From IMG/VR virus record IMGVR_UViG_3300033806_000075: DNA of 64,000 nucleotides. One strand, written 5' to 3'. This document shows positions 1-64,000 of this stretch, piece by piece; within the stretch, counting starts at the first letter, position 1, and every line of letters begins with the position of its first letter. The position numbers were made by a program, and so were the translations under genes. The DNA is from an uncultured virus (IMG/VR IMGVR_UViG_3300033806_000075) (Duplodnaviria; Heunggongvirae; Uroviricota; Caudoviricetes). Below the pieces are notes generated by a model that was not told the DNA's origin, ran no database searches, and saw nothing but the letters and a program-made list of their open reading frames with translations.

Positions 1-2
1 CC

Positions 3-1286
<1,284 letters not shown>

Positions 1287-1300
1287 AGCAGTAGAAACGT

Positions 1301-1660
1301 GTGGCAAATCGGAACCCGCGACGAGAGAACCTTAAGCCCCAGAAGTGGCCCGCAGGAGTCTCTGGCAACCCCGATGGCTACTCCCGGCAACGGCGAGTCA
1401 CCGATGCGATCCACAAGCTGATCGAGGACCAGAACCTCGCTCCGACGATCGGCCTGGTCGTCATCGCCAAGGCGACCGGCGACCTGAAAGTCCTGGGGAA
1501 CCGCCAGCCTGACATCGACTGGGCGCGGCTCCTTCTGCTCGATCTACTCGGCGAGGGCGGGTCAATTCCGAACGACGCGTCCGACGACATTATCACGCTT
1601 CGATCACATCTTGACGGCGTCAAAGGAAAGCATCGTCGCAAGCCTCGAGGGGCTCGCTAG
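1301..1660 (+). CDS. Putative terminase small subunit (DUF5681-like)
   Basis: ENLKPQKWPAGVSGNPDG motif; lies directly upstream of the large subunit. Confidence 0.7.
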   Translation: MANRNPRRENLKPQKWPAGVSGNPDGYSRQRRVTDAIHKLIEDQNLAPTIGLVVIAKATGDLKVLGNRQPDIDWARLLLLDLLGEGGSIPNDASDDIITLRSHLDGVKGKHRRKPRGAR

Positions 1661-3122
1661 CTACTGGGGTGTGACCCTGGCGACCGAGCCGGTCTGCGCA
1701 GGGCATAGCGCGCCGGCGCTCATGGTCCAGCAGCTCGTGGTGGATCGCCTGCCCACGGTGCTTTGGCAGGGTCCCCGCGGCGGGGGCAAGAGCTTCAACG
1801 CTTCCTTCGGCACCTGGATCGACAGCCAGCAGTATGACGATCACGGCACCTGCATCCTGGGTGGCTCCCGCGCTCAGTCCGAGCAGATCTACAAGGCGCT
1901 CGATCGATTCGATGCTTGCCATCCGAGGCGAAGCCCGCTGGTGAGCTTCACCAAGCAGGAAGCCCGCTTCAAGACCGGCAGCACCGTTTCAGTTCTGGCT
2001 GCCTCCCCACGATCCGTCCGCGGCCCGCACGTGCCCTCGCTCAAGCTTGATGAAGTCGATGAGATGGACGAGGACATCCGGGAATCGGCCATGGGCATGG
2101 CCATGGGCATGCCCGGGACGCCGGCGTCCGTATGCATGACCTCCACATGGCATAAGGTCGGCGGCCCGATGGCAGCCCTGATGGAGCGGGCCAAGGAGGG
2201 AGCATTCCCAGTCCACACGTTCTGCATTTTTGAGGTTTTGGAGCGATGCCCCGATGAACGGTCCGGCCGCGGAATGGAGCGGTGTCCTGGCTGTCCTCTG
2301 CTGGATCATTGCCATGCTGACCGCGACGTCCATCCATCGGGCCTGCCGAAAGCCAAGCGAAGCCGCGGGCACTATCCGATCGACTCGCTCATCCAGAAGA
2401 TCAAGGGTTTATCAGCCCGTGTTTTCGCATCCGATTTCCTCTGCACGGCGCCGCGAGCAGCGGGATCGTGGTTCACGGCCTGGGACGATCGAAACGTTTC
2501 GCTCGCAGCGGAGATGGACCCGGCACTCCCCGTTCACGTAGCCGTCGACAGCGGCGTCTTTACAGGCGCGGTCTTCTTCCAGATTCGGCACCAACAGGGC
2601 AAGGCTGGCAGCCCGAGCGTGAACGTCTTCGATGAGTACCTGGCCGAAGGGCTCTCTGCCGAAGAGAACGCTAAGGCGATCCGCCAGCAGATTGAGAATC
2701 GATGCGCCTGGCAGCGACGGATCGTGTCCACGGACTCGGCCGGCGGCGCCCGCAATCCGCTTGGCCCAACTGTGATCGCGGAGTACGTGCGGGCCGGCCT
2801 AACGGGCGATGGTGGCATCCGGCACTGGCCGAGCTATCCCGGCAGTGTGACGGCGGGACTGGCCACGCTCGAGGCCTTGGTGCGATCGGCCGACGGCGGC
2901 GTGCACATCCAGATTCACCCCCGGTGTGTGCGGCTCAACGAGGCCATGCACAGCTACGCCCGGGCCAAGCGTGGCGGTCAGTGGCAGGATTACCCGCAGG
3001 ACCCGCAGCACCCGCACGAGGACTTGGTGGACGCACTCCGCGGCGGCGTCGCCGTCGAGCTACCCCGGGGTCGCGAACCCCAGCGCCAGCACAGGCACAT
3101 GGCGGCAGGACGGGTGTTTTGA
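1611..3122 (+). CDS. terL: Terminase large subunit
   Basis: Walker A GPRGGGKS, Walker B LKLDEVD, coupling motif STW, RNase H-like VAVDSG...DLVDALR. Start codon uncertain. Confidence 0.9.
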   Translation: MTASKESIVASLEGLASYWGVTLATEPVCAGHSAPALMVQQLVVDRLPTVLWQGPRGGGKSFNASFGTWIDSQQYDDHGTCILGGSRAQSEQIYKALDRFDACHPRRSPLVSFTKQEARFKTGSTVSVLAASPRSVRGPHVPSLKLDEVDEMDEDIRESAMGMAMGMPGTPASVCMTSTWHKVGGPMAALMERAKEGAFPVHTFCIFEVLERCPDERSGRGMERCPGCPLLDHCHADRDVHPSGLPKAKRSRGHYPIDSLIQKIKGLSARVFASDFLCTAPRAAGSWFTAWDDRNVSLAAEMDPALPVHVAVDSGVFTGAVFFQIRHQQGKAGSPSVNVFDEYLAEGLSAEENAKAIRQQIENRCAWQRRIVSTDSAGGARNPLGPTVIAEYVRAGLTGDGGIRHWPSYPGSVTAGLATLEALVRSADGGVHIQIHPRCVRLNEAMHSYARAKRGGQWQDYPQDPQHPHEDLVDALRGGVAVELPRGREPQRQHRHMAAGRVF

Positions 3123-3164
3123 CCAGCTTGCACGCACTAGGCATGCTTACCGAGAACCCGAAAC

Positions 3165-3359
3165 ATGATCTCGATGGCAGGTCCGATGCAGGAAATGCTT
3201 GGCTTTGTGTGCGTTGTGGCGATCATTTTCTTGATTCTGGCGATGCTGATTCGGATGGCCATTGTCATGTCTATCATCATTGATGAAACCGCACGGTGGC
3301 TTGCGGAGCAAATCCGCGAGTCAGGACCCAAGCCTCGCCGAGATCACACTCGCCGTTAG
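3165..3359 (+). CDS. Small membrane protein
   Basis: Long hydrophobic stretch followed by a basic tail. Confidence 0.4.
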   Translation: MISMAGPMQEMLGFVCVVAIIFLILAMLIRMAIVMSIIIDETARWLAEQIRESGPKPRRDHTRR

Positions 3360-3751
3360 CCAGGTCCGAGGTTGTGCTTAAACACTATGGCGCGAAGCCA
3401 GCAAACGTCGGCGATCAGCCTTTCGAGATCGTGCTCTATCCGGTCGAGAGACCTGCGGGTGTACACCGCCTTGGCAGCTTCAAAACTGAAGAACAACTCC
3501 GCCGCCGAATCTGAGATTGTCTCTGTAAAATCATCATCCTGCCTCACCTCTCCGGTTAACTCATTGACGATCCCGGATAGCAATAACGTGCCGTCTTTCG
3601 CGCGGCGCAGCTTGCCTTGCCACGGTTCGCGCATCTTGTGGATGTCGGGCGCATGATTCGCAGCTTTGATCGATGGAAGAAGACACCAAAATATGGCACC
3701 GTCCTCAAGATCCGCACTGCCTGGCTTCGGCATGTTCATGTACGTGACCAT
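3356..3751 (-). CDS. Hypothetical protein (antisense moron between terL and portal)
   Basis: 131-aa ORF of lower GC with GGAGG upstream on the minus strand; fills the gap. Confidence 0.5.
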   Translation of the reverse strand: MVTYMNMPKPGSADLEDGAIFWCLLPSIKAANHAPDIHKMREPWQGKLRRAKDGTLLLSGIVNELTGEVRQDDDFTETISDSAAELFFSFEAAKAVYTRRSLDRIEHDLERLIADVCWLRAIVFKHNLGPG

Positions 3752-3830
3752 CTGCTAACGCCTCCGTATTTTCTCTCGCATCTCTCCGATCACCGTGCCT
3801 CATCTCCATAAGACTATCCCATTCTAGCAC

Positions 3831-5681
3831 GTGCCTGACACATCCCCAACGCAGCAAGTCTTGTGGCCGCGCATCGCAGGGATGCCGTCCACGCTGGACC
3901 TGGCGATCACGCTGCCCGACGGCACCAAGATCATGGAGCCGCACAAGGAGTGGCGGCGGAACGCTATCCGCTGGCGATGGCTCGTCGACTCGTGGGAGGC
4001 CGGCGAAGTCTACCGCCTGGCCGAGTACGGCAAAGACCGGCGCGGTTGGCCGATCCACAACCTGATTCGCCACAAGCGGGAATATCCCGACCCCTACGAG
4101 ACCGGGTACACGCCTTACGAGAGCCGCCGGCCTGGTACCGACCAGTACGCCGCCGCTGCCGACTCCGACGATTACCAGCTCCGCCTGGCCCGTACGCCGG
4201 TCCCCACCCACCTAGCGGACGCGATCGAAGAAATCCTGGGCAAGATTTACGAGCGCGAAGTCACGCGCACGACCACTAGCCCGCTGCTAGCCAACTGGTG
4301 GAAAAACGTGGACGGGCGCGGGACTGACATCGACCGCTGGATGCAGGACACGTTCGCGCCTCTACTCCTGAGTCTGGCGAACCTCGACGCGGCTTTCGAT
4401 CACCCTCAGCCGCCTGAGGGCGTACAAATCATCTCTCGCGATGACGAGCTGCGGTACAAGCTCGGTGCCTGCCTGGCTTCGATAGTGCTGCCGACAGAGG
4501 TCGTCTGGTGGGAGCTCGATGCGGCCGGCGACTACAGCCGGATCCTAGTGCGCGAGACGCGCTGCAAAATCGATAAGCGGGGCAGCCACGATGAGGAGGA
4601 CGTCTACCGGTACTGGGACGGCTCGCAGTGGATCTTGTACGAGGCCAAGGGCAAGGAGATCGACCGCCGCGACCACCGATTCGGCCGTGTGCCCATCGTG
4701 AGAGTGTTCGACCAGCGGCGTCCGCGCTCAGCAAACGTCGGCAAGCCTCGATTTGAATCGATCGCCGAGCGGCAGCGTGAGGTCTATAACCTCGACTCCG
4801 AGCGCATCCTCTCCAACACGCTCCAGGCGCACCCGATCACGCAGGGCCCGGAGGATTATGCGTCCGGCGACAAGCAGGTGCCGCTTGGCCCGGATTACAT
4901 GCTCCCGATGAAGAAAGTCGAGGGAATGGGCGGGCAGACCTTCTACCAAGAATGGAAGGTTCTCGATTTCCCGAAGGGCGCGGCAGAGGAACTCCGCACG
5001 TGCATGCACGATCAGGAAGAGGCAATCGACCGCACGGCGCATCTGACCAAACCAGCCGGAGCCACAGGTGCAACAGGTCGCGTTGTCGGTCAGAGCGGCA
5101 TCTCCAAGCGCCTTGACCATCAGACTGGCAATGCGTTTCTGGCAAAACTCTCCCGGGTGCTCAAAAACGCGGAACGGAAGATAGCCGAGTTTGCCCTATC
5201 GGTTTTGACGGAGGATCGTCTTACGCCGGCGCAGTTCGCCGCTGAGGTCAATGCCATCACGATTGGCTACCCGACACAGTTTGACCTCTTCGACGCCAGC
5301 GAACTCTCCAAGGCGATCACCGAGTTTCAGTCGATCGCTGCGTCGGCCGGGGCCATGCCGGAGATTGAGGGCGAGATGCTGGCCTCTCTCGTCCGCACGA
5401 TCCTACCTGGCCGCGATGATGACCAGTACACATTATATGACAAAGAGATTGAACGATACTTAGCCGCGCGGGCGCGCGATATTGCACAGTCCCGCGAAGG
5501 CAGCTTAGCCGCGCCCAGCGCAGGAGAAGGAAGTGGCCGAGGAAGCAGCGGTGGTCCCGCCTGGAGCGGACCAGCCCAACCCATCGTCGAGCCCAGCGAC
5601 ACAGCCGGTGACCTCGACGAACCCGCCAGCGACAACGCACCAGTCGAATCCGGCAAGTCCGCAGACGGCACCGCCGCCTAA
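3831..5681 (+). CDS. Portal protein
   Basis: Position after terL, size, WWKNVDGRGTDID and QSGISKRLD motifs typical of SPP1-like portals. Confidence 0.85.
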   Translation: MPDTSPTQQVLWPRIAGMPSTLDLAITLPDGTKIMEPHKEWRRNAIRWRWLVDSWEAGEVYRLAEYGKDRRGWPIHNLIRHKREYPDPYETGYTPYESRRPGTDQYAAAADSDDYQLRLARTPVPTHLADAIEEILGKIYEREVTRTTTSPLLANWWKNVDGRGTDIDRWMQDTFAPLLLSLANLDAAFDHPQPPEGVQIISRDDELRYKLGACLASIVLPTEVVWWELDAAGDYSRILVRETRCKIDKRGSHDEEDVYRYWDGSQWILYEAKGKEIDRRDHRFGRVPIVRVFDQRRPRSANVGKPRFESIAERQREVYNLDSERILSNTLQAHPITQGPEDYASGDKQVPLGPDYMLPMKKVEGMGGQTFYQEWKVLDFPKGAAEELRTCMHDQEEAIDRTAHLTKPAGATGATGRVVGQSGISKRLDHQTGNAFLAKLSRVLKNAERKIAEFALSVLTEDRLTPAQFAAEVNAITIGYPTQFDLFDASELSKAITEFQSIAASAGAMPEIEGEMLASLVRTILPGRDDDQYTLYDKEIERYLAARARDIAQSREGSLAAPSAGEGSGRGSSGGPAWSGPAQPIVEPSDTAGDLDEPASDNAPVESGKSADGTAA

Positions 5682-6279
5682 CAGTGTCTACATCGAGGCT
5701 AGCGACTACCGCAACCTCCTGCATGAGCTCGCCTCGTTGCGGGACTTCAGGTCGAGTACCGAGCGAGAGATCGAGGTTAAAGAGCAGCTCCGTCTCAAGG
5801 CCCTGGCCGAAAAGGGACAGACCGAGGAAGCGCTGAATCAGCAGCGTGTCGCGTTTGAAAAGAAACTCGCTGACGCCCAGAGCCGGGGTGCCAAGATCGA
5901 GCAGGACTGGCTTGGCGAGAAGCTGGAAAGCGCGATTGCAGCGGGACTCACCGGGCGCACGTTCGTCGGGGAAGACCCCGTCGGAACTGCAGATATCGTT
6001 CGCACCGTTCTCCGCAGTGAGCTGGAAGCCGTGATCGACGCATCCGGTAAGCCGATTGTCCGGCATAAGGGCACCCTTCGGCCTGCTACCGAATATATTC
6101 CCGAGCGGCTTCAATCCCGTCAGCTCGCGCCATTCCTGGCCGCGTCCAGCAAGGGTGGCACTGCTCCGGCAGGCGGTCCGCCGGCCAAGGGAGGCGAAGG
6201 CGAGAAGGTACCGCCCAAGGACCTCAAGACCCGACTGGCCGACGCGCTTAAGGACCAGTACCGCCAGCACATTCGATGA
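5533..6279 (+). CDS. Capsid scaffolding protein
   Basis: GGAG-led GTG start, Pro/Thr-rich N-terminus and coiled coil; lies between portal and capsid gene. Confidence 0.7.
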   Translation: MAEEAAVVPPGADQPNPSSSPATQPVTSTNPPATTHQSNPASPQTAPPPNSVYIEASDYRNLLHELASLRDFRSSTEREIEVKEQLRLKALAEKGQTEEALNQQRVAFEKKLADAQSRGAKIEQDWLGEKLESAIAAGLTGRTFVGEDPVGTADIVRTVLRSELEAVIDASGKPIVRHKGTLRPATEYIPERLQSRQLAPFLAASSKGGTAPAGGPPAKGGEGEKVPPKDLKTRLADALKDQYRQHIR

Positions 6280-6344
6280 TCCCACCGAACCAAAGTTTCA
6301 CATCTTCGCTCTGTGACAATTCGGACTAGGAAGAGGAACAAGAG

Positions 6345-7487
6345 ATGGCCTACAACGTCGGCCTCACCGGCCCGTACCCATTTGACGCGGACATCAAGCC
6401 CAGCCTGTTCGCCGCGGCTGTGAATTTCTATCCCAACCGCACGCCGCTGGTCTCACGCCTGCCCAACTATCCCACCAATGCCAATGTCATCAAGGCAGTC
6501 GACGACAAGTACCGTGCGTCGAAAACGACCATCAATCAGGCCAATGGCATCACCAACAGCGATACGTCGGTAATCCTCACTGATGCCACCTTTCTTACGG
6601 TCGGCGACGTGCTCAATCTTGGGACCGAAGCCGTCCAAGTCACGGCGGTGGACGCGACCAACAACACAGTGACGATCACCCGTGGCTACGGTGGCTCAAC
6701 CGCCGCGGCCCATGCCAATAGCCTTGCTACTTACCTGATCGCCACGGCAGCAACCGGCGCGGATGTTGACCTCAGCGCGAATCAGCGACAGTTTGACACG
6801 ACATTGACTTATCCTCAGACGGTGCAGCACGCCTATCAGATCGGTGGCTCGCTCGAAGGCAAGTCGGGCAACGCTGCGATCCCGATGGGCATGTCGAGCT
6901 TCGTCTCCTATCAGGTTGCGAAGGCGACCATGGAGGTGCTAGACGACTTCGAGCGTTCAATCTACTACGGCGTGCCACAAGCGATCAGCTCCAACACAGC
7001 TCGCCCAATGATGTGCGGCATCGCCAATCGCCTTACCACAAACAAGACAACGTCTCCCACTAACGCGTCAGCCTACAAGCCAAGCGACCTCGAGCGCGAC
7101 CTCTTCCAGACGGCCTACGCCGGTGGCGGCCAGCCAGATCTTATGGTCTGCTCGACCGACTTCCGCCAGGGATTCACCGTCTGGGGCGTTAACCTGCTAC
7201 TCTTGCGGCCTGGCGACACGGCCTTCGGCATCGATATCGAAGTCTGGCAAAGCCCGGTCGTCAACGCCAAGATCATCTTCGCGCCGCTGCTTCGGTCCGG
7301 TACGGCCTTCTGCCTCACCAGCGAGGAGATCTACATGGCCTGGGCTCGTGAGGTGTTCGACAAGCCACGAGGCTCCCGCGGTGACGCGTTCGAAGGCGAT
7401 ATCATCGGCGAAGGGTCGGTGGTCCTGAATAACGAAGCGCACCATGCCTGGGTCGAGGGTGTGACGGGCTTCGCCAAGCAGTCCTAA
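6345..7487 (+). CDS. Major capsid protein (DUF5309/SU10-like) with an inserted beta-rich domain
   Basis: Follows the scaffold; TPLVSRL, YPQTVQHAYQIGGS, DFERSIYYG, R.MCGI and GDAFEGDIIGEGSV resemble this HK97-fold family. Confidence 0.82.
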   Translation: MAYNVGLTGPYPFDADIKPSLFAAAVNFYPNRTPLVSRLPNYPTNANVIKAVDDKYRASKTTINQANGITNSDTSVILTDATFLTVGDVLNLGTEAVQVTAVDATNNTVTITRGYGGSTAAAHANSLATYLIATAATGADVDLSANQRQFDTTLTYPQTVQHAYQIGGSLEGKSGNAAIPMGMSSFVSYQVAKATMEVLDDFERSIYYGVPQAISSNTARPMMCGIANRLTTNKTTSPTNASAYKPSDLERDLFQTAYAGGGQPDLMVCSTDFRQGFTVWGVNLLLLRPGDTAFGIDIEVWQSPVVNAKIIFAPLLRSGTAFCLTSEEIYMAWAREVFDKPRGSRGDAFEGDIIGEGSVVLNNEAHHAWVEGVTGFAKQS

Positions 7488-7492
7488 GCTCC

Positions 7493-8200
7493 GTGGATCG
7501 GCCCAAGATCTTCCTTGGAATGCCTCGTTACGGCGCCGTTGAGTTCGGCGCTGCAGCGAGGTTCTTTGCGTCTTCTACTCGGACCAACATCCCCGAGGAG
7601 TTTTGCGTCGACATCGTGCGACTGCAAGACCTGTGCACATCAGCAACCCCCCACACGTTCAATGGCCTCATTGCCGAGGCTTTGGATTGGTACGACGACG
7701 GCATGGCCACTCACTACGGCCAGATTCACAGCGACGTGGTACCGCGAGGTCCATGGCTAAACCAGCACTACGCTGAGATGCGGCTGACCGGAGCCGCTCT
7801 TGTAGCGACCAACATCTCAATCAAGAACGAGACCGGCAAGACTTCAACAGCGGTTGGCCAGCGGTCCAACCCATGGCGTGTGTCACGGTGGATCACTCGA
7901 AAGGACTTGCGCGATCTTCCTGATACCTTCGGCACCACCGACGTCGCAAAGACCGATGACGACCTGCTCCTGATCAACACCGGGCTGATCCTCGTTGATC
8001 TGTCGCACGACTGTTGGCGGAATTGGACCGGCTTTGAGTATCGCACGCGGATCATCAAGGGGCCGAATGGTCGCGAGTGCCAGTTTCAGCCTGAGGACTG
8101 GCTGCTCTCGCGCTACCTGGATCGGTGCGGTGCCAAGTATGTCGCGACATCGAAGGTTCGGTGCGAGCATATCGGACCCAAGGGATACACCACAGAGTAA
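7493..8200 (+). CDS. Glycosyltransferase-like protein (GT-A fold)
   Basis: KIFLGMP start, HSD at the DxD position, NTGLILVD, EDW, and a terminal H.G motif. Confidence 0.6.
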   Translation: MDRPKIFLGMPRYGAVEFGAAARFFASSTRTNIPEEFCVDIVRLQDLCTSATPHTFNGLIAEALDWYDDGMATHYGQIHSDVVPRGPWLNQHYAEMRLTGAALVATNISIKNETGKTSTAVGQRSNPWRVSRWITRKDLRDLPDTFGTTDVAKTDDDLLLINTGLILVDLSHDCWRNWTGFEYRTRIIKGPNGRECQFQPEDWLLSRYLDRCGAKYVATSKVRCEHIGPKGYTTE

Positions 8201-8203
8201 TCC

Positions 8204-8629
8204 ATGAGTCGCTATCAATACCTTGGCTATAAGCACTATCTAAAGAATCACGAGATCAGCCCGCGTACTGAGCACTGGGCTGGGGACACGCCTCTCTTGC
8301 GTGAAGTGTCTGACCTTGTCGGCCAGGCGTATGGCGCCGCACCTGAGCATGCCGCCGGCATCCTTGCGGCGGCACAAGAAAGATTTGACGCTCTCAAAGT
8401 GGCTGTCCTGACAGCCCAAACCATCCTGGTGGAAGCTTATGATCGACTCACCCCAGCTCCACCGGCCGCTGATCTCCATTGTGATGCCAGTTCGCGGCCG
8501 GACGAAGTTTCTTCGCCAGTCTCTGGGCTCAGTTTTGACTCAGGACACGGGCTGGGAGGAGATGGAGATCCTCATCCAGGAGAACCCCACGGCAGACGGC
8601 GAGTACCCCGTCAAGAAAATCGCCACTGA
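8204..8629 (+). CDS. Hypothetical protein
   Basis: ATG 3 nt after the previous stop; the C-terminal third overlaps the next gene and may be read-through. Confidence 0.5.
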   Translation: MSRYQYLGYKHYLKNHEISPRTEHWAGDTPLLREVSDLVGQAYGAAPEHAAGILAAAQERFDALKVAVLTAQTILVEAYDRLTPAPPAADLHCDASSRPDEVSSPVSGLSFDSGHGLGGDGDPHPGEPHGRRRVPRQENRH

Positions 8630-9242
8630 GCTGGCAAGTGAGCGCGGCCGGCCGATCTGTTACGAGGCGAACGAACAAGACATCGGGCTCTACCCATCGA
8701 CCAACCGCGCGATCCGACGATCGACGGGACAGTGGATTCACATTCTGCATGACGATGACTGGACGCTCCCGCCGTTCTACGCGCGTGTGACCGAGGCCAT
8801 TTCGCAAGCACCGCCGAGTACCGGCGCGGTCTTCACGGACTACGTCAACCACAACCAGCTAAAGCACACGATCTGGCAGCCACCACCGTTCGGGCACACA
8901 CCAGGGCTCATGGGCGTAGAGTTCCTCGGCCGACTGACCCGCGGCAATCCCCTACAGATCGTGGCTGTGGTCTTCAGCCGCGAAGCTTTCGACACGATCG
9001 GGCCATTCGCCGAGGACCTCCCGCACACGGGCGACTGGGAGTGGTGGCTTCGCTCCTTCTGCTGGTACGACTGGTGGCACATCCCCGAGCCGCTGGCGCG
9101 ATTTCGCATCCACGAGTCGAACATGACGCACGAGGACATCAGGACCGGGCAGCGCGATCGCGACGACCGCGAGATGGGTCGTCGCATCCCCAAGATCGTC
9201 TTCGGAGCGATGAGGCGCGGGAAGAAAAGAGCACTCGCATGA
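8439..9242 (+). CDS. Glycosyltransferase family 2
   Basis: ISIVMPV, QSLGSVLTQ, ILHDDD, GDWEWWLR, LARFRIH. Confidence 0.88.
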   Translation: MIDSPQLHRPLISIVMPVRGRTKFLRQSLGSVLTQDTGWEEMEILIQENPTADGEYPVKKIATELASERGRPICYEANEQDIGLYPSTNRAIRRSTGQWIHILHDDDWTLPPFYARVTEAISQAPPSTGAVFTDYVNHNQLKHTIWQPPPFGHTPGLMGVEFLGRLTRGNPLQIVAVVFSREAFDTIGPFAEDLPHTGDWEWWLRSFCWYDWWHIPEPLARFRIHESNMTHEDIRTGQRDRDDREMGRRIPKIVFGAMRRGKKRALA

Positions 9243-10069
9243 GCGTCAAATTCACGGGGTTTTCCGGCCTACAAACAAATCCCCAGCACACGCTCCTCGT
9301 CAACCAGGACACTTGGTGCATCTCGTTCTTCTTCCGCCTCGCGGCCGGATCATCGACCGATTCACAGATATTAAACCAGACATTCATACTGACCTGTTGG
9401 CCGGCCTACCCCCAGGCGTCAAGTAAGTCGCCCTTTACCGTAATGCTGATCAGTCTACTGAAGGCTTACGACCCTTCACTCGTCGGCATACTCTGTAGTG
9501 TGTCTGCAGGAGGAGAGGGAGCGGATGCGTTTACAAGCGGCGTCGATGCTTTTGCTGGTCACCACGTACTGGTGTATGGCGTGCCTCGGGAGTTGATCGA
9601 CTCGGATAACCCCGATGAGGGCTACACGCAAGGGCTCTTTATGTATATCGACGGTAGTCCGGTTGACACACTGGATACCGACCTCGGGATTTCCCACAAC
9701 GACCTCTTTCCAGACGGTGGAGCGTCTGCAATCGATCCTTACATACCTGTGGATAATACCAAGGACCCAGACTTCTCCATCCGTCTTGGAAACCCCAATA
9801 TGATCCAGCTCCAACCGGGGTTCTTCGGGCCATCCTACTACCCCGGCCAGGTTTCCTACACACTGGACGACGTTGCAATCTGGCACGAGTTTACACCCCA
9901 GATGGCCGACATCGTAGCCTTGCGCGATCGAGCGAAACGCCCAGGCGACTTTCCGTCTGGGCTTCGCGTTTGGTGGAAGCTCGACGGTACCAGCGGCAAC
10001 GTGAGCGGTGCGGATGCTGACCTTCAAAATGCCGCTTCCGCCGGCGGGCATGATCTCCACATTGTCTGA
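9239..10069 (+). CDS. LamG/concanavalin-like virion protein
   Basis: ATGA overlap start; WCISFFF, HHVLV, MYIDG, LDDVAIW, LRVWWKLD. Confidence 0.6.
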   Translation: MSVKFTGFSGLQTNPQHTLLVNQDTWCISFFFRLAAGSSTDSQILNQTFILTCWPAYPQASSKSPFTVMLISLLKAYDPSLVGILCSVSAGGEGADAFTSGVDAFAGHHVLVYGVPRELIDSDNPDEGYTQGLFMYIDGSPVDTLDTDLGISHNDLFPDGGASAIDPYIPVDNTKDPDFSIRLGNPNMIQLQPGFFGPSYYPGQVSYTLDDVAIWHEFTPQMADIVALRDRAKRPGDFPSGLRVWWKLDGTSGNVSGADADLQNAASAGGHDLHIV

Positions 10070-10692
10070 TGTCGCTTACCTACGACACACAGGTTACTTA
10101 TGGCTCGCTCACCTACGACGCCGCGATCTCAGTGTCAGTGCTCGAGTATGCGCCGGGAATCGTGTACCTTCCGCCCACCGGCACGGGGCCACAGGGAACG
10201 CTGGTTCCCCCGCCGTCGGTCGCGGCGAACTATTCCGGCGAGGCTTTGATCCGCGAGACCATCCGCAAGACTCTGGACGACCTTGACGACTTCGACTTCG
10301 TCTGGGTCGGTGGCCGGCTCGATTACGCCAAGCAGCGGATCGTGCCCAAATCGGCATCCGTGCAGGCTGTTTCGACGCGTGAGGTACGGGGCTATGATTC
10401 CGGACCCGGAAACCTGCGAATCTTCCGAAGCCAGATCAAGATTGGTATCTACGTCAGCAACGTGGACACCGAGGTTCGGGATGCAACGGCTAGTATGTTA
10501 CTCGATGCCGTACGGAAGACGCTCGATTACACCTGTATCGCCGGTCTGACCTGCCCGGAACTGACCAAGATCGAGAGCTGGGAGTGGCACGGGGACACCG
10601 GGGCCAAGCAGACGCCGACTCAGCCAGACATCGCCCCGCCGGTGCGCGAGATCGAGGCTATCCTTTCCTGCGACTGGCTCCAGGGAGCCTGA
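10069..10692 (+). CDS. Putative tail terminator/completion protein
   Basis: TGATG coupling; alpha/beta pattern (IKIGIYV...LLDAVRKTL) like tail-completion proteins. Confidence 0.45.
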   Translation: MSLTYDTQVTYGSLTYDAAISVSVLEYAPGIVYLPPTGTGPQGTLVPPPSVAANYSGEALIRETIRKTLDDLDDFDFVWVGGRLDYAKQRIVPKSASVQAVSTREVRGYDSGPGNLRIFRSQIKIGIYVSNVDTEVRDATASMLLDAVRKTLDYTCIAGLTCPELTKIESWEWHGDTGAKQTPTQPDIAPPVREIEAILSCDWLQGA

Positions 10693-10720
10693 GTGCTTTG
10701 AGTTTTGAGTGTTTCGAGTA

Positions 10721-11251
10721 ATGACTACCAAGCCAACATTCTCGGTCATCGTACCAACAATCGGGCGTCCGACGCTGAGCCGCACGTTGGCGAGCATCGA
10801 TATCCAGCGCATGGTCCCCGGCGACCAGACAATCGTGGTCCATGATGACCCACCGCATCGCGACTGGGGAGCGTGGGCGCGCACCGAGGGCATGAAGCAA
10901 GCAACAGGCGATTTCCTACTTTTCATGGACGACGATGACGTTTACGTGCCTGGAGCCTTCGACGTCATCCGCGCCGCTGTGGCCGCCATTCCCGAGCACG
11001 TCCACATCTTCCGAATGCGACGGTTCGCCCCGTTCAACGACATCCTTTGGGGGTTCAAGGACCTGTCGGCGCCCGGCCAAGTGGGTACACCCATGTTTGT
11101 AGTGCCGAATCGTCGCGATTGGCTAGGGACGTGGTCGACGCGATACGAGTGTGACTTCGACTTCCTGGTCACGACCACGCGCAAAATGGGCCGTAACCCG
11201 ACCTGGCACCAAGACCTAATCGCTGAAGTGTACCCCACACTCGACCGATGA
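10721..11251 (+). CDS. Glycosyltransferase family 2
   Basis: FSVIVPTIGR, ARTEGMKQATGDFLLFMDDDD, DFDF. Confidence 0.85.
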   Translation: MTTKPTFSVIVPTIGRPTLSRTLASIDIQRMVPGDQTIVVHDDPPHRDWGAWARTEGMKQATGDFLLFMDDDDVYVPGAFDVIRAAVAAIPEHVHIFRMRRFAPFNDILWGFKDLSAPGQVGTPMFVVPNRRDWLGTWSTRYECDFDFLVTTTRKMGRNPTWHQDLIAEVYPTLDR

Positions 11252-11910
11252 CCGACATCGACATCGACGCGATGGAGCAGCGGCATATCGCCCGCCTCGA
11301 GCCTTGGGTAAAGCGCGGTGTCGTTCTCGTCTCCGGAAAGCTCGCTGATGCTCGGGCTCATGCCGAGAAGGCCGTGACCGACACGCTTCGACAAACCCCC
11401 GACGGCCGGGCTAGCGTGGCGCGGATCCGTCAGAACCCGTCCTTCCAGGCAGCACTCACCCGGCTCGATGAACTGCATACAGCGCTGGCCGGCTCGTCCG
11501 TCACGTCGATCTCGGGGCTAGTGCACGATGTGGCCGAGCATGCGTACGTCGATTCGCGCGATCTTTGGTGGGAGCAAATCGATCCGGACTATCGGGCGCC
11601 GTCGAAGGAGCCGACAAACGAGCAAAAAGCCAACGCTCGTGGGCTGCTCTGGTACGGTCTACCGGTGCGACAAGGCTTCAAGACTCAGTTCCAGGCTGCC
11701 CACAACAACCTGTTGATTGCCCTGAGTGCCGCCGGCTCAATCCAGGCGACCAATCGCGATGGCTTCACCGCCCTGCGCACCTGGGAAGAGAAGACCAAGG
11801 CGTCGATCCTGTCCCGACTCGGTGCCGCCCTAGTCGATGCCAACGTGCGAGCCGACCGGGAGGCGATGAAGCACACGATTCACCCAAAGTGGCATGCGCT
11901 GACTGACTGA
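11248..11910 (+). CDS. Helical protein, possibly the N-terminal half of a split MuF/head morphogenesis protein
   Basis: Translationally coupled (TGATG) to the MuF-motif gene. Confidence 0.45.
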   Translation: MTDIDIDAMEQRHIARLEPWVKRGVVLVSGKLADARAHAEKAVTDTLRQTPDGRASVARIRQNPSFQAALTRLDELHTALAGSSVTSISGLVHDVAEHAYVDSRDLWWEQIDPDYRAPSKEPTNEQKANARGLLWYGLPVRQGFKTQFQAAHNNLLIALSAAGSIQATNRDGFTALRTWEEKTKASILSRLGAALVDANVRADREAMKHTIHPKWHALTD

Positions 11911-13385
11911 TGGCCACGATTATTTGGCCAGGCACTCCGGGTGAGAGCTTCACCAACGACACGGGCAAGATCCTCTACCAGTGGATCTGCACGTGGCACA
12001 ACACCTGCGGAGCCTGCGCGCAATATTATCTCGCCATTGCTGAGTGGTGGTCGCCCCTTCACCATAACTGCCAGTGTTACTCAGTCCCAATATATCCTAA
12101 TGCGATTAGCCGTCAATACGAGAACTGGCAGGATGTCGTCTCCGGCCTACCGGAAGACCAACAGAAAGAGCTGGTCGGCGCCTCGAATTGGAAGCTGATC
12201 CAGGAAGGCGTTGTCGACTGGAGTGATGTGGTCACGAGCAGCCGGGTGAGGACGCTTGAGGAGGTGGTCTCCCGCGAACAGCTCGCAATCGAAGATATGA
12301 TCAAAGCCGGGGTCACGCCGAGGATTGCCGAACGCGCCTGGGCCAATGTGAACACGCCCGAGCACCAGTTGAGTGCGCAGCGACGGGCCGAAATACTCAA
12401 AAAGATCCAGGAACTTGGCGTTGGGCCGAAGACGCTCGCTGAGCACTTCGGCCAGCAGATGGCCTCCAAGGTCGGCATCGCGACCGGGCCAAGCGGACCG
12501 CAAACGATCCAGCGAGGCCAAGGGACACAACACTGGACCAAGCGAGTCTTGAGTGCGATCGCCGGCAAAATCAAGGCCGGCGTGCAATCGGTCGTGAGTC
12601 TCTTCAAGAGCAAGATGTCGAAGGCAAAGGCACCTGCGACCGCAACAGAGGCGCCTGCACCGCAACCGCTTACCAAGGTAAAGCCTGCTCCCGGCGAGAG
12701 AGCCGCACCGAAGCCGAAACCCATCGTCGTCAAGCCCTTGCCGAAGCAGGTCGCAGCGACGACCCCATCGTCTGCACCTTACACCGCATTTACGTCCGAA
12801 GCCGCGGTCGAGGCTTGGGGTGCACTGCATTACGGACCCGACTGGAAGGCAGCGCTGACACCGGCCCAGCTCACCGCGATTGAGCAATACACGGGTGGCG
12901 CGGCCATCAGACTGAACGATGCCTTGCGGAGCGGACCGAAGCCTACCGGCTTCTTGAAGACGATCGAAAAGAACCTTGACGCTCTGCTCGCGAGCAACCC
13001 AACGCCTGAGAATCTGACCGTTTACCGCGGCGTCAATCTCGATCGCATTCTCGCGAAGATAGGACTCTCCGGCCTGTCGGACCTGAAACCGGGGATGGAC
13101 TTGATCGACAAGGGCTACACCTCGACCAGCCCGTCCATCGATCGAGCGTGGGCTGGACCTAACCATCCCGACAACACACTGATCGAAATTCAAGTTCCGA
13201 GCGGCACACCGGGCGCCTACGTCGCCTCGGTTTCGACGGTCCTAAACGAGCATGAGTTCCTGCTTGGGCGACAAGTGGATACCTTCCGCATCGTCGAAGT
13301 CATACCATCGACTAACAAGCCGACGGTTCCGGATAAGATCGTGGTTGAGGCTCTCCAATCCGCCCAGCTCAAGGCGAGTAAGTAG
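11910..13385 (+). CDS. MuF-like head protein with C-terminal ADP-ribosyltransferase toxin domain
   Basis: N-terminal YQW...TCGAC...PLHHNCQC (MuF C..C/HxNCxC), Pro/Lys/Ala linker, then VYRG, YTSTS and EHEFLL (R-S-ExE, VIP2/Alt-like ART). Confidence 0.85.
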   Translation: MATIIWPGTPGESFTNDTGKILYQWICTWHNTCGACAQYYLAIAEWWSPLHHNCQCYSVPIYPNAISRQYENWQDVVSGLPEDQQKELVGASNWKLIQEGVVDWSDVVTSSRVRTLEEVVSREQLAIEDMIKAGVTPRIAERAWANVNTPEHQLSAQRRAEILKKIQELGVGPKTLAEHFGQQMASKVGIATGPSGPQTIQRGQGTQHWTKRVLSAIAGKIKAGVQSVVSLFKSKMSKAKAPATATEAPAPQPLTKVKPAPGERAAPKPKPIVVKPLPKQVAATTPSSAPYTAFTSEAAVEAWGALHYGPDWKAALTPAQLTAIEQYTGGAAIRLNDALRSGPKPTGFLKTIEKNLDALLASNPTPENLTVYRGVNLDRILAKIGLSGLSDLKPGMDLIDKGYTSTSPSIDRAWAGPNHPDNTLIEIQVPSGTPGAYVASVSTVLNEHEFLLGRQVDTFRIVEVIPSTNKPTVPDKIVVEALQSAQLKASK

Positions 13386-13389
13386 CGAA

Positions 13390-13671
13390 ATGGAAAGCCG
13401 CTTTTCAACGCCACCGCAAGCCATCGTAGCACCTCAGTGCATGCTTTGCCGACACTTCGTGCCTGGCGAGATCAACCAGTGCGACGCATTTCCCCATGGT
13501 ATACCAGATGCAATCCACGAGAATATGTTTGATCATCGGCGATTGTGGCCTGGACAGGACACAGGCGACGGTGCGAATACGATCACGTTCGACTCGCGTC
13601 CCGACGCGCCACGGGGCCTAATGGACGCCACCTTCGCTGTCATCGCTGAGCGCACATCCCCAGCCCGATGA
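13390..13671 (+). CDS. Putative immunity/partner protein of the MuF-ART
   Basis: Starts 4 nt after the toxin stop; QCMLCRH...CDAFPHGIPDAI...DHR..PG motif, of a type seen after MuF toxins. Confidence 0.6.
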   Translation: MESRFSTPPQAIVAPQCMLCRHFVPGEINQCDAFPHGIPDAIHENMFDHRRLWPGQDTGDGANTITFDSRPDAPRGLMDATFAVIAERTSPAR

Positions 13672-14372
13672 CCACTCCCGTATCACCGTCGCCGCCCCTT
13701 TCGGTCGTCTATTGTACAGACGAACACATCGCGATCCGCGCACCAGATGACTTTCTGCTGATCTGCCCGGGCTGGCAACAGCTCGCCGCCGGGACGGACG
13801 GATTTATCGGCAGGGATACACCATCGGTGCTCTCCTCACCCTCGACTGACTTCTACGACGCTGGAGTCCGGCCGGGACATGTTGTGCTGCTCACGGCACC
13901 CTCTACGCGGTTTACCGGCGGCGGTGAACTGTACGCGATTGAGAGCGTGGCGGAGCATCGGATGACGCTGCGACGGCTGGGCAAGCCGGCCGGCCAGGGC
14001 AAGCCACCCGGAATGCGGGGAGCGACCCTCAACGGCGTGGTCTTTACCATCAACACGCTGGACCCACAGATCGAGGACGCTAGCTTCTGGGCTAACACAA
14101 CCTTCGGCATCAACCCCCAGCTTGCCGGCCGCGCGCCTGCCAACGTCTACGACCTTCGGGACCTTCGTGATTTCACCGTCCTGACCGTAATCTGTCGCCG
14201 GCTTCAGGCTCAAGTGAACCCATCGGCCGGCAGTGCGGGCACGATCCGCCTGCAGGTCTTTCAGCAGGAGCTATCCGAGGTCCGAGCCCGCGTGCAGCTC
14301 CGCTGGAACCCGACCGACAGTGGGGGAGTGCCCCCGCCCACCAGTCCCTTCTCGACTCGCTTCATCCGCTGA
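13668..14372 (+). CDS. Putative head-tail adaptor/virion protein
   Basis: ATGA-coupled ORF in the head module. Confidence 0.45.
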   Translation: MTTPVSPSPPLSVVYCTDEHIAIRAPDDFLLICPGWQQLAAGTDGFIGRDTPSVLSSPSTDFYDAGVRPGHVVLLTAPSTRFTGGGELYAIESVAEHRMTLRRLGKPAGQGKPPGMRGATLNGVVFTINTLDPQIEDASFWANTTFGINPQLAGRAPANVYDLRDLRDFTVLTVICRRLQAQVNPSAGSAGTIRLQVFQQELSEVRARVQLRWNPTDSGGVPPPTSPFSTRFIR

Positions 14373-14390
14373 TTATTCCGGATCACATCC

Positions 14391-14732
14391 ATGGCCAAAC
14401 CTACTGACCCAGGCGCCGGTTCGTCCCCGGCCAAGCATTTCGCCGTACCGCACCAGCAAAAGTATCCCGTCCACAACGAGGCTGCAGCCAAGGGCTCACT
14501 CGGCGCTGTGGCACGGCACGGGACGGCTGCCGAGAAGGCCCAGGTCCGTGCTGCCGTCGCGGCTCGGCATCCCGGCATGCAGCAGTCTACCAAAGCCGTG
14601 ACGATGTGCCCGATGTGTCCGCCCGAAAGCAAAGCACCGCAAAGCATGGGTCCGATGCCTATGCCTCCAGGCAAGGCCAGCTCGCCCTGGGAAGCCGCGC
14701 TCTCCAAGGTAAAGCCTAACCCCACCAAGTAA
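14391..14732 (+). CDS. Small basic protein, paralogue 1 (DUF6582-like)
   Basis: FAVP..KYPVH...HGTAAEKAQVRAAVAARHPG, shared with the next ORF. Confidence 0.6.
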   Translation: MAKPTDPGAGSSPAKHFAVPHQQKYPVHNEAAAKGSLGAVARHGTAAEKAQVRAAVAARHPGMQQSTKAVTMCPMCPPESKAPQSMGPMPMPPGKASSPWEAALSKVKPNPTK

Positions 14733-14776
14733 CCACATCGACCGTTCAGCAAAGCCAACAAGTCGGGAGCAACACC

Positions 14777-15001
14777 ATGGGACAGCTCACTAGCAAAGGC
14801 CGCAATCAAATCAAGGATAGTAACTTTGCTATCCCAGAAACACGTTCTTATCCAATTCAAGATGCTACCCACGCCAGAAACGCTCTGGCCAGAGTGGCAC
14901 AGAACGGCACACCAGCCGAGAAGGCCAAGGTCCGCGCCGCCGTTGCTCGCAAGTACCCAGGCATCGAGCAAAGCAACCCAACCAAGGGTAAGGGCAAGTA
15001 G
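14777..15001 (+). CDS. Small basic protein, paralogue 2 (DUF6582-like)
   Basis: GGAG RBS; FAIP..SYPIQDATHARNALARV..NGTPAEKAKVRAAVARKYPG. Confidence 0.7.
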   Translation: MGQLTSKGRNQIKDSNFAIPETRSYPIQDATHARNALARVAQNGTPAEKAKVRAAVARKYPGIEQSNPTKGKGK

Positions 15002-15049
15002 ACTCCGCGGCTGTAGCCCGCATCCTACCGAAACGGGTTAATCCTTCTC

Positions 15050-15907
15050 ATGTCCAGCCACCATTACATCGAAGCCGTCACCGTCTGCGTGAATTACGCG
15101 GACATTCTAGCAGAGACGATACCGGCCAACCGCGCCCACCTGGACCGCTGGCTGATCGTCACCTCACCCGAAGACCGGGCCACACTCGATCTTTGCCACA
15201 GGCATAACCTCGAAGCCGTCATCACTCGCGATTTCTATCGCGATGGCGATGATTTCAACAAGGGCCGGGGTATCGAGCGCGGTCTGGGCATGCTGGCGCA
15301 TCGAGACTGGCTCCTGCACTTGGACGCCGACATCGCGCTGCCAGCCTGCTTTCGCGAAAGCCTCGATGACGCTGACCTCGACCCGGCCTGCATCTACGGT
15401 GTCGATCGGCTCTTGGTTCAGGGCTGGGACGCCTGGCAACAGCTCAAGGCCAAGGGATGGCTGCGCCGGGCCTGGCACTGCTGCGTGGCTTCAAACGGCT
15501 ACCCCGTCGGCACCCGGTGGGCCGATATCCGCTACGGTTGGGTGCCGATCGGCTACTTCCAGCTCTGGCACAGGTCCGCCGACCATCGCGAGGGCATCCG
15601 GCTCCGCCGCTACCCGGACAACCACCAGAATGCAGCCAGGGCCGACGTGAAATTTTCCCTCCAGTGGGATCGTAGGCAGCGGCAGCTCCTGCCTGAGGTC
15701 CTCGTGGCGCACCTCGAATCCGAGCCGGCTGAGAACGGCAAGAACTGGAACGGCCGCAAGACCAAGCCGTTCGGCCCCCAGCCTCAGAATTACACCATCG
15801 GCCCGAAACCCGAACGCCTCAAAGTTGTGGGCTCCGATACACCGGCGACCGATGCCGAGTGGTGGCCGCATCACCACGATCACCACCCTCACTGGCCGGT
15901 GAGCTAA
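15050..15907 (+). CDS. Glycosyltransferase-like protein (GT-A fold)
   Basis: AVTVCVNY, FNKGRGI, LHLDADI (DxD), GYFQLW, D..F, VAHL. Confidence 0.75.
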   Translation: MSSHHYIEAVTVCVNYADILAETIPANRAHLDRWLIVTSPEDRATLDLCHRHNLEAVITRDFYRDGDDFNKGRGIERGLGMLAHRDWLLHLDADIALPACFRESLDDADLDPACIYGVDRLLVQGWDAWQQLKAKGWLRRAWHCCVASNGYPVGTRWADIRYGWVPIGYFQLWHRSADHREGIRLRRYPDNHQNAARADVKFSLQWDRRQRQLLPEVLVAHLESEPAENGKNWNGRKTKPFGPQPQNYTIGPKPERLKVVGSDTPATDAEWWPHHHDHHPHWPVS

Positions 15908-15987
15908 TCCACGAGTGGGTCTGACATCATCGTTCCAGTGCAAAATGCGATGACCACCCTTTGCAAGCGAGCTGAGGGGATCGACTC

Positions 15988-18900
15988 ATGCTTCAATGTC
16001 TGACGCGACCTGCGACCGGCGGGGGGTGGATCTCCGGACCCCAGATCGGCTACGGCATCCAGGGTCAGTATTTCAACAATCCGAGCCTCTCGGGCTCTCC
16101 CGTCTTCACGCGATGGGACAACCGGATCAGCTTTCTGTGGCCAGACGGCAATGCACACCCCGCCGGCACACCGGACCCGGCATATGCCGGCGTCGGGCCT
16201 ACCTATTGGTCCGCAAAATGGGTCGGCACGCTGGTACCGGCCTTCAGCGAACCTTACACAATCATCGTCGAGTCGGCTGCCAGCAGTGTCGAGCTTTGGA
16301 TCACGCCCTCCGGGCAAGCTCAGGGCTCCTCGGTCATCGTAGTCCGCACCCCTCACGAGCAGACGGTCAACACGGCGCCGGTGGCTCTCACGGCGGGCCA
16401 GCAGTATACCGTCGAGCTCCATCTCACGCAGGGCGATGCAGCTCTCCAGCAGATTCGCCTTCAGTGGTTAAGCCCCAGCACGCCGCTGGAGGACATCGAG
16501 CCCATCACTCAGGTTGGGCTAAACGTCGATGGCGGAGATGCTGTGTTTGCCAATCTCGTCAATGGTGGCACGCGTAATTACTGGTGGCCATCGACATCTC
16601 ACGACACCACCGTTCCGACTGGCTGCAACGGATGGCCGAAGGCGGATGCCCAGATCATGCTCGCCGAGGGAGACATCACCGTCCGCTCAGGCGGTTCCTA
16701 CCTCCTGCAGTTCAAAGGTAAGGCCACCGTCTCGTGTTGGCCTCAGAATGTGAACTGGATCGCCGGGGGCGCAAACCTCCAGTCTAGCACACTCCAGTCC
16801 GGTCAAGGCTACGATCCTGTTCGCAACGTTACGACGGCTACCATGGTTGTGCCTCCAGGGTCTGATGCATACATATATTTGACATTCAAGGATACATCCC
16901 GGGATGGTACCCAGGCACTCGGCACTGGCATCACAGACCTGTATGTGATGCAGCCGTCAACTCTTGGGGGAGCCACACCGGTACCGGTTCAAACGCTTCT
17001 CACACCCGCCGCACAACAGATGTTCTCGCAGTACACGGTATTGCGCATGACTGGCCCAACTGGCTCCGGCGCGAATCCCGGAACGCTCGTGTCCACATGG
17101 CCTGAACGTACGCTGCCGGGATACGTGTTCTGGACGGGGAACACATACGGTGGCGGTGCTGATGTCACCGCCGGCATCCAGAGCGTATCGGCGCCCACAG
17201 GCGTACCCTACGAAATCCTCATCGCCTTGGCCAATCAAACCGGGAAGGACCTCTATCTCAACGTCCCGATTTTGGCGTCTCCTACGCATGTTGCGAATCT
17301 GGCAAAGCTCTGCGCATACGGAAGTGACGGCGTAAATCCCTACACAGGTCCGCAGGCCAAACCAACCTGGGCACCGCTGAACCCGAACTTGAAACTGTAC
17401 ATCGAGGTCTCGAATGAGACCTGGAACTCGGGCTACGTGCACGCCGAAACGCGGTGCAACGGCTGGGCAAACCAGATCAGTCAGAGAGCTCTCTATGACT
17501 ATCTTACTAACAACCGAAATGATCCTCTTTATCCGGGCGGAGGCTGTAACGCCTACGATGACGGCCGCATCCTCTGCTCTTATTACGGCCTGACGCCAGC
17601 CAATAGCACTACCTTTCTTGCCACTTACAACGAACGTCCATCTCCGTCGAGCGACGGTGGCTCACCCCAGTACTTCTCGAATTCCGGAGGAAACATCAAT
17701 GGCTACTGGGCTGGCCAGGGATGGATCGGGCTGCGACTCGTCCAAATCGCCACCGCGTTCAAGAAAGCCTTCGGCGAAACTAACCTCAACGCAGTCGATG
17801 CCTCAAGTCGCATCCGACCGCTCTTTGAGTGGCAGTATGGTGGTATGTGGGCCGGTGCCCTCGATTTTATAGACACTGTTTACGCTGGCAGTCACCCCGT
17901 CAACTATTATCTCTACGGCGGTGGCGGGGCTTGGTACGCGGATAGTGTGGTCGGCGGTTTCACCGACGTCACCTTTCAGGACGGCTATTTTGCGAGCGGC
18001 CTTGCGCAGTGGACTTCGATCGGCACTACAGGCCTAGCTGCGAACGGTTCGGACTTGGGAACTCCCGACGCGCCGCCTCTATTTGCCCCGATTGCCGTCA
18101 GCAATGGAGCGATAGAGTCAGATAGCACAGTCACGATCACGACCACCGTTCCGCATAATCTCGTGGCCGGCCAGACCGTCAACGTGCAAGGGGTTGCCAG
18201 CGGGGACTACAACGCCTGGGGAGTGACGATTGCCTCGGTACCCTCACCCAACACGCTGACGTACACGACGACCAAGACTGGTCTGGCACCGTCTGGGTGC
18301 GGAAAGGTGAGCGGTCCCAACGGGCTCAAGCAGGTGGCCTATCTAGCTCCTGGCGCGAGCATCAGCCAGGACGTCACCTTCAGTGGCGGGTATGCGGATA
18401 TAACCTTCTACCTGGCCCAGTCGGTGCCACCAGTCTACCTACGCGGACTCACAATCACGCTAACCCCCAGCGATTCTGGTCCTACGATTAACGGAGGCCA
18501 GCCAATCCCATCGGCCGAGTGCGACGATGGAGCTCCTTGTTTCTCCGGCGGTCAGGGCCAGTTTACCTGGCAGCGATCGATAGCATTTGATACCGGCAAT
18601 GAGTCCTATCGCTACACCGTGACTTTCTCCAACACGTTGTCGTCCGGAAATCTCTTCCTTTCCGGCCTGGCAATTCAGACGGTCAACGGCCTCTTCGCCG
18701 AACAGTCTTTAAACCCTGTGTCTGTCACCGCCACAATTCAGTCTGACATTGCCCTTACGCTGCGGTACGGTCTGCACCACGTTGGGTACGAAGGCGGCTT
18801 TGACTTCGCGCAAAATGCCGGCCTGGGTGCCGATGGATATCAGGCTATGGGCTGGCGAGGTTGGAGCAGCTCTACGCCTAACGTGGGGGCTCGTGCCAAC

Positions 18901-19458
18901 CTCGATGCTCGCACCATTCCGCTGGCCGTAAGAACACTCCAGGAATACTTTGCGGCCGGTGGCATTCTGCCGGTCGAGGCTAGCGCGACAAGCAACCTCA
19001 ACAGTTGGGCAATCGCAGCTCCAACGTATCATAACGTCGATACGCCCAAGTTTGAGGCAGTCAAGTCGATCGAGTCGGCCCAGCAGCCATCGACATATGG
19101 CACGCCGCCAGATCAGCAAGTTGGCCTAGACACGTGGCTGACCTCGCCTTCGGACAACCAACCGCGGATAACTCGCGTCTTCAATGTGCCCGCAGGACTC
19201 TACACACTCAACCTCATATTCGGAACTCACTGGGGACCTCCGGTGCGCACTGAGCCGGTACATGTCCTACTCGACGGTACACTCGTTATGGTGCTCCACG
19301 TCCAGACCGGGCCCGGCGGCACATTCGACATACCCATCGGGAAACTCGCTGCAGGGCAGCACGCGGTAACACTCGTCAGCGCGTTTCCAGCCACGGACAA
19401 CCCTGGTGAGTCGGGGCTCTTGGTCCAGTCTATGACGCTCGCCACCACGTCCGCCTAA
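15988..19458 (+). CDS. PA14 domain + putative glycoside hydrolase (virion depolymerase candidate)
   Basis: GIQGQYFNN..L.G.P..TRWD..I.F.W (PA14), LYLNVP, YIEVSNETWN and HVGYEGG (clan GH-A-like Glu pair), C-terminal beta-sandwich. Start uncertain. Confidence 0.7.
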   Translation: MLQCLTRPATGGGWISGPQIGYGIQGQYFNNPSLSGSPVFTRWDNRISFLWPDGNAHPAGTPDPAYAGVGPTYWSAKWVGTLVPAFSEPYTIIVESAASSVELWITPSGQAQGSSVIVVRTPHEQTVNTAPVALTAGQQYTVELHLTQGDAALQQIRLQWLSPSTPLEDIEPITQVGLNVDGGDAVFANLVNGGTRNYWWPSTSHDTTVPTGCNGWPKADAQIMLAEGDITVRSGGSYLLQFKGKATVSCWPQNVNWIAGGANLQSSTLQSGQGYDPVRNVTTATMVVPPGSDAYIYLTFKDTSRDGTQALGTGITDLYVMQPSTLGGATPVPVQTLLTPAAQQMFSQYTVLRMTGPTGSGANPGTLVSTWPERTLPGYVFWTGNTYGGGADVTAGIQSVSAPTGVPYEILIALANQTGKDLYLNVPILASPTHVANLAKLCAYGSDGVNPYTGPQAKPTWAPLNPNLKLYIEVSNETWNSGYVHAETRCNGWANQISQRALYDYLTNNRNDPLYPGGGCNAYDDGRILCSYYGLTPANSTTFLATYNERPSPSSDGGSPQYFSNSGGNINGYWAGQGWIGLRLVQIATAFKKAFGETNLNAVDASSRIRPLFEWQYGGMWAGALDFIDTVYAGSHPVNYYLYGGGGAWYADSVVGGFTDVTFQDGYFASGLAQWTSIGTTGLAANGSDLGTPDAPPLFAPIAVSNGAIESDSTVTITTTVPHNLVAGQTVNVQGVASGDYNAWGVTIASVPSPNTLTYTTTKTGLAPSGCGKVSGPNGLKQVAYLAPGASISQDVTFSGGYADITFYLAQSVPPVYLRGLTITLTPSDSGPTINGGQPIPSAECDDGAPCFSGGQGQFTWQRSIAFDTGNESYRYTVTFSNTLSSGNLFLSGLAIQTVNGLFAEQSLNPVSVTATIQSDIALTLRYGLHHVGYEGGFDFAQNAGLGADGYQAMGWRGWSSSTPNVGARANLDARTIPLAVRTLQEYFAAGGILPVEASATSNLNSWAIAAPTYHNVDTPKFEAVKSIESAQQPSTYGTPPDQQVGLDTWLTSPSDNQPRITRVFNVPAGLYTLNLIFGTHWGPPVRTEPVHVLLDGTLVMVLHVQTGPGGTFDIPIGKLAAGQHAVTLVSAFPATDNPGESGLLVQSMTLATTSA

Positions 19459-19518
19459 TACATTTCCTCTTCTCCCGCATTTTCTTGCTCAAAAACCTTC
19501 CCGATCTGAGGAAAACAC

Positions 19519-19971
19519 ATGGCTCTGCTGATTCCTCGCGAAGGTGACGTTCAGCTTTTGACCGACCTCTTGGGCGGCGGAACGCTAGAGAACTGGTCCC
19601 TTCGCCTCTTTAACTCCAACATCACGCCGGCCGAGACCGACGTAGCGTCGACCTACACGGCTCACGAGACGGCCTTCACCGGCTATTCCGCCAAGACGCT
19701 CACGCGGTCCGTGGGGAGCTCCACATGGAACACCCCCGTATCGCAGGCACCCAGCGGAGCCCCGTGGTCCAGCCGGACCCAGGTCGGCCACAGCCAGTAC
19801 GGCTCGGCCCCACAGCAGTGGACCTGCACAGGCACAGGGGACACGATCTACGGCTATTTCATCACCGGCGCCACAAGCAGCAAGCTGATCATGGCTGAGG
19901 CATTCGCGGCGTCGCGAACGCTAGCTAATGGGGATTCACTGTCGATCACACCTATTTTCGAAAACGCATGA
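19519..19971 (+). CDS. Tail-associated structural protein
   Basis: GAGG RBS; LRLF...FTGYS...IYGYFI...AEAF...GDSLSITP pattern common in tail-fibre-associated genes. Confidence 0.65.
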   Translation: MALLIPREGDVQLLTDLLGGGTLENWSLRLFNSNITPAETDVASTYTAHETAFTGYSAKTLTRSVGSSTWNTPVSQAPSGAPWSSRTQVGHSQYGSAPQQWTCTGTGDTIYGYFITGATSSKLIMAEAFAASRTLANGDSLSITPIFENA

Positions 19972-20198
19972 TCATGCGCCTACCTCACGTTGCGATCGCG
20001 CCGGCTTACCTCGTCACGGCAGGGATCGCCGGCCTCATCGTTGAGTTGATCGTGATCGTGCTTAACCAGATACGATACGGCACCTGGTCGTCGCCGGGCC
20101 AGCCGACAATCTCCACGACCGTCACCACCTTCGGGCGCGCTCACCTCTGGGTCCTCGTGGTCCTCGGCTCGCTTCTGTGGCACTTCTTCGGGGGTTAA
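19968..20198 (+). CDS. Small two-TM membrane protein (holin candidate)
   Basis: Two hydrophobic segments in 76 aa. Confidence 0.4.
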   Translation: MIMRLPHVAIAPAYLVTAGIAGLIVELIVIVLNQIRYGTWSSPGQPTISTTVTTFGRAHLWVLVVLGSLLWHFFGG

Positions 20199-20202
20199 GG
20201 CG

Positions 20203-20694
20203 ATGCCCGTTGTACTCACCGACGATCAGGTCAAGGACGAGATCCAGAACTCGAGCGGCCCGCTCTACGCGGCCTACCAGGAAGCGGTTACGGCCGGCAG
20301 CTCGGCGATGCTCTGCGATGCGATCAATTCCAGGTCCCGACCCGGCGCTGGGCTCATCGATCGCGTCCAGGTTGATATTCGGGATCCGGCGGTCCGCTCG
20401 ATGTTGATCTACGCCTGGGTCCAAGTCCGAAACTCGACTGACGCCAAGTTAGGCCAAGACTACAACACGCTCATCACCCTGATCAGCGCCGTCGGCGTGA
20501 TCGATCCCAGCGATCCCAACGTCGTCGCGGCCATGCTCCAGGCTCAGACAGATGGAATCGTCACCGACACAGTCCTCGGCCCGGTCCTCAAGCGAATTGG
20601 TAGCCGCGCCGAAGTCCTCGCCGGCGATGGCGGAGACGGGACCATCGTGCCCATGGACCAGGTCAACAGAGTGCTCGCGAGACTCAGTTCCTGA
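20203..20694 (+). CDS. Hypothetical protein
   Basis: Tightly packed ORF; SRAEVL motif. Confidence 0.6.
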   Translation: MPVVLTDDQVKDEIQNSSGPLYAAYQEAVTAGSSAMLCDAINSRSRPGAGLIDRVQVDIRDPAVRSMLIYAWVQVRNSTDAKLGQDYNTLITLISAVGVIDPSDPNVVAAMLQAQTDGIVTDTVLGPVLKRIGSRAEVLAGDGGDGTIVPMDQVNRVLARLSS

Positions 20695-20751
20695 ATCGCA
20701 GATCAATCGCCATCGGCCTTTCTATACTCACTTCCACGAGAGGACGCTTTC

Positions 20752-21102
20752 ATGGCATCTCCAATTGCCCTCGTTACGTTCACATGGACCTCACAGCCAA
20801 CTCCACTTCCTGTGGGGACCTCACCAGTGGACCACTTTCTGCTCATAATCACAGATACAAACCGGACGCTCGTCTTCCAAAAGAATGGCATCCCCGCCGC
20901 GGCTACCAGTTACACGACGACAACGGCCGACAACCTGACGTTTGTGCCGGCAGGCAACCCATACACCGTCACCGTGACAGCCTACGATGCGTCCGGATTC
21001 GCATCGCTGGCCCCGGCCGCTGCAATCTTTGAGGCGTTACCGCCGGTGAATCGCCCCTACACGCCAGCCCCGCTCACTGTTGGCACAGTTTCCTGGGCGT
21101 GA
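20752..21102 (+). CDS. FN3/Ig-like small protein
   Basis: GAGG RBS; TFTW...YTVTVTAYDASG. Confidence 0.6.
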   Translation: MASPIALVTFTWTSQPTPLPVGTSPVDHFLLIITDTNRTLVFQKNGIPAAATSYTTTTADNLTFVPAGNPYTVTVTAYDASGFASLAPAAAIFEALPPVNRPYTPAPLTVGTVSWA

Positions 21103-21115
21103 GGGAAGCTGAATC

Positions 21116-21829
21116 GTGACCAGAAAATCGATCGCCATCGGCCTCCCCACGTTCGGCATGACTTCCATGCGGTGGGCAATGGCTTACCGGGACATACAGT
21201 TTCCGATGAACTGCAAAGTGTCTCGGGCGGGTGCGCTGGGCCTGGAGATTGGTGTCGCTCGCAATGCGATCGTCCAGGAAGTGCTAGCGATGGAGTCTAA
21301 GCCGACCCATCTCTTCTTTCTCGACGACGACGTCATCCCGGCCACGCCGTGGGTGGTGATAAAGCTCTACCAACACGACTTGCCCATCGTCGGCGGAGTC
21401 TACTTCCATAAGGGTGACTACGGGGAGCCGCTGGTCTTCAACGAGCCCGGATACGGTACGGTGCCCTATGATCCGCGGATCACCGAGCCCGTCAAAGTGT
21501 GGGGCATCCATGCCGGCCTGACGATGTACCAGACCGACCTCTTCCGTCTCATGGCCTCAGAGCTCGATCTCGGGACCGACGGGCGGGGTAATCCCCGCTG
21601 GTTCTACACCCGAGGCGACAAGCTCGGCGAGGACAAGGCCACAGAGGATATGTACTTCTGCGAGCAGGTCCACAAGCTCGGTATCGCCCCGCACGTCGAC
21701 ATGAGCGCGGAGTGCTTCGGCTGGCACTACGACGCGACCCAGTCCCAGCACGACGTCGCTTACCCGCGCAAGCAGTGGCAGCAGTTCAAGGAGACCGGGA
21801 CGATCTCCTGGGAGGTTCCTAACTCGTGA
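21116..21829 (+). CDS. Glycosyltransferase-like protein (GT-A fold)
   Basis: IAIGLP, ARNAIV, HLFFLDDD, IVGGVY, TEDMYFC, FGWH. Confidence 0.8.
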   Translation: MTRKSIAIGLPTFGMTSMRWAMAYRDIQFPMNCKVSRAGALGLEIGVARNAIVQEVLAMESKPTHLFFLDDDVIPATPWVVIKLYQHDLPIVGGVYFHKGDYGEPLVFNEPGYGTVPYDPRITEPVKVWGIHAGLTMYQTDLFRLMASELDLGTDGRGNPRWFYTRGDKLGEDKATEDMYFCEQVHKLGIAPHVDMSAECFGWHYDATQSQHDVAYPRKQWQQFKETGTISWEVPNS

Positions 21830-22290
21830 GTACCTTCAATGTCCTCTATGGGACCCGGACCGAGTTCGCCAACGACTCGAACCTGAACAGCCTGGCGAGC
21901 GGGGCAGCCAAGCAGATCGGCGTCATCGATAACCACACGGCGCTCAACTGCGGATTTAAGATCGAGGCGTACGTCAAGCTGGCCACGACCGGCGTGACGT
22001 CCACGGGAACCCTGACCTTCTACGCTTGCGAAAGCTCCGACGGGTCCAGCTACGTGGACGGGATCAACACGACTGCGACCACCGACCAGACATCGAGCAT
22101 CAAGAATGCCCCAGTCGTCAAGACGGCCCAGGCAAACGCCAACAGCCAGATCGTCGACGTCATGTTTGACTACCCGTCTCAGTGTCCACCGCGCTACGTC
22201 TGCATCCTCGTAAGCGACGGCAGCGGTGCTACGCTTTCATCGAGCGGCCATTCCGCCTACTACACGCCCTTCAACTGGACTATCGCCTAG
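21826..22290 (+). CDS. Virion structural protein (jelly-roll-like)
   Basis: Ser/Thr-rich beta protein coupled to its neighbours. Confidence 0.55.
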   Translation: MSTFNVLYGTRTEFANDSNLNSLASGAAKQIGVIDNHTALNCGFKIEAYVKLATTGVTSTGTLTFYACESSDGSSYVDGINTTATTDQTSSIKNAPVVKTAQANANSQIVDVMFDYPSQCPPRYVCILVSDGSGATLSSSGHSAYYTPFNWTIA

Positions 22291-22293
22291 TCC

Positions 22294-24879
22294 ATGCCCC
22301 TCAACATCCAGATTGACACGAGCCATTGGGCCAACGTCGGTTGCGTTGGCTGGTGGCCAGTGTTGCCGCAGGTCAACTACGGCAACATGCTGCCGGCCGT
22401 CATCGGCGCGTACGATTTCACGATCGTCAACGTGACCGGAACGCATGCTGGTGGCCCGTGGGCGGTTGCCGGTCCATCGACGGCGCCGGTCCGGCCTGGC
22501 AGCATGTCGTCAGTCCTGCTCGGGCCATTCATGGACAGCGGAGGGACCTACAAATACTACGGATCGCTCGTCCCGAACGTATACCAGATGTGCGGCTCGC
22601 AGGGCACATTCGGCATGTGGATCTATCCCATTGCCACAAGTGCAACCTTCCAGGAGCTTGTCTCGTCAGGTGCGAGCACAACGAGCGGAGTCTTTGATTA
22701 TCAAACGGGCTACTCGAGCCAGACCGGTCTTTATACCGGCATGTACGTCAATGCGGAGGATCGAGTGGGGGTCGCCTCGATCCTAACCGTCGGTACGTGG
22801 CAATACGTCATGTGCACGTGGGCGGTCAACGACAAGAGCCGGATGTATAAGAACGGGCTCTTGGTCGCAACCGGATCGGGGACCATTGCCTCTTACTCGG
22901 GGATGACCGGAAACACCTTCCTTGGTTCAACGAGCTGGCAATCGGCCTCGAATTTCAGCCAGTGTTACCACGACGATCCCTGCTTCTGGAACCGGCAGTT
23001 CTCGGCCCAGGAGTGCTGGCAAGCCTACGTCGATTCGCTCAATGGATGGAAGGGCCGCACGCTCTCCTGGCCAGTCTGGCAGCATGTCGGTCAACCAGCC
23101 AACGCGTACTCCGTCTCTGCGACCGGCGGCATGGCGCAGGGTGGCTACCCGGTACGCACCTCGGTCTGGATCATGCCCGGCACTGGCGGCATGAGCGACG
23201 GGGGCCATGAGGCCCCGACTCTTGCCTTCGGGCCCGCGGCCTCAGGCGGAATGACGGATGGCGGCGACACAGCGGCCCCGCTGGCCTGGGACGCGTTCAC
23301 GGGCACGAGCGGGACGCTCCTGACAGCGCACAAGAGCAACGACGGCGGGACATGGACCAAACATCCGAGCTACTCAACCGGGGATGCGCGGCTCAACGGC
23401 AGCGGCCAGCTCACGTCAAACACATCCTCTTACCGAGGTGTTTTTCTCCATTCGTTCGCTCCAGTATCCGCCGATTACACAGTGTCGGCGGACATCGTCT
23501 ATTCGAGTGCGAGCAGTAGTTCCAATGCCGGAGTCTGTGCAAGATGGAGCAATTCGGCAAACACAGGATACTATGCTCACGTTGACGGCAACGATGCCAG
23601 TACGGTCCGCGTAAGACTCTACAAGATAGTCGCAGGCACTGAGACTCAGCTATCGAGCACGTTTACTGCTTCGTGGTCTGTTGGGCAAACAAAACGGCTA
23701 TCCCTGCGTGCTTTGGGTTCGCAAGTGAGCGTGCTGGTTGACGGGTCGCTCGCCGTTGGCCCTGTCACTGACACGAGTATTTCCAGTCCAGGCCAAGCAG
23801 GTGTATACATCATCGGGTTATACATCTATCTAGACAATTGGACGCCGACCGGCGGCGGCGTCCAGGCGCAGTACGTCCTCTCCGGCTCCGGCGGCCAGGA
23901 GTTCGGTGGTGCGTACGGAGGCGGCCAGCTCTATGTGATTCCCTGCTCGGGCGGTATCCGCCAAGGGGGCTACATCGCCCCAGCGGCGAGCTTCGCACCG
24001 TCCGTCGCCGGCGGCATGAAGGACGGCGGCTTTGCCGGACCGCATCTACTGATCACGGAGACGGTCTCGGGAGGAATGGCCGACGGCGGCACGATCCCGG
24101 ATGGCTACGTGAGCTTTCTGGCGACCGGCGGCATGGCCACCGGAGGCGAGCGGCAAGGGCCGGTGATGGACTACGGACCGGTCATTTCCGGGGGGCTCAC
24201 CGGCGGCGGTAGCGCGCCCAACATTGGCGTCTACCTCATCGAGCCATCCGGCGGGATGCAGCTCGGCGGCACGGTCGATATCCTGGTTGGGCTGCTCTAC
24301 CACGTTTACGCCAACGACGGCGCGGGCGGCCCGATCGATTACGACACGGTCGTTGCCACCACCAACATCCTGAGCTATACGACCGACACGCTCACCGGGC
24401 CTGCTGTGTGGTCCTTCGGCGTGCGGGCTTTTGACGGGGACACGCACCTCGAAGAGCGGAACGTCGATGCCGTGGTCACCGTCCGGCTTGATGCCGCCGG
24501 GCGGAACATCACCAACATCCCCGCGCCCGTGCTGGCTCTGACCGGGCATGCCTCCAAGGCCGGCAAAGCCGTGCTCTCATGGCAGTACCAGACGACCGAC
24601 CCGGCCAAGGCACCGCGGCAGTTCAACGTCTACCAGGGCCTCGCCGGCGGTGGTGGAAGCGTAAATTACGCCAGCCCCGTGGCCACAGTGCCCTATCGCG
24701 CCTTGCTGCGCGTCTTCCAGGCCACCGTCTCCGGGCTCACCGGCGGCACGACGTACCAGTTCTCGGTTCGAGCTGCCAACACCACGGGCGAGGAACAGAG
24801 CACGACGACCGTGATCGTGCGGGCCGAGACGACCGGGCCGTCCGCGGTGATCGGCGTCAGCGGCTCGGCGGTGGCATAG
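22294..24879 (+). CDS. Tail fibre-like protein: LamG + Gly-rich repeats + lectin-like + FN3 domains
   Basis: VGWW, WQYVMCTW, MYKNG (LamG); GGMxxGG repeats; C-terminal LSW...GLTGGTTYQFSVRAAN (FN3). Confidence 0.7.
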   Translation: MPLNIQIDTSHWANVGCVGWWPVLPQVNYGNMLPAVIGAYDFTIVNVTGTHAGGPWAVAGPSTAPVRPGSMSSVLLGPFMDSGGTYKYYGSLVPNVYQMCGSQGTFGMWIYPIATSATFQELVSSGASTTSGVFDYQTGYSSQTGLYTGMYVNAEDRVGVASILTVGTWQYVMCTWAVNDKSRMYKNGLLVATGSGTIASYSGMTGNTFLGSTSWQSASNFSQCYHDDPCFWNRQFSAQECWQAYVDSLNGWKGRTLSWPVWQHVGQPANAYSVSATGGMAQGGYPVRTSVWIMPGTGGMSDGGHEAPTLAFGPAASGGMTDGGDTAAPLAWDAFTGTSGTLLTAHKSNDGGTWTKHPSYSTGDARLNGSGQLTSNTSSYRGVFLHSFAPVSADYTVSADIVYSSASSSSNAGVCARWSNSANTGYYAHVDGNDASTVRVRLYKIVAGTETQLSSTFTASWSVGQTKRLSLRALGSQVSVLVDGSLAVGPVTDTSISSPGQAGVYIIGLYIYLDNWTPTGGGVQAQYVLSGSGGQEFGGAYGGGQLYVIPCSGGIRQGGYIAPAASFAPSVAGGMKDGGFAGPHLLITETVSGGMADGGTIPDGYVSFLATGGMATGGERQGPVMDYGPVISGGLTGGGSAPNIGVYLIEPSGGMQLGGTVDILVGLLYHVYANDGAGGPIDYDTVVATTNILSYTTDTLTGPAVWSFGVRAFDGDTHLEERNVDAVVTVRLDAAGRNITNIPAPVLALTGHASKAGKAVLSWQYQTTDPAKAPRQFNVYQGLAGGGGSVNYASPVATVPYRALLRVFQATVSGLTGGTTYQFSVRAANTTGEEQSTTTVIVRAETTGPSAVIGVSGSAVA

Positions 24880-24915
24880 CAGTAGTCGCACCCACAACAG
24901 AGAGGAGGCCAAGCA

Positions 24916-25332
24916 ATGGCCGCAACCGGTCTGCAAATGAACTGGACAGGGGTCGAAATCGGCTCGACCCAGATTAAGGAAGTCACCAGTGTTCGCTTCC
25001 AGGACAAAGGGCAAACCGTCAAGTTCCACGGTGACGATAGCCCATGGCCTCAAGCGGTCGCGATCAGCACGTTCGATAGCTCGGCAACCCTCAAGAGCGG
25101 CAATGAGGCTACCATCCTATCGATCGCGATCGGCACGACAGGTACCTTCACGGCAACGCACGTGGACGCCTTGCACATGGCCAACGGGAATATCGTCTAC
25201 ACCCTGGCTAATGCCATCGTGACCGACCGCGACACGGGTGGGGACTACGGCAAGTTCGGTGAGGCGACACTGAAGATTGAAGCCTATTCGTCTGACGGAT
25301 CTACTCCCCCGCTGTCCTACTCGCGGAGCTAG
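24916..25332 (+). CDS. Putative tail tube protein
   Basis: Strong GAGGAGG RBS; 138-aa beta-rich protein upstream of the chaperone and tape measure genes. Confidence 0.6.
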   Translation: MAATGLQMNWTGVEIGSTQIKEVTSVRFQDKGQTVKFHGDDSPWPQAVAISTFDSSATLKSGNEATILSIAIGTTGTFTATHVDALHMANGNIVYTLANAIVTDRDTGGDYGKFGEATLKIEAYSSDGSTPPLSYSRS

Positions 25333-25337
25333 GCTCC

Positions 25338-25667
25338 ATGCCATTAGGTTCTCGACCTGATGCTATTCGTTGGCCCATACCCCGCGGCACCATGCCCGTC
25401 GGCCAAGAACGTCGCAGCGCGATTGATAGCCGCATAGACTTTGCTGAGAAGCATCTCCAGGCCGGGCCGGTCGAGATGGTCCACGTGCGCGATGTTGTGC
25501 TCGGGCAGTATCACTTCGCAACCCGCGATCCCACTGACACAGAGCTGCAACGAGAGACCCGCAAGCCTCGTTATCGCTGGGAGGACAAGGGCAGCGGGCT
25601 CTCCTATGGATACCTGATCGATGGCTCGGAAACTGATCGAGAAAGCTCGCCGCAGAGCGGAGTTTGA
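25338..25667 (+). CDS. Hypothetical protein
   Basis: Fills the gap between tube and chaperone. Confidence 0.5.
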   Translation: MPLGSRPDAIRWPIPRGTMPVGQERRSAIDSRIDFAEKHLQAGPVEMVHVRDVVLGQYHFATRDPTDTELQRETRKPRYRWEDKGSGLSYGYLIDGSETDRESSPQSGV

Positions 25668-26100
25668 TCCCGATGGCTGCCTACCAATCCGACTAGCCGA
25701 CGGACAGGATTGGTACTTTCCCAGACCGATACTCGAACTGCGCCCGCGATTTGCCGCCAAGGTAGATCCGACCACAGGATTCTTGAACCGCGAGGACTTG
25801 CAGGTCACGCATCTCAATCGCTACGTGACGCACGGCGAGGACCTCGACGGACTGATCGAGGCCATCGGACAAGCAGAGCCGAGCGAGGAGCTGATCAAGG
25901 CGGTGCTACGTCTCGGTGGTGACCTGCTCCTGCGGAACTACGACCTCATGCAAGACGAGCTCGAACGCCTATTTCGATACCGCGTTGACGATGAAACAGG
26001 CGCGTCTGACAAGATGCTGGGCGACATCATCGACGTGGCTACAGGGCGGCTCCGGGGTGCCGTCGCCGACCCAAAACGGCCAGGCGGTGGCTCGTGCTGA
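25621..26100 (+). CDS. Tail assembly chaperone (short form)
   Basis: Position before the tape measure gene; in-frame C CCA AAA slippery heptamer near the 3' end. Confidence 0.75.
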   Translation: MARKLIEKARRRAEFDPDGCLPIRLADGQDWYFPRPILELRPRFAAKVDPTTGFLNREDLQVTHLNRYVTHGEDLDGLIEAIGQAEPSEELIKAVLRLGGDLLLRNYDLMQDELERLFRYRVDDETGASDKMLGDIIDVATGRLRGAVADPKRPGGGSC

Positions 26101-26210
26101 CCCTGCGATCGCTCGGGCTGAATGACCGGACGATGTGGCTTGATGACGCAGTCGGCACCGCCATGATTGCTGTCCGGACGAAACGGGCCGTCCCGCTTGA
26201 GGACTGGTAA
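26070..26210 (+). other. Programmed -1 frameshift site and extension of the tail assembly chaperone
   Basis: C-CCA-AAA at 26070-26076; the -1 frame (PKTARRWLVLTL...VPLEDW) is open to a TAA that overlaps the tape measure ATG. Confidence 0.8.
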
Positions 26211-27826
26211 TGAAGGAGTTAGTTATCCCAGTGCGCATGGATACGAAGGATGCCACGGCCTCACTCAAGACCGTCGGCCACAGTGGTCGAGAAGCTGGAG
26301 AAGAGATTGGCGAGGGGTTTGAGCATGCGAGCAATGAACTGCTCAAATTCATGGGAGTTAGCAAGGGCCTTGAACTAGGCCAGCGCGTCATCGAGGCGTT
26401 TAGCGAGAGCATCAAGAGCGCGAGTGAATACGCCACGAATGCAGCCAAGGCATTCATCAGCCTCCAGGAGTCATTACGACAGGTCGCGGCCCTCTCAGGT
26501 GCCAAGCTCGATGACAAGTTGGCTCAAGACGTGATCGACCGCGCCAAGAAGAGCGGCATTCTCACGCCTACCGAAGTTCAGCAGGCTATGACGGAATGGA
26601 ACAAGGGTGGCTCAGGTTACGTCATCTCGCCAGAGAATCCTCAGGGCCGCATCGAGGAGGGCCTTGCAAACCAACTTCAGGACGAGTTCACGGCTTACGG
26701 CAAGGCCCATGGTGTGACCCCGGCGACGTCAATGTACTGGCTATCTACGCTTGTGCAAAAGCTGCCCAAGGGTACGAGCGCTGATCAGTTTCGCAAGATC
26801 TTCTACGAATCCATGAAGATCGCGCGCATGGCCCGCGGTTCCGAGGATGCAACCATCAGCCAGGTTTCTGAACTAGTCTCAGGGTACGTTGGAGAGGGAA
26901 TGGCATTTGGCGAGGGGGAAAAGGGCATTCTCGAAGCGCTTACTCAGACCGGAGTACAACAAGAAACGCATCCAGGGTCAGCCGGCCACTACGAAAAAGA
27001 CTTGCTGATGTTCTTCGATCGCCTCGCGACATCACCCGACAAGGAAAAAGAATTGGGCATCAGCGAGGATATGACAGTGCGCCAAAAACTGGAAAAGGTG
27101 GCTGAATCCTGGCAAAAGTCCGGAGTCAAGTTCTCAAAATTTATTCAGACGTTTGTCAAAGGACAGGGAAATATTCAGCAGAAGCTGGCGTTGCAGACAG
27201 CAATCCAGGAGGGGCTTAAATCGGGACGGTTTGGCGCTTGGGACGAAATGATCGCCAAGTCCGACTTCAAGGAAGAGCAAGCGGCCGTCGAATCCTTCAA
27301 GTCTGAGACTCGAGTTGGTCGCAAATATGGCCGAGCGGAGAGAGAGGAATCCGCGTTCATGGAACACGGTAAGGAATACGCTGACATTCAAGAGCTCAAA
27401 GAGGAGGTCGATACACAACTAAAGGAAGAAGGCTATGAAGCGCAGCCGCTCAAAGAGGGGTGGCGAGACGTTGTACGCTACCTTGAACACGGCTTAGGCA
27501 TGCCTAGCAGAATGAAGACGCTTCGGCAACAGCGCCTCATGGAAGCCATCGAGCCGCACGCATTTGCTACCGGAGCAGAGCGTCGCCACTTTGCGCATAC
27601 CGAGGCATCTGTCTTTAAGACCCCAGAGGAACAGTTCAATCGCATGCTCAGCTTGGCGGCTGAGCGAGAGCATACGGATCAGGCCACGGTGCTACGGGAG
27701 ATCCTCGCCGAACTTCGCGAGCATCGTGGAATTCATCAGCGCGCGGCGACTAGCGCCGAGCGGTCCGAGAAGCGACCTCTTCCCGCTCCGATGCCCCCTC
27801 CTGAACCGCCTGGCTCCCGTCCCTGA
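26210..27826 (+). CDS. Tape measure protein (short, 538 aa)
   Basis: ELVIPVRMDT start, helical Ala/Glu/Lys-rich composition, follows the frameshifted chaperone. Confidence 0.75.
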   Translation: MKELVIPVRMDTKDATASLKTVGHSGREAGEEIGEGFEHASNELLKFMGVSKGLELGQRVIEAFSESIKSASEYATNAAKAFISLQESLRQVAALSGAKLDDKLAQDVIDRAKKSGILTPTEVQQAMTEWNKGGSGYVISPENPQGRIEEGLANQLQDEFTAYGKAHGVTPATSMYWLSTLVQKLPKGTSADQFRKIFYESMKIARMARGSEDATISQVSELVSGYVGEGMAFGEGEKGILEALTQTGVQQETHPGSAGHYEKDLLMFFDRLATSPDKEKELGISEDMTVRQKLEKVAESWQKSGVKFSKFIQTFVKGQGNIQQKLALQTAIQEGLKSGRFGAWDEMIAKSDFKEEQAAVESFKSETRVGRKYGRAEREESAFMEHGKEYADIQELKEEVDTQLKEEGYEAQPLKEGWRDVVRYLEHGLGMPSRMKTLRQQRLMEAIEPHAFATGAERRHFAHTEASVFKTPEEQFNRMLSLAAEREHTDQATVLREILAELREHRGIHQRAATSAERSEKRPLPAPMPPPEPPGSRP

Positions 27827-27984
27827 GCACACTTCCGAGATAGAGAAAGCCCACGCAGGGCACAAGGAACTGAGTCGCCAGCGGGAACATCCACGGGTCT
27901 CTCTCGCCGCGCATCGGTGAGCTGACGATTACGAGCAGCGACCAGCCGAGCAGAACCCACAGCACGCCCGCCAAGACACTTCTC

Positions 27985-28524
27985 ATGGCACTTGACCCCG
28001 AAGTCCAGGCGATCATCGACGAGTATTTCCGTGACCTCAACGAATTGATCGCGACCTTCAACTTTACTCGCAAGGGACGCGAGAAGGCACTGGGTCGCGA
28101 GGCGGCGCAGCTTGTCGCCGAAGGGATCGTCGAACGGTCGGTCAAGAAGCAAGGCGGCGCCGACAATAGCTGGACACCCAATAGCGCCAAGTATACGGCT
28201 GATAAATTGGCCAAGTATAACGTCGATCTGATCGGCTTTCGCACCCGCCAGATGATTTCGCTCCCGTCACTGCTCGGTCACGTTGACCTCGAACCGCTGC
28301 AGGTCCTGATTCGCTATGGGACAGGTTTACCGCCGACCCGCAGCATGAGCAGCAGCTACATCTCAGAGGAAGACAGGAAGGTCACGGACACTCAGAAGGC
28401 TGAGTTCTTTACGGCCAAGAAAGGCGAGTTCTTCGAGCCTGATGACAACATCGCCGACAAGCTCCGCGAGCACTTCGCCTCGGCGCTCGAGGATTTCATC
28501 GATGAGCTGAACGCCAAGTCGTGA
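27985..28524 (+). CDS. Virion morphogenesis/tail completion protein (Mu G-like)
   Basis: Q...D..WTPNS..Y...K...IGFRT..M...SL pattern. Confidence 0.55.
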   Translation: MALDPEVQAIIDEYFRDLNELIATFNFTRKGREKALGREAAQLVAEGIVERSVKKQGGADNSWTPNSAKYTADKLAKYNVDLIGFRTRQMISLPSLLGHVDLEPLQVLIRYGTGLPPTRSMSSSYISEEDRKVTDTQKAEFFTAKKGEFFEPDDNIADKLREHFASALEDFIDELNAKS

Positions 28525-28922
28525 GCACAGCATATTATGACGGTGCCGCCATCTTTGGCTTGGCCGTGCAGTGCCAGCACGTGCCCAAGGCGTCCGCCGC
28601 GCAAATCAATGCCTTCTTCGGCATTTCCGGCACGCAGTCGATCTGGGGCGGCCAGCGGGGCCGCGAGTTCCTAATCCAGGGCGTGTTCGTGGGCACGAGC
28701 TGGGACGAACTTGCTGCGGCCGAGCAAATCCTCCTCTCCTACGATGACGGTATCGCTCGGGTCCTCACCGACACCTGGGGCGTGAGCTGGCCGTCGGTGA
28801 TTTTCCAGAGCCATTACCAGCGCCAGGGCAAGCCCGTCTTTGGCTCGACGCAGGGAGACGGCGGCGTGATCGTGCCGGTTGTGTACCAGCCCTACAAGGC
28901 GACCTTTCACGGGCTAGTGTGA
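28521..28922 (+). CDS. Putative distal tail protein
   Basis: GTGA-coupled ORF after the tape measure; R.FLIQG...LTDTWG. Confidence 0.45.
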   Translation: MSTAYYDGAAIFGLAVQCQHVPKASAAQINAFFGISGTQSIWGGQRGREFLIQGVFVGTSWDELAAAEQILLSYDDGIARVLTDTWGVSWPSVIFQSHYQRQGKPVFGSTQGDGGVIVPVVYQPYKATFHGLV

Positions 28923-29596
28923 TGGCCTTCGACACCTCTGCCATCACATCTGTTTCGCACCAGTACCAGGGCGGCCACCTCATTCTATCCTGGACCACCT
29001 CAGCCGATCCTGGGGTGTTTTTTCAGATTTATGCGGGCAGCGATCTCGTTGCGGTGACACAGGCTCTCACGGCGGCGCTGACCCCGCCCCGGGGCACGGG
29101 CCTTACCGAGATCCGCATCGGTGCCGTCGGCCCTGGCGAGCAGATGACCGATTTCAGCAGTTCGTTCACGCCGGCTTCCAACCGAGCAACGCTGTCGTGG
29201 CTAGGTGGGGCCTACCAGGGCGACAACCTCGGCTGCTTTCGGATCTACGGAGCACCGAGTCCGGGCGCACCTGTGAGCTACGCCAAGCCGCTGGCCACCA
29301 TAGTGGCCTACGAACAGGGCGACGACTCGGAGGGCTACGGCAAGGGGGCGTACGGCTCGGGCGGTTACGGCGACGCTAACACGTTTACATGGACCTCGCA
29401 GCCCCTCAAGCCAGGCACCTGGAGCTTTGCGATCGTGTCCGTGTCGCGATCGGGCAATGAGGGCACACCGATGGTCGCGCCGGTAACGATTGTCGGGCCG
29501 CCCATGCCGCCAGCTCGCAACACCGCGGGTAAGCGGCTCACGTACGGCTACGCAGAAAGCAAGATCACGCTCACCTGGCTCGCGAGTCCTGCTTAG
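28919..29596 (+). CDS. FN3-like tail protein
   Basis: LSW repeats, LKPGTWSFAIV...GNEG, GYG Gly-rich motif. Confidence 0.55.
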   Translation: MMAFDTSAITSVSHQYQGGHLILSWTTSADPGVFFQIYAGSDLVAVTQALTAALTPPRGTGLTEIRIGAVGPGEQMTDFSSSFTPASNRATLSWLGGAYQGDNLGCFRIYGAPSPGAPVSYAKPLATIVAYEQGDDSEGYGKGAYGSGGYGDANTFTWTSQPLKPGTWSFAIVSVSRSGNEGTPMVAPVTIVGPPMPPARNTAGKRLTYGYAESKITLTWLASPA

Positions 29597-29813
29597 CACC
29601 CGTTGGGCGTGCACACCTGGCACAAAGCACATCGTCCTCGTCCAGCTCGGCATTCAATCCGTTGTCGATAATTTCCAATCGCACTGATCCGCCGTCCATA
29701 GTGGTCCTGACTATCCTCGGTTCATAGCCTTCGATCCAGTCGATGAGATGGACCTCTTCATCGTCCTCGACTCCCTCTGCGTCTATTCGGTCTTTGAATT
29801 CTTTCCATTTCAT
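29571..29813 (-). CDS. Small acidic hypothetical protein (antisense moron)
   Basis: GGGAGG RBS on the minus strand before MKWKEF; lower GC. Confidence 0.55.
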   Translation of the reverse strand: MKWKEFKDRIDAEGVEDDEEVHLIDWIEGYEPRIVRTTMDGGSVRLEIIDNGLNAELDEDDVLCARCARPTGAKQDSRAR

Positions 29814-29827
29814 CGGTATGGCCTCCC

Positions 29828-30757
29828 TTGGCAACATCTTACACACCTAATGTGAAGCTCGGCAAACCGGCGCTCGGTGATACCAACTGGGATCAACCAC
29901 TAACCAGCAACATCGACTCGCTCGACGCGATTGCCCCGCTCTCCGGGCTATTGGTCACGCCGACCGAAATCCCCTCCGCTTCGCTCAACGTCGCTGTGGC
30001 TCCCGGCAAATTCCGTCGCTCTACCGGCCAGATCGTGAGCTTTGCCGGGAGCACGTCGCAGACGATCCCGGCTAGCACAACGAAGGTCCTATACCTCGAT
30101 TCCACTGGAACCGTGCAAGTCGCTGCGTCCTATCCGAGCAGTGCTCACGTGCGATTGGCCACCGTTGTAGCGGGTACGGCTACCATCACCTCGATCACCG
30201 ATGACCGAATCTCCGCGGTCGAGCTTCTTGGCAGCTATGTCTCGGCCGCTAACGATACCGCGGCTGCCTCAGCCGGAGTGCCGGCTGGCTGCACGTACCG
30301 AGACCGTACCGGCGTGCTTCGCGTTCAGGCCGGCATTCTCGCCAACCTTGCCCCACTCGCCAGCCTGGCAGTCACACCGGCAGAGATCCCATCGGCGAGT
30401 CTGAACGTTGCCGTTGCAGCGGGTAAGTTTCGGCGGTGCACGGGCGAGGTTGTGGCCTATGCCGGGACCACGTCGCAGGCGATCCCGGCCAGCACGACCA
30501 AGGTGCTCTACCTGGATTCCACCGGCGCTTTGCAGGTTGCGTCGTCCTATCCGACCACGGCCCACACACGGCTTGCTACCGTCACGGCTGGCACGAGCAC
30601 GATCACTGCGATCAACAGCGACGATCGGATCTCCGCTGTGGAGATTCTCGGCTCCTACGCCTCGGCCGCCGACGATACCGCAGCCGCTGCAGCCAACGTC
30701 CCGATCGGCTGCCTGTACCAGGACGGGACCGGAGTCGTCCGCGTCCGACTCACCTAG
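29828..30757 (+). CDS. Tail fibre-like protein made of two ~139-aa tandem repeats
   Basis: YTPNVKLGKP...W...N.D.LD attachment motif, then two copies offset by 417 nt. Confidence 0.7.
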   Translation: MATSYTPNVKLGKPALGDTNWDQPLTSNIDSLDAIAPLSGLLVTPTEIPSASLNVAVAPGKFRRSTGQIVSFAGSTSQTIPASTTKVLYLDSTGTVQVAASYPSSAHVRLATVVAGTATITSITDDRISAVELLGSYVSAANDTAAASAGVPAGCTYRDRTGVLRVQAGILANLAPLASLAVTPAEIPSASLNVAVAAGKFRRCTGEVVAYAGTTSQAIPASTTKVLYLDSTGALQVASSYPTTAHTRLATVTAGTSTITAINSDDRISAVEILGSYASAADDTAAAAANVPIGCLYQDGTGVVRVRLT

Positions 30758-30770
30758 GCTTGGAGACAGC

Positions 30771-31289
30771 ATGGCAACGCTCAAGCTTCCCGTGCAGTTT
30801 GATTTCAGTCCCCTGATCGAGCAGCTCCAACAGCTCCAGGGCAAAGAGCCCGCTTCGTTCACCATCCCTCAACCCGTCATAGCTTCATTTCCCGTGGCCG
30901 GGGCAAAGTACCTGCCCGGCCAGTTCGTCAAAGTGCGTGGTCACTGTGCCATGATCCACGCCGTGAGCGATCACGCCGTGGATGGCCGCTATCTCTACGA
31001 CGCGATAACGCTGGATGGCAAATGGCACCTCTTCACGGAAGAACCAGAGTCCGAACTTGTGTCCCACCGGTACAAAGACCGACCCAAGTATGCCATTGGC
31101 GAAGCGGTTCAATCGCGCGGCGTTCCTTGTGTCGTGACCGCGATTAGCCCACAGAATCCCGGCGGCGAGGGGCTGTGGCAGCTCTATGACCTGATCACGC
31201 TCGACGGCAGCCGCCATCTTTATACCGACGAGCCGGAGTGCAACCTCAAACCTGACCGGACCCTCACCACTTCAGGCGGTGACGCTTAA
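30771..31289 (+). CDS. Hypothetical protein with duplicated SH3/KOW-like domain
   Basis: GGAG RBS; KY..G..V..RG...LYD.ITLDG..HL.T.EPE..L occurs twice. Confidence 0.65.
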   Translation: MATLKLPVQFDFSPLIEQLQQLQGKEPASFTIPQPVIASFPVAGAKYLPGQFVKVRGHCAMIHAVSDHAVDGRYLYDAITLDGKWHLFTEEPESELVSHRYKDRPKYAIGEAVQSRGVPCVVTAISPQNPGGEGLWQLYDLITLDGSRHLYTDEPECNLKPDRTLTTSGGDA

Positions 31290-31315
31290 CGCTCCATGTC
31301 CGAGCTCGCCATCTG

Positions 31316-33508
31316 ATGTCCGGACATATCACGATCGACGCCTCACTCGCTGACCTCTCCGAGCCCGCAGCCCCGCTCGCCGTCTGCCGGTATGACCCCG
31401 ACTCCGGCTACACGCTCATGCCGAACCTCATCTGCGAGCGGATCGAGCGGCCAATCGGTGCCAGACCGTCCACGGCCCAGCTCCGGTACGTGATCGATAC
31501 CTCCGGTCTTTACCCCGATTGGCCCAGCCAGTTCGAGACGATCTGGCCCCAGACCGCAGCGGCAGGTCCCTACGTGCTCTCGGTCGATGATCGCGTGTGC
31601 GTGCTTTCCTGGACGCCCGACGGTCAGCGGAGGGTGCTCTTCGACGGCTTCGCGCAAATCCCCCAGGTGAATGTCTCCGGTTCGTCGCAGGACGTGACCG
31701 TCGTATGCACGGGAGTCGAATGTCGCTGTTGGGACGTGCCCATCCAGGGCCGCGTCCAGCGCGATATGGACACGCCCAAGACCTACGACGGCTCCAACGA
31801 GTTCTCAACAGACCTCCCGGTCCGCTTCAACCCGTCGCATGGCAAAGACGGGGTGATTCCCAATTGCACGCCCAAGGATTACGACCACGGGCAGAGCGGC
31901 GACAGCCCGTATCCGGTGTTTCTGGATGAGAACATCAAACGCTCGCCGGACAAGCATGCCGACCTTCCGGACCTGCGTGAGCTATGGACCGTCGATCGGG
32001 CTGTGCGCTACATCCTGGCCGTCCATAACGATGGGAAGTACGTCAAGAATCCTGACTTCAAGGCACTCCAGGACCAGCTCATGGTCCGGCCTTACATCTA
32101 TGGCGACTCCGGCAACCTGACCTGGGACACCAACAAGGCAGATGCTGCGCCGATGCGGGACCTCGACGTCACCAACAAGTGTTGGCCGGACGCCGTCGAG
32201 GCCCTGCTGCGATCCGTCGGATTCGGCTGTTACTTCGACGTCGATGAGGCGATGGGCGAGCCAGTCACGACGCTTTACGTCTACCAGCTCAACGAGTACA
32301 CCCTCACACCCAAGACGATCTCACTCCCAGACTGGCAGAGCCAGCTCGACCCCGCACAATGCAACGTCTCCCAGCTCGCCCTCGCTCGGGACACCAACCA
32401 GATCGTGAACTCGTGGGCGATCGAGACCCACCCACGCAAGTGGGAGGTCAGCATCATCCTGGCTCCTGGCTTCGTGCCGTCCGCCGGCGACGCGAGCAAC
32501 CGCAAGCAATTCCTACGCTCCAACCTCGATTTAGCCTCCGCCGCGACACGGGCCAAGTATCGCCTCTATGTTGCGGACGAGGCCGGAGACGGGCACTACG
32601 ACTGGGACACCGGGACCTGGGTCACCAACAAGTGCCTCGACCTCTCACCGATCTGGCCGGACAACGTGGCGCAGGACGGGACCAAGACGCGATCCTACGT
32701 GCGACGAGCCCGAAAGGGAGCAGCAACACTACTGACTAAGGACGGTAACGGTAAGTTTCGGCAAGCGGTCGTACACTGGTGCATGGCCGGCAGTGGCTCA
32801 GACAAGTACCTGGGTAAGGCCCCGGCTGTCTGGGATGGCACAGCAACGTGGAAAGCCCTGGCTCACGGCGAATGGCGGCTACTCGATGATCAGTTTGGGA
32901 TTATGCTGACGGTCGAAGATCCCGAGGCGATCAGCACGGGCAAAGGCAAGCCGGCTCTCCGGGGGATTACCGCGGTCGCCAATCCAACGGAGAATAATCC
33001 CTTCTTTTACCTGATGCTTACCACGGTCATTGAAGATGACCTCATGCTCCCGGCAGTGGTTCCGATGCGCGTCTCCAGCCCCACCAAGTTCACGCGAGTG
33101 CGCCGCCACGACGCGCGGGACCACTACCAGTATTGGGCCGTCTACTTTCCGAGCTGGTACAACAACCCGCCAGGCCCGCCGGCGCCGGATGCCGACCCCA
33201 ACCTCTACCCGCGCGATGACACGCTCAAGGCGCTCGACCTGGCGGCGCAGTACCGCGCCGCGCATGAGATGCCGCCCCTGGCCGGTTCGGTCACGATCCC
33301 CAGCCTGACGAACTATTACAAGCTCGCCGACCGCGTCAAGCTGATCGACGGCCGTAACGTCGACCTCCGGGCCAACACCGCCCCGACGCAGACCGACGGC
33401 GAACTGCCGTTTTACCCGATGGTCGTGAAGGTAAGCTGGTCATTCACCGGCGATCAGCAGACGACCACGCTCCAGCTTTCTGACCTTCGCGCGGAGCCAC
33501 ACGGATAA
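31316..33508 (+). CDS. Large tail-tip/hub protein
   Basis: 730 aa; VLFDGF...V.CTG.E and a C-terminal GSVTI...DRV..I...V.KVSW...TTLQL hub-like pattern. Confidence 0.65.
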   Translation: MSGHITIDASLADLSEPAAPLAVCRYDPDSGYTLMPNLICERIERPIGARPSTAQLRYVIDTSGLYPDWPSQFETIWPQTAAAGPYVLSVDDRVCVLSWTPDGQRRVLFDGFAQIPQVNVSGSSQDVTVVCTGVECRCWDVPIQGRVQRDMDTPKTYDGSNEFSTDLPVRFNPSHGKDGVIPNCTPKDYDHGQSGDSPYPVFLDENIKRSPDKHADLPDLRELWTVDRAVRYILAVHNDGKYVKNPDFKALQDQLMVRPYIYGDSGNLTWDTNKADAAPMRDLDVTNKCWPDAVEALLRSVGFGCYFDVDEAMGEPVTTLYVYQLNEYTLTPKTISLPDWQSQLDPAQCNVSQLALARDTNQIVNSWAIETHPRKWEVSIILAPGFVPSAGDASNRKQFLRSNLDLASAATRAKYRLYVADEAGDGHYDWDTGTWVTNKCLDLSPIWPDNVAQDGTKTRSYVRRARKGAATLLTKDGNGKFRQAVVHWCMAGSGSDKYLGKAPAVWDGTATWKALAHGEWRLLDDQFGIMLTVEDPEAISTGKGKPALRGITAVANPTENNPFFYLMLTTVIEDDLMLPAVVPMRVSSPTKFTRVRRHDARDHYQYWAVYFPSWYNNPPGPPAPDADPNLYPRDDTLKALDLAAQYRAAHEMPPLAGSVTIPSLTNYYKLADRVKLIDGRNVDLRANTAPTQTDGELPFYPMVVKVSWSFTGDQQTTTLQLSDLRAEPHG

Positions 33509-33674
33509 AACCTCCATCCCGCGAGCAATGTGAGCGTGAGCTTGAGGCGATGCTTAAGAATGCGAGTCTCCTGAGAAACGCGCTGGATCGTGCCCGCTCG
33601 ATCTATCGAGCCGTGGCCAGCGATGCCGAGATGAGGCAGATCGAGCGGGCCGTCCGTAATCGGGTCCGCCGCAA

Positions 33675-34028
33675 TTGTGCCAGGGCTCGCAAGGAGCTCG
33701 CTCCCTGAGCCGTATTCATCGCCATCGCCATGATGAGGCGCAGTTCGACCTGGACCAGCTCCCCGAAGAGGCTGGCGGCGGCGCGGACGCGATGCTGGTG
33801 CAGACGTTCACCAAAACGACCTACCCGACGACCGCCGCGACCGAGTACGCCTGCCACCCCATCTCGCAGATTACCGGCGATGAAGCGGAAGGAGCCAGCG
33901 TCGGTTTCACCGCCGATTCATCGACCACGATCTACGCCCTAAACTTGGGCTCGACCGTACCCCCAAGCGGGACCAAAGTCATCGCACACGCAGTCGCGGG
34001 CCGATGGTGCTTCCGCTGGGATGGTTGA
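33675..34028 (+). CDS. Tail-tip protein, paralogous to the N-terminus of the next gene
   Basis: Shares RHR.DE.QFD.DQ, HPI...GDE.E, DSST.I...LG..VP..G.K....AGRW. Start uncertain. Confidence 0.55.
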   Translation: MCQGSQGARSLSRIHRHRHDEAQFDLDQLPEEAGGGADAMLVQTFTKTTYPTTAATEYACHPISQITGDEAEGASVGFTADSSTTIYALNLGSTVPPSGTKVIAHAVAGRWCFRWDG

Positions 34029-35658
34029 CGTGAGCCGCAACCTACGCCACCGACTAGACGAGCACCAGTTCGATATCGATCAGACGACCCACACGCCCAC
34101 GCCGCGCACGGACCGCATGCTGCTACAGCTCTACAACAACGGCTCCATGCCGACCTCGGTTCCGGGGATGTTCTTAGGCCATCCGATCGAGCTCTCCGGC
34201 GACGAATGTGAAAGCTGCACGGCAGCGCAGAGCGTGGACAGTAGTACGAACATTCCCGTCGTGGTGCTCGGACCACGCGTGCCAGTAGCGGGGGATAAGC
34301 TGGTGGCGGTGTCGACCGCGGGAAGGTGGGTGGCGGAAACAAACAGGACTAGGTCCTCTACTCCCATTTGCACACCATGCTGTCTGCCCCCGCATGACTT
34401 GCAGATTGAGATTGAGTACTACTTCGACTACTCGACTGATCCGGAGCCGCCGCCCCCGCCCTGGACCGGCCCGCCAATTACTCTACCACTGATCTATCAA
34501 GGAGGAACTGGGACAGCAGCGCGCTATATTGCATCAGTCCCGCATGACTATGTCTGGCTTAGCAATTACGGAGCCGATGAGTCATGGCCTCCAGGCACAT
34601 GGGGCTCTGGAGGAGTGCCCTGGCCTCCCTCGGAAGCATTTGCCCTGGAGTGCGTTGGCGATCTAATCGTGCTTTCTGCAGTTAATACAACTGGACCGTA
34701 CTTTAATGTCCCTGGACTTGGTTCCTGGCTTAGCACCCCATTCCCTTCGCCATTCTCCGATCAGGTTAGCCTGAATAACTGGGCGCGCATCACAAGCTGG
34801 TCATGCGATCCCATCAACTTTGTTTATCACGTTAATGCACCGCCTTACATGAGTGTGGTCCTTACGAGTGTAACAATTACCGACCCCAATTGGGGCGGAG
34901 ATTCAAAGTGCTCAACACCCGACAGTGCATCTGTCCCCGTACGCCTCACAGCCTGCGCCCCGGACATCTCGGGGGTTGAGGTTACGCTCTCTTATGGAGG
35001 CGAGGACACCGATACACAGAGCAGCGATAGTGCCGGCCTGCTAGCGTTCAACTTACCCTGGTGGAAGCGGACCTATAGCGTCACGGTGAATACAGACACG
35101 TTGCCGTTTCGCCACGTCTTACTCGAGGGCACAACGCTACAACTCGACCCCAACTATACCAGTAGCTTAGCCATCGGTCTGGCACCACGCCCAGACCATG
35201 ACTACATATGCGTCGCAAGGCCAAAGAATGTACTGGTCAAGGGACCGCTCTATCTTACAGACTCCGTGCTTGGCAGTTTTGTACTCGATCAGGGCGGTGG
35301 CACCTCCATAGACAGCAGTCTGACGACAATATCCTCGTCCGGATATACACGCTCCGATGGGACGACCTGTCCTTCCGGAGATATCACGATCCAGTACCAC
35401 GTTGATACCATGACCGGGCTCCTGTGGATCCATATCTGGGCCGACGTGAATTACTGCCCTCGGCTCCAGTACGGTTCTCAGCGTCTCGCCAGAGCATCCT
35501 TGCCACTTACGCTCGATACTTCCATGTTCAGCAGTGATGTCGTCATGTTCCGTGGCACTCGGGATTGGTCCCAGCCAGGATACGACCAGGCCACTGTCAA
35601 GAACCTCCACCAGTACGTATACGGATTTACGCCGGCGACTTACCTTCTCACTGAATGA
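34021..35658 (+). CDS. Putative receptor-binding/spike protein
   Basis: Conserved N-terminal module, Cys cluster (CTPCC), then a lower-GC C-terminal region. Confidence 0.55.
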   Translation: MVDVSRNLRHRLDEHQFDIDQTTHTPTPRTDRMLLQLYNNGSMPTSVPGMFLGHPIELSGDECESCTAAQSVDSSTNIPVVVLGPRVPVAGDKLVAVSTAGRWVAETNRTRSSTPICTPCCLPPHDLQIEIEYYFDYSTDPEPPPPPWTGPPITLPLIYQGGTGTAARYIASVPHDYVWLSNYGADESWPPGTWGSGGVPWPPSEAFALECVGDLIVLSAVNTTGPYFNVPGLGSWLSTPFPSPFSDQVSLNNWARITSWSCDPINFVYHVNAPPYMSVVLTSVTITDPNWGGDSKCSTPDSASVPVRLTACAPDISGVEVTLSYGGEDTDTQSSDSAGLLAFNLPWWKRTYSVTVNTDTLPFRHVLLEGTTLQLDPNYTSSLAIGLAPRPDHDYICVARPKNVLVKGPLYLTDSVLGSFVLDQGGGTSIDSSLTTISSSGYTRSDGTTCPSGDITIQYHVDTMTGLLWIHIWADVNYCPRLQYGSQRLARASLPLTLDTSMFSSDVVMFRGTRDWSQPGYDQATVKNLHQYVYGFTPATYLLTE

Positions 35659-36017
35659 ATGCGCTTCATCCACTCGTCCGACTCTGGCTAAATTCAGACG
35701 ATAAGCAAGCGCAGCAGCATGCCCAGTTTATTGCTTCGCAGCAATTACAGGCCGAGCCGATACCGGAGGGAAGTGGGCCGCTCCACTATCCCCCGGTCCT
35801 GAAGCAAGCCGCCAACGCCGCCGGCGCGCTGGTCCGCATTGCCGCGTCCGGTGGCGCTCGCGTGAGCCAGCATGAGGCGGACCGGCGACTAGCGATTTGC
35901 CAGACATGCGAATTCTATGACGCACCGAACGACGGGTGCTTCAAGTGCGCCTGCTCGATGCGCATCAAGACCCGGTTCAAGGCGATGCACTGCCCACTCG
36001 ATCCGCCCAGGTGGTGA
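35655..36017 (+). CDS. Cys-rich small protein (DUF6171-like)
   Basis: RLAICQTC...CFKCAC....KT.....HCP....RW. Confidence 0.65.
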   Translation: MNALHPLVRLWLNSDDKQAQQHAQFIASQQLQAEPIPEGSGPLHYPPVLKQAANAAGALVRIAASGGARVSQHEADRRLAICQTCEFYDAPNDGCFKCACSMRIKTRFKAMHCPLDPPRW

Positions 36018-36102
36018 TGCCGGCGATTGAAGGCTAGCTCATCGCTCTCGCATTGACTTCCGCGCACTTCCGCGCACACTTCCACGTGCTACTGCACACA
36101 CC

Positions 36103-36399
36103 ATGAACGCCAGCTCCCCATCGCAACACGATTCTGCTCCTGAGCCTTCACCGCGCAAGACCCCGGAACAAGCTGAGACCGACGACGAGGCGTACCAGGC
36201 GGCGATGGATCTGAGCCTAGATAATGCTCGGTTCCTCAAGCTAATACCTAACGTGCTCGAGGAGCTGCGACTGCTCGACTGCGGCAGCGACGGTGCCAGC
36301 GCAGGCATCGAGGATCGCGTCAAGACGGCTCGCGGCAAAGCCTACTATGAGATCTGCTTGAGGCTCTTCCGCATCGCGCGCAGCGATCTAGCCCTGTGA
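36103..36399 (+). CDS. Hypothetical protein
   Basis: 98-aa ORF at the end of the late operon. Confidence 0.5.
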   Translation: MNASSPSQHDSAPEPSPRKTPEQAETDDEAYQAAMDLSLDNARFLKLIPNVLEELRLLDCGSDGASAGIEDRVKTARGKAYYEICLRLFRIARSDLAL

Positions 36400-36758
36400 T
36401 GAGACTAACCGTCGGGGGCCGATCACGGCATGAAGATCGTCAGGCCCAACCGCCAACAGGCCAGCACCCAGACTACGGTCCCAGGAAGGAACCACAGCAA
36501 AAAACATTGCCTCCAAGCTGGCCATGGTTTATCCCCACGTACCTCATGCCGCGTATCGCCTATCGGTGCGCCTGTCGCCGGCTGCTCTGTTTGCTTGCCT
36601 CGATGCAATGATCGCTTATGTATTGCTCGATCAACGAGATCTGTTAAACTCCGCGCCGGTCGGAAGTGACAACGTTGTCGCGGACGGCCCGTCCTAGCGT
36701 TTCCCGTGGTTACGCGCGTGGCCCCGGTCATTTCGCTAGGTCCCCTGCAGGGTCGAAC

Positions 36759-36804
36759 AGCACCAGCCGCTTGCATGCTAAGTGCAGGCGGCTGGTGTTA
36801 TTTT
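36759..36804 (+). terminator. Probable intrinsic terminator of the late operon
   Basis: 17-bp stem AGCACCAGCCGCTTGCA/TGCAGGCGGCTGGTGTT (two G-U pairs), then ATTTT. Confidence 0.7.
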
Positions 36805-36989
36805 AAGCCATTGGACTCTTGCATACAATGATGAAATCCCGTTAAGATCGTCGCAACACGCTTCTGCGCAGTGGGAACCCCGCTTGGGTCACGGATGGGC
36901 CGGCGGGGTTTCGCTTTTGCGCTGAGTTTGCGCCCTTGGAATGACCGATATATTAGGCGGATCGATCCATCATCTTTGGGGAAATCACG

Positions 36990-37580
36990 ATGTCGCCTAT
37001 TTTACTGCTAGCCAGCCTGGTTGGCCAGCTAGCAACCCCGCAGTCGCGCAGCGTGGAGACGGCTCCGGGACCGTCCCAAACGCTCGTGCTGCTGCAGTAC
37101 ACGCCGCCGCCGATCCCCGGCGCCACGAGTATCCTCGTCTCTAACCCGCCCGCCTGGGATCGCGTTCTAAAGCGCACCGGCGAGGCCCTGATCGCTCGTG
37201 CGGCGAAGCACCAGCACCCACAAGTACTCCAGGTCGTCGCCCAGGCCCCCGCAACCACGATGCAGACCGTCGCGCTGGTGCCTATCACCGCTCCTGCTCC
37301 CGTCACCACGGTAGCCGTTCCGATTCCCCCGGCGGCAGCACCTGTCTCCGTGCCTGCGAAGACGATCCCTACCGCCGTCCCTGTTACGGCCAAGCCCGTG
37401 ACCTATGCCATACCGTCGGCTCAGTCGGAGGCGGCCCCGCCACCGCCATCACCCTCCTGCGTAGCGCCGGCACCAGCCCCGCCGCCACTGACGCCGACAG
37501 TACCGCTCGGAAGTCCCGTCTTGCTGGTGCCGGACCCAACTCGGCAGCAACAAATTCATCATTATTTCACACTACCCTGA
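36990..37580 (+). CDS. Secreted Pro/Ala/Thr-rich protein
   Basis: Hydrophobic N-terminus (MSPILLLASLVGQ) and a low-complexity body. Confidence 0.55.
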   Translation: MSPILLLASLVGQLATPQSRSVETAPGPSQTLVLLQYTPPPIPGATSILVSNPPAWDRVLKRTGEALIARAAKHQHPQVLQVVAQAPATTMQTVALVPITAPAPVTTVAVPIPPAAAPVSVPAKTIPTAVPVTAKPVTYAIPSAQSEAAPPPPSPSCVAPAPAPPPLTPTVPLGSPVLLVPDPTRQQQIHHYFTLP

Positions 37581-37593
37581 CCTGGAGCCGACC

Positions 37594-37827
37594 ATGCCCC
37601 AGAAGATCGTGGACGGACTGTGGCCGGCAAAGTTCCGCGCCGTGCCTGCCTGGGACACTCTCGGTCGCCGGGCCGTGGCGCTCTACACGGGCGACCACGA
37701 GAACGATTACACGGGGATCGAGCTCGAGAAAGCTCGAACGCTCATAACCACGGTCAGCGAGGCCATCCGTCAGCACGACGAGGATGAGGCTCTCTGCCAG
37801 GCCAAGGCTAGCGCAGCCGCAGCTTGA
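37594..37827 (+). CDS. Hypothetical protein
   Basis: GGAG RBS; 77 aa. Confidence 0.55.
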   Translation: MPQKIVDGLWPAKFRAVPAWDTLGRRAVALYTGDHENDYTGIELEKARTLITTVSEAIRQHDEDEALCQAKASAAAA

Positions 37828-38165
37828 CCGCGGCAAGCGTACTGTAGCCACCTCGCGTCTTGCACCACGCGATTGAGCAGGGCCCGCCCGGACTCCCCAC
37901 CGGCGGGCCCTGCTTGCAAGACAAGTCCAGCGGGGTTTCGATTCCTGGCCTCGCTGGCACGGCCCGGCATGTTAGGCGTGAGTGATGCCGGTTGCCCCTA
38001 GTTAACCGCGTTCGCCCGGGGCGGAGCTAACTCCGGTCTTTCGCACCCCGGGGGGGAGACGGTCTCCTTTGCTCGTTGCCGGGCATTGGCTGCAAGACAA
38101 CATTCGTTCAACCCTCGCAATCACTAAAGCCGATGACTCAAGCACGGTCACGGCGCAGATAGTCC

Positions 38166-38202
38166 AAAAGACCCGCAGGACATCCTCACCTGCGGGTCTT
38201 TT
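38166..38202. terminator. Bidirectional intrinsic terminator
   Basis: Perfect 14-bp inverted repeat AAAAGACCCGCAGG-N9-CCTGCGGGTCTTTT at the convergence point, abutting the last leftward stop. Confidence 0.85.
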
Positions 38203-38579
38203 CATGCGCCCGCACTCTCTTTCGATGTGCCCATCTTCCGCCTGCTCTCCATCTCCGCGATTGCTTCGATGATCTCTCGCTGCGAACGAATGTGCGCGCC
38301 GAACGGGGTGGCCAGGACCGCTCTCTGTTCCTCTTCGGTGGCTAGTCGCAGTTCATAATCCGCTTCGGCAACAAATATGGCCCCGCACGCCGCGCAAAAT
38401 CCAGGACTACCACGAACCCAAACCGTGCGGGCGTCATGCGTGCTCTGCCTACCACAGCAGGGCATCTTGCGGCGTATGTACCGAGTTAGCCACTCAGGTG
38501 ATTCATAGCCCACTGGCTTAGGGGCTCGCAAGGCAAACCGGTTATCTGCCAACCATCGCTTTATCGCCGACCATTTCAT
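38202..38579 (-). CDS. Hypothetical Zn-finger protein
   Basis: PCCG...CAACG. Confidence 0.55.
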   Translation of the reverse strand: MKWSAIKRWLADNRFALRAPKPVGYESPEWLTRYIRRKMPCCGRQSTHDARTVWVRGSPGFCAACGAIFVAEADYELRLATEEEQRAVLATPFGAHIRSQREIIEAIAEMESRRKMGTSKESAGA

Positions 38580-38789
38580 TCGTCTTCCCGTGGGTTTTTA
38601 CGCGCCGCATGCCAACGCAAGACCGATAATAGCCCCAGCATGACTCGTGATCTGCTGAAGGCGGTTTCGCTCGGGCCCGCGGCGCCCCAACCGCGGCCCC
38701 TTTTCTTGCGCCGCAATTCGGCGTAGGATGCCTCGGTCTCAGTCGGGCGTCGCTGGGTGTTCCGGCGGCGAGAACGCCCCGCGGGTCTG

Positions 38790-39149
38790 TCAGCCGCGGG
38801 GTTTTTCGCTGAGCTTCCCCAGCGCCTTGAACCCCTGTTGCTGGATTGCATCAAAATCCTCGAACATCTCTTGTGCCGTCTCGAATCGCAGTAGGTTCTT
38901 GCCAGACTCCGCATCGCGGATGACCTTCTTGGTCTTGGCGTTATAACCATGCCCGCTCTTTTGGTTCTGCAACGCGAGTAACTGCCTCGCACACCTCGGA
39001 CAAAGGTCCTCGTAACCATCCACGTTGAGGTGCCGATTCCAGCCCATGGTGATGTTCTGCAGCGCACGCCGCGGTGCGCGATCGTGGCAGATAGCCATCG
39101 CCGAACTGCATCCGCAACAATCGCAGACCACTCGGACTTCTAGCGACAT
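38790..39149 (-). CDS. Hypothetical Zn-finger protein
   Basis: VVCDCCG...GW...DLCPRC. Confidence 0.55.
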   Translation of the reverse strand: MSLEVRVVCDCCGCSSAMAICHDRAPRRALQNITMGWNRHLNVDGYEDLCPRCARQLLALQNQKSGHGYNAKTKKVIRDAESGKNLLRFETAQEMFEDFDAIQQQGFKALGKLSEKPRG

Positions 39150-39264
39150 CGTGGCTCGTCTCCAAAGTGTGCGGTATCATGGCGTCGGACTGCAAATTCC
39201 AGTCGCCGGGCGTTCCGGTGTTCCCCCGCGGTGCAGTCCAAGCAGATTCGCCGCGGGGGTTTTC

Positions 39265-39459
39265 CTACAAGTCTTCTTCGTAATTGCAGTGCGGGCACTC
39301 GATTTGGAGAGCGGTCATCGGGCCATCTCCTTTCTCAACCACAAATAACGTCGGCAAATGCTCCTCGTCATGCCGCCACTCGAGCCGGAAACGCTGGCCG
39401 CACTTAGGACACAGAACCCAAGCAAGCGATCTATCTGACTTTTGATCTTTACTGCTCAT
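39265..39459 (-). CDS. Small Zn-ribbon protein
   Basis: CPKCG...ECPHC. Confidence 0.55.
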   Translation of the reverse strand: MSSKDQKSDRSLAWVLCPKCGQRFRLEWRHDEEHLPTLFVVEKGDGPMTALQIECPHCNYEEDL

Positions 39460-39606
39460 GGCACCACCACCAGATGTGCAGTGGGAGGCAGGGCAAGAGG
39501 CAGATCCAAACGTCTCCGCCTGCCCCGTACTTGTCAGTTCTCCAAAGAACACCGATCCACAGATCTTGCAGGTTGACTCCAAGACGACATCGTATCCCTG
39601 CCAGCT

Positions 39607-39861
39607 TCATTCCTCGTTCTTCTTCTTGACCAGCCGCTCAATCTTCTTGGCCGCCTTCGTCGGCGGCTTGACCTGGTGCCCCATCTCCTTTTCGAGCGCC
39701 TTGGTCAGATGCTTATCTCCTAGGCAGGCGCGGCGACGGAGCCATGCGATGACCAGATCCAGTTCAGCGACCTCGTCATCGCTCAAGCAGTAGTTGCGAG
39801 AGATAAGTTCTGCTTCCTCTAGCATGGTCAAGCAAACATTTCGCCGGGCTTCGTCACTCAT
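39607..39861 (-). CDS. Hypothetical protein
   Basis: GGAGG RBS; ATGA coupling. Confidence 0.55.
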   Translation of the reverse strand: MSDEARRNVCLTMLEEAELISRNYCLSDDEVAELDLVIAWLRRRACLGDKHLTKALEKEMGHQVKPPTKAAKKIERLVKKKNEE

Positions 39862-40076
39862 GGCTCTGACCTCCTAACCGCTCGCACCTCTGCTGGCACG
39901 ATCGTGACCTCGTCGCCGATCCGCGGCGGCCAGCCCGCGGGCCAAGTAGATCGCGATGTGGTCAAAAGCGTCTCGACCGCGTCTCCGTCTAGCGAGATGC
40001 GGACGTCGGCTTCTTCACCGTGCTGAGCAATCCAGCAGACGGCGCCGTGCACTTCGGTGCTTGCCTCGGTGCTCAT
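39858..40076 (-). CDS. Hypothetical protein
   Basis: ATGA coupling on both sides. Confidence 0.55.
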   Translation of the reverse strand: MSTEASTEVHGAVCWIAQHGEEADVRISLDGDAVETLLTTSRSTWPAGWPPRIGDEVTIVPAEVRAVRRSEP

Positions 40077-40273
40077 GATTCCGTCTCTCTGGTCCCTCTC
40101 CTGGAAGCGCGGTACCTCCGCTGCTGCTCTCGTATAGCGTCGCGATTTTCCCGATAGTAAGCCCGCTGCCGTGCCGCGCGGGCCTCAAAGCTCTTGCCTT
40201 TTCTCGCATGGGCCGCATCTTTCTCCTGCCGCACCACGGCTATGCGAGCCTCGACTTCCGCGTGCTTGATCAT
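40073..40273 (-). CDS. Small basic protein
   Basis: RAYYRENRD motif; coupled to neighbours. Confidence 0.5.
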   Translation of the reverse strand: MIKHAEVEARIAVVRQEKDAAHARKGKSFEARAARQRAYYRENRDAIREQQRRYRASRRGTRETES

Positions 40274-40501
40274 TCCGCGCCCTCCGGCCAGACATGATCC
40301 ACGGCCTGACGAACCAGGTCGAGAAACGCCTCGGCGCCCTTGCGCGAAGTCAGGAGTGTCGACTTACCGTGACTTGGGCTAATCAGCAGGTGCGGGCCAA
40401 GCCCACAGCCGCAGTCACAACCGTCCTGCCGACCTACCACGAGGATGCTGCGCATGGGCGAGGGTTCCGGTTCTTCCATCGCCTCGCGAAACGTCTTGGC
40501 T

Positions 40502-40903
40502 TTACCGGGCACGTTGCGCTCCCTTCTTTGCGGCTGTGACATTTGTCGGAACAACTGCCTTTGGTCTCTTGGTAGTTGTGACAGACGGCGCAGCGTCCTT
40601 CTTTCTCGCTCGACGGCCACGGTTGATCTCGTCACCCGGAAGAAGTTGGACTGTTGGACCAGCAGATTTCTCGACCTTTTTCGGCGCCCGCCTGCGGACC
40701 TTTCGGGCTGTCTCGATCGCCTCGCCGAGTGCCTGGTGGACACAGACGGCTTCCTCGAGATCTGCTTGGATTATGATCGGCAAGTGACCTTTGTCGTACG
40801 TACGTGCGTAGCGAAGCTCAAGTGTAACCTTGCCTCCTTCGGCGCGGATCGCCGGCATCATCAGTTCGATGTTCTTGAGCGGGAGTGGTAGCAGTAGTTT
40901 CAT
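40502..40903 (-). CDS. Hypothetical protein with Lys-rich tail
   Basis: ORF within the packed leftward operon. Confidence 0.45.
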   Translation of the reverse strand: MKLLLPLPLKNIELMMPAIRAEGGKVTLELRYARTYDKGHLPIIIQADLEEAVCVHQALGEAIETARKVRRRAPKKVEKSAGPTVQLLPGDEINRGRRARKKDAAPSVTTTKRPKAVVPTNVTAAKKGAQRAR

Positions 40904-41078
40904 TGAACGGCTTCCTTGTGTTGAGGACGGCTTGAATGATCCCCAATCCTGCGATTGCAAGTGTCCCACAAACGCGCAGGATAGCCATGTCAAGCTTGTC
41001 TTCCGTACCAGTGTACAAGGCCGCCCCGCACGCGCCGATCACAGCCCAGAGGGCAACCTGGTAGAGCCACAGCATCAC
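40818..41078 (-). CDS. Small membrane protein
   Basis: Two hydrophobic segments. Confidence 0.45.
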   Translation of the reverse strand: MMLWLYQVALWAVIGACGAALYTGTEDKLDMAILRVCGTLAIAGLGIIQAVLNTRKPFNETTATTPAQEHRTDDAGDPRRRRQGYT

Positions 41079-41386
41079 TGCCTGTCCTCTTTCGGCCGTT
41101 CCGCGCCGATCAACCGCGGCAATGTGATCGCCAGCATATCACCTGGCTGTGGCGGCCAGTCCAGGTCATCAGGCCAATTCTCACGGCGTATAGTCCAGTA
41201 GATAATCGGCCCTGTCTCCGTCGAGGTTCTGATAATGGCCACTCTCGTGAGAGCCTCGCGGTAAGGTAGGTCAAAGGCCACGTCCATGATTTTGTGGACC
41301 TCCAGCACGTGCTCTTCCACGGAAGAGCGGAGGCGAAGGCCAGCCAAATCACCGTGTTCCATCTTTGCTGCTTGCGAGCTAGTCAT
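41075..41386 (-). CDS. Hypothetical protein
   Basis: Coupled ORF; its WPPQPGD motif echoes WPPRIGD in 39858-40076. Confidence 0.5.
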   Translation of the reverse strand: MTSSQAAKMEHGDLAGLRLRSSVEEHVLEVHKIMDVAFDLPYREALTRVAIIRTSTETGPIIYWTIRRENWPDDLDWPPQPGDMLAITLPRLIGAERPKEDRQ

Positions 41387-42447
41387 CTTTCCCCTCGTTT
41401 CCGCTGTGGGTGAATCTCAGCCTCGCGTTCAGCCTGTAGGCTCTTCTCCATCTCCGCCTGCGACATCCGAACGTTACTCCACCTGACAGGTCTCCCCGTC
41501 TGATCCGACAATGTTACGAACGCTGGGAGTTGAACTCCCCCAAGCAAACTCAAAGCCAGTTCGCTATCTAACGGAGGGTAAACGATCTCCTGTGCCGGCG
41601 GCAAATTTAGCCGCCGAAGAGCGACGGGGCATTGTGTTGACCGCGGATACTCGTTGACGATTCTGGCGTACCAGCTCTTGGAAGCCTCGGGATTCACCTT
41701 GGAGAGCTTATCGCCGATTTTGAGCCAAGATTCGGCCCTGGGCTCGTGCTTTGGTTCAGTCATCTCCCGGTACTTGTCCACCACGGGAGCCCAGAGTCCT
41801 CGCTTGTTCTCACGTGCCTCTTGCTCGGCCGCGCGGAAGTCCTGCATCCGCTGGGGATCGAATGGGTACTTGAGGTAGGCAAAGCCGAAACCCTGCTTGA
41901 TGATTTCCTTGTTGATGAAGAGGTTGTCTCGCTGTCGAAAGACGTAGGCAAGCAACCGACCATACCTGTCTCGGCTCTGGGGGCTCTCTTGTACCTCAAG
42001 CCGCACCTGCTGATTGAGCGTGATCTCGGCAGTGAACCGGGCTGCTTCCTTGGCGTAATACTGCACCGGCTTCCTGGGATCAACTTCCTCGGGCGTGTCC
42101 ACGCCAATGAGCCGGACGGTCTGTGGCTTGCCCTCGTGCTGAACGACGATCGTGTCCCCATCGACGACACGGACCACCAATCCATCCGGTGCTTGTGCCG
42201 CGGGCCGCTTCACCGTCACTTCCGCCTGGCTCCTTGGTGGCACCGAAGCCCGTCGTGGCGAGGGTGCATCCTTAACCTCGTGCGGGGCACAGGCACCACA
42301 CGTCCCACCGGCGCGGCAGTGGGCGCACCGTGAGCAGTTACGGCAGGCCGTGCAGTTGGGACTCCCAGTGCACTTCTCCGCCCATGCGTTGCCGTTCGAC
42401 CAAGCCAGAAACCAACAAAGCACCACGAGCCCAACGGTGTCTCTCAC
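41383..42447 (-). CDS. Exported thermonuclease (SNase family) with Cys-rich N-terminus
   Basis: Signal peptide; VVDGDT, VRLIGVDTPE, DRYGRLLAYV, AREN.RGLW. Confidence 0.9.
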   Translation of the reverse strand: MRDTVGLVVLCWFLAWSNGNAWAEKCTGSPNCTACRNCSRCAHCRAGGTCGACAPHEVKDAPSPRRASVPPRSQAEVTVKRPAAQAPDGLVVRVVDGDTIVVQHEGKPQTVRLIGVDTPEEVDPRKPVQYYAKEAARFTAEITLNQQVRLEVQESPQSRDRYGRLLAYVFRQRDNLFINKEIIKQGFGFAYLKYPFDPQRMQDFRAAEQEARENKRGLWAPVVDKYREMTEPKHEPRAESWLKIGDKLSKVNPEASKSWYARIVNEYPRSTQCPVALRRLNLPPAQEIVYPPLDSELALSLLGGVQLPAFVTLSDQTGRPVRWSNVRMSQAEMEKSLQAEREAEIHPQRKRGER

Positions 42448-42857
42448 GGGAAGGCCCTTTCACTCTTCTCACTCTCGCGAAGCTCGGCCATCGCAGTCTC
42501 CACCCACGTGAGCCATTTCCTGGCTGCCTCCAATTGACCCCGGACCTGTTCAACCTCCCGAGATGCTTCCGTGAGCGTTTCCTGCGCAGGCAGCCAGCGG
42601 CTCATTGCCTCTCGTTGCGAGGCCGACGGAGGGTGGACCTCGCCGACACCGATCTCGATTTCGGCGATGTGGCTGATGCTCACGAGCCGGTCGCAACCGT
42701 AGGGCTGCTTGATTCGCAGGATCGAACGATCCTCGCTCTCGACAATCTCGACTCGGTCGGCGCTCGTGATCCTTACGCCGTCAGCGTCGAACTGACTGCG
42801 GATCTCGAACGCTCGGAAGGGCTGGGCGGCCAGGAGACAGCGGAGGGTGGTCATCAT
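42444..42857 (-). CDS. Hypothetical protein ('LLAAQPFRAFEI' family)
   Basis: Coupled to neighbours; has a pseudogene paralogue at 44.5 kb. Confidence 0.6.
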   Translation of the reverse strand: MMTTLRCLLAAQPFRAFEIRSQFDADGVRITSADRVEIVESEDRSILRIKQPYGCDRLVSISHIAEIEIGVGEVHPPSASQREAMSRWLPAQETLTEASREVEQVRGQLEAARKWLTWVETAMAELRESEKSERAFP

Positions 42858-43453
42858 GAGGCTCCAGTCCTCTCCTTTATGATCGAGCTGAGCACCCGCT
42901 CTAGTCGCTCTGGGAAACTCTCGTCGGAACTTTGGTTAACACCGTGATTCTTGGCATGGCACTGGCGACAGAATATCGTCACATCCGTCCAAGGATTCTC
43001 TTTGCCTAAAGAACGATAATGAAGGTGATGCAACTCAAGTCCCTCAGTGCCTCCGCATGAAGTGCACTTGTTGCCCGCAGCCCACATGGCTAGGCTTTTA
43101 AGATCTTGCCAACACTGCGATTGCTGATATGCGTAGTAATTAGCGCGCCAGGAATCGCTGCTTCTACCTGAACCCTTTAGCCTTTCGAAATCGCAAAGGC
43201 GACCCAACAGTCGTCGCATGGTCGATCTCAGAAACAATGGCTTTGCATCCGGGGTCGGTGCCAAGTCCATATTGTCATCAAAGACGATGACTTCTTTTTT
43301 GCGAAGTTCTAATAGATCTCGGCCGCACTCAAAACAACATGGCCACTCAACGCTGTCGTGCCAACCATCTATAAGGAATCTTTCTCCACATGCGTGGCAA
43401 ACAAACCGCCCCCATCGTTGCCTCTCGGCAGTCTCTCTTAAGGACTCTGTCAT
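42854..43453 (-). CDS. HNH endonuclease
   Basis: CTSCG...LELHHLHY...FCRQCHAKNH; N-terminal Zn ribbon; low GC. Confidence 0.8.
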   Translation of the reverse strand: MTESLRETAERQRWGRFVCHACGERFLIDGWHDSVEWPCCFECGRDLLELRKKEVIVFDDNMDLAPTPDAKPLFLRSTMRRLLGRLCDFERLKGSGRSSDSWRANYYAYQQSQCWQDLKSLAMWAAGNKCTSCGGTEGLELHHLHYRSLGKENPWTDVTIFCRQCHAKNHGVNQSSDESFPERLERVLSSIIKERTGAS

Positions 43454-43652
43454 CGCGCACTCCGGACGAGTAAGGGTCTCCTCTCTCGTGCTCGTCCGGG
43501 GACACCGACTATTTGTCTCCCGTGACTTTGTTCACGTCAAGCGACACACTACGAAAAACCCAGAAAAACCCTCGGACCATGCTGCAATAGACCCTCGGAT
43601 TGCTTCGAATCCGAGGGTCGCGTGTCGGATTTCTGCAACTTAGAGCACTAGG

Positions 43653-44246
43653 TCAGAGGCCACCGGAGGGCTTGCTTCCGAGTCCCATCAGTTCGACCAA
43701 CTTGCCCGCGAGCAGATCGGCCAGCCCCCGTCGGTCAGCTTGAATGGGAGCCAATCGTTTGATCAGTCCAGCTCGCTGCCTGGCAACCTCGATGTGCTCT
43801 CGCGTGTTAACCGCTGCGAAAGCAGTCTCCGCGGTCTGAGCATCGACTCCCGCCTTGATCATTTGGTCGACGGTGAGGTTCTTGATGCTCACGACCTCTT
43901 CCAGGTCCCGCACGCGAGTTGAGGTTACGACGTCCCTCCACTTGACCACTCTCGCGAGCAAGAGCCGCCAGTTGGCCTCTCCCACGAGACCGTACCGCTG
44001 GTCGGCCGGTAGTCTTGCGACGATCCGACGCCAGTCCTCATAAGGCTCAGACTCAGTGCCAGGGTGGATCGGCTTACTGCAGCAAGTGCAGTTCAATAAC
44101 AGCGGACTCCACCACTCTGCCACTTGCAAATGGTACTGAGCGCACGCACCCGCCATCTCGTGCCAAGAGCAGAACCACTGGTAGACAATCCTACCGGTGT
44201 CGTTCTCAAAGCGCTCGCCGGGCTTGCCAGGCCAGATGATCGTCAT
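43653..44246 (-). CDS. Stand-alone MuF-like protein (toxin-less paralogue of 11910-13385)
   Basis: Colinear similarity over ~165 aa (TIIWPG.PGE.F.NDTG, AEWWSPL, DVVTS.RVR.LEEVVS, MIKAGV). Confidence 0.85.
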   Translation of the reverse strand: MTIIWPGKPGERFENDTGRIVYQWFCSWHEMAGACAQYHLQVAEWWSPLLLNCTCCSKPIHPGTESEPYEDWRRIVARLPADQRYGLVGEANWRLLLARVVKWRDVVTSTRVRDLEEVVSIKNLTVDQMIKAGVDAQTAETAFAAVNTREHIEVARQRAGLIKRLAPIQADRRGLADLLAGKLVELMGLGSKPSGGL

Positions 44247-44399
44247 AGCTCAGCTCCCAAAACCCAGGTAGTCGTCATCCCCGCTCACCGGCTACCACCT
44301 TTCAAATTCCCGAGCCGGGAGAGAAACCGGCCCGGGTGGGGAAAGCAACACACAAGGGCATCAGGTGCCCGCGTCAATGCATCTGAGGCTCCCATCAGC

Positions 44400-44555
44400 C
44401 TACAGTCCCCCGGGAAGAGACGCACTTCCGGGAGAAAACCGAGCCGGCTGGCGCTCAGTGTTTACTGCCTGAATCTCCTCGCCGCCGAGCCGGCTGCGGA
44501 TCTCGAACGCACGGAACGGCTAGGCGGCAAGAAGATGCCGGAGAGCGGTGATCAT
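44400..44555 (-). pseudogene. Pseudogene paralogue of 42444-42857
   Basis: Reads MITALRHLLAA*PFRAFEIRS versus MMTTLRCLLAAQPFRAFEIRS; TAG at 44520-44522 replaces CAG. Confidence 0.75.
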
Positions 44556-44629
44556 GAGGCGACAACTCCCGAGCTTTGGTAGATCATCAGTCATTCTTTG
44601 TCCTTGACTGCCATGACCGATGAGCTGAA

Positions 44630-46054
44630 TCAAGGGACATGGCCCCATGTCTTACGCTGGACTATGCTCTTAATAGTCGTTGCGGAGACTCCGTAGTGCG
44701 AAGCTAGCTGTGTGTAGTTCATGCCTTGAGCGGAAAGCTGGCGGATCTCTATAACGGCCGAATCTGTCAGCTTAGCCTGGGGATGGTCCTCTCCGCACTT
44801 CGGTTTGGGTGGGGTCCCACGAAACTTCCCAAGCAACTGAGTGCCTCGAGGTGCCCATCGCAGGTTGTCGGCTTGACAATTCATTGGCGAAGGATCGGGA
44901 TAGTGAAACGGCACGCATCCGAGGGGCCTAGGTCCATGGAATGCTTGGCAAACGAGCGTCGCCACAGAGACGCTCTTATACCCATAACCATCGCTGCTGC
45001 GTCGAAGCTCGACGACCGGCGTCTTCGCAGAGAAGCGTAGCTTTCTTCTGACCCATACAACCCTGTGCCCCACACGTGTCCATACCTCTCCTTCGCGCGT
45101 GACTCGCACTTGGTGTGCTGGAAACGGAGGTACGGGCTGGCCTGGCGGGCCTCCGTGTATGCTTTCCAGCCATCGATCATGTGGCCTTTTCCTGGCTCTT
45201 TTTCGGCGGTCGTGCTCCCTTAAGCGTTCTTTCTGCGAGGGTGTCAATTGTTCCTTCTGTTTTACGCGTCGTCGCTGATAACGAGCTCTCTCTTTGGCGC
45301 GAGCTTTCTCGATGTCTGCTTCTCGCTGCTGCCTATAGCGATCCCTCGCAAGTCGGTTTCGTCGCTCTTTTGTGGCCATCGCCGGCGGGGTAATTCGATG
45401 GGTCGATGTGCCCCCACCGGGCTTGCAACGTTTCCTAGGCGCCCAGCTAAGGTTACTCGCTCTGCAGTTGCTTTTCATTGGATCTGGATAGTGGAAGGGC
45501 TCGCAGCCAAGCGGTTTCGGACCATGGAACGCCAAACAAACTAGCTTGGCGACTGAAACCTTCTCTCGACGCAGCCCCTCATTTGAAACACGGTAGGCCG
45601 TCACATATGCAATGCCCCTTTTTGAGTGCACCTTTGCGTCGCTTTTGCGCCACACGGGACTCTGACTCCCGCGCTTCCAGACCGAACCATCCTCGCCTAC
45701 TCTGATGCGATCCTCTGCATAACCGGGAATGGGGACACCTGGTCGCGAGACAGCTTCTTGTGCCCATTTGCACTCCCCTTGCGTTTTACGCGTGACACGC
45801 CGATATTGGTTTATCTTGTCATTGATCTTATCGCGGTTGGCAGCGCGATAATTGCACTTCTGTTCTAGGATGGCTGCGCGGTTCCTAGTCCTATAATTAC
45901 GATTTTGCTCCTTGATCTTGTCGGGGTTGGCAGCGCGATAGGTTGCTTTGTATTCCCGCCTCTTTCGCCTCCGCCGCTCTTGCGGCGTCTCATCCGGGAT
46001 ATCTTCGAACAGGCTCATTGCCTTGCTCCCTGCCGGGCCTACTTCAACGCTCAT
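44630..46054 (-). CDS. Double-HNH homing-endonuclease-like protein with C-terminal HTH
   Basis: Two copies of VSVA.LVC.AFHGP.PLGC.PFHYPDP...NC.A.NL.WAPR; C-terminal GEDHPQAKLT...YGVS..TI..I..RKTW. Start may be 46018. Confidence 0.8.
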   Translation of the reverse strand: MSVEVGPAGSKAMSLFEDIPDETPQERRRRKRREYKATYRAANPDKIKEQNRNYRTRNRAAILEQKCNYRAANRDKINDKINQYRRVTRKTQGECKWAQEAVSRPGVPIPGYAEDRIRVGEDGSVWKRGSQSPVWRKSDAKVHSKRGIAYVTAYRVSNEGLRREKVSVAKLVCLAFHGPKPLGCEPFHYPDPMKSNCRASNLSWAPRKRCKPGGGTSTHRITPPAMATKERRNRLARDRYRQQREADIEKARAKERARYQRRRVKQKEQLTPSQKERLREHDRRKRARKRPHDRWLESIHGGPPGQPVPPFPAHQVRVTREGEVWTRVGHRVVWVRRKLRFSAKTPVVELRRSSDGYGYKSVSVATLVCQAFHGPRPLGCVPFHYPDPSPMNCQADNLRWAPRGTQLLGKFRGTPPKPKCGEDHPQAKLTDSAVIEIRQLSAQGMNYTQLASHYGVSATTIKSIVQRKTWGHVP

Positions 46055-46063
46055 GTTGCCCGC

Positions 46064-46312
46064 TCACCGGCTACCGCCTTTCTTCCTCGGCGGCTCGCCC
46101 GAAGGTCCCGGAGGCGGGCTCTGGCGGGATGCTTCGTCGGCCTGAAGGATCGGCCGAAGCAAGTCGGACAGGTAATCACCGGCTGCCCCACCGCCGCGGT
46201 AGCCGTGATGCGGCGCGCACTTCCACGCCAGCTCGATGATGTCGAGGGCGAGGCGGATCTGGGCCGTAGGGGGTTTTTTGCGTGCCACCGTGGCGCTCGC
46301 TGGGCCAGGCAT
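46064..46312 (-). CDS. Putative RHH-like regulator (switch copy 1)
   Basis: ARKKP..AQIRL..DIIELA...DYLSDLLRPIL; divergent from promoter P1 and positionally equivalent to 47422-47619. Confidence 0.45.
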   Translation of the reverse strand: MPGPASATVARKKPPTAQIRLALDIIELAWKCAPHHGYRGGGAAGDYLSDLLRPILQADEASRQSPPPGPSGEPPRKKGGSR

Positions 46313-46364
46313 TGCTTTTCTCCTGTGTCAGGCTAACCCGCGACAAGGCGCAGGTCCATATCCT

Positions 46365-46392
46365 AGTTTACCTTCAGGCCATTCTGGGTCAA
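46365..46392 (-). promoter_or_regulatory. Candidate leftward sigma70-type promoter
   Basis: TTGACC-N16-TAAACT on the minus strand. Confidence 0.5.
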
Positions 46393-46418
46393 GCGACTAT
46401 AAAATTTCAAAGTGGCAC

Positions 46419-46447
46419 TTGACACAGTGTGTCAGTTGGTTTATACT
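46419..46447 (+). promoter_or_regulatory. Rightward sigma70-type promoter P1 with overlapping palindromic operator
   Basis: TTGACA-N17-TATACT; palindrome TGACACA-G-TGTGTCA at 46420-46434; extra half-site TGTGTCA at 46324-46330. Confidence 0.85.
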
Positions 46448-46490
46448 ACTATCGTTGAGTGAACGATGATCCAAGACAAGGAGCCCTGAG

Positions 46491-46757
46491 ATGACGACCC
46501 TGACCCAGAGAATCCTGAAGACGATGCAAGAGATCGAACCGCAGGCAGGGGACGGAGCCCTGGTAGAGATCCGGAAGCTACGGAAGGCGATGAAGGCCAC
46601 CAAGAAGGCTTTCGATGCGGCGGTGATCGAGCTGGCGGACGCGGCGACCGTCGCCCTCCACCACTACGACGCATCGTGCGGGCTGACCGCCAAGGATCGG
46701 CAAGAGTTGGTCCTGGATATCGACGGCCGGTACGCCCATGGCGTCGCGATCAGGTGA
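46491..46757 (+). CDS. Small winged-helix-like protein
   Basis: AAGGAG RBS; LVEIRKLR...FDAAVIEL....V.L pattern. Confidence 0.7.
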   Translation: MTTLTQRILKTMQEIEPQAGDGALVEIRKLRKAMKATKKAFDAAVIELADAATVALHHYDASCGLTAKDRQELVLDIDGRYAHGVAIR

Positions 46758-46808
46758 TGCACCCCGGGGGCCAGGGAAGGCCCCATAACCCCTGACAAGG
46801 ACCCTAAG

Positions 46809-47042
46809 ATGACAGCCGCTACCTTGACTCGCAACCAGACGTACGACTGGACTCGCGACCCCCTCTACGCTGGCCTGGCCGACGAGCCGCAGCCCGCCAG
46901 GCCAGCCCGCCGGCGCCGCTTCGAGCCCAGCCAAGCTGACCTGGCTTGGCTGGCGCAGCAGCCGTCCTTGGCCGCGGGGCGGCCCTACCAGCCGACCAGT
47001 CGCCTCGCTCGGATGTGGGGTCGCCCTGGCTGGCGACGGTGA
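46809..47042 (+). CDS. Early gene A, copy 1
   Basis: Near-identical to 48144-48365. Confidence 0.75.
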   Translation: MTAATLTRNQTYDWTRDPLYAGLADEPQPARPARRRRFEPSQADLAWLAQQPSLAAGRPYQPTSRLARMWGRPGWRR

Positions 47043-47133
47043 CGTGAAATGCAAGGGGGCGCCCGGGCAGTGCCACTACCCGGACGCCCCGATTGATCTC
47101 CCCCGAGCGATTCACAACGAAGGAGCCATACCC

Positions 47134-47385
47134 ATGCTAGCCGAAGTCGTGACCAGTGAATACCTCATGCGGCGTGCACTTCGCGAGGCCAGGTTTCCGG
47201 AGCACGCCATCAACGCGGCGATGCTCAAGCTTTTCCCAGAGCCAGGCGAGGATGCCTGTGAACTGATATCTCCCGCTCAATGTCGATTCCGCCGTCAACA
47301 ACGCCAAGCACAATCAACGGAGCGCCGTAATAATCGCCGTGCTGCTTCATTCTCGCCGGAAGATGGACTGACTTCCCAATCTTGA
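47134..47385 (+). pseudogene. Early gene B, truncated/chimeric copy
   Basis: Matches the 48463 ORF up to EDACEL, then runs into antisense GIY-YIG sequence. Confidence 0.7.
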
Positions 47386-47422
47386 TGGGGCCGTCTTCGC
47401 CAATTCGCGCGAAGTACACCAT
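47225..47422 (-). pseudogene. Truncated GIY-YIG (T5orf172-like) nuclease
   Basis: MVYFARIGEDGPIKIGKS..LPARMKQ; similarity ends at the duplication breakpoint near 47263. Confidence 0.7.
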
Positions 47423-47619
47423 CAGAGCTTCCCTCCCTTTCGCTGCTGATCGATGTACTCTTGTACCACCTTTCGGACCAGGATAGCCATCGTCGTTTCC
47501 TGCTTCGCGGCGAGGATCCGCAAGTCCCGGTGGTACTCGGGCGGGATCTCCAATCGCACGAGCTTGAGGATGGCTTGGCTTACAGGCACGTCTTTCTTCT
47601 CCGGTTTCTTGCGAGCCAT
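47422..47619 (-). CDS. Ribbon-helix-helix repressor (Arc/CopG-like; switch copy 2)
   Basis: KLVRLEIPPEYHRDLRILAAKQETTMAILVRKVVQEYI. Confidence 0.8.
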   Translation of the reverse strand: MARKKPEKKDVPVSQAILKLVRLEIPPEYHRDLRILAAKQETTMAILVRKVVQEYIDQQRKGGKL

Positions 47620-47688
47620 AAGCGATCTCCATCTAGGTAGACACTATCTACCCAGATGATATGCGATGCGCAGGCTGCTCTGCTACTT

Positions 47689-47717
47689 AGTATACACGGG
47701 TACGTATACGCCGTCAA
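47689..47717 (-). promoter_or_regulatory. Leftward sigma70-type promoter with GTATAC operator sites
   Basis: TTGACG-N17-TATACT on the minus strand; CGTATACG at 47703-47710. Confidence 0.8.
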
Positions 47718-47740
47718 TCGAAATAATTTTGGCTACCTAC

Positions 47741-47769
47741 TTGACAGCGTATACGCGGTAGCCTATGAT
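47741..47769 (+). promoter_or_regulatory. Rightward sigma70-type promoter P2 with operator
   Basis: TTGACA-N17-TATGAT; palindrome GCGTATACGC at 47747-47756. Confidence 0.85.
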
Positions 47770-47814
47770 GTAGATGTTGAGTGAACGACAGCCCTGAAGA
47801 CAAGGAGCCCTGAG

Positions 47815-48090
47815 ATGACGACGACTTACTACAGCGGACTTTGGATCGACACCCCGGAGGGCACAGCCGAGTTCGACCGGATCACCGATGCCCTCTGCGA
47901 CCTGGATCGCAAGATCGAGGAGACGAAAGACGACTTGGAGAAACAGTTTGGTGGCGGGGCGCCAAAGGCGAACGACAACAGTGGCTACGCCCGGGCCTAC
48001 CGGGATCGCGAGCGGCAGATCGAGATCCTCAAGCGGGACCGGACCCGGATGGAAGGCTACCTCGACGAGATCAGCAAGCGGGTAGCCTGA
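47815..48090 (+). CDS. Small coiled-coil protein
   Basis: Same AAGGAGCCCTGAGATGACGAC start context as 46491. Confidence 0.7.
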   Translation: MTTTYYSGLWIDTPEGTAEFDRITDALCDLDRKIEETKDDLEKQFGGGAPKANDNSGYARAYRDRERQIEILKRDRTRMEGYLDEISKRVA

Positions 48091-48143
48091 ACAAGACCAG
48101 GGGCCAGGGACGGCCCCATAGCCCCCTAACAAGGAGCCCTGAG

Positions 48144-48365
48144 ATGACGACCGCGATCCTTACCTACCGCTGGGAGCAGGACCCCCTTTACGCTGGCCTT
48201 ACCGACGAGCCGCAGCCTGCCAGGCCAGCCCGGCAGCGACGCTTCGAGCCCAGCCAAGCCGATCTGGCCTGGCTAGCGCAGCAGCCGACGCTGGCTGCCC
48301 CGAGGCCCTACAAGCCAACCAGCCGCCTCGCTCGCATGTGGGGTCGCCCTGGCTGGCGACGCTGA
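48144..48365 (+). CDS. Early gene A, copy 2
   Basis: AAGGAG RBS; paralogue of 46809-47042. Confidence 0.75.
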   Translation: MTTAILTYRWEQDPLYAGLTDEPQPARPARQRRFEPSQADLAWLAQQPTLAAPRPYKPTSRLARMWGRPGWRR

Positions 48366-48462
48366 CGTGAAATGCAAGGGGGCGTCCGGTGTGCCACCGG
48401 ACGCCCCGATAACCCCGACGACGAGTACCGACCAGGGAAACCCACCGACAGGAGCCAAGATC

Positions 48463-48879
48463 ATGTTAGCCGAAGATGCGCTGAGCAGTGAATACCTCAT
48501 GCGGAGAGCCTTGAGAGAGGCCAAGTTCCCGGAGCACGCGATCAACGCAGCGATGCTGAAGCTTTTCCCGGAGCCAGACGAGGACGCCTGCGAACTCGTC
48601 GAGCTGCTCGACCCCGAGGCTGACGAGCCCAAGCGATGGATGGGCTGGTGCGATCAGGATCGATGGTCGCTGGGCCCTGATCCCAACGACGCTGACCACT
48701 TCCAGCCATTGCCTGAGGACCTGGCGGCGCTCGACGGGATCTGCGAGGAGATCGAACGGCGGATTCAGTATCTCCAGGCCGTCGAGCGAGCCGATGCCGA
48801 GGAGCGGGAGCAGATCAGGCGCCGGATGCTCCCCGATGAGTGCTTCGAGCCGCGCATTCTGGCGGGAGCTGTGGACTGA
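48463..48879 (+). CDS. Early gene B (acidic hypothetical protein)
   Basis: AGGAG RBS; full-length version of the 47134 ORF. Confidence 0.7.
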   Translation: MLAEDALSSEYLMRRALREAKFPEHAINAAMLKLFPEPDEDACELVELLDPEADEPKRWMGWCDQDRWSLGPDPNDADHFQPLPEDLAALDGICEEIERRIQYLQAVERADAEEREQIRRRMLPDECFEPRILAGAVD

Positions 48880-48982
48880 ATCATCTCAGGGCCACGGAGG
48901 GCCCGCCCTCCAGTGCTTTGTCGCACTGCCGACGAGGCCCGGTAGGCCGAAAGGGATCGAGACGGACATCAGGAGGTGAGAG

Positions 48983-50041
48983 ATGGCACACGAGCTGAAC
49001 GTGACGCATGGCAAGGTCAGCATGTTTTTCTACGGCGAGAAGCCATGGCATGGCCTGGGACAGGAGGCTCCAGAGCCGGTGAGGACCTGGGAAGAGATGT
49101 GCGATCTAGCCGGGCTTGGCTATGAGATCGAGCTGCAACCGCAGTACCTCGCCGACGGTCGCTGCACAGGGGCCTTTGCCACGGTTCGCAAGGATACAGG
49201 CCAGATTCTCGGGACCAGGCTATCGAGCGGCTACAAGCCGATCCAGAACATCGAGTCGTTCAACTTCCTGAACTCGGTAGTTGCCGAGAGCGGGATCGAG
49301 TTTCACACCGCCGGGGCACTGGGAGCCGGCGAGCGGGTCTGGCTCATGGCGCGGATCCCCGGGAACATCCGCCTGGGCGAGGGCACGGACCCCGATGAGG
49401 TCGAGAAGAACTTGCTCCTCTACAACACCCATAATGGCAGCAAGGCCATGTGCTGCTTCTGGACGCCGGTCCGAGTGGTCTGTGCCAACACGGTCCGTGC
49501 AGCCCTCTTAGGCCGAGGCGGCGAAGGGATCGTCATCCGCCATACCGGGGAGATTGACAGCAAGATCCAGGAGGCCCAGCGGCTGCTCGGCCTGGGCGTG
49601 CGTTACTACGAGGTGATCGAGCCGCTATTGCATCGCATGGCAGAGACCAAGCTCACCATTGCTCAGGCAAGGGCCTACTTTACATCGCTCTATCCAGACC
49701 CGGACAAGGACGGCGAAAAGAGCCGGCGAGGGGAGACGCTCCAGGCGGCACGTGGTCTGATGGAGCAGCTCTTTGATGGGCGCGGCATCGGACTCGACTC
49801 ACCTGCCACCCGGCATACGGTATGGGCCGCCTACAACGCAGTGACTGAGTACACCGATCATTTTACCGCCGTGTACGGCAAGGCTCCCAAGCCACCGGTT
49901 CGTTCTGACATTGGCCAGGCTGCTCGGCTCGAACGGATCTGGTTCGGCGACCTCTGCCAGGAGAAACAGGCGGCGTTCGAGGGGGCCTGCGAGCTGATTG
50001 GCGCTGACATGCCGGGAGTTGGCAAGATCGAGCTGAATTGA
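48983..50041 (+). CDS. DUF932 / TIGR03299-like phage-plasmid protein
   Basis: AGGAGG RBS; MAHEL, PWHGLG, Y.PIQN.E.F.F, TAGAL..GERVW, TPVRVVCANT, T.WAAYNAVTEY.DH. Confidence 0.9.
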   Translation: MAHELNVTHGKVSMFFYGEKPWHGLGQEAPEPVRTWEEMCDLAGLGYEIELQPQYLADGRCTGAFATVRKDTGQILGTRLSSGYKPIQNIESFNFLNSVVAESGIEFHTAGALGAGERVWLMARIPGNIRLGEGTDPDEVEKNLLLYNTHNGSKAMCCFWTPVRVVCANTVRAALLGRGGEGIVIRHTGEIDSKIQEAQRLLGLGVRYYEVIEPLLHRMAETKLTIAQARAYFTSLYPDPDKDGEKSRRGETLQAARGLMEQLFDGRGIGLDSPATRHTVWAAYNAVTEYTDHFTAVYGKAPKPPVRSDIGQAARLERIWFGDLCQEKQAAFEGACELIGADMPGVGKIELN

Positions 50042-50130
50042 CCATCCTGATCGGGCGCCTCGGCACCAAGGTACCAAGGTGCTTCCTAACCAGGGGCCAT
50101 AGGAGGCCCCGTAACTCGAAGGAGCATCTC

Positions 50131-50451
50131 ATGAGCATTGATTTTTCGTCCCTGATTCGCGCCGCAATCAGGCGGCGCGACGAAGCAGAAGCCGAGCTTC
50201 AGGCCCTGCTGCGTGCCCAGCAGGCGCACGAGGCCGAGCTGCTCGCGCGGACCGAGGCTAGCGAGCGGGCGTGGGCCGGACTGCGACAGCATGAACTGGC
50301 GCTCGTCGGGGCCAGCCCTACAGCATCCGCACCTGCGGCCGATGATCACTGGGCGGCGCGGACGAATGGGCATACTTCACTGCCGCTAGAGGGTCCGGTG
50401 CCAGTCGAACAGTCGGACCGGCGCGTGAAACCGGTCCGCAAAACGCAGTGA
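50131..50451 (+). CDS. Hypothetical coiled-coil protein
   Basis: AAGGAG RBS. Confidence 0.6.
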   Translation: MSIDFSSLIRAAIRRRDEAEAELQALLRAQQAHEAELLARTEASERAWAGLRQHELALVGASPTASAPAADDHWAARTNGHTSLPLEGPVPVEQSDRRVKPVRKTQ

Positions 50452-50482
50452 TTCCATGACCAGGGTCTGAGGAGACCCCATG

Positions 50483-50601
50483 CCCGCGCTCGCCTGAAAC
50501 AACGGCCGGCGCGGGGATCAGCCCCTCATTGTGGGGGGCTGGAAGGCGGGGAGTCCAGGAGCCGTAATCTCCTGGGCTCCCCTGAACACCCGAGTAAGGA
50601 G
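50483..50601 (+). promoter_or_regulatory. Three-hairpin structured leader, copy A
   Basis: 12/10/14-bp stems that covary with copy B. Confidence 0.7.
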
Positions 50602-50610
50602 TCTACCCGG

Positions 50611-50973
50611 ATGTCTATCATCCAGCGTACTTCGTCCGTACCGCGCCGCCAGAGAGTCGCACAATTTGACCTCAAACTCTGCGACTTGGAAGAGCGGGTA
50701 CCGCTCAGTACCGTAGTTAGCCCTCTGGTGGCAGCGCCGATTGCTGCGCCGCCATCGGTAGTCAGTCCTGATCCCCTTCCAACTCTTCCTAACAACGTAT
50801 TCGCTCACCAGGCGTTTCCGGATCTGCCGGATAATGTGTTCGCGCCAGATCCCGATGACCCGTTCGATCCCAATTGGAATGCGCCGTGGATGGAAACCCC
50901 TGAGCAGACGCAGCTTCCACCGATCTACCTGCCACCCCCTCTCGGACCGACAATCCCGAACGACACCCCCTGA
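50611..50973 (+). CDS. Small LExRxLS (Planc_extracel/LEPR-XLL-like) protein 1
   Basis: AAGGAG RBS; RRQR...LKLCDLEERVPLS, then a Pro/Asp-rich tail. Confidence 0.7.
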   Translation: MSIIQRTSSVPRRQRVAQFDLKLCDLEERVPLSTVVSPLVAAPIAAPPSVVSPDPLPTLPNNVFAHQAFPDLPDNVFAPDPDDPFDPNWNAPWMETPEQTQLPPIYLPPPLGPTIPNDTP

Positions 50974-50992
50974 TATGTCTTCTTGCTGCTTG

Positions 50993-51111
50993 TCCGCGAC
51001 AGCATGAAATGATGGCTGTCGCGGGAATCGCGATCCCACGGTGGGATCGCGGCAAGGCGGGGCTGACCGGGATCGTGACTCCCTGTCAGCCCCTGACACC
51101 CGAGTGAGGAG
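50993..51111 (+). promoter_or_regulatory. Three-hairpin structured leader, copy B
   Basis: Same geometry as copy A, with different stem sequence. Confidence 0.7.
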
Positions 51112-51120
51112 TTTACGCGG

Positions 51121-51507
51121 ATGCTAACCTTCCAGCGTACTAGGTCCGTACCCCGATACCAGAGGAGACGATTCCCTGATCTAACGCTTTGCGCCCTGGA
51201 GCAGCGGCTATCGCTCAGTGCGGCGACCGCCCAGCCAGCCGCAGTTATTCCACCAGTACCAACCTTAGTTCAGGTGCCGGTGGGGACCGGCCATTGTATC
51301 TGGCCGCTCTATAACACCGACCGTGCAAACTGGCCCGCTGGTGACGGCCACAATCTGCCGGGCTTTGAAACAGACCCGGGTGATCTTCCACCCTCGAATG
51401 AGCAGGGGCTGATCATGGGCGATCCGATGGACCCGGCGAACCCGGGCCCAACGCAGCCGCCGACAATGCCGAGTCCCATGGAGCCTAATGCAATGCTCCT
51501 TGGCTAA
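51121..51507 (+). CDS. Small LExRxLS protein 2
   Basis: GAGGAG RBS; QRRR...LTLCALEQRLSLS, then a Pro-rich tail. Confidence 0.7.
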   Translation: MLTFQRTRSVPRYQRRRFPDLTLCALEQRLSLSAATAQPAAVIPPVPTLVQVPVGTGHCIWPLYNTDRANWPAGDGHNLPGFETDPGDLPPSNEQGLIMGDPMDPANPGPTQPPTMPSPMEPNAMLLG

Positions 51508-51896
51508 GCCGTAAGACACCGGCCGGGCGGTCCGGTCGGGACCCGGCCCGGGCTCTTGCCATCTCACCCGGGCCGGGAAAGACAAGAGCCCCGAGCGTGC
51601 GGTCAACACGCTCGTGGATCTGGAAGGGCACATCCCCAACCGAAGAGGATGCAATGGCTACTGTACCTGAATCCGCCACCATCGTAAAAGAGCACGCAAT
51701 ATCCAGGCGAGTCGCCAGACTCCGCCCGCTCAAGCAGTTCTTTGGCGAGTACGGCGTCCCGCTCGCCGTGCTCGATCTAATCCTGCCGCCGGTTCCATGC
51801 CGACGTACGAGACTGCGCAGTCGCAGGCTTGCCCGGGGTCAGAGCGATCTGCCGAATCGCAGTTTTCGCTAGACCGCTGTCTAACGGAGGTGAATC

Positions 51897-52112
51897 ATGA
51901 ACAATGGAGTTTTTAAGCCGTCTCAGAGCCTACCCAATTACGCCCATGACGTAGGCGCCGCAGCTGGCCGCGACACGAACGATCCGCATGTGCTGATAGA
52001 TATCTTCCATCGCGCTGGCATCAAACCTGGCACTCCGTCCTGGAGCGATGCCGCCAGGGCAGCCCGCGAGGCGTGGGCATCGAAGCCCAAAGGGGAGAAT
52101 GGCCATGCCTGA
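51897..52112 (+). CDS. Hypothetical protein
   Basis: GGAGG RBS. Confidence 0.6.
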   Translation: MNNGVFKPSQSLPNYAHDVGAAAGRDTNDPHVLIDIFHRAGIKPGTPSWSDAARAAREAWASKPKGENGHA

Positions 52113-52437
52113 TCCACTGCGACCCGCGACTGAGGCCGAGGAGCTGAGCTACCGCATTCGCAAGGCCAACCTCGCCTTGGCAACGTTCATCAATCCAGAT
52201 GATGCCGTCGGAGATTGCCAATTCACCTGTGCCGAATGCGGCCTTCAATGGCTGCTTGACGATCTCAGCAATCAGTTCGAGACACGGCTAATCTGCACGG
52301 ACTGCTCACGCGAGAAGTGCTACGGACTGCATCAGGATCTTCGATCGGTGCTTATCGCGTGGGAAGGCCAACAGGGGGAGGGCGATCGGCTGGCCGATCT
52401 GCTCGCCTACGCCAAATCCCTTTCGCCTCCGCAGTAA
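52105..52437 (+). CDS. Hypothetical Zn-finger protein
   Basis: CAECG...CTDC. Confidence 0.55.
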   Translation: MPDPLRPATEAEELSYRIRKANLALATFINPDDAVGDCQFTCAECGLQWLLDDLSNQFETRLICTDCSREKCYGLHQDLRSVLIAWEGQQGEGDRLADLLAYAKSLSPPQ

Positions 52438-52778
52438 CCCGCACAACCCGCAGGGTAGGGGAGGGGCGGCAGCTCCTGCCGGGCGGCAATCGACACTACC
52501 GCCGGAGATTGTGCGAATGGCCGGTTTTACCGTCAATTGGAGCTGGTCCATGAGTTTGCTTTGGAGTCCAAGCCAGGCTGTAGACGTCCATCCGGTAATA
52601 CCGACCGACGCCGGCTGGCATCTCAAGCACGATGTGCGCGAGATCCTGGAGAGCGGCGACCGCGAGTTGATCGCTCTAGCCGAGAGCGCTCTCTGGGATC
52701 TGCTGCTCGAGCGACGGATGCAGCGAAAGGGCCGGCCCGAACCAGAATTGGCTTGAGATAGCCTAGAAAGAGGAGACC

Positions 52779-53006
52779 ATGAGCGACCAAGACGTGAAGC
52801 TTCGGGCTGTGCTACGAGCGGCATTCCGCGCGACCCATCGCTACCTGTTTGATGGTTTCGCCGACAGCGCCAAAGCTGAAGCCAGAATGACCGCGCTTGC
52901 GATTGCGGTCGAGGATGCGATCCACACCCTCTCCGATGCCGAACGGCAGGATCTGCTCGACGTGCTTGGAGAAGAAGTTCTCCAAATGGAGAGGAGGCCG
53001 ACCTGA
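52779..53006 (+). CDS. Hypothetical protein
   Basis: AGGAG RBS. Confidence 0.6.
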   Translation: MSDQDVKLRAVLRAAFRATHRYLFDGFADSAKAEARMTALAIAVEDAIHTLSDAERQDLLDVLGEEVLQMERRPT

Positions 53007-53020
53007 GCCTTATTGTACTT

Positions 53021-53070
53021 AAGTATCATTGCGCCGAGCGCAATGATACTTTCGAGCCCCAAAGTATCAT
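53021..53070. promoter_or_regulatory. Triple AAGTATCAT inverted-repeat site
   Basis: Perfect 14-bp IR at 53021-53051, overlapping a 10-bp IR at 53043-53070. Confidence 0.6.
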
Positions 53071-53259
53071 AAGGAGCCCGTCCGGTTGTGCCGCACGGAC
53101 GGGCCCTGTAGGTGAGAGTAGAGAGATGACTGAACTATCCCGAGACCAATCAGGAGAGTTCGATGAACACTGTAACCCCTGGTGTGCGCATTGTGAAGGC
53201 CCCGCGGCCCTGGCCGCGACCGAGGCCGAGGCCGGACGAAGACCTAGAACCGTGGAGAA

Positions 53260-53595
53260 ATGAGCGTGCCAAAGGACGTTGAGGTGAAGCCCAAGCTGTC
53301 GACCGAGCACTACCTGCAGCTTGGCAATGCGACCATCGCTGTGTCATGGATCCGCTGCGTCCAGGTACTGAATGCAATGCAGAGCTGCCCTCCAACGCTT
53401 TGCGGTCATTCAGGCGTCCTGATCACGCTGCAGGATGGTAACAAGTTCACGGAGCCGACACCAACACTCGAGGAAGCCTATCGGCTTCGACAGAAGATCG
53501 ACTTCGCTCTCGGATTCGTCGGCGCCGCGATGCTAAAGACTAAAGAATCGTCGGTTGATCCACCGGAACCATTTTCCGAGGGCGAAATTCGATGA
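53260..53595 (+). CDS. Hypothetical protein
   Basis: GGAG RBS; coupled to the next ORF. Confidence 0.55.
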   Translation: MSVPKDVEVKPKLSTEHYLQLGNATIAVSWIRCVQVLNAMQSCPPTLCGHSGVLITLQDGNKFTEPTPTLEEAYRLRQKIDFALGFVGAAMLKTKESSVDPPEPFSEGEIR

Positions 53596-53813
53596 TCCGC
53601 GTTGGAGACAAGGTCAAACTGCTGCACGGCGGTATCCCAGGGTCTGGCTCGCTCAATACGGAATTCCTCGACGCGGAGGGCTACACTGGCGAGTGTGTCC
53701 CCGTCATAGCCGTCGAAGGCAAGTACGCCATAGTGCAACTCCCGAGCGGCTACAAACTGGAAATCACTGAGCGAGATGTTCTCAAGACTGACAATGATCC
53801 ACTGCAACCATGA
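53592..53813 (+). CDS. Small SH3/KOW-like protein
   Basis: IRVGDKVKL...VIAVEGKYAIVQ. Confidence 0.55.
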   Translation: MIRVGDKVKLLHGGIPGSGSLNTEFLDAEGYTGECVPVIAVEGKYAIVQLPSGYKLEITERDVLKTDNDPLQP

Positions 53814-53970
53814 TCCCTGCAGCGACTGTCCCGGGCATCTCATTACCCTGACGCATCTGCAACGTCGCGGTGGCGTGTATCGTGTGTGGCGATGCGACCT
53901 CTGCGGCCGAACCAATGAGCCCCGAGTACTTCGCGAAGAGGCTCGGGCCAAACAGACAGGAGCAATCGAC

Positions 53971-54594
53971 ATGTCAGCAGTCGACGTATATCCAATCTTT
54001 ATCGACTTGGCCAGGCCGTTTCGAGCTGAGGAGGTCAAGAGCAGATCGCAAGCCGGACGGACCTTCAAATACATCACAGCTCGGACCGTGATGAACCGCC
54101 TCGATGATGGGGTCGGTCCTGGCAACTGGTGGGATGACTACGTCCCGCTGGAACATTCGGTCATCTGCCGGCTCACGATCCAGCTCCCTGACGGTCGTAC
54201 CGTCACCAAGTGTGACGCCGGGGGCTACGCTGGTCTTCCAGATGAAGGCGACGATGACAAAAGTGCGTTCTCGGACGCCTTCAAGCGAGCCGCGGTCAAG
54301 TTTGGCATCGGCCGCTACCTATACAACGACGGCGTGCCGAGCTGGGCAGAGCCAGAAGCAAAGGCCAATCCCAATCCTGCCGCGCCGGTGATCGAGGCCG
54401 AGACGCCCGGGCAAACGCTGGCCAAGTGGGCAGCGCGGAATCCCGATGCCCTAGATTTTCTAACCCGCGTTGGCAGTGACCTGGGCTTCCCGAAGGCTTT
54501 GAATACCTGGAACCAGGAACAGTGCGAGAAGGCCAGCAATGAGTGGCATAAAGTGAAGCGAGCGCGGCGAGCCCAGGAGGCCAGTGCAAACTGA
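53971..54594 (+). CDS. Rad52/Sak-family single-strand annealing protein
   Basis: YITARTVMNRLD..VGP.NW, VTKCDAG, KSAFSDAFKRAAVKFGIGRYLY. AGGAG RBS before 53971; the frame is also open upstream through a Zn-ribbon segment. Confidence 0.9.
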   Translation: MSAVDVYPIFIDLARPFRAEEVKSRSQAGRTFKYITARTVMNRLDDGVGPGNWWDDYVPLEHSVICRLTIQLPDGRTVTKCDAGGYAGLPDEGDDDKSAFSDAFKRAAVKFGIGRYLYNDGVPSWAEPEAKANPNPAAPVIEAETPGQTLAKWAARNPDALDFLTRVGSDLGFPKALNTWNQEQCEKASNEWHKVKRARRAQEASAN

Positions 54595-54606
54595 GAGGGA
54601 GCCAAC

Positions 54607-54873
54607 ATGCCAACGATCAGGCACATCACATTCCTGGAGTACCCTACGGCTGAAATTGCAACGTACACGGGTGAAACACCAAGCCTACGCTGGCTAGATT
54701 TGGGCCGTCCCTTTCGCGTACCTCGCGACGTCTGGGACCGCGCCAAGCCGGTGAAGACATGGAAGATGTCGACCGGGGAATCGCCGGTGCACGGACAGGT
54801 GCGAATCCTTGCTGACCAGGATGCTGACTGGTGTCTTGCGCCTGGCCGGCCCTGCCGATTGGTCTGGGGCTGA
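54607..54873 (+). CDS. Hypothetical protein
   Basis: GGGAG RBS. Confidence 0.55.
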   Translation: MPTIRHITFLEYPTAEIATYTGETPSLRWLDLGRPFRVPRDVWDRAKPVKTWKMSTGESPVHGQVRILADQDADWCLAPGRPCRLVWG

Positions 54874-55021
54874 TTTTACCGGTCCCCGCTTGCTTTGATA
54901 CTTGCTCCGTGATAAGGTCCGAAGAGTTTGCCTTAATCCTGGCCTGCAAGGGTCAGGAAGACTTCGCCGGCCGCGAGACAGTCGCCATACCGCCTCGCGA
55001 CGGATAGACCCAGGTTTACAG

Positions 55022-57319
55022 ATGACACATGCTTGTCTTGCATCAGGCGCTGTTGCGCCTCGATCAGTACCGTTGCGCGTCCACTCTCCGTGGGAGCAAG
55101 ACGTCCAAGCCTTTGGATTGATCCCGGCTTCCATCTGGGCAGAGCCAAAAATCTCCTTTCGCGCGAAGATCGTGCTCGGGGGCCTTGCAATTGCCGCGGC
55201 TGGCTCCCGCGATGGAGTTCGTGCATCCAAGCAAGATCTGGTAGGGCTGACCGGCTGTGATCTTCGAACCGTCAGCCGGGGATTGGCTGACCTGGCCAAA
55301 GCCAAAATCATCGAAATCGTGGAGATCGGGAGGCAGTTCCGCTTCCTCTTTTCGCTCAAAGGAGGCACACGTCAGGCGCACACCGTGCACACAGCGTGCG
55401 CGCAGCGTGCGCCTGGCATGCGCGCATTGGGAGTTCCCCCCCAGACCCCCCTATATGGAAGTAGAGAAAGAGAGAAAGACGAAGACGACGAGACGCCTGC
55501 GGCTAAAACCGTCGTCGTCGTGTCTTCCGAGATCACTAACAAGATAAGAGCCATTTGGCCGGACGAGTGCCTCGTCGAACGACGCGCCCAAGAGCTTGCC
55601 AGCAAGGGAGACGCCGAGGCTCTCCTGGCGATCGAATATGCGCAGCTCAAGAAAGCCAAGGGGCTGGTGTATGCAATCAAGACACGCGATCGCTGGTGGC
55701 GAGACGGCTATGACCTTGCCGATATCCAGGCGGAAGTCCAGGCGGTTCGACCAAAAGCCACGTCCGTCAGTGCTACGGTTCTCCCGACTCCGACGTCACT
55801 GGAAGAGCGTCAAAACGAGGCCGCGAACTTATTGGAGAGCCTCGAGAAGGGCGGCTGGTCAATTCGGCTCATGGCGAATGGTGAGTGTCAGTGGGACAAA
55901 CTGCGCGATAATGCGACATGGGATGAGGACATTGCCGGAAAGTTGAAACGACTGTACCGCAGCGAAGTGCTAGAGATACTGAGAGAAAGGACTAGCCGAC
56001 GGGGTGAGATAGCCAACGGGAATGGTAGCAGACTTGGAGACTCAGCGCATGAAAAAACCGCTGGGGATGCCAGTCGCCACCTTACACCCCCAGCGGCCCC
56101 AGGTTATTTCCGTTCGCAGCCATCGGTCCGTCAGCCTGAGCATAAGTTAAACCCATGTTCAGGTCAAGGAGCGACAGTACAAACGGCAGATAACCAGCGC
56201 GCCCGGCAGGATTCGAACCTGCAACCCTCGGATTCGAAGTCCGCGGGTTCCGAGCCTCCCGCCGAGCCTGGCAGTAGTCTGCCACCAGTACAAGACACAC
56301 CTTCACGTCGGCAAAATACCGCGGAAAACGCAAACGATCCCCTACAGCCCCGTGAAGATGCCGAGAAAAACCCGCGGATATCCAATCCGCAGGTTCTCCC
56401 CGTAGCAGACTTTGGTGCACCTTCGCACCAAATCCCGCAATCCGAGGAGAGCAATTCCGATGCGTCCCGCGTCCTGGAAGAAGCTGCGCGCCGAGATCCT
56501 GAGCCTGTACGAGCCACCACAGAGAGCTCCGGCGACTTACCGGGAGATGCGACAGATTTTCGACGAATTCCCGGCACAAAAGGTCCGCGACCTGAGCCCA
56601 CCAAAGATCGCCGAGTGGATCAAGACGCATCCGGATCGCAGCCCGGCCAGGACAGCAAGCCTACTGCGATGCTTGGCCGTGATTGCCCGGTACGCGGTCC
56701 AGGCGAGGTACCTGGCGCGCGACCCATTCGAGTTCCGGGCCCCATCGAAGTGGGTACGGATGGACTCCCGACCGAGTACCCGCAGGATACTCCACCGGTC
56801 ACCGGAGCAGATCGGCCGACTACTGGACCTCCTGGATCGGGAGGCAGCGGAAGGAGGCTGGAAGGAGGGCCGGCTCCAGGCCATGGGGTACACATTTGCC
56901 TACACGGGGCTGCGGGCGAAGGAGGGATTAACGCTCGAGCGCAGCGACATCGATCTGGTAGCCCGTACGCTTACGATCCAGCCGAAGGAAGACTGGCGGC
57001 CCAAGACCCTCAGGTCGGCCCGCACTCTCCCGTTAGCCCTGCCGCTCCTCGATGTCCTGCGCCTCTGGATGCCCCGTACCGGATGCCAGTGGGTTTTCCC
57101 GGGTGTCCGGCTCTTGGGACCGTGGACGGGCGGGCCGCCGGGCGGAAAGGCGGTTCACGCCATGGAGGCGGCGGGGGAGCGGGCGGGCATCGGCCCGATA
57201 CCCTTCCTGGGGTTTCGCAAAACGTTCGGGACGGTGGCAGGGACTTGGGGTTTGGTTCCACAGGACGTGCAAACCATCTTTGGTCACACGCGCGTGGAGA
57301 CCCAGATGCACTACCGTGA
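55022..57319 (+). CDS. Putative replication initiator (N-terminal wHTH); frame reads through attP and overlaps the integrase
   Basis: KISFRAKIVL...SKQDLVGLTGCDLRTVSRGLADL.KAKII. Protein-like to ~56000; the true start and the reality of the C-terminal part are uncertain. Confidence 0.55.
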   Translation: MTHACLASGAVAPRSVPLRVHSPWEQDVQAFGLIPASIWAEPKISFRAKIVLGGLAIAAAGSRDGVRASKQDLVGLTGCDLRTVSRGLADLAKAKIIEIVEIGRQFRFLFSLKGGTRQAHTVHTACAQRAPGMRALGVPPQTPLYGSREREKDEDDETPAAKTVVVVSSEITNKIRAIWPDECLVERRAQELASKGDAEALLAIEYAQLKKAKGLVYAIKTRDRWWRDGYDLADIQAEVQAVRPKATSVSATVLPTPTSLEERQNEAANLLESLEKGGWSIRLMANGECQWDKLRDNATWDEDIAGKLKRLYRSEVLEILRERTSRRGEIANGNGSRLGDSAHEKTAGDASRHLTPPAAPGYFRSQPSVRQPEHKLNPCSGQGATVQTADNQRARQDSNLQPSDSKSAGSEPPAEPGSSLPPVQDTPSRRQNTAENANDPLQPREDAEKNPRISNPQVLPVADFGAPSHQIPQSEESNSDASRVLEEAARRDPEPVRATTESSGDLPGDATDFRRIPGTKGPRPEPTKDRRVDQDASGSQPGQDSKPTAMLGRDCPVRGPGEVPGARPIRVPGPIEVGTDGLPTEYPQDTPPVTGADRPTTGPPGSGGSGRRLEGGPAPGHGVHICLHGAAGEGGINARAQRHRSGSPYAYDPAEGRLAAQDPQVGPHSPVSPAAPRCPAPLDAPYRMPVGFPGCPALGTVDGRAAGRKGGSRHGGGGGAGGHRPDTLPGVSQNVRDGGRDLGFGSTGRANHLWSHARGDPDALP
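56052..56096 (-). terminator. Terminator downstream of the tRNA fragment (minus strand)
   Basis: CCGCTGGGG/CCCCAGCGG stem followed by T6 on the minus strand. Confidence 0.6.
56198..56249 (-). other. attP core: 3' half of tRNA-Arg(TCG)
   Basis: Minus strand reads CGGA-CTTCGAA-TCCG AGGGTT GCAGG-TTCGAAT-CCTGC CGGGCGC G; no 5' half; ~200 bp from the integrase. Confidence 0.85.
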
Positions 57320-57389
57320 GCCCGATACCGAGCAGCTCCGCCCTGCAATGGACCGAATCTATTTTCCCCGAGCGAGAGGAGCAGGTTGA
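56460..57389 (+). CDS. int: Tyrosine integrase (core-binding + catalytic domains, no obvious arm-binding domain)
   Basis: GAGGAG RBS; YTGLR..E, KT...R..PL, LGFRKTF (atypical HxxR), FGHT, TQMHY. Confidence 0.9.
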   Translation: MRPASWKKLRAEILSLYEPPQRAPATYREMRQIFDEFPAQKVRDLSPPKIAEWIKTHPDRSPARTASLLRCLAVIARYAVQARYLARDPFEFRAPSKWVRMDSRPSTRRILHRSPEQIGRLLDLLDREAAEGGWKEGRLQAMGYTFAYTGLRAKEGLTLERSDIDLVARTLTIQPKEDWRPKTLRSARTLPLALPLLDVLRLWMPRTGCQWVFPGVRLLGPWTGGPPGGKAVHAMEAAGERAGIGPIPFLGFRKTFGTVAGTWGLVPQDVQTIFGHTRVETQMHYREPDTEQLRPAMDRIYFPRARGAG

Positions 57390-57901
57390 TGGCGCGAGTA
57401 ATCAGACACCGAATTGACGGCAGAGTTCTCAAGACCATCGAAGGCGAAAGCCTCCGCGGGGCCAACCTCAGCACGGCCGACCTCAGCAGGGCCGACCTCC
57501 GCGAGGCCTACCTCAGCAGGGCCGACCTCCGCGAGGCCGACCTCAGCAGGGCCGACCTCAGCAGGGCCGACCTCCGCGAGGCCGACCTCAGCAGGGCCGA
57601 CCTCCGCGGGGCCTACCTCCGCAGGGCAAAGCTTGCTTGGTCATCCCATGATTTGATGGCACACCTGATCCAATTGGCAGCGGCTGATGATCTCGGTTTG
57701 CAGTCGTTCGCTGGACTTGTGTTAATTCGGCGGGACTTGTGCTGGCCTGACTTCTTGGCTCTGCACGATCATGCGGTGTTTAGCCCGCTCCTACAGCGAT
57801 CTCTTGAAATCCTTGCTGGTTACATAGTGGACGGTGATGGCGCACCGGATTGCGTGCGCCAAATCGCAGACTCCCGGCGTCAGACAACGGAGGCCACGTG
57901 A
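57389..57901 (+). CDS. Pentapeptide repeat protein
   Basis: 11 A(D/N/Y)Lxx repeats. Confidence 0.9.
   Translation: MARVIRHRIDGRVLKTIEGESLRGANLSTADLSRADLREAYLSRADLREADLSRADLSRADLREADLSRADLRGAYLRRAKLAWSSHDLMAHLIQLAAADDLGLQSFAGLVLIRRDLCWPDFLALHDHAVFSPLLQRSLEILAGYIVDGDGAPDCVRQIADSRRQTTEAT
57461..57625 (+). repeat. 15-bp tandem repeat, 11 units (coding)
   Basis: GCCGACCTCAGCAGG / GCCGACCTCCGCGAG variants. Confidence 0.9.
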
Positions 57902-58122
57902 TGCCAGGCCAGTCTATCCGCGACGTGCGAGCTGCCAAGCTCCGTTTCCACGATCAGTACGGCAAGGACCTCTCGATCGCCGGCATGATCGAGCACTGGA
58001 CCGACGGCCGCTACGAGCTGCGACTACGGCTCAAGGAGGAGCCACAGATCACAATCCCGCCCGTGTTCGAGGGGCTACCGATCCGGGTCGAGGTGGTCAA
58101 GAGTTCCATGAAGATGCGCTGA
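57901..58122 (+). CDS. Hypothetical protein
   Basis: GGAGG RBS; TGATG coupling. Confidence 0.55.
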   Translation: MPGQSIRDVRAAKLRFHDQYGKDLSIAGMIEHWTDGRYELRLRLKEEPQITIPPVFEGLPIRVEVVKSSMKMR

Positions 58123-58150
58123 GCGAGAAGAGAAGAAGGGTAACTACACT

Positions 58151-58936
58151 ATGAGCCTCAACTCCAAGATCGAGTGGACTGACGCAACCTGGAACCCAGT
58201 TTGCGGCTGCACCAAAATCTCTCCGGGGTGCGCGCACTGTTACGCGGAAATCTTCGCCGAGCGGTTTAGGGATGTCCATGGGCACCCATATGAACAGGGG
58301 TTTGATCTCCGTCTTGTTCGCGAAAAGCTGGACGAGCCGCTGCGCTGGCGGAAACCGAGGATGGTCTTTGTCAATTCTATGAGTGACCTGTTCCACGAAG
58401 AGGTGCCCGATGCGTTTATCGAGGAAATTTGCCGCGTAATGCAGCAGGCGCGGTGGCATACCTTTCAGGTTCTCACCAAGCGATCGGAGCGAATGCGCGA
58501 CTTGCTTTGCTCGAAGCTACGCTTCGCCGCTTACGAGTCGCATATCTGGTTTGGGGTGAGTGTTGAAAATCGCAGGTATGGCCTGCCGCGAATCGAGCAC
58601 CTAAGGAGCACGCCGGCCGCTCTACGGATGCTCTCGCTCGAACCTCTTCTCGAAGATCTAGGTACGCTCGATCTCTCGGGAATGGGTTGGTTGGTCCTAG
58701 GCGGAGAAACTGGACCCAAGGCCCGAACGTTCAACGTCTCGTATGCGCACTCGATCGTCTCCCAATGTGCTCATGCCGGGGTTCCATGCTTCGTGAAACA
58801 GCTTGGAGCTCGGCCTGCTGCATACCGCAATGGGGCTTTCATTTCTTTCTGTTTTGCCGATCGGTCAGGCGCCGATCCCGGGGAGTGGCCCGAGGATCTC
58901 CGAGTGCGCCAATTCCCGGCCGCGGTGGAGGTCTGA
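58151..58936 (+). CDS. Phage Gp37/Gp68 (DUF5131) radical-SAM-like protein
   Basis: SKIEWTDATWNPVCGCTKISPGCAHCYA, FVNSMSDLFH, FQVLTKR, LSLEPLL, GGETG, FVKQLG. Confidence 0.92.
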   Translation: MSLNSKIEWTDATWNPVCGCTKISPGCAHCYAEIFAERFRDVHGHPYEQGFDLRLVREKLDEPLRWRKPRMVFVNSMSDLFHEEVPDAFIEEICRVMQQARWHTFQVLTKRSERMRDLLCSKLRFAAYESHIWFGVSVENRRYGLPRIEHLRSTPAALRMLSLEPLLEDLGTLDLSGMGWLVLGGETGPKARTFNVSYAHSIVSQCAHAGVPCFVKQLGARPAAYRNGAFISFCFADRSGADPGEWPEDLRVRQFPAAVEV

Positions 58937-58939
58937 TCC

Positions 58940-59611
58940 ATGGGTGTCTGTAAGCGAGTGCTCGGGATGCTAATGAGCAAAGAGCCTGTCCCGCAGCCGA
59001 TCCAGGCTCTGGTCGGCCTAGTCCCCTACCGTGATCCTGAAGCGTGGAAGGAGAAGAAGCGATTGGAGCGAGAGCAGAACCAGGCCGAGCGCGAAGCCCA
59101 TGCTGAGCGCGAGGCGATCCAGTGGGAATCTAGGCAAGCCGAGAAGGTGTGGACCAACGATGGAAAGAAACACCTTGCAGCAGCAAATGCGACCGGTGAT
59201 CGCTGCGGCAATGCTCGAAGCAGATCGTCGGGGACTGATCGGGAGGGCTCGGGCCAGGTTTGTCTGCGAAGCACGACCGTGGTGGGTTCATGGACGAAGC
59301 TGGCAGAGCTTGATGTGGCTCTTGGAGGTCCGCAGGTACTTCCGCCGCCAGCGGGAGAAGCGAGCGAGTCGCCCAAGCAAGCCAGATCCGAAAGGTGGTA
59401 CGTCGATCCTCAATGCGAACTCTGTAGTCAGCTAGCCGAGATAGAAGTCGAATCTGCCTTTGGCCGCGAACTACCCCAACCTGCTGCGGCCGGCTGGTAC
59501 CGGCTTGGCCGCGACGTTTACCGCATCGGCGAGGGTCCATTTCCAGGATTCGGCACGGGTACCACGCCGATCAAACGCTACGGTCCGATGGTTCAACGAT
59601 CGCTGTTCTAA
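58940..59611 (+). CDS. Hypothetical protein
   Basis: GGAGG RBS; fills the operon. Confidence 0.45.
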   Translation: MGVCKRVLGMLMSKEPVPQPIQALVGLVPYRDPEAWKEKKRLEREQNQAEREAHAEREAIQWESRQAEKVWTNDGKKHLAAANATGDRCGNARSRSSGTDREGSGQVCLRSTTVVGSWTKLAELDVALGGPQVLPPPAGEASESPKQARSERWYVDPQCELCSQLAEIEVESAFGRELPQPAAAGWYRLGRDVYRIGEGPFPGFGTGTTPIKRYGPMVQRSLF

Positions 59612-59629
59612 CCATATAAGGGGACACCT

Positions 59630-60346
59630 ATGACAACGCAGTCAACTGACGATCTCCTAGACGTTGTCGTCGCCGGAATCATCTCCGGCGAGATCAGCTT
59701 GAGCGACATGTACGGATGTCGACTCAAGGAACTGATCGGGCTGGCTAAACGCCAGGGCAATCCCGCTTTGGCGCGGTGCGTGGCCGCGGTTGCTGTTGGC
59801 TACCGTGACCGCCGGATCGATGTGATCGAGAAGGCGCTGCGCCATGGCCTGGCGATTGGTGACATCGACCTGCCTTTCCCCTCGCCGCCGGTTATCGAGA
59901 CGGAATCTGCCTATGCCTCGCGAGCATTGCAAGAGAACGGCGCCGTCATTCCATCTTCACTAATCGCGAACTGGAAGGTGCGAATCTTTCTGGGCGGTGG
60001 CAGCCAACCTGCGACGACTGCTGCTCCGATCTCGCACATGACGCCGCACAAGGTGAGCCGACTGGTCCGCGAGCTTCAGAACGTCGGCTGCCCCGTGCCA
60101 TCCAAAGTTATCGTGAAGTGGACTCTAGCCCAGTACGTCGAGGCTCGTCGCTGGCTCGATCGCTACCACCGCTGGCAGCATCAGGGATCGCAGCCCGTCA
60201 CATGGGCGACGGGGGAGACAGACGGTGTAGTCGCTCTACTGGATGAGTGGCCCGAGGCACCCGAGTTCCTGCGGGAACATGTCCAAAATCAGGGGCCGGA
60301 TCCAAGGGCGCCCGCGGGGACTGGCGGAGAGGAGCCTGCGACGTGA
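59630..60346 (+). CDS. Hypothetical protein
   Basis: AAGGGG RBS; 238 aa. Confidence 0.55.
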   Translation: MTTQSTDDLLDVVVAGIISGEISLSDMYGCRLKELIGLAKRQGNPALARCVAAVAVGYRDRRIDVIEKALRHGLAIGDIDLPFPSPPVIETESAYASRALQENGAVIPSSLIANWKVRIFLGGGSQPATTAAPISHMTPHKVSRLVRELQNVGCPVPSKVIVKWTLAQYVEARRWLDRYHRWQHQGSQPVTWATGETDGVVALLDEWPEAPEFLREHVQNQGPDPRAPAGTGGEEPAT

Positions 60347-60540
60347 AAACCACCGTGGTCGTCTTGCTGGGGAAGGGATTTCGAGTGCTGCCGACAGGCT
60401 GGGCGACGGCCGTTACCTGCACGCCGGACGCGGTGGTCATGGCAATGCCGTCACCGGAATCCATGCCGTCCTGGTGGCTGGAGCTTTGTTACGCGTCCCC
60501 TTGCGATTGCGAGCGAAGCTGAGGCGTGAGGGCCAGTTCG

Positions 60541-60930
60541 ATGGTCGACATTTCGGGACTCGATAAAGCGATTGTTCTGGCTGCTCTCTACAATAACAGC
60601 AAGAGGGTCGAGTACCCCTACAAAGCGAGCTGCCCGGAGTTGCTCACTCTGGAGCAAGCCAGAGCTTTTCTTCAGTCCGACGCTAAGTTCTCGGACAACG
60701 TTTGGCAGATCGATACGTACTATGATCGCGATTTGAGCGTCGACCTCACAGGCGACGCCTTTGACTCCGAGGCATACAACCAAGCCAATGGCGATGGCCT
60801 GGCGGAGCGGATCGTTGAGGCATTGCGGTTAACTGGCACTGCACAGGATATAGGTTGGCGTGTCACCTACCCGCCGCGTGACCCCGCTCCCCTCTACACA
60901 GTTGAACGACGGCGACAGTGGAGGCTGTGA
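60541..60930 (+). CDS. Conserved-looking phage hypothetical protein
   Basis: VDISGLDKA.VLAALYNNS...FD...YN..NG.G.AE motif. Confidence 0.65.
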   Translation: MVDISGLDKAIVLAALYNNSKRVEYPYKASCPELLTLEQARAFLQSDAKFSDNVWQIDTYYDRDLSVDLTGDAFDSEAYNQANGDGLAERIVEALRLTGTAQDIGWRVTYPPRDPAPLYTVERRRQWRL

Positions 60931-62165
60931 TGCTTCGACGCGGTTTTACACTCCTTGAACTCCTGGTGGTGATCGTGATCGTCCTCCTGGTCACCGGCCT
61001 GGTGATCGGCCAGGTCCTGTCGGCGAGCAGCAATCGAGCTCTGACACCGAGCGCGGCGATGCTCCAGGCGGCTATGGCAGGAGCCCGCGACAGGGCTGGG
61101 ATTCGCAACGGTCTGGCCGGCATTCGACTGCTCCCCGATCTGGCTTTCCTCCGACGCATCCCGACCGGTCTCCCGAATGCCGGCCAGGTGGATCCAGAGC
61201 AACCGCTGGCGGCTGACCGGATCGTTCCGCTCTTCCAGCCGCCGGATTACTCCAACGGCTTGGTGGCGATCTATGATGCTAAGCATCAGGCGTCTCTCGG
61301 CCTGCCACCGCTTGGTCCGCTTGTGCTGGAGCAAGAGCCGGGGCGTTGGGAGCGAATGTGGAACGACACTCTCAAGACCTACGTCTGGTCATGGCACGTC
61401 AACGAGCCGACATCCTGGGCCTGGACCCTCCGCAAGGGTGACATCGTCCGGATTGGGGCTAGCGGACTCTTTTGGGTCGTTGGCCCGATTGCTGTTCCCA
61501 ACTCCGAGGGGTTCATTAATTACGGCGATCCGGGCGTCGAGCCGCCACTGGTGCGCATTGATCCGGCTCCAGATTCGACGCCGGATAACCCTCATAGCCA
61601 CACGAGCACGCGGGAGTATCTTTTGCTGGTCAACGGCCAGGACGATAACCACAACGGCTACACTGATGAGCCCTACGACGGACTCGACCTAGCCATCCAA
61701 GAGGCGGAGCAGTGGTGTCCCCTGACGCTAGGTACGGGCCAGTGGCGCCCAGTGTCACAGAGCGCTGGCATCAGCCAGGCCCGCTACACCGTGCACCGCC
61801 GGCCTGCGCCCTCCCCTGGCGGGGCAGTGATCCAGCTACCCGCCGGCTGCGTGATCGACCTTACGGGCTCGTGGCTGAACGGAACCCATGATCGCAGCCG
61901 GCTACCGGTCGATCCCTGGGGCGGCTTTGTCGACGTGGTCCTGGACTCCGGGGGCCGCGTCGTTCCAAGCCTGCCCTACAGCAGTCCCAGTTCAGTGCCG
62001 ATGGATGGGTACTGGTACCACTTCTGGCTCGCTGATTGCGGAGACGTCGGCCTGACGCCCAAGGGCGAGGCGAGGATCGTCACTCTGAACGGCCGAACGG
62101 GACGGGTCTCGATTACCGACCCGGCCGGCGATCCGAATCCCTTCACAACAGCGAGGCAACCATGA
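60930..62165 (+). CDS. Prepilin-type N-terminal cleavage/methylation domain protein
   Basis: RRG|FTLLELLVVIVIV class III signal; C-terminal R.VTLN.RTG.V motif of GspH/FimT-like pseudopilins. Confidence 0.85.
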   Translation: MLRRGFTLLELLVVIVIVLLVTGLVIGQVLSASSNRALTPSAAMLQAAMAGARDRAGIRNGLAGIRLLPDLAFLRRIPTGLPNAGQVDPEQPLAADRIVPLFQPPDYSNGLVAIYDAKHQASLGLPPLGPLVLEQEPGRWERMWNDTLKTYVWSWHVNEPTSWAWTLRKGDIVRIGASGLFWVVGPIAVPNSEGFINYGDPGVEPPLVRIDPAPDSTPDNPHSHTSTREYLLLVNGQDDNHNGYTDEPYDGLDLAIQEAEQWCPLTLGTGQWRPVSQSAGISQARYTVHRRPAPSPGGAVIQLPAGCVIDLTGSWLNGTHDRSRLPVDPWGGFVDVVLDSGGRVVPSLPYSSPSSVPMDGYWYHFWLADCGDVGLTPKGEARIVTLNGRTGRVSITDPAGDPNPFTTARQP

Positions 62166-62368
62166 GGAGCAAACCCGACCTCCTTGCGCTGTGGGACCTG
62201 AAAAGGCCGGTTCGCCTGATCCTTCGGAACGGCGATAGCTTGGTCATCGGAGAGCGTGACGATGCCAAGCTCTTGGATGACCGCACGCTGAGCGTGTGGC
62301 GCGAAGAGGGGTATTGGACGTTGGTCCACAGAGACGCCGTCGTGTCGCTTGAGAGTGCGGCGCCGTGA
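62162..62368 (+). CDS. Small hypothetical protein
   Basis: ATGA-coupled; RLILRNGD...VVSLE. Confidence 0.55.
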   Translation: MRSKPDLLALWDLKRPVRLILRNGDSLVIGERDDAKLLDDRTLSVWREEGYWTLVHRDAVVSLESAAP

Positions 62369-62565
62369 CCGCCCTGATCTTAGCTCACAGCGCCGTGGCC
62401 GCTGGGAGCTTGGCTGTCGGCGTGGCCGCGTGGTGTCTGCTGACTGCCGATCGACGGAGCGATACGACCAACGATTGGTACCTCGGCTGGTGGTTCTGGG
62501 CTTGGTTGGCAGGCATGACGGGCATGGCGGCAATCTGGATGTGGCTACGGGCGATAGACGTATGA
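62365..62565 (+). CDS. Small two-TM membrane protein
   Basis: Two Trp-rich hydrophobic segments. Confidence 0.55.
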   Translation: MTALILAHSAVAAGSLAVGVAAWCLLTADRRSDTTNDWYLGWWFWAWLAGMTGMAAIWMWLRAIDV

Positions 62566-62586
62566 CCATTACTAGGAGATCAGCCA

Positions 62587-62781
62587 ATGACAGAAGCTTA
62601 CGTAAGAACTTTTCGCCATGGGAAGTGGCAGAGCGTGCAGATCGATCAGCTTACCGACGATGAGCTAGATCAGCTCGAAAAAGATCAACCCGACCGCGGC
62701 TGGGTTTGGGCTAAGTTTTTGACAAAGTGGATACGGGACAATGTCGTGACCCACCGAGCACAGGGGGAACAGTGGGTATGA
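62587..62781 (+). CDS. Hypothetical protein
   Basis: AGGAG RBS. Confidence 0.6.
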   Translation: MTEAYVRTFRHGKWQSVQIDQLTDDELDQLEKDQPDRGWVWAKFLTKWIRDNVVTHRAQGEQWV

Positions 62782-63110
62782 ATATGCAATCCGTACTCGC
62801 GCAAATGGCCCCGCACCAGCCTGCCGTAGAGATGGCCGATCCGTACATCTGGGAGCTGTGGTGCAAGCGAACTCGGCAATCGCGATATCAGCTCCTGCGG
62901 AACGTTCGCGATCTCGATGAGGCCAAGCAGATCGTCCGAGCCGCATTGCCAAATCAGCAGTTCTGGATCCTGGCGATCGGGCCGTGGGACCAACTTGTCT
63001 GCATGGATTTCTCACTTCGGCCACGCTTTGGCCGGGAACCCGAGTGTCGGTGTATGGGAGCGACGATTTGGTTCGTGGACGCGACCAAGCTGGGAGGGTC
63101 CAGGTCGTGA
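62778..63110 (+). CDS. Hypothetical protein
   Basis: ATGA-coupled. Confidence 0.55.
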   Translation: MNMQSVLAQMAPHQPAVEMADPYIWELWCKRTRQSRYQLLRNVRDLDEAKQIVRAALPNQQFWILAIGPWDQLVCMDFSLRPRFGREPECRCMGATIWFVDATKLGGSRS

Positions 63111-63376
63111 CATGGTATGTGCTCCGCACCAATTCCGGTGATTACCTGGGGTGGATCCCGGTTCCTTCATGTGGCAACGGTGCGCAGCGAGGGCTTCCTG
63201 TGCCATGTAGTCTGATGAACGCCCTGGTGTTTCCCACCCGCGAAGAGGCGGAGCGGAAATCCGAGCGAGTGCTCAACGCCACCGGTCTCTCTTCGGCTCC
63301 GGTGCGGCTCCGAATGAAGCTAGAGGATCGGGGCCGAGAGGCCCTGGTAACCGTGCACGCGGAGGGTTCGCCATGA
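63107..63376 (+). CDS. Hypothetical protein, paralogue of the next ORF
   Basis: WYV......G.YLG...SL..A..F....EA...V......RGR.A shared with the next ORF. Confidence 0.6.
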   Translation: MTWYVLRTNSGDYLGWIPVPSCGNGAQRGLPVPCSLMNALVFPTREEAERKSERVLNATGLSSAPVRLRMKLEDRGREALVTVHAEGSP

Positions 63377-63660
63377 GCATGTTCTACACACGCCCCCGTA
63401 TGGGTCAGTGGTACGTTTGCCAGGTTGCGGACGGCCAGTACCTCGGCCAAAAGTGGGAAATGGTTAACCAGAGTCCGCGCCGACCGAGAGATGCTTTGGT
63501 ATCGCTTCAGGACGCGACCAAATACTTCACCCTGACTGAAGCCCGGCGGGAGGCCATTCGGGCCGTCGAGAATCTTGGAGTGCACGCAGTGCCTGTTCCA
63601 ATCCGCATCGAGGGTCGCGGTCGTGATGCGCAGATCAAGCTCGATAAAGTAGACGGATGA
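63373..63660 (+). CDS. Hypothetical protein, paralogue of the previous ORF
   Basis: GGAGG RBS; shared motifs. Confidence 0.6.
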   Translation: MSMFYTRPRMGQWYVCQVADGQYLGQKWEMVNQSPRRPRDALVSLQDATKYFTLTEARREAIRAVENLGVHAVPVPIRIEGRGRDAQIKLDKVDG

Positions 63661-63665
63661 TAATC

Positions 63666-64000
63666 ATGCGAACCCCAACAATCGTGGATCACAAGTCTGT
63701 CGACATCAAGGCTGCGAGGGATACACTCGCCGAGCGGAACCGCCGGCGGGCCGAGGAGAAGCCGGCCGAAAACAAAGCATGCATCCAGGAGCAAGACGCC
63801 GTGTGCAAAGCCCGGGCCGCGGCCCTGCGCGAGCGCGGGCAAAAGAAAGGAATGCGTCTGACGCGAGCCGAACTCGGCGAGGTCCTGCCGAAACAACCGC
63901 CAAATCCCCCGCCCAACTCTAACCCGAAAGGAGCGACCGATAGTCCAACTGTGCTTCCTGACAATCTACCCACTGGTCTGGCCGTTGGCCTGGATAGTCG
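63666..64000 (+). CDS. Hypothetical protein, 3'-partial
   Basis: ATG at 63666; the frame is open to the window end. Confidence 0.45.
   Translation, partial: MRTPTIVDHKSVDIKAARDTLAERNRRRAEEKPAENKACIQEQDAVCKARAAALRERGQKKGMRLTRAELGEVLPKQPPNPPPNSNPKGATDSPTVLPDNLPTGLAVGLDS

Follow-up and report, generated by a model that had tools for sequence, protein, structure and literature searches.

The DNA analysed here, 64,000 nt that are referred to throughout as the window, forms part of a 74-kb contig (about 10 kb lies outside it) and comes from an uncultured tailed phage or prophage of peat soil. Within it, two small neighboring genes are each preceded by a leader that folds into three hairpins whose sequences differ between the two copies, and the question raised by this locus is what kind of element such a leader is and what it might do for the genes behind it. 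The leader is uncatalogued and resembles familiar kinds of element, it has been found in one phage lineage only, and we infer its role below. 

Architecture of the Two Leaders

The first-pass annotation, made from the sequence alone, had placed both leaders exactly 128 nt before an ATG, and so they lie: copy 1 occupies 50483-50610 with its ATG at 50611, and copy 2 occupies 50993-51120 with its ATG at 51121 (Table 1). The lengths are equal because copy 1 lacks 1 nt in the P2/P3 linker and copy 2 lacks 1 nt in the tail. RNA folding gave the same three hairpins (P1 to P3) in both, in agreement with the common geometry on differing stems that had been described, and helix lengths and loop sizes are the same in both copies. 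P2 had been read correctly as 10 bp with a 3-nt loop in each copy. The other two helices are slightly less perfect than first proposed: P1 does have 12 positions, but 11 of them are paired, with a C.C and a U.G in copy 1 and an A.G at position 12 in copy 2, and P3 has its 14 positions and 7-nt loop, with one U.G in copy 1, but copy 2 carries one C.U mismatch. Identical in the two copies are the basal ends of the P1 and P3 helices, together with the AAGGC linker and the UGAAA of the P1 loop, while mid-stem positions vary.

Each leader ends in the common tail that had been said to contain the ribosome-binding site, and the tail does hold a Shine-Dalgarno sequence in both copies, exposed by a small hairpin (P4) 9 nt upstream of the ATG. 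The tail motif ACACCCGAGTRAGGAG occurs exactly twice in the 64 kb; three further matches in the window scan carry 3 mismatches each, and 0 of 100 shuffles reached five matches. Similarity between the copies begins, on the left, exactly at the first base of P1. Only these two copies are certain, in one genome and from one duplication, and because both stem from that duplication their 128-nt distance from the ATG and their common geometry are inherited, not independent.

Table 1. Positions in the window of the leaders, the genes behind them and the features around them.
Feature	Position	Strand	Remarks
Best sigma-70-like promoter match	47741..47769	+	11/12, consensus match only; the host's promoter type may differ
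Putative upstream ORF, copy 1	50480..50497	+	5 codons, own predicted Shine-Dalgarno GAGGAG (50469-50474); would cross the P1 5' arm, with the conserved UGA of the P1 loop as its stop
P1, copy 1	50483..50515	+	12 stem positions, one C.C mismatch, one U.G wobble; apical loop with conserved UGAAA
P2, copy 1	50519..50541	+	10 bp including one U.G; 3-nt loop
P3, copy 1	50548..50582	+	14 bp including one U.G; 7-nt loop
Tail, copy 1	50583..50610	+	Conserved run ACACCCGAGTAAGGAG (50586-50601); P4 hairpin with the Shine-Dalgarno in its loop; then ATG 50611
Mini-gene 1	50611..50973	+	120 aa; basic N-terminus with LxLCxLExRxxLS motif, remainder proline-rich
Putative upstream ORF, copy 2	50975..51007	+	10 codons; would begin 1 nt past the mini-gene 1 stop and end at the conserved P1-loop UGA
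P1, copy 2	50993..51025	+	11 bp including terminal U.G
P2, copy 2	51029..51051	+	Perfect 10-bp stem, 3-nt loop
P3, copy 2	51059..51093	+	14 positions, one C.U mismatch, 7-nt loop
Tail, copy 2	51094..51120	+	Conserved run 51096-51111, P4 hairpin, Shine-Dalgarno; then ATG 51121
Mini-gene 2	51121..51507	+	128 aa; same N-terminal motif as mini-gene 1; conserved core PVGTG...DGHxLPGFExDPG
Intergenic region after mini-gene 2	51508..51653	+	146 nt, three hairpins, the third with 14 positions and a 7-nt loop like P3

The upstream ORF of copy 2 has the same frame relative to P1 as that of copy 1.

Folding, Covariation and Strand

The minimum free energies were -74.9 kcal/mol for copy 1 and -72.4 kcal/mol for copy 2 (z of -4.9 and -5.4), and none of 200 shuffles was equally good. 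After correction for G+C, no 120-nt stretch in the window was more structured than the leader (residual -4.4 sd), and the 64 kb contain perfect hairpins of at least 9 bp at no more than about 11 places. In a 280-nt context the stems had pair probabilities of about 1, and when P1 was masked or forced open, P2 and P3 were unchanged, i.e., the hairpins are very stable, mutually independent and static.

The proposal that the stems had undergone many compensatory changes was borne out, as 12 of 41 aligned pairs were changed on both sides and a further 5 on one side with pairing kept. In the structure-fitted alignment of these pairs, 97.6% of the cells were paired and 2 were unpaired, against 34-51% with the partner slid by 1-3 columns, and the observed pairing and covariation values were reached by 0 of 500 shuffles, controls that are generous in that there are two sequences and the structure was derived from the same two. 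The divergence of the stems matches that of third codon positions (57% vs. 62% identity), and still the pairing has been kept. All five wobble cells are G.U on the + strand, which is the genes' strand, and none would be on the - strand, although five against none amounts to no more than about p = 0.03. For copy 1 the P1-P3 RNA was more stable on the + strand (-70.0 kcal/mol) than on the - strand (-62.3 kcal/mol); copy 2 had no strand preference (-64.7 on the + strand vs. -65.3 on the - strand), and overall the - strand folds about as well as the + strand.

The conservation claimed for loops and linkers held only marginally, at 65% (20/31 columns) vs. 57% for the stems (40/70), and with the first 37 codons at about 62% the unpaired positions of P1-P3 do not stand above background. 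Strong conservation is confined to the 31-nt tail with its Shine-Dalgarno (27/31, 87%) and to the first 12 codons, whose three positions are each 75% identical.

The Early Operon

The leaders lie within an early rightward operon that appears to be transcribed as a unit. Judged by its consensus match, the promoter in Table 1 is likely to be the start of this operon, with the leaders 2.7 kb downstream, and it is paired with a divergent match on the other strand (47717-47689). No sigma-70-like hexamer pair was found on either strand from 47769 to 52508, which is a weak test, since the sigma-70 consensus may not be that of the host. Promoter-like and terminator-like sites were likewise lacking in 50452-50610 and 50974-51120, and no U-tract follows any leader hairpin, the sequence after P3 being TGA(A)CACCC. 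A canonical A-tract/hairpin/T-tract terminator is present elsewhere in the window (38166-38202), and further down the operon there are terminator-like sites at 51844-51860 and 52994-53011.

Folding energies run from -0.49 to -0.54 kcal/mol per nt (z -3.0 to -6.3) in three long intergenic regions that follow one another (159, 147 and 146 nt), and from -0.34 to -0.40 kcal/mol per nt (z -1.4 to -2.2) in the operon's four other gaps, which are 53-103 nt long. Another duplicated module, of two genes and with a hairpin that has been retained, lies in the early region (46809-47385 vs. 48144-48879). Likely replication genes lie at 53776-57319, where a Rad52/Erf-like gene is the only family match and an 805-aa ORF has none. 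No RNA-binding protein was identified near the leaders.

The Mini-Genes and Their Products

The two mini-proteins are paralogous only over residues 1-37 (51% identity) and unrelated beyond, and both are proline-rich. Mini-gene 1 has one homolog in public data, 93% identical. The mini-gene 2 family is small (10 sequences including mini-gene 2 itself), and its members reach down to about 31-49% identity with the core invariant, which shows mini-gene 2, at least, to be a genuine, conserved gene; homologs of the mini-proteins span 95-172 aa. Neither mini-protein matched NCBIfam, Pfam or PHROGs. A lead from the Atlas to a "LEPR-XLL domain" was set aside, its score of 0.81 being under the level that counts, and a literature search found LEPR-XLL mentioned only twice, both times incidentally. 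The Atlas model of the mini-gene 2 product has a mean pLDDT of 0.24.

Searches for Known Families and Further Copies

The first-pass annotation had not recognized the motif as a known family, and Rfam (release 15) concurred, with 0 matches at gathering thresholds across the whole window; at E <= 10 in 48000-53000 the only match overlapping a leader was the R1162 antisense RNA, whose 19.8 bits fall short of the gathering score, 55. The structural claim had also been tied to further homologs with covariation, and there it fared worse: no other copy emerged from IMG/VR, metagenome contigs, GenBank phages or GTDB genome contigs, the last searched for the leader through the protein family. The exact tail motif gave 7 loci in IMG/VR, none carrying the hairpins, and the extended motif 9 loci in metagenome contigs, none with the three-hairpin layout, one of them (L016) having some hairpins in another geometry. 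Patterns for the P3 frame and for P1 matched 82 stretches (L019-L100) and 2 loci of IMG/VR, respectively.

A covariance model of the two copies (R1), run against 100 of the 102 loci (L008 and L009, unrelated genome matches, were left out), produced 12 matches at E <= 1. The best, L067 (26.5 bits), was rejected as a further copy and is taken as chance because its score comes from the preselected pattern, its P1 and P2 are not real, and the gene that it precedes is unrelated. Within the window, R1 gave two strong matches and one weak match adjacent to them; a match on the - strand at 37850-37957 (17.5 bits) belongs to another structured region, which lacks an ATG where the start aligns. The stretch 50452-51660 had no blastn match among GenBank phages. 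The mini-gene 2 family found no match in IMG/VR and 2 weak, unrelated loci in GTDB genome contigs. The DUF932 neighbor and the major capsid protein likewise found nothing in IMG/VR, and against GenBank phages DUF932 reached at most about 33% identity among the 15 matches listed, mostly from actinobacterial phages.

The region after mini-gene 2, which leads into a Shine-Dalgarno and the start codon (ATG) of a 72-aa ORF that is unrelated, is possibly a decayed third copy of the leader (14.5 bits to the two-copy model). Five metagenome runs contained matching sequence, all from peat and with no RNA run among those listed, and the contigs of four were compared. One of them (peat run X4) provides the only outside evidence on the leader, of an indirect kind: a 257-nt contig covering 51090-51236 comes from a diverged relative whose tail (51090-51111) has no difference and whose adjoining coding sequence has 20 differences in about 147 nt; 107 letters at the expected place of P1-P3 fail to align at 80%. 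In its third region there is one double change from G-C to A-U, two changes pair only as + strand G.U, and a change at 51597 would seem to break the pairing, barring compensation by a change that is not listed.

A Proposed Fixed Intercistronic Module and Its Alternatives

Our preferred reading, held tentatively and at rather less than even confidence, is that the leader is a fixed cis-acting intercistronic RNA module of the + strand, carried on a polycistronic early transcript and serving stability, insulation and translation start. Its first part would be P1-P3, very stable and independent, with pairing under selection and mid-stem sequence free, and its second the conserved 31-nt translation-start segment, in which P4 would display the Shine-Dalgarno. 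The hairpins may act as a fixed structural block, not a switch, that fills the roughly 150 nt of untranslated gap between cistrons, shields the cistrons on either side from exonucleases or, once the transcript has been processed, from decay that depends on the 5' end, and holds upstream ribosomes, upstream RNA folding and possibly Rho off the start region, with the result that the small proline-rich proteins downstream would be made at a set level. The leader and first 37 codons were duplicated in tandem as a unit and now head two unrelated C-terminal payloads. The retention of three hairpins, each of fixed size, is left unexplained by a purely generic role as stabilizer. Should the stability or translation of the downstream genes indeed be set by the hairpins, the leader would offer a clean, natural case of a phage RNA that insulates genes or marks their boundaries, with stems that are mutable while paired. 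A common leader and N-terminal signal with unrelated payloads also gives a hint of the way in which phages assemble and reshuffle small accessory proteins. The value of the motif is limited in that one uncultured lineage of peat phage is all that it is known from so far.

An alternative, though we think it unlikely, is that a factor of the phage or host uses the leader as a specific platform to bind. The leader would then be a translational operator, with a protein binding its conserved tail, helix bases or loops so as to time production of the mini-proteins, or else a factor-independent RNA that modifies RNA polymerase for processive antitermination in the manner of HK022 put, EAR and canT. 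The invariance of the P1 and P3 bases, the AAGGC linker, the P1-loop UGAAA and the tail while mid-stems vary, together with unchanged helix lengths and loop sizes, would suit such a platform, and terminator-like sites do lie downstream; against it are the background level of conservation at unpaired positions and the lack of an identified RNA-binding protein nearby. Put sites lie just downstream of promoters, and two tandem copies 2.7-3.2 kb from the promoter are unlike them. As the source describes them (PMC11658703), HK022 put, Bacillus EAR and Tn916 canT are cis-acting, orientation-specific, multi-hairpin RNAs that act on RNA polymerase upstream of terminators. On that account the leader is like them in being a multi-hairpin RNA of a mobile element, putatively cis-acting, but its place deep in an operon, as tandem copies joined to a ribosome-binding site, makes it a poor fit. 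It is also conceivable, and again unlikely, that the leader founds a new phage RNA family, a three-helix platform whose conserved core (helix bases, AAGGC linker, UGAAA loop and ribosome-binding tail) would be recognized by RNA polymerase, by the ribosome or by some factor of the phage or host, and which would both regulate and mark an array of swappable genes for small exported proteins.

The notion of a cassette of motif plus gene, raised by the first-pass annotation, is plausible, and in its fuller form, in which the leader matters chiefly for evolution, the leader, start region and N-terminal signal would be a portable junction at which homologous recombination swaps payloads, with the hairpins marking cassette boundaries; as the explanation of the leader we consider this distinctly unlikely. 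The restriction of protein similarity to residues 1-37, the left border at the first base of P1, three units of structured leader and small ORF in succession, and the other duplicated module of the early region all speak for it. So does the precedent of the PeSLs of T4-type phages, which as described (PMC4122927) are conserved stem-loop motifs proposed as points of modular exchange, and the leader is like them as a putative regulatory motif with stem-loops ahead of small variable ORFs. By the same account, a PeSL consists of a terminator and an early promoter, whereas the leader has neither a promoter-like site nor a U-tract. Membership of the PeSLs was rejected on the lack of a sigma-70-like pair in 47769-52508, a weak criterion, as the host may use another promoter type. 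Recombination requires sequence identity, moreover, and the stems are the least conserved part of the leader; a cassette junction would also be compatible with an RNA function.

We regard as improbable that the leader is a feature of the DNA itself, whether an ssDNA or cruciform signal for priming, pausing or recombination, or palindromes kept by intrastrand template switching with no RNA role. Some single-strand initiation signals do consist of three hairpins, both strands here fold well as DNA (z -5.5 to -9.7), and the near-perfect stems are typical of DNA palindromes, which template switching can keep perfect; such arm-to-arm correction would produce seeming double changes that mimic compensation. 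Contrary to this, the 5/5 compatible cells that are not Watson-Crick pairs are G.T on the + strand only and A.C mismatches on the other, and the element adjoins a conserved ribosome-binding site and start codon on that same + strand. It also lies away from the likely replication genes, and nothing points to a single-stranded DNA stage.

A ligand-sensing riboswitch, which had been among the first suggestions, or an attenuator coupled to a leader peptide, can hardly be what the leader is, despite its 5' position, the lack of a known family match and a predicted short upstream ORF that would end at the conserved P1-loop UGA in both copies: there is no multi-helix junction, the near-perfect hairpins are static, P1-P3 do not sequester the Shine-Dalgarno, and no Rfam match came near its gathering score in the E <= 10 search. 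Leader-peptide attenuation was rejected in particular because opening P1 gives no alternative pairing, even with the upstream ORFs present. Type I toxins are small and hydrophobic, under about 60 aa. The suggested antisense or antitoxin RNA, including a type I toxin-antitoxin leader, is disfavored by proline-rich products of 120 and 128 aa and by wobble pairs that all fit the sense strand; an intrinsic terminator is rejected on the absence of a terminator-like site, i.e., a G+C-rich hairpin with a U-tract, from either leader, and RNA anti-CRISPR mimicry on inspection, in that P2 of copy 1 is loosely like the repeat stem beside a spacer (run X3) and P2 of copy 2 is not.

Comparison with Other Phage Elements

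The early RNase III sites of T7 are single, longer (about 20 bp or more), irregular hairpins between early genes. The leader is like them as a repeated structured element between genes of one early transcript, in which structure is kept while sequence drifts, but it has three short near-perfect hairpins of 10-14 bp, which are probably too short for RNase III. REP- and MITE-like repeats have many dispersed copies, whereas only adjacent copies of the leader, in one phage, were found in the 64-kb window. Another comparison is with the cluster K mycobacteriophages, whose SAS, in the source cited here (PMC3203893), is a short conserved motif of 13 bp that includes the ribosome-binding site, lies just before the starts of non-structural genes at 11-19 places per genome, and is suspected of a role in translation initiation; about half are preceded by an inverted repeat, the ESAS, one 17-bp inverted repeat with conserved sequence. 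By comparison, the leader has 2 copies in 64 kb and no sequence similarity to SAS or ESAS, and three hairpins with freely covarying mid-stems in place of a single consensus inverted repeat; membership was rejected, given a tail motif found only twice in 64 kb and stem sequences that differ. What the leader has in common with SAS and ESAS, so far as that source describes them (PMC3203893), is a conserved motif containing the ribosome-binding site before the start, with a hairpin upstream.

Structure of the leaders and its conservation

Folding placed the same three hairpins, P1, P2 and P3, in front of the ATG of both mini-genes, as the first-pass annotation had claimed, and added a small P4 between P3 and the ATG, whose loop holds the Shine-Dalgarno sequence in both copies. 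Each leader is 128 nt long, and a covariance model derived from the pair realigned them with a single gap, in the P2/P3 linker. The compensatory stem changes reported in the same annotation were borne out, with 12 of 41 pairs altered on both sides and five on one side, pairing being retained. Two cells are unpaired in the 41-pair, two-copy alignment, and 97.6% of cells pair, versus 34-51% when the partners are slid, a lenient control given that only two sequences were compared and that they also supplied the structure. Despite that leniency, chance cannot account for the 12 double changes among the 35 pairs of P1-P3. No other 120-nt stretch of the window is as structured as the leader, whose structure is real and under selection, and in the 64 kb the model found two strong matches only, the leader copies themselves (151 and 144 bits).

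Over P1-P3, the copies share 57% identity in stem columns and 65% in loops and linkers; identity is 87% in the 31-nt tail, 75% at all three codon positions of the first 12 codons, and approximately 42-69%, depending on codon position, over codons 13-37. The two proteins can be aligned over residues 1-37 only (51% identity). By these values the stems have drifted as far as silent sites and have nonetheless stayed paired, and it is the translation-start region whose sequence is strongly conserved. The original description of the loops and linkers as conserved holds only weakly. Elements that do not differ between the copies include the AAGGC linker, the UGAAA of the P1 loop and the helix bases of P1 and P3.

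Genomic setting

The window (64 kb of a 74,283-nt contig, 60% G+C) is a tailed phage or prophage, encoding a terminase, a portal protein, an SU10-type major capsid protein, several nucleases and a DUF5131 protein, with a long structural block on the plus strand. From 47815 onward the plus-strand genes resemble a single early operon running rightward, within which both leaders are located, copy 1 between a 106-aa ORF and mini-gene 1, and copy 2 between the two mini-genes. Seven gaps between genes of this operon are of sufficient length for folding, and three long consecutive ones (159, 147 and 146 nt; -0.49 to -0.54 kcal/mol per nt, z -3.0 to -6.3) are far more structured than the other four (53-103 nt; -0.34 to -0.40 kcal/mol per nt).

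Coordinates of the leaders and of features discussed with them
Feature	Position	Strand
Canonical terminator	38166-38202	
Ribbon-helix-helix protein	47422-47619	-
Divergent pair of strong sigma-70-like promoters	47689-47769	
DUF932 protein	48983-50041	
106-aa ORF	50131-50451	
Leader copy 1	50483-50610	+
Mini-gene 1 (120 aa)	50611-50973	+
N-terminal motif coding part, mini-gene 1	50611-50721	+
Leader copy 2	50993-51120	+
Mini-gene 2 (128 aa)	51121-51507	+
N-terminal motif coding part, mini-gene 2	51121-51231	+
Third region	51508-51653	
Rad52/Erf-like annealing protein	53776-54594	

Strand, stability and possible roles

Since the plus strand is that of the mini-genes, and the leader continues directly into the ribosome-binding site, we take the leader to be, probably, an RNA element. 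The five wobble cells all read as G.U on the plus strand and none would be a wobble on the minus strand; folded alone, P1-P3 is 7.7 kcal/mol more stable as plus-strand than as minus-strand RNA in copy 1, and in copy 2 the strands do not differ.

Our preferred reading, held tentatively, is a fixed intercistronic RNA module. Its structure, strand and static nature are shown by the analysis, and from there we infer that three stable hairpins would fill and shield the untranslated gap between cistrons, hinder decay once the transcript has been processed, screen the start region from ribosomes and folding upstream of it, and perhaps exclude Rho as well, the conserved start segment presenting the Shine-Dalgarno sequence. 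A lesser possibility is a specific binding platform for a protein or RNA polymerase, either a translational operator or a put/EAR/canT-like antiterminator; the RNA antiterminators of mobile elements (PMC11658703) are among the nearest elements described, a group to which the leader probably does not belong. A cassette junction at which modules are exchanged, in the manner of the PeSLs of T4-type phages (PMC4122927), is an unlikely reading, and one compatible with the intercistronic module; PeSLs too are among the nearest described, and the leader is without their defining features. A palindromic signal acting in the DNA, or palindromes that template switching keeps perfect, would accord with both strands folding well as DNA; set against the one-sided wobbles, this reading is quite unlikely.

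A riboswitch, as had been suggested initially, or a leader-peptide attenuator is most improbable. Stem pairing probabilities are near 1 in a 280-nt context, and forcing P1 open in folding, as a ribosome would, left P2 and P3 unaffected; the hairpins are static and the leader is not a riboswitch. No U-tract follows any leader hairpin, and no promoter-like or terminator-like sites were found within the leaders; elsewhere in the window there is a canonical terminator, flanked by A and T tracts. Stable independent stems, together with the lack of a U-tract and of such sites, thus speak against reading the leader as an attenuator, as a terminator or as a promoter cassette. Two upstream ORFs, of five codons (50480-50497, with its own Shine-Dalgarno GAGGAG) and ten codons (50975-51007, beginning 1 nt past the mini-gene 1 stop), traverse the 5' arm of P1 and end at the conserved UGA of its loop in an identical frame relative to P1, a common end and frame that may be chance.

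Searches for relatives

Early operons of phages contain intercistronic processing hairpins, a near kind to which the leader probably does not belong. The SAS/ESAS motifs of Cluster K mycobacteriophages (PMC3203893) are also among the nearest described, and the leader lacks their defining features. As proposed at first reading, the leader falls outside known families, Rfam giving no match, and it is best called a new motif of a known kind, the structured RNA elements that phages carry in leaders or between cistrons. Searching with the covariance model yielded no true copy among 100 retrieved loci, nor did motif scans of IMG/VR and metagenome contigs, blastn against GenBank phages, or searches guided by the mini-gene family, DUF932 and capsid proteins. 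Because no search produced a true copy, the family is either very narrow or has relatives confined to assemblies outside those searched; the leader is known from one phage lineage only.

The third region, the intergenic gap after mini-gene 2, has three hairpins within the same kind of length (146 nt) as the leader gaps, the last of which resembles P3 in its 14 stem positions and 7-nt loop. This region aligned end to end with the model (14.5 bits, E 0.026 over the whole window), and an unrelated 72-aa ORF lies downstream. Whether it is a decayed third leader copy we judge about evenly balanced.

Parts of the stretch are present in five peat metagenome runs, and contigs from four of these were compared; some pieces are identical to the window. 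In one run (X4), a 257-nt contig is a diverged relative of copy 2 and mini-gene 2, its changes matching the homologous protein P0002. It has no differences across the tail (51090-51111), one base deleted at 51112 and 20 differences in the following ~125 nt, and its first 107 letters, where P1-P3 are expected, could not be aligned at 80%. The tail has therefore been kept while the hairpin region evolved faster than the coding sequence. Another X4 contig, over the third region, changes one G-C pair to A-U; its changes at 51607 and 51519 keep pairing solely as plus-strand G.U, and that at 51597 is apparently disruptive unless compensated by an unlisted change.

The mini-gene proteins

The mini-gene 2 family numbers 10 sequences including the window's own, four coming from a word-indexed search and seven representatives from an exhaustive profile search, two overlapping; nine of the 10 were aligned, with identities down to ~31-49%. 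Their N-terminus has a basic stretch followed by an L-x-x-C-x-L-E-x-R-x-S-x-S motif, and their core, PVGTG...DGHxLPGFExDPG, is nearly invariant. The N-terminal motif, found also in mini-gene 1 (one homologue, 93% identical), is common to these small proline-rich proteins, the homologues P0002-P0010 included. Neither mini-protein matched a family in Pfam, PHROG or NCBIfam, and the Atlas structure model for mini-gene 2 was disordered. An Atlas feature search pointed weakly (0.81) to proteins with a "LEPR-XLL domain", NCBI's LEPR-XLL being what the motif resembles. Such N-terminal motifs are common in secreted proteins of the PVC group, and this one may have been acquired from the host group as a signal for export or sorting.

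In another peat run (X3), two short contigs match 50639-50673 (35 nt) exactly. Because the same ~30-nt repeat, with a G+C-rich internal palindrome, flanks the match on both sides, the match can be identified as a CRISPR spacer; an organism living in that peat is thus armed against this phage, its immunity targeting the segment of mini-gene 1 that codes for the conserved N-terminus.

Other features of the window

A second duplicated module occurs in the same early region (46809-47385 and 48144-48879), one copy lying beyond the ribbon-helix-helix gene. Each copy has a small gene (77 and 73 aa, the two being paralogous) followed by a gene starting with MLAE (at 47134 and 48463), and between the two genes stands a strong hairpin, related in the two copies (47056-47090 and 48379-48407); in the former hairpin the wobble pairs fit the minus strand. 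In the virion-structural block, ORF 11910-13385 has an ADP-ribosyltransferase exoenzyme domain in its C-terminal third (Pfam E 4.8e-24) and may be a head-associated or injected enzyme. Downstream of the terminator, which is bidirectional, a highly structured G+C-rich non-coding stretch on the minus strand (37850-38090) is in part T-arm-like by eye; ARAGORN and Rfam called nothing there. ARAGORN called a tRNA-Arg (anticodon tcg) at 56199-56268 on the minus strand, without an Rfam match at gathering score, inside an 805-aa ORF (54902-57319) that had no family match; either the call is false or the ORF is not real. Finally, two overlapping A+T-rich perfect palindromes (53021-53070; stems of 14 and 10 bp), in the gap before the Rad52/Erf operon and with promoter-like hexamers on both strands, are likely an operator or promoter region.

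Follow-up and report, generated by a model that had tools for sequence, protein, structure and literature searches.

Tandem early genes in an uncultured phage from peat combine a structured 5' leader RNA with a shared N-terminal region resembling a putative planctomycete export leader

Two neighboring small open reading frames (ORFs) of an uncultured tailed phage start with a common N-terminal region and end in different tails, which raises the question of whether they are genes and, if so, what their common N-terminus is for. The initial annotation of this locus had taken that N-terminus for the planctomycete Planc_extracel/LEPR-XLL leader and proposed secreted peptides or decoys. Here, we examine this proposal within the window, that is, the whole 64,000-nucleotide stretch of DNA that was analyzed. 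Its genes for terminase, portal, SU10-type capsid protein, DUF932, and an Erf/Rad52-like annealing protein (Pfam, PHROGs) identify an uncultured tailed phage as the source and bear out the phage origin of the two ORFs. The relatives of the capsid protein, found in Clostridium and Sporosarcina phages, are just 23-25% identical to it. ORF A and ORF B lie exactly where they had been reported, both on the + strand, in a group of small genes that stretches from DUF932 to the annealing protein (Table 1). Separately, the likeness of a pseudopilin-like phage gene to a Singulisphaera DUF1559 protein is confined to the prepilin N-terminus, and the gene has no plasmid match.

Table 1. Positions in the window of the two ORFs, their RNA and protein elements, and flanking genes
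Feature	Position	Strand	Remarks
DUF932 phage gene (context)	48983..50041	+	PF06067, E 4.8e-54; phrog_1221; two genes upstream and part of the same rightward run of genes
5' leader RNA of ORF A	50478..50610	+	Three hairpins, then a small hairpin with the Shine-Dalgarno AAGGAG in its loop, adjoining the ATG; fold z-score -4.6
ORF A, 120 aa	50611..50973	+	Shared leader (aa 1-35), then a Pro/Asp-rich tail with a short LP[ND]NVFA repeat; from the ORF list
Leader-coding part, ORF A	50611..50715	+	Basic N-part plus LKLCDLEERVPLS
Protospacer	50639..50673	+	35 nt, exact match to a spacer that lies between CRISPR repeats in peat-metagenome run X4
5' leader RNA of ORF B	50988..51120	+	Architecture as in copy A, stem sequences differ; fold z-score -6.0
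ORF B, 128 aa	51121..51507	+	Shared leader, semi-hydrophobic Pro-rich stretch ending in PVGTG, conserved core, Pro/Met-rich end
Leader-coding part, ORF B	51121..51225	+	Basic N-part plus LTLCALEQRLSLS
B-type conserved core, N70-G87 (NWPAGDGHNLPGFETDPG)	51328..51381	+	Invariant in P0001-P0004; recognizable in all eight B-type sequences
Erf/Rad52-like single-strand annealing protein (context, downstream)	53776..54594	+	PF04098, E 6.9e-12; phrog_1097

ORF A and ORF B are real, tandemly duplicated early genes. A Shine-Dalgarno sequence (AAGGAG or GAGGAG) stands 8-9 nt before the ATG of each, and these sites and the start codons are conserved. Eight metagenome homologues of 95-172 aa, all beginning at the equivalent Met, include a full-length homologue of ORF A at 93% identity (P0005) and homologues of ORF B at 37-88% identity; P0007 and P0008 are encoded on contigs of 40.6 kb and 9.2 kb. 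Among strain variants, synonymous changes are above the expected 25%, with 10 synonymous versus 6 non-synonymous in ORF A and 9 versus 9 in ORF B, while the remaining + strand frames over the ORFs reach just 0-6 synonymous of 16-18 changes. It is extremely improbable, then, that the ORFs arose by chance in GC-rich DNA and that the RNA elements are the only real features. Their GC3 (0.60 and 0.63) does lie below that of the neighboring genes (0.67-0.77), 10 of 19 changes are synonymous in the frame antisense to ORF A as well, and identity between the two leader-coding regions (35 codons; dS 0.80, dN 0.39) is flat by codon position (0.63, 0.69, 0.63); yet the protein is conserved in eight independent metagenome sequences, at identities as low as 37% and with the 18 residues of the core invariant, which argues for coding. 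Relatives with genomic context did not emerge: ORF B had no match in viral contigs or, by tblastn, in a phage collection, a search of viral contigs with DUF932 or the conserved leader-RNA block returned nothing, and none of the 170 pattern matches between metagenome contigs and the B-family alignment was related. Two genome-contig loci (L001 and L002) were rejected as relatives because the matches were chance ones and out of frame, and a PDB profile search gave only a P450, a chance match at E 0.57.

The duplicated unit is larger than the proteins. Similarity between copies A and B does not start at the ATG but ~135 nt before it, within a structured 5' leader, so that each cassette consists of a ~135-nt three-hairpin leader RNA, a Shine-Dalgarno sequence, a 35-residue N-terminal region, and a differing acidic, Pro-rich tail that is predicted to be disordered. 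The consensus fold of the two RNA copies contains 38 pairs, 11 of which are changed on both sides (compensatory) and none of which is broken, showing that a structured RNA leader precedes each gene. A covariance model retrieves only these two copies from the window (157 bits; next best 18.7), and the RNA has no Rfam match.

At the protein level, the common N-terminus is confirmed. BLASTP aligns residues 1-37 of the two ORFs with 19/37 identities (E 2e-9), an hhalign comparison between the two small families is limited to columns 1-35 (probability 96%), and the Smith-Waterman score of the leader pair is 77 against 19.6 +/- 4.1 for shuffled sequences, equaled by 0 of 2000 shuffles; the pattern QRT.SVPR.QR....DL.LC.LE.R..LS given by the first reading is thereby reproduced. 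Across the 10 family sequences the leader resolves into a variable basic segment followed by a fixed motif, LxLCxLExRxSLS, in which seven positions (L21, C24, L26, E27, R29, S31, and S33) vary little or not at all, as anticipated for a leader conserved among homologues. Seven of the nine non-synonymous strain changes of ORF B fall within aa 2-18, the basic N-part; since this part varies even from strain to strain, only its charge seems important, like the n-region of a signal sequence. A six-frame scan of the window for [CL]xLExR gave four matches, and the pattern occurs in this context only in ORF A and ORF B, the other two matches being unrelated. A search for longer proteins with the same leader, using residues 1-40 as query, gave no match at E<=10 among 31 candidates.

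Beyond the leader the two proteins part company, as first reported. The A and B tails score 38 by Smith-Waterman versus 41.7 +/- 7.6 when shuffled (1385 of 2000 shuffles at least equal), and an HMM built from eight B-type tails gives the ORF A tail -8.1 bits, with 683 of 1000 shuffles as good; these tests, together with hhalign, leave similarity of composition only. The tails had also been described as low-complexity and expected to be hypervariable. The former description falls short for ORF B, whose tail is more than low-complexity sequence and holds an 18-residue core (N70-G87) that does not vary in the four closest homologues. Hypervariability does not apply to B-type tails, as this core is better conserved than the leader itself; two cargo types were found in all.

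Might the basic N-terminus bind RNA? The antiterminator N of phage lambda is small, disordered, made early, and basic at its N-terminus, and it is encoded just downstream of the nut-site hairpin region. ORF A and ORF B are likewise small and predicted to be disordered, with a basic N-terminus, and each lies directly 3' of one of the two copies of the conserved three-hairpin RNA, the only ones in the window. As Arg-rich-motif regulators of this kind, the two proteins would bind their own leader hairpins and control read-through or translation of the early operon, and hairpin stems and N-parts do both differ between the copies. We nevertheless consider such a role very unlikely. N-type proteins are basic, whereas members of this family are acidic overall (pI 4.1-5.3), and it is LxLCxLExR, not the basic segment, that is invariant. 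Moreover, the Arg positions are unconserved among homologues and strains, 2 of 6 being lost between close strains and the layout differing in P0003, P0004, P0007, and P0009, and no terminators were recognized downstream.

The proteins themselves are acidic, Pro-rich, and predicted to be disordered, with a pI of 4.2 and 22% Pro in ORF A and a pI of 5.1 in ORF B, whose AlphaFold2 model lacks secondary structure and has a mean pLDDT of 57.7 and a pTM of 0.13. Hydropathy over 19 residues peaks at 1.42 in ORF A and 1.14 in ORF B; because no window exceeds 1.42, a classical signal or membrane helix is absent from both. Neither a Sec nor a lipoprotein signal, with its h-region of some 10-15 hydrophobic residues behind a short basic n-region, was found, as D, E, and R break up residues 19-30, and no hydrophobic segment precedes the leader Cys as it would a lipobox-type Cys. 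A lipoprotein or o-spanin was rejected for the lack of an h-region ahead of this Cys and of a lysis cassette around the genes, and a Tat signal because charged residues break its would-be h-region.

A leader followed by a short conserved core is also the layout of precursors of modified or bacteriocin-like peptides, in which case a maturation or export enzyme would recognize the shared N-terminus as a leader, to be cut off near the conserved PVG(T/P)G, the small residues of PVGxG offering a possible cleavage site. ORF A, however, has no PVGxG site, Cys/Ser/Thr-rich core patterns are missing, and neither a maturase nor a peptidase-ABC exporter nor an immunity gene was recognized among the 48 ORFs of the window (Pfam), ~10 kb of the contig lying outside it. 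Subsets of the window ORFs scanned with NCBIfam and PHROGs likewise contain no maturation enzyme or dedicated peptidase-exporter, such as would be expected next to a leader-dependent precursor (RiPP or double-glycine bacteriocin). We therefore regard peptide precursors as highly improbable; a lasso-peptide core in particular was rejected, its Thr at -2 being unconserved.

A non-Sec export leader remains to be compared. The planctomycete-specific N-terminal "cell surface signal", PF07595, goes back to Studholme et al. 2004 (cited in PMC8567305). The motifs given in the citing article are RRLxxExLExRxLLA in R. baltica and LxLExLExRxxP in Tuwongella (T.) immobilis (PMC8567305). In its wording the motif is only "thought to represent" a signal, the export role being one that the literature infers (PMC8567305). 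According to its supplement table S9, the 20 T. immobilis motif proteins detected have masses of 53-822 kDa and pI values of 3.7-4.5, were all classed as "OTHER" by SignalP, and are enriched in the SDS fraction. Compared by eye with the motifs as quoted there, the ORF A/B leader agrees at 5/10 fixed positions of the R. baltica form and at 5/7 of the T. immobilis form, with its Arg pair displaced 3-4 residues upstream. Family positions 21, 24, 26, 27, 29, 31, and 33 have the spacing of the fixed positions of the published motif, with L, L, E, and R identical; where the motif has its first Glu, 9 of 10 family sequences have Cys, and the family has Ser-Leu-Ser for Leu-Leu-Ala. A real Singulisphaera giant protein reads ...RRLTLEHLEERTLLATLPQPLVPL where ORF B reads ...DLTLCALEQRLSLSAATAQPAAVIPP, and a Pro-rich, weakly hydrophobic stretch comes next in both.

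How far this resemblance extends was gauged with profile models and controls. PF07595 Planc_extracel is an HMM of 20 positions with a gathering score of 25.5 bits, NF012209 LEPR-XLL (LEPR-8K) one of 24 positions with a threshold of 17 bits, and as positive controls we used P0010 and P0011, N-termini of planctomycete plasmid giant proteins, the two real, divergent leaders from six planctomycete plasmids. Neither model matched any of the 10 family members (ORF A, ORF B, and the eight homologues) at E<=10, so that the HMM check proposed at the outset was negative. In the same run PF07595 gave the controls 13.4 and 16.5 bits, likewise under its gathering score, and NF012209 says little either way, since it misses both planctomycete controls too and has one match, probably spurious, in 401 genomes of another phylum. 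When the family was compared with a real leader by hhalign, the best local match fell in the same LExR register (pairwise E 0.024), although the hhalign probabilities are low (2% and 0.1%). Among 1138 control ORFs, L..[EC].LE.R occurs within the first 45 aa of three, namely, ORF A, ORF B, and the real leader, and the bare L.L..LE.R is also present in 2 random ORFs. The ESM Atlas placed a "putative LEPR-XLL" cluster third for ORF B at 0.81, a value within the range of shuffled proteins and a lead only; for residues 1-40 of ORF A it gave nothing useful. Thus, of the leader identity first proposed, the resemblance in residues and spacing stands, and the assignment to either model does not.

The wider comparison is similarly divided. 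As in PF07595 proteins, an Arg-rich segment followed by LxLxxLExR lies at the extreme N-terminus, the stretch past the motif is Pro-rich and weakly hydrophobic, the body is acidic, and a classical signal peptide is absent. Unlike them, the phage family has no HMM match even below threshold and departs at the Cys and Ser-Leu-Ser positions, and while PF07595 carriers are repeat proteins of 53 kDa or larger, here the carrier is a phage-encoded 13-kDa peptide predicted to be disordered, of just 120-128 aa, though acidic and without a hydrophobic helix. LEPR-XLL, which occurs on giant proteins of several phyla, follows the same idea, with acidic exported proteins bearing a short tag at the N-terminus, but its model NF012209 matches 0/10 members of the phage family; a giant Vibrio protein that carries it has been described (PMC10868602). 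A SecA-like/M50-protease/adaptor/TolC gene set is associated with motif-bearing proteins (Kamneva et al. 2015, PMC4452313).

Coincidence is the main competitor of a true relationship. ORF A and ORF B could be cytoplasmic host-takeover proteins whose basic segment and short amphipathic helix bind a partner, with the tail motif docking on a host enzyme or defense protein and the likeness to a leader being fortuitous. The failure of both HMMs on 10/10 members, a bare-motif background of ~2 in 1135 ORFs, a position among small early genes adjoining recombination genes, and full predicted disorder, typical of small early phage inhibitors, all suit this explanation. We judge it somewhat unlikely nonetheless: at seven positions the conserved residues are spaced as in the published motif; a real leader protein has counterparts of the variable basic N-part, the acidic body, and the hydrophobic, Pro-rich stretch; and one leader on two unrelated tails is how a targeting signal behaves and is unusual for a binding helix.

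We tentatively favor, as possible rather than probable, a divergent copy or mimic of the planctomycete non-Sec export leader (RRLxxExLExRxLLA or LxLExLExRxxP), placed on small phage peptides that would work at the surface of the host. Such a leader would be the one put on acidic surface proteins by planctomycetes and a few further phyla; with an N-terminal region that copies or mimics it, the 13-kDa peptides would be handled by the leader machinery of the host and most likely delivered to the envelope or beyond it. The short motif conserved in the tail could then bind a host surface component at that site, which could mask a receptor or exclude a superinfecting phage. Small early envelope proteins of other phages, T5 Llp and Cor of phi80 and N15, mask receptors or exclude superinfection; they are folded proteins with standard lipoprotein or Sec signals, and no sequence similarity to ORF A or ORF B is expected. 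The parallel lies in a small early phage product that is proposed here to act at the host surface.

A variant in which the peptides are not cargo is quite unlikely. As decoys, they would act as competitive inhibitors that occupy the leader-recognition and processing machinery of the host and halt export of giant surface proteins, thereby removing receptors or remodeling the surface. The family-specific changes Glu-to-Cys and Leu-to-Ser within an otherwise matching motif would be expected of a binder rather than a normal substrate, and the cargo is tiny next to real substrates, but a decoy has no need of a conserved tail, and the core is the most conserved part of the B type. More broadly, the leader RNA and export-tag mimic may together form a duplicable "address cassette", fused to short peptides, that feeds mini-substrates or Cys-bearing dead-end decoys into the giant-protein export route and so remodels or blinds the host surface early; we put this forward as an unlikely extension of the export-leader reading.

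The spacer that matches the protospacer in ORF A, with 0 mismatches, is found on two short contigs, where one and the same ~30-nt sequence borders it on either side. This repeat forms arrays of up to 52 repeats, occurs beside type I-C Cas1, and was found at 11 metagenome loci (GC 59-71%), where 0 of 179 spacers match the window. Host assignment by this repeat was rejected because it is too widespread to name one host. The planctomycete host implied by the initial annotation is unsupported, and peat metagenomes are the sole habitat information.

The two genes may, judged from their sequences, encode peptides that are sent to the host cell surface or interfere with it. If the likeness is coincidental, they still represent a family of small early phage proteins that is rare and lacks annotation, together with a new structured 5' leader RNA. 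If the address-cassette reading is true, this would be the first case of a virus exploiting the giant-protein export route, for which the cassette would offer a natural probe. The planctomycete-type motif is among the few widespread putative export signals that have no known machinery or cleavage site, and its natural carriers measure 50-800 kDa. A 13-kDa disordered phage carrier, if it is a near-copy, would be far easier to handle; it could be tagged, mutated in LExR, and fractionated, making the export route directly testable.

Comparing the two adjacent mini-protein genes, ORF A and ORF B, we found a shared N-terminal leader with 19 identities across residues 1-37 (E 2e-9), followed by divergent tails, as the initial annotation had described. 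The leaders reach a pairwise score of 77 against 19.6 +/- 4.1 for shuffles (0 of 2000 as high), and hhalign of the A and B families aligned columns 1-35 alone, with a probability of 96%. The tails are no more similar than shuffles, either pairwise (38 vs 41.7 +/- 7.6, equalled or exceeded in 1385 of 2000) or when the ORF A tail is set against an HMM of the eight tails of the ORF B type (-8.1 bits, equalled or exceeded in 683 of 1000). Over 35 codons the two leaders differ by a dS of 0.80 and a dN of 0.39, which indicates an old duplication under moderate constraint.

Word-indexed searches recovered relatives of ORF B (P0002, P0003 and P0004; 88%, 55% and 47% identical) and one of ORF A (P0005; 93%). 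Among 1.84 billion representative proteins, seven matched in a profile search at E<=0.001, all of 95-172 aa, P0006-P0009 being new, so that the family is rare, at seven representative clusters in that collection. All homologues come without an assigned name from ENA or Logan assemblies, on contigs mostly of 1-2 kb (one of 40.6 kb, one of 9.2 kb), and the family has no match in Pfam, NCBIfam or PHROGs. Homologues had been expected to combine a conserved leader with a hypervariable tail; the leader is indeed conserved across the 10 sequences, and the tails instead form two cargo types behind it, the B-type core being better conserved than the leader. That such a leader-cargo protein is the precursor of a modified peptide is very unlikely.

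Strain variants were taken from the peat metagenome runs, which contain the window's stretch. Among the best-supported 40 of 82 differences, ORF A has 10 synonymous and 6 non-synonymous changes and ORF B nine of each, for a chance expectation of 25% synonymous, and the remaining two plus-strand frames have 0-6 synonymous of 16-18. Each ORF is preceded by a Shine-Dalgarno sequence (AAGGAG or GAGGAG) 8-9 nt 5' of its ATG. We conclude that both ORFs are genes. That they are non-genes is extremely improbable, even with the caveats that the antisense frame across ORF A is likewise 10/19 synonymous in the best-supported 40 of 82 and that GC3 is 0.60 and 0.63 in the ORFs vs a higher 0.67-0.77 in their neighbours. 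One contig of peat run X1 (depth 20.8) joins both ends of 51417-51542 with 124 nt missing, a variant in which ORF B would lose its last ~30 codons and stop.

Coordinates of the mini-protein genes and of marker genes in the window
Feature	Coordinates	Strand	Source
ORF A (120 aa)	50611-50973	+	ORF list
ORF B (128 aa), in tandem with ORF A	51121-51507	+	ORF list
Terminase	1611-3122
Portal	3831-5681
SU10-type capsid protein	6345-7487
DUF932	48983-50041
Erf/Rad52-like annealing protein	53776-54594
DUF5131	58151-58936

The window is a tailed phage; besides the marker genes tabulated, it encodes HNH endonucleases. ORFs A and B are third and fourth in a rightward string of small genes running from DUF932 to the annealing protein, a position that fits an early or host-takeover region. 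Elsewhere, a 491-aa ORF of the structural module (11910-13385), whose residues 301-466 match an ADP-ribosyltransferase exoenzyme domain (PF03496, E 4.8e-24), may be an ejected host-modifying protein, and a 171-aa pentapeptide-repeat protein of the replication region (57386-57901; PF00805, E 1.5e-20) could be a DNA mimic. ARAGORN calls a tRNA-Arg(TCG) at 56199-56268 on the minus strand, within an 805-aa plus-strand ORF (54902-57319); either the call or the extent of that ORF is erroneous.

Within ORF A, 50639-50673 exactly matches a CRISPR spacer from peat run X4 whose flanking repeat is type I-C-like and whose orientation we take to be set by its ATTGAAAC end. Given that orientation, the PAM side is 50674-50676, where the targeted strand has TTT. 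This triplet would become TTC in a strain variant that occurs alongside, 50674 A>G (K22E, shared with P0005). TTC is given as the canonical I-C PAM (bioRxiv 10.1101/2022.06.15.496202; PMC8406640), so the window's phage, with TTT, may be a PAM escape variant.

In the alignment of 10 sequences, the proteins begin with a basic part of 3-6 Lys/Arg at unconserved positions; among close strains of ORF B, residues 2-18 take 7 of 9 non-synonymous changes, with two Arg lost (best-supported 40 of 82). Then comes a fixed motif, LxLCxLExRxSLS, in which L21, C24, L26, E27, R29, S31 and S33 are (near-)invariant, and a Pro-rich, weakly hydrophobic stretch (best 12-residue hydropathy 0.8-2.5), which in the B type terminates in (I/V)PVG(T/P)G. 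The B-type core, NWPAGDGHNLPGFETDPG, does not vary among the closest four sequences and can be recognised in each of the eight, a conservation above that of the leader. This strongly conserved core weakens the proposal that the proteins are decoys of the export machinery, which we regard as distinctly unlikely. ORF A and P0005 share the basic part, motif and Pro-rich stretch and have their own tail with an LP[ND]NVFA repeat; Pro-rich ends close the family's proteins. Throughout the family the proteins are acidic (pI 4.1-5.3), with a proline content of 14-22%, and they lack a classical signal. AlphaFold2 on the 10-sequence alignment gave a mean pLDDT of 57.7, a pTM of 0.13 and zero secondary-structure elements, so the proteins are predicted to be disordered. 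P0008 (172 aa) has a 50-residue N-terminal extension, lacks the motif's Cys, and carries between leader and core the GDPMD/SPMDP-type motifs found at the C-terminal end in ORF B and P0006, which suggests a shuffling of short modules within the family.

The repeated unit begins ~135 nt 5' of each ATG and is longer than first noted. In each copy the 5' region forms three hairpins, together with a small one presenting the Shine-Dalgarno sequence (z-scores -4.6 and -6.0). RNAalifold on the two copies gave 38 pairs, 11 kept via two-sided changes and 0 broken, which is good evidence, from two sequences only, for structure alone. A covariance model finds the two copies alone across the 64 kb, at 157 bits (next match 18.7), and Rfam has no match. 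No T-run follows the hairpins, and a simple terminator scan reports zero sites there. This RNA is conserved above the coding leader (mean column identity 83% in the align_dna alignment of the RNA vs direct nucleotide identity 65% in the coding leader). A lambda-N-like protein binding its own hairpins is about as unlikely as a decoy; Arg positions that are not conserved and an acidic pI both weaken this reading. After ORF B, GC-rich hairpins at 51508-51653 precede the next small ORF (51654-51872; GAGGA before its ATG); they do not match the leader-RNA model, and their fold z-score is only -1.6.

The leader had been read as the Planc_extracel/LEPR-XLL tag of planctomycete surface proteins, an identification that HMM searches did not bear out: 0 of 10 members match PF07595 (20 positions, cut-off 25.5 bits) or NF012209 (24 positions, cut-off 17 bits) at E<=10. 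As controls, scanning six planctomycete plasmids with PF07595 yielded two giant-protein N-termini, one scoring 13.4 bits (E 0.065) and the other 16.5 bits (E 0.0068) in the hmmscan run on the homologues, below the cut-off yet visible, so the phage leaders are farther from this model than divergent real leaders. NF012209 is uninformative here, since it detected neither control. In Tuwongella, 52 genes are reported with the form LxLExLExRxxP, and the 20 detected proteins (53-822 kDa, pI 3.7-4.5) were all SignalP 'OTHER' and enriched in the SDS fraction (PMC8567305). The published motif's fixed positions are spaced like the family's conserved ones, and L, L, E and R are identical (5/7 Tuwongella and 5/10 R. 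baltica positions), with three family-only replacements, in which Cys stands for Glu and Ser for both Leu and Ala; compare the Singulisphaera giant protein, ...RRLTLEHLEERTLLATLPQPLVPL, with ORF B, ...DLTLCALEQRLSLSAATAQPAAVIPP. When hhalign compares the family profile with each control, its best local match pairs the two leaders in the LExR register, but at pairwise E 0.024 and 0.43 and probabilities of 2% and 0.1%. Among the first 45 residues of 1138 six-frame ORFs of at least 60 aa from the window and fetched loci, L.L..LE.R occurs in five (ORFs A and B, one real leader and two random ORFs) and L..[EC].LE.R in three (ORFs A and B and the real leader). At the level of the motif the likeness is specific. 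That these are takeover proteins of the cytoplasm whose motif matches by coincidence, a reading that the genes' position would fit, is rather unlikely.

No long protein sharing the phage leader was found. We read the leader as a divergent relative or mimic of the planctomycete tag, not a demonstrable member. Full-text searches on the LEPR-XLL/Planc_extracel leader returned no paper on phage proteins and, as far as they reach, a phage-borne near-copy on mini-proteins is not in print. The SecA-like/M50-protease/adaptor/TolC locus has its published basis in Kamneva et al. 2015 (PMC4452313), and none of these genes was recognised within the window. The reading that we tentatively prefer is that the N-terminal region addresses the peptides to the host's surface-protein route and that the conserved tail motif acts at the envelope. 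Recognised by host machinery, this region would direct the peptides into the route for motif-bearing surface proteins; once exported, the tail's short conserved motif would then work at the envelope, perhaps on a surface target.
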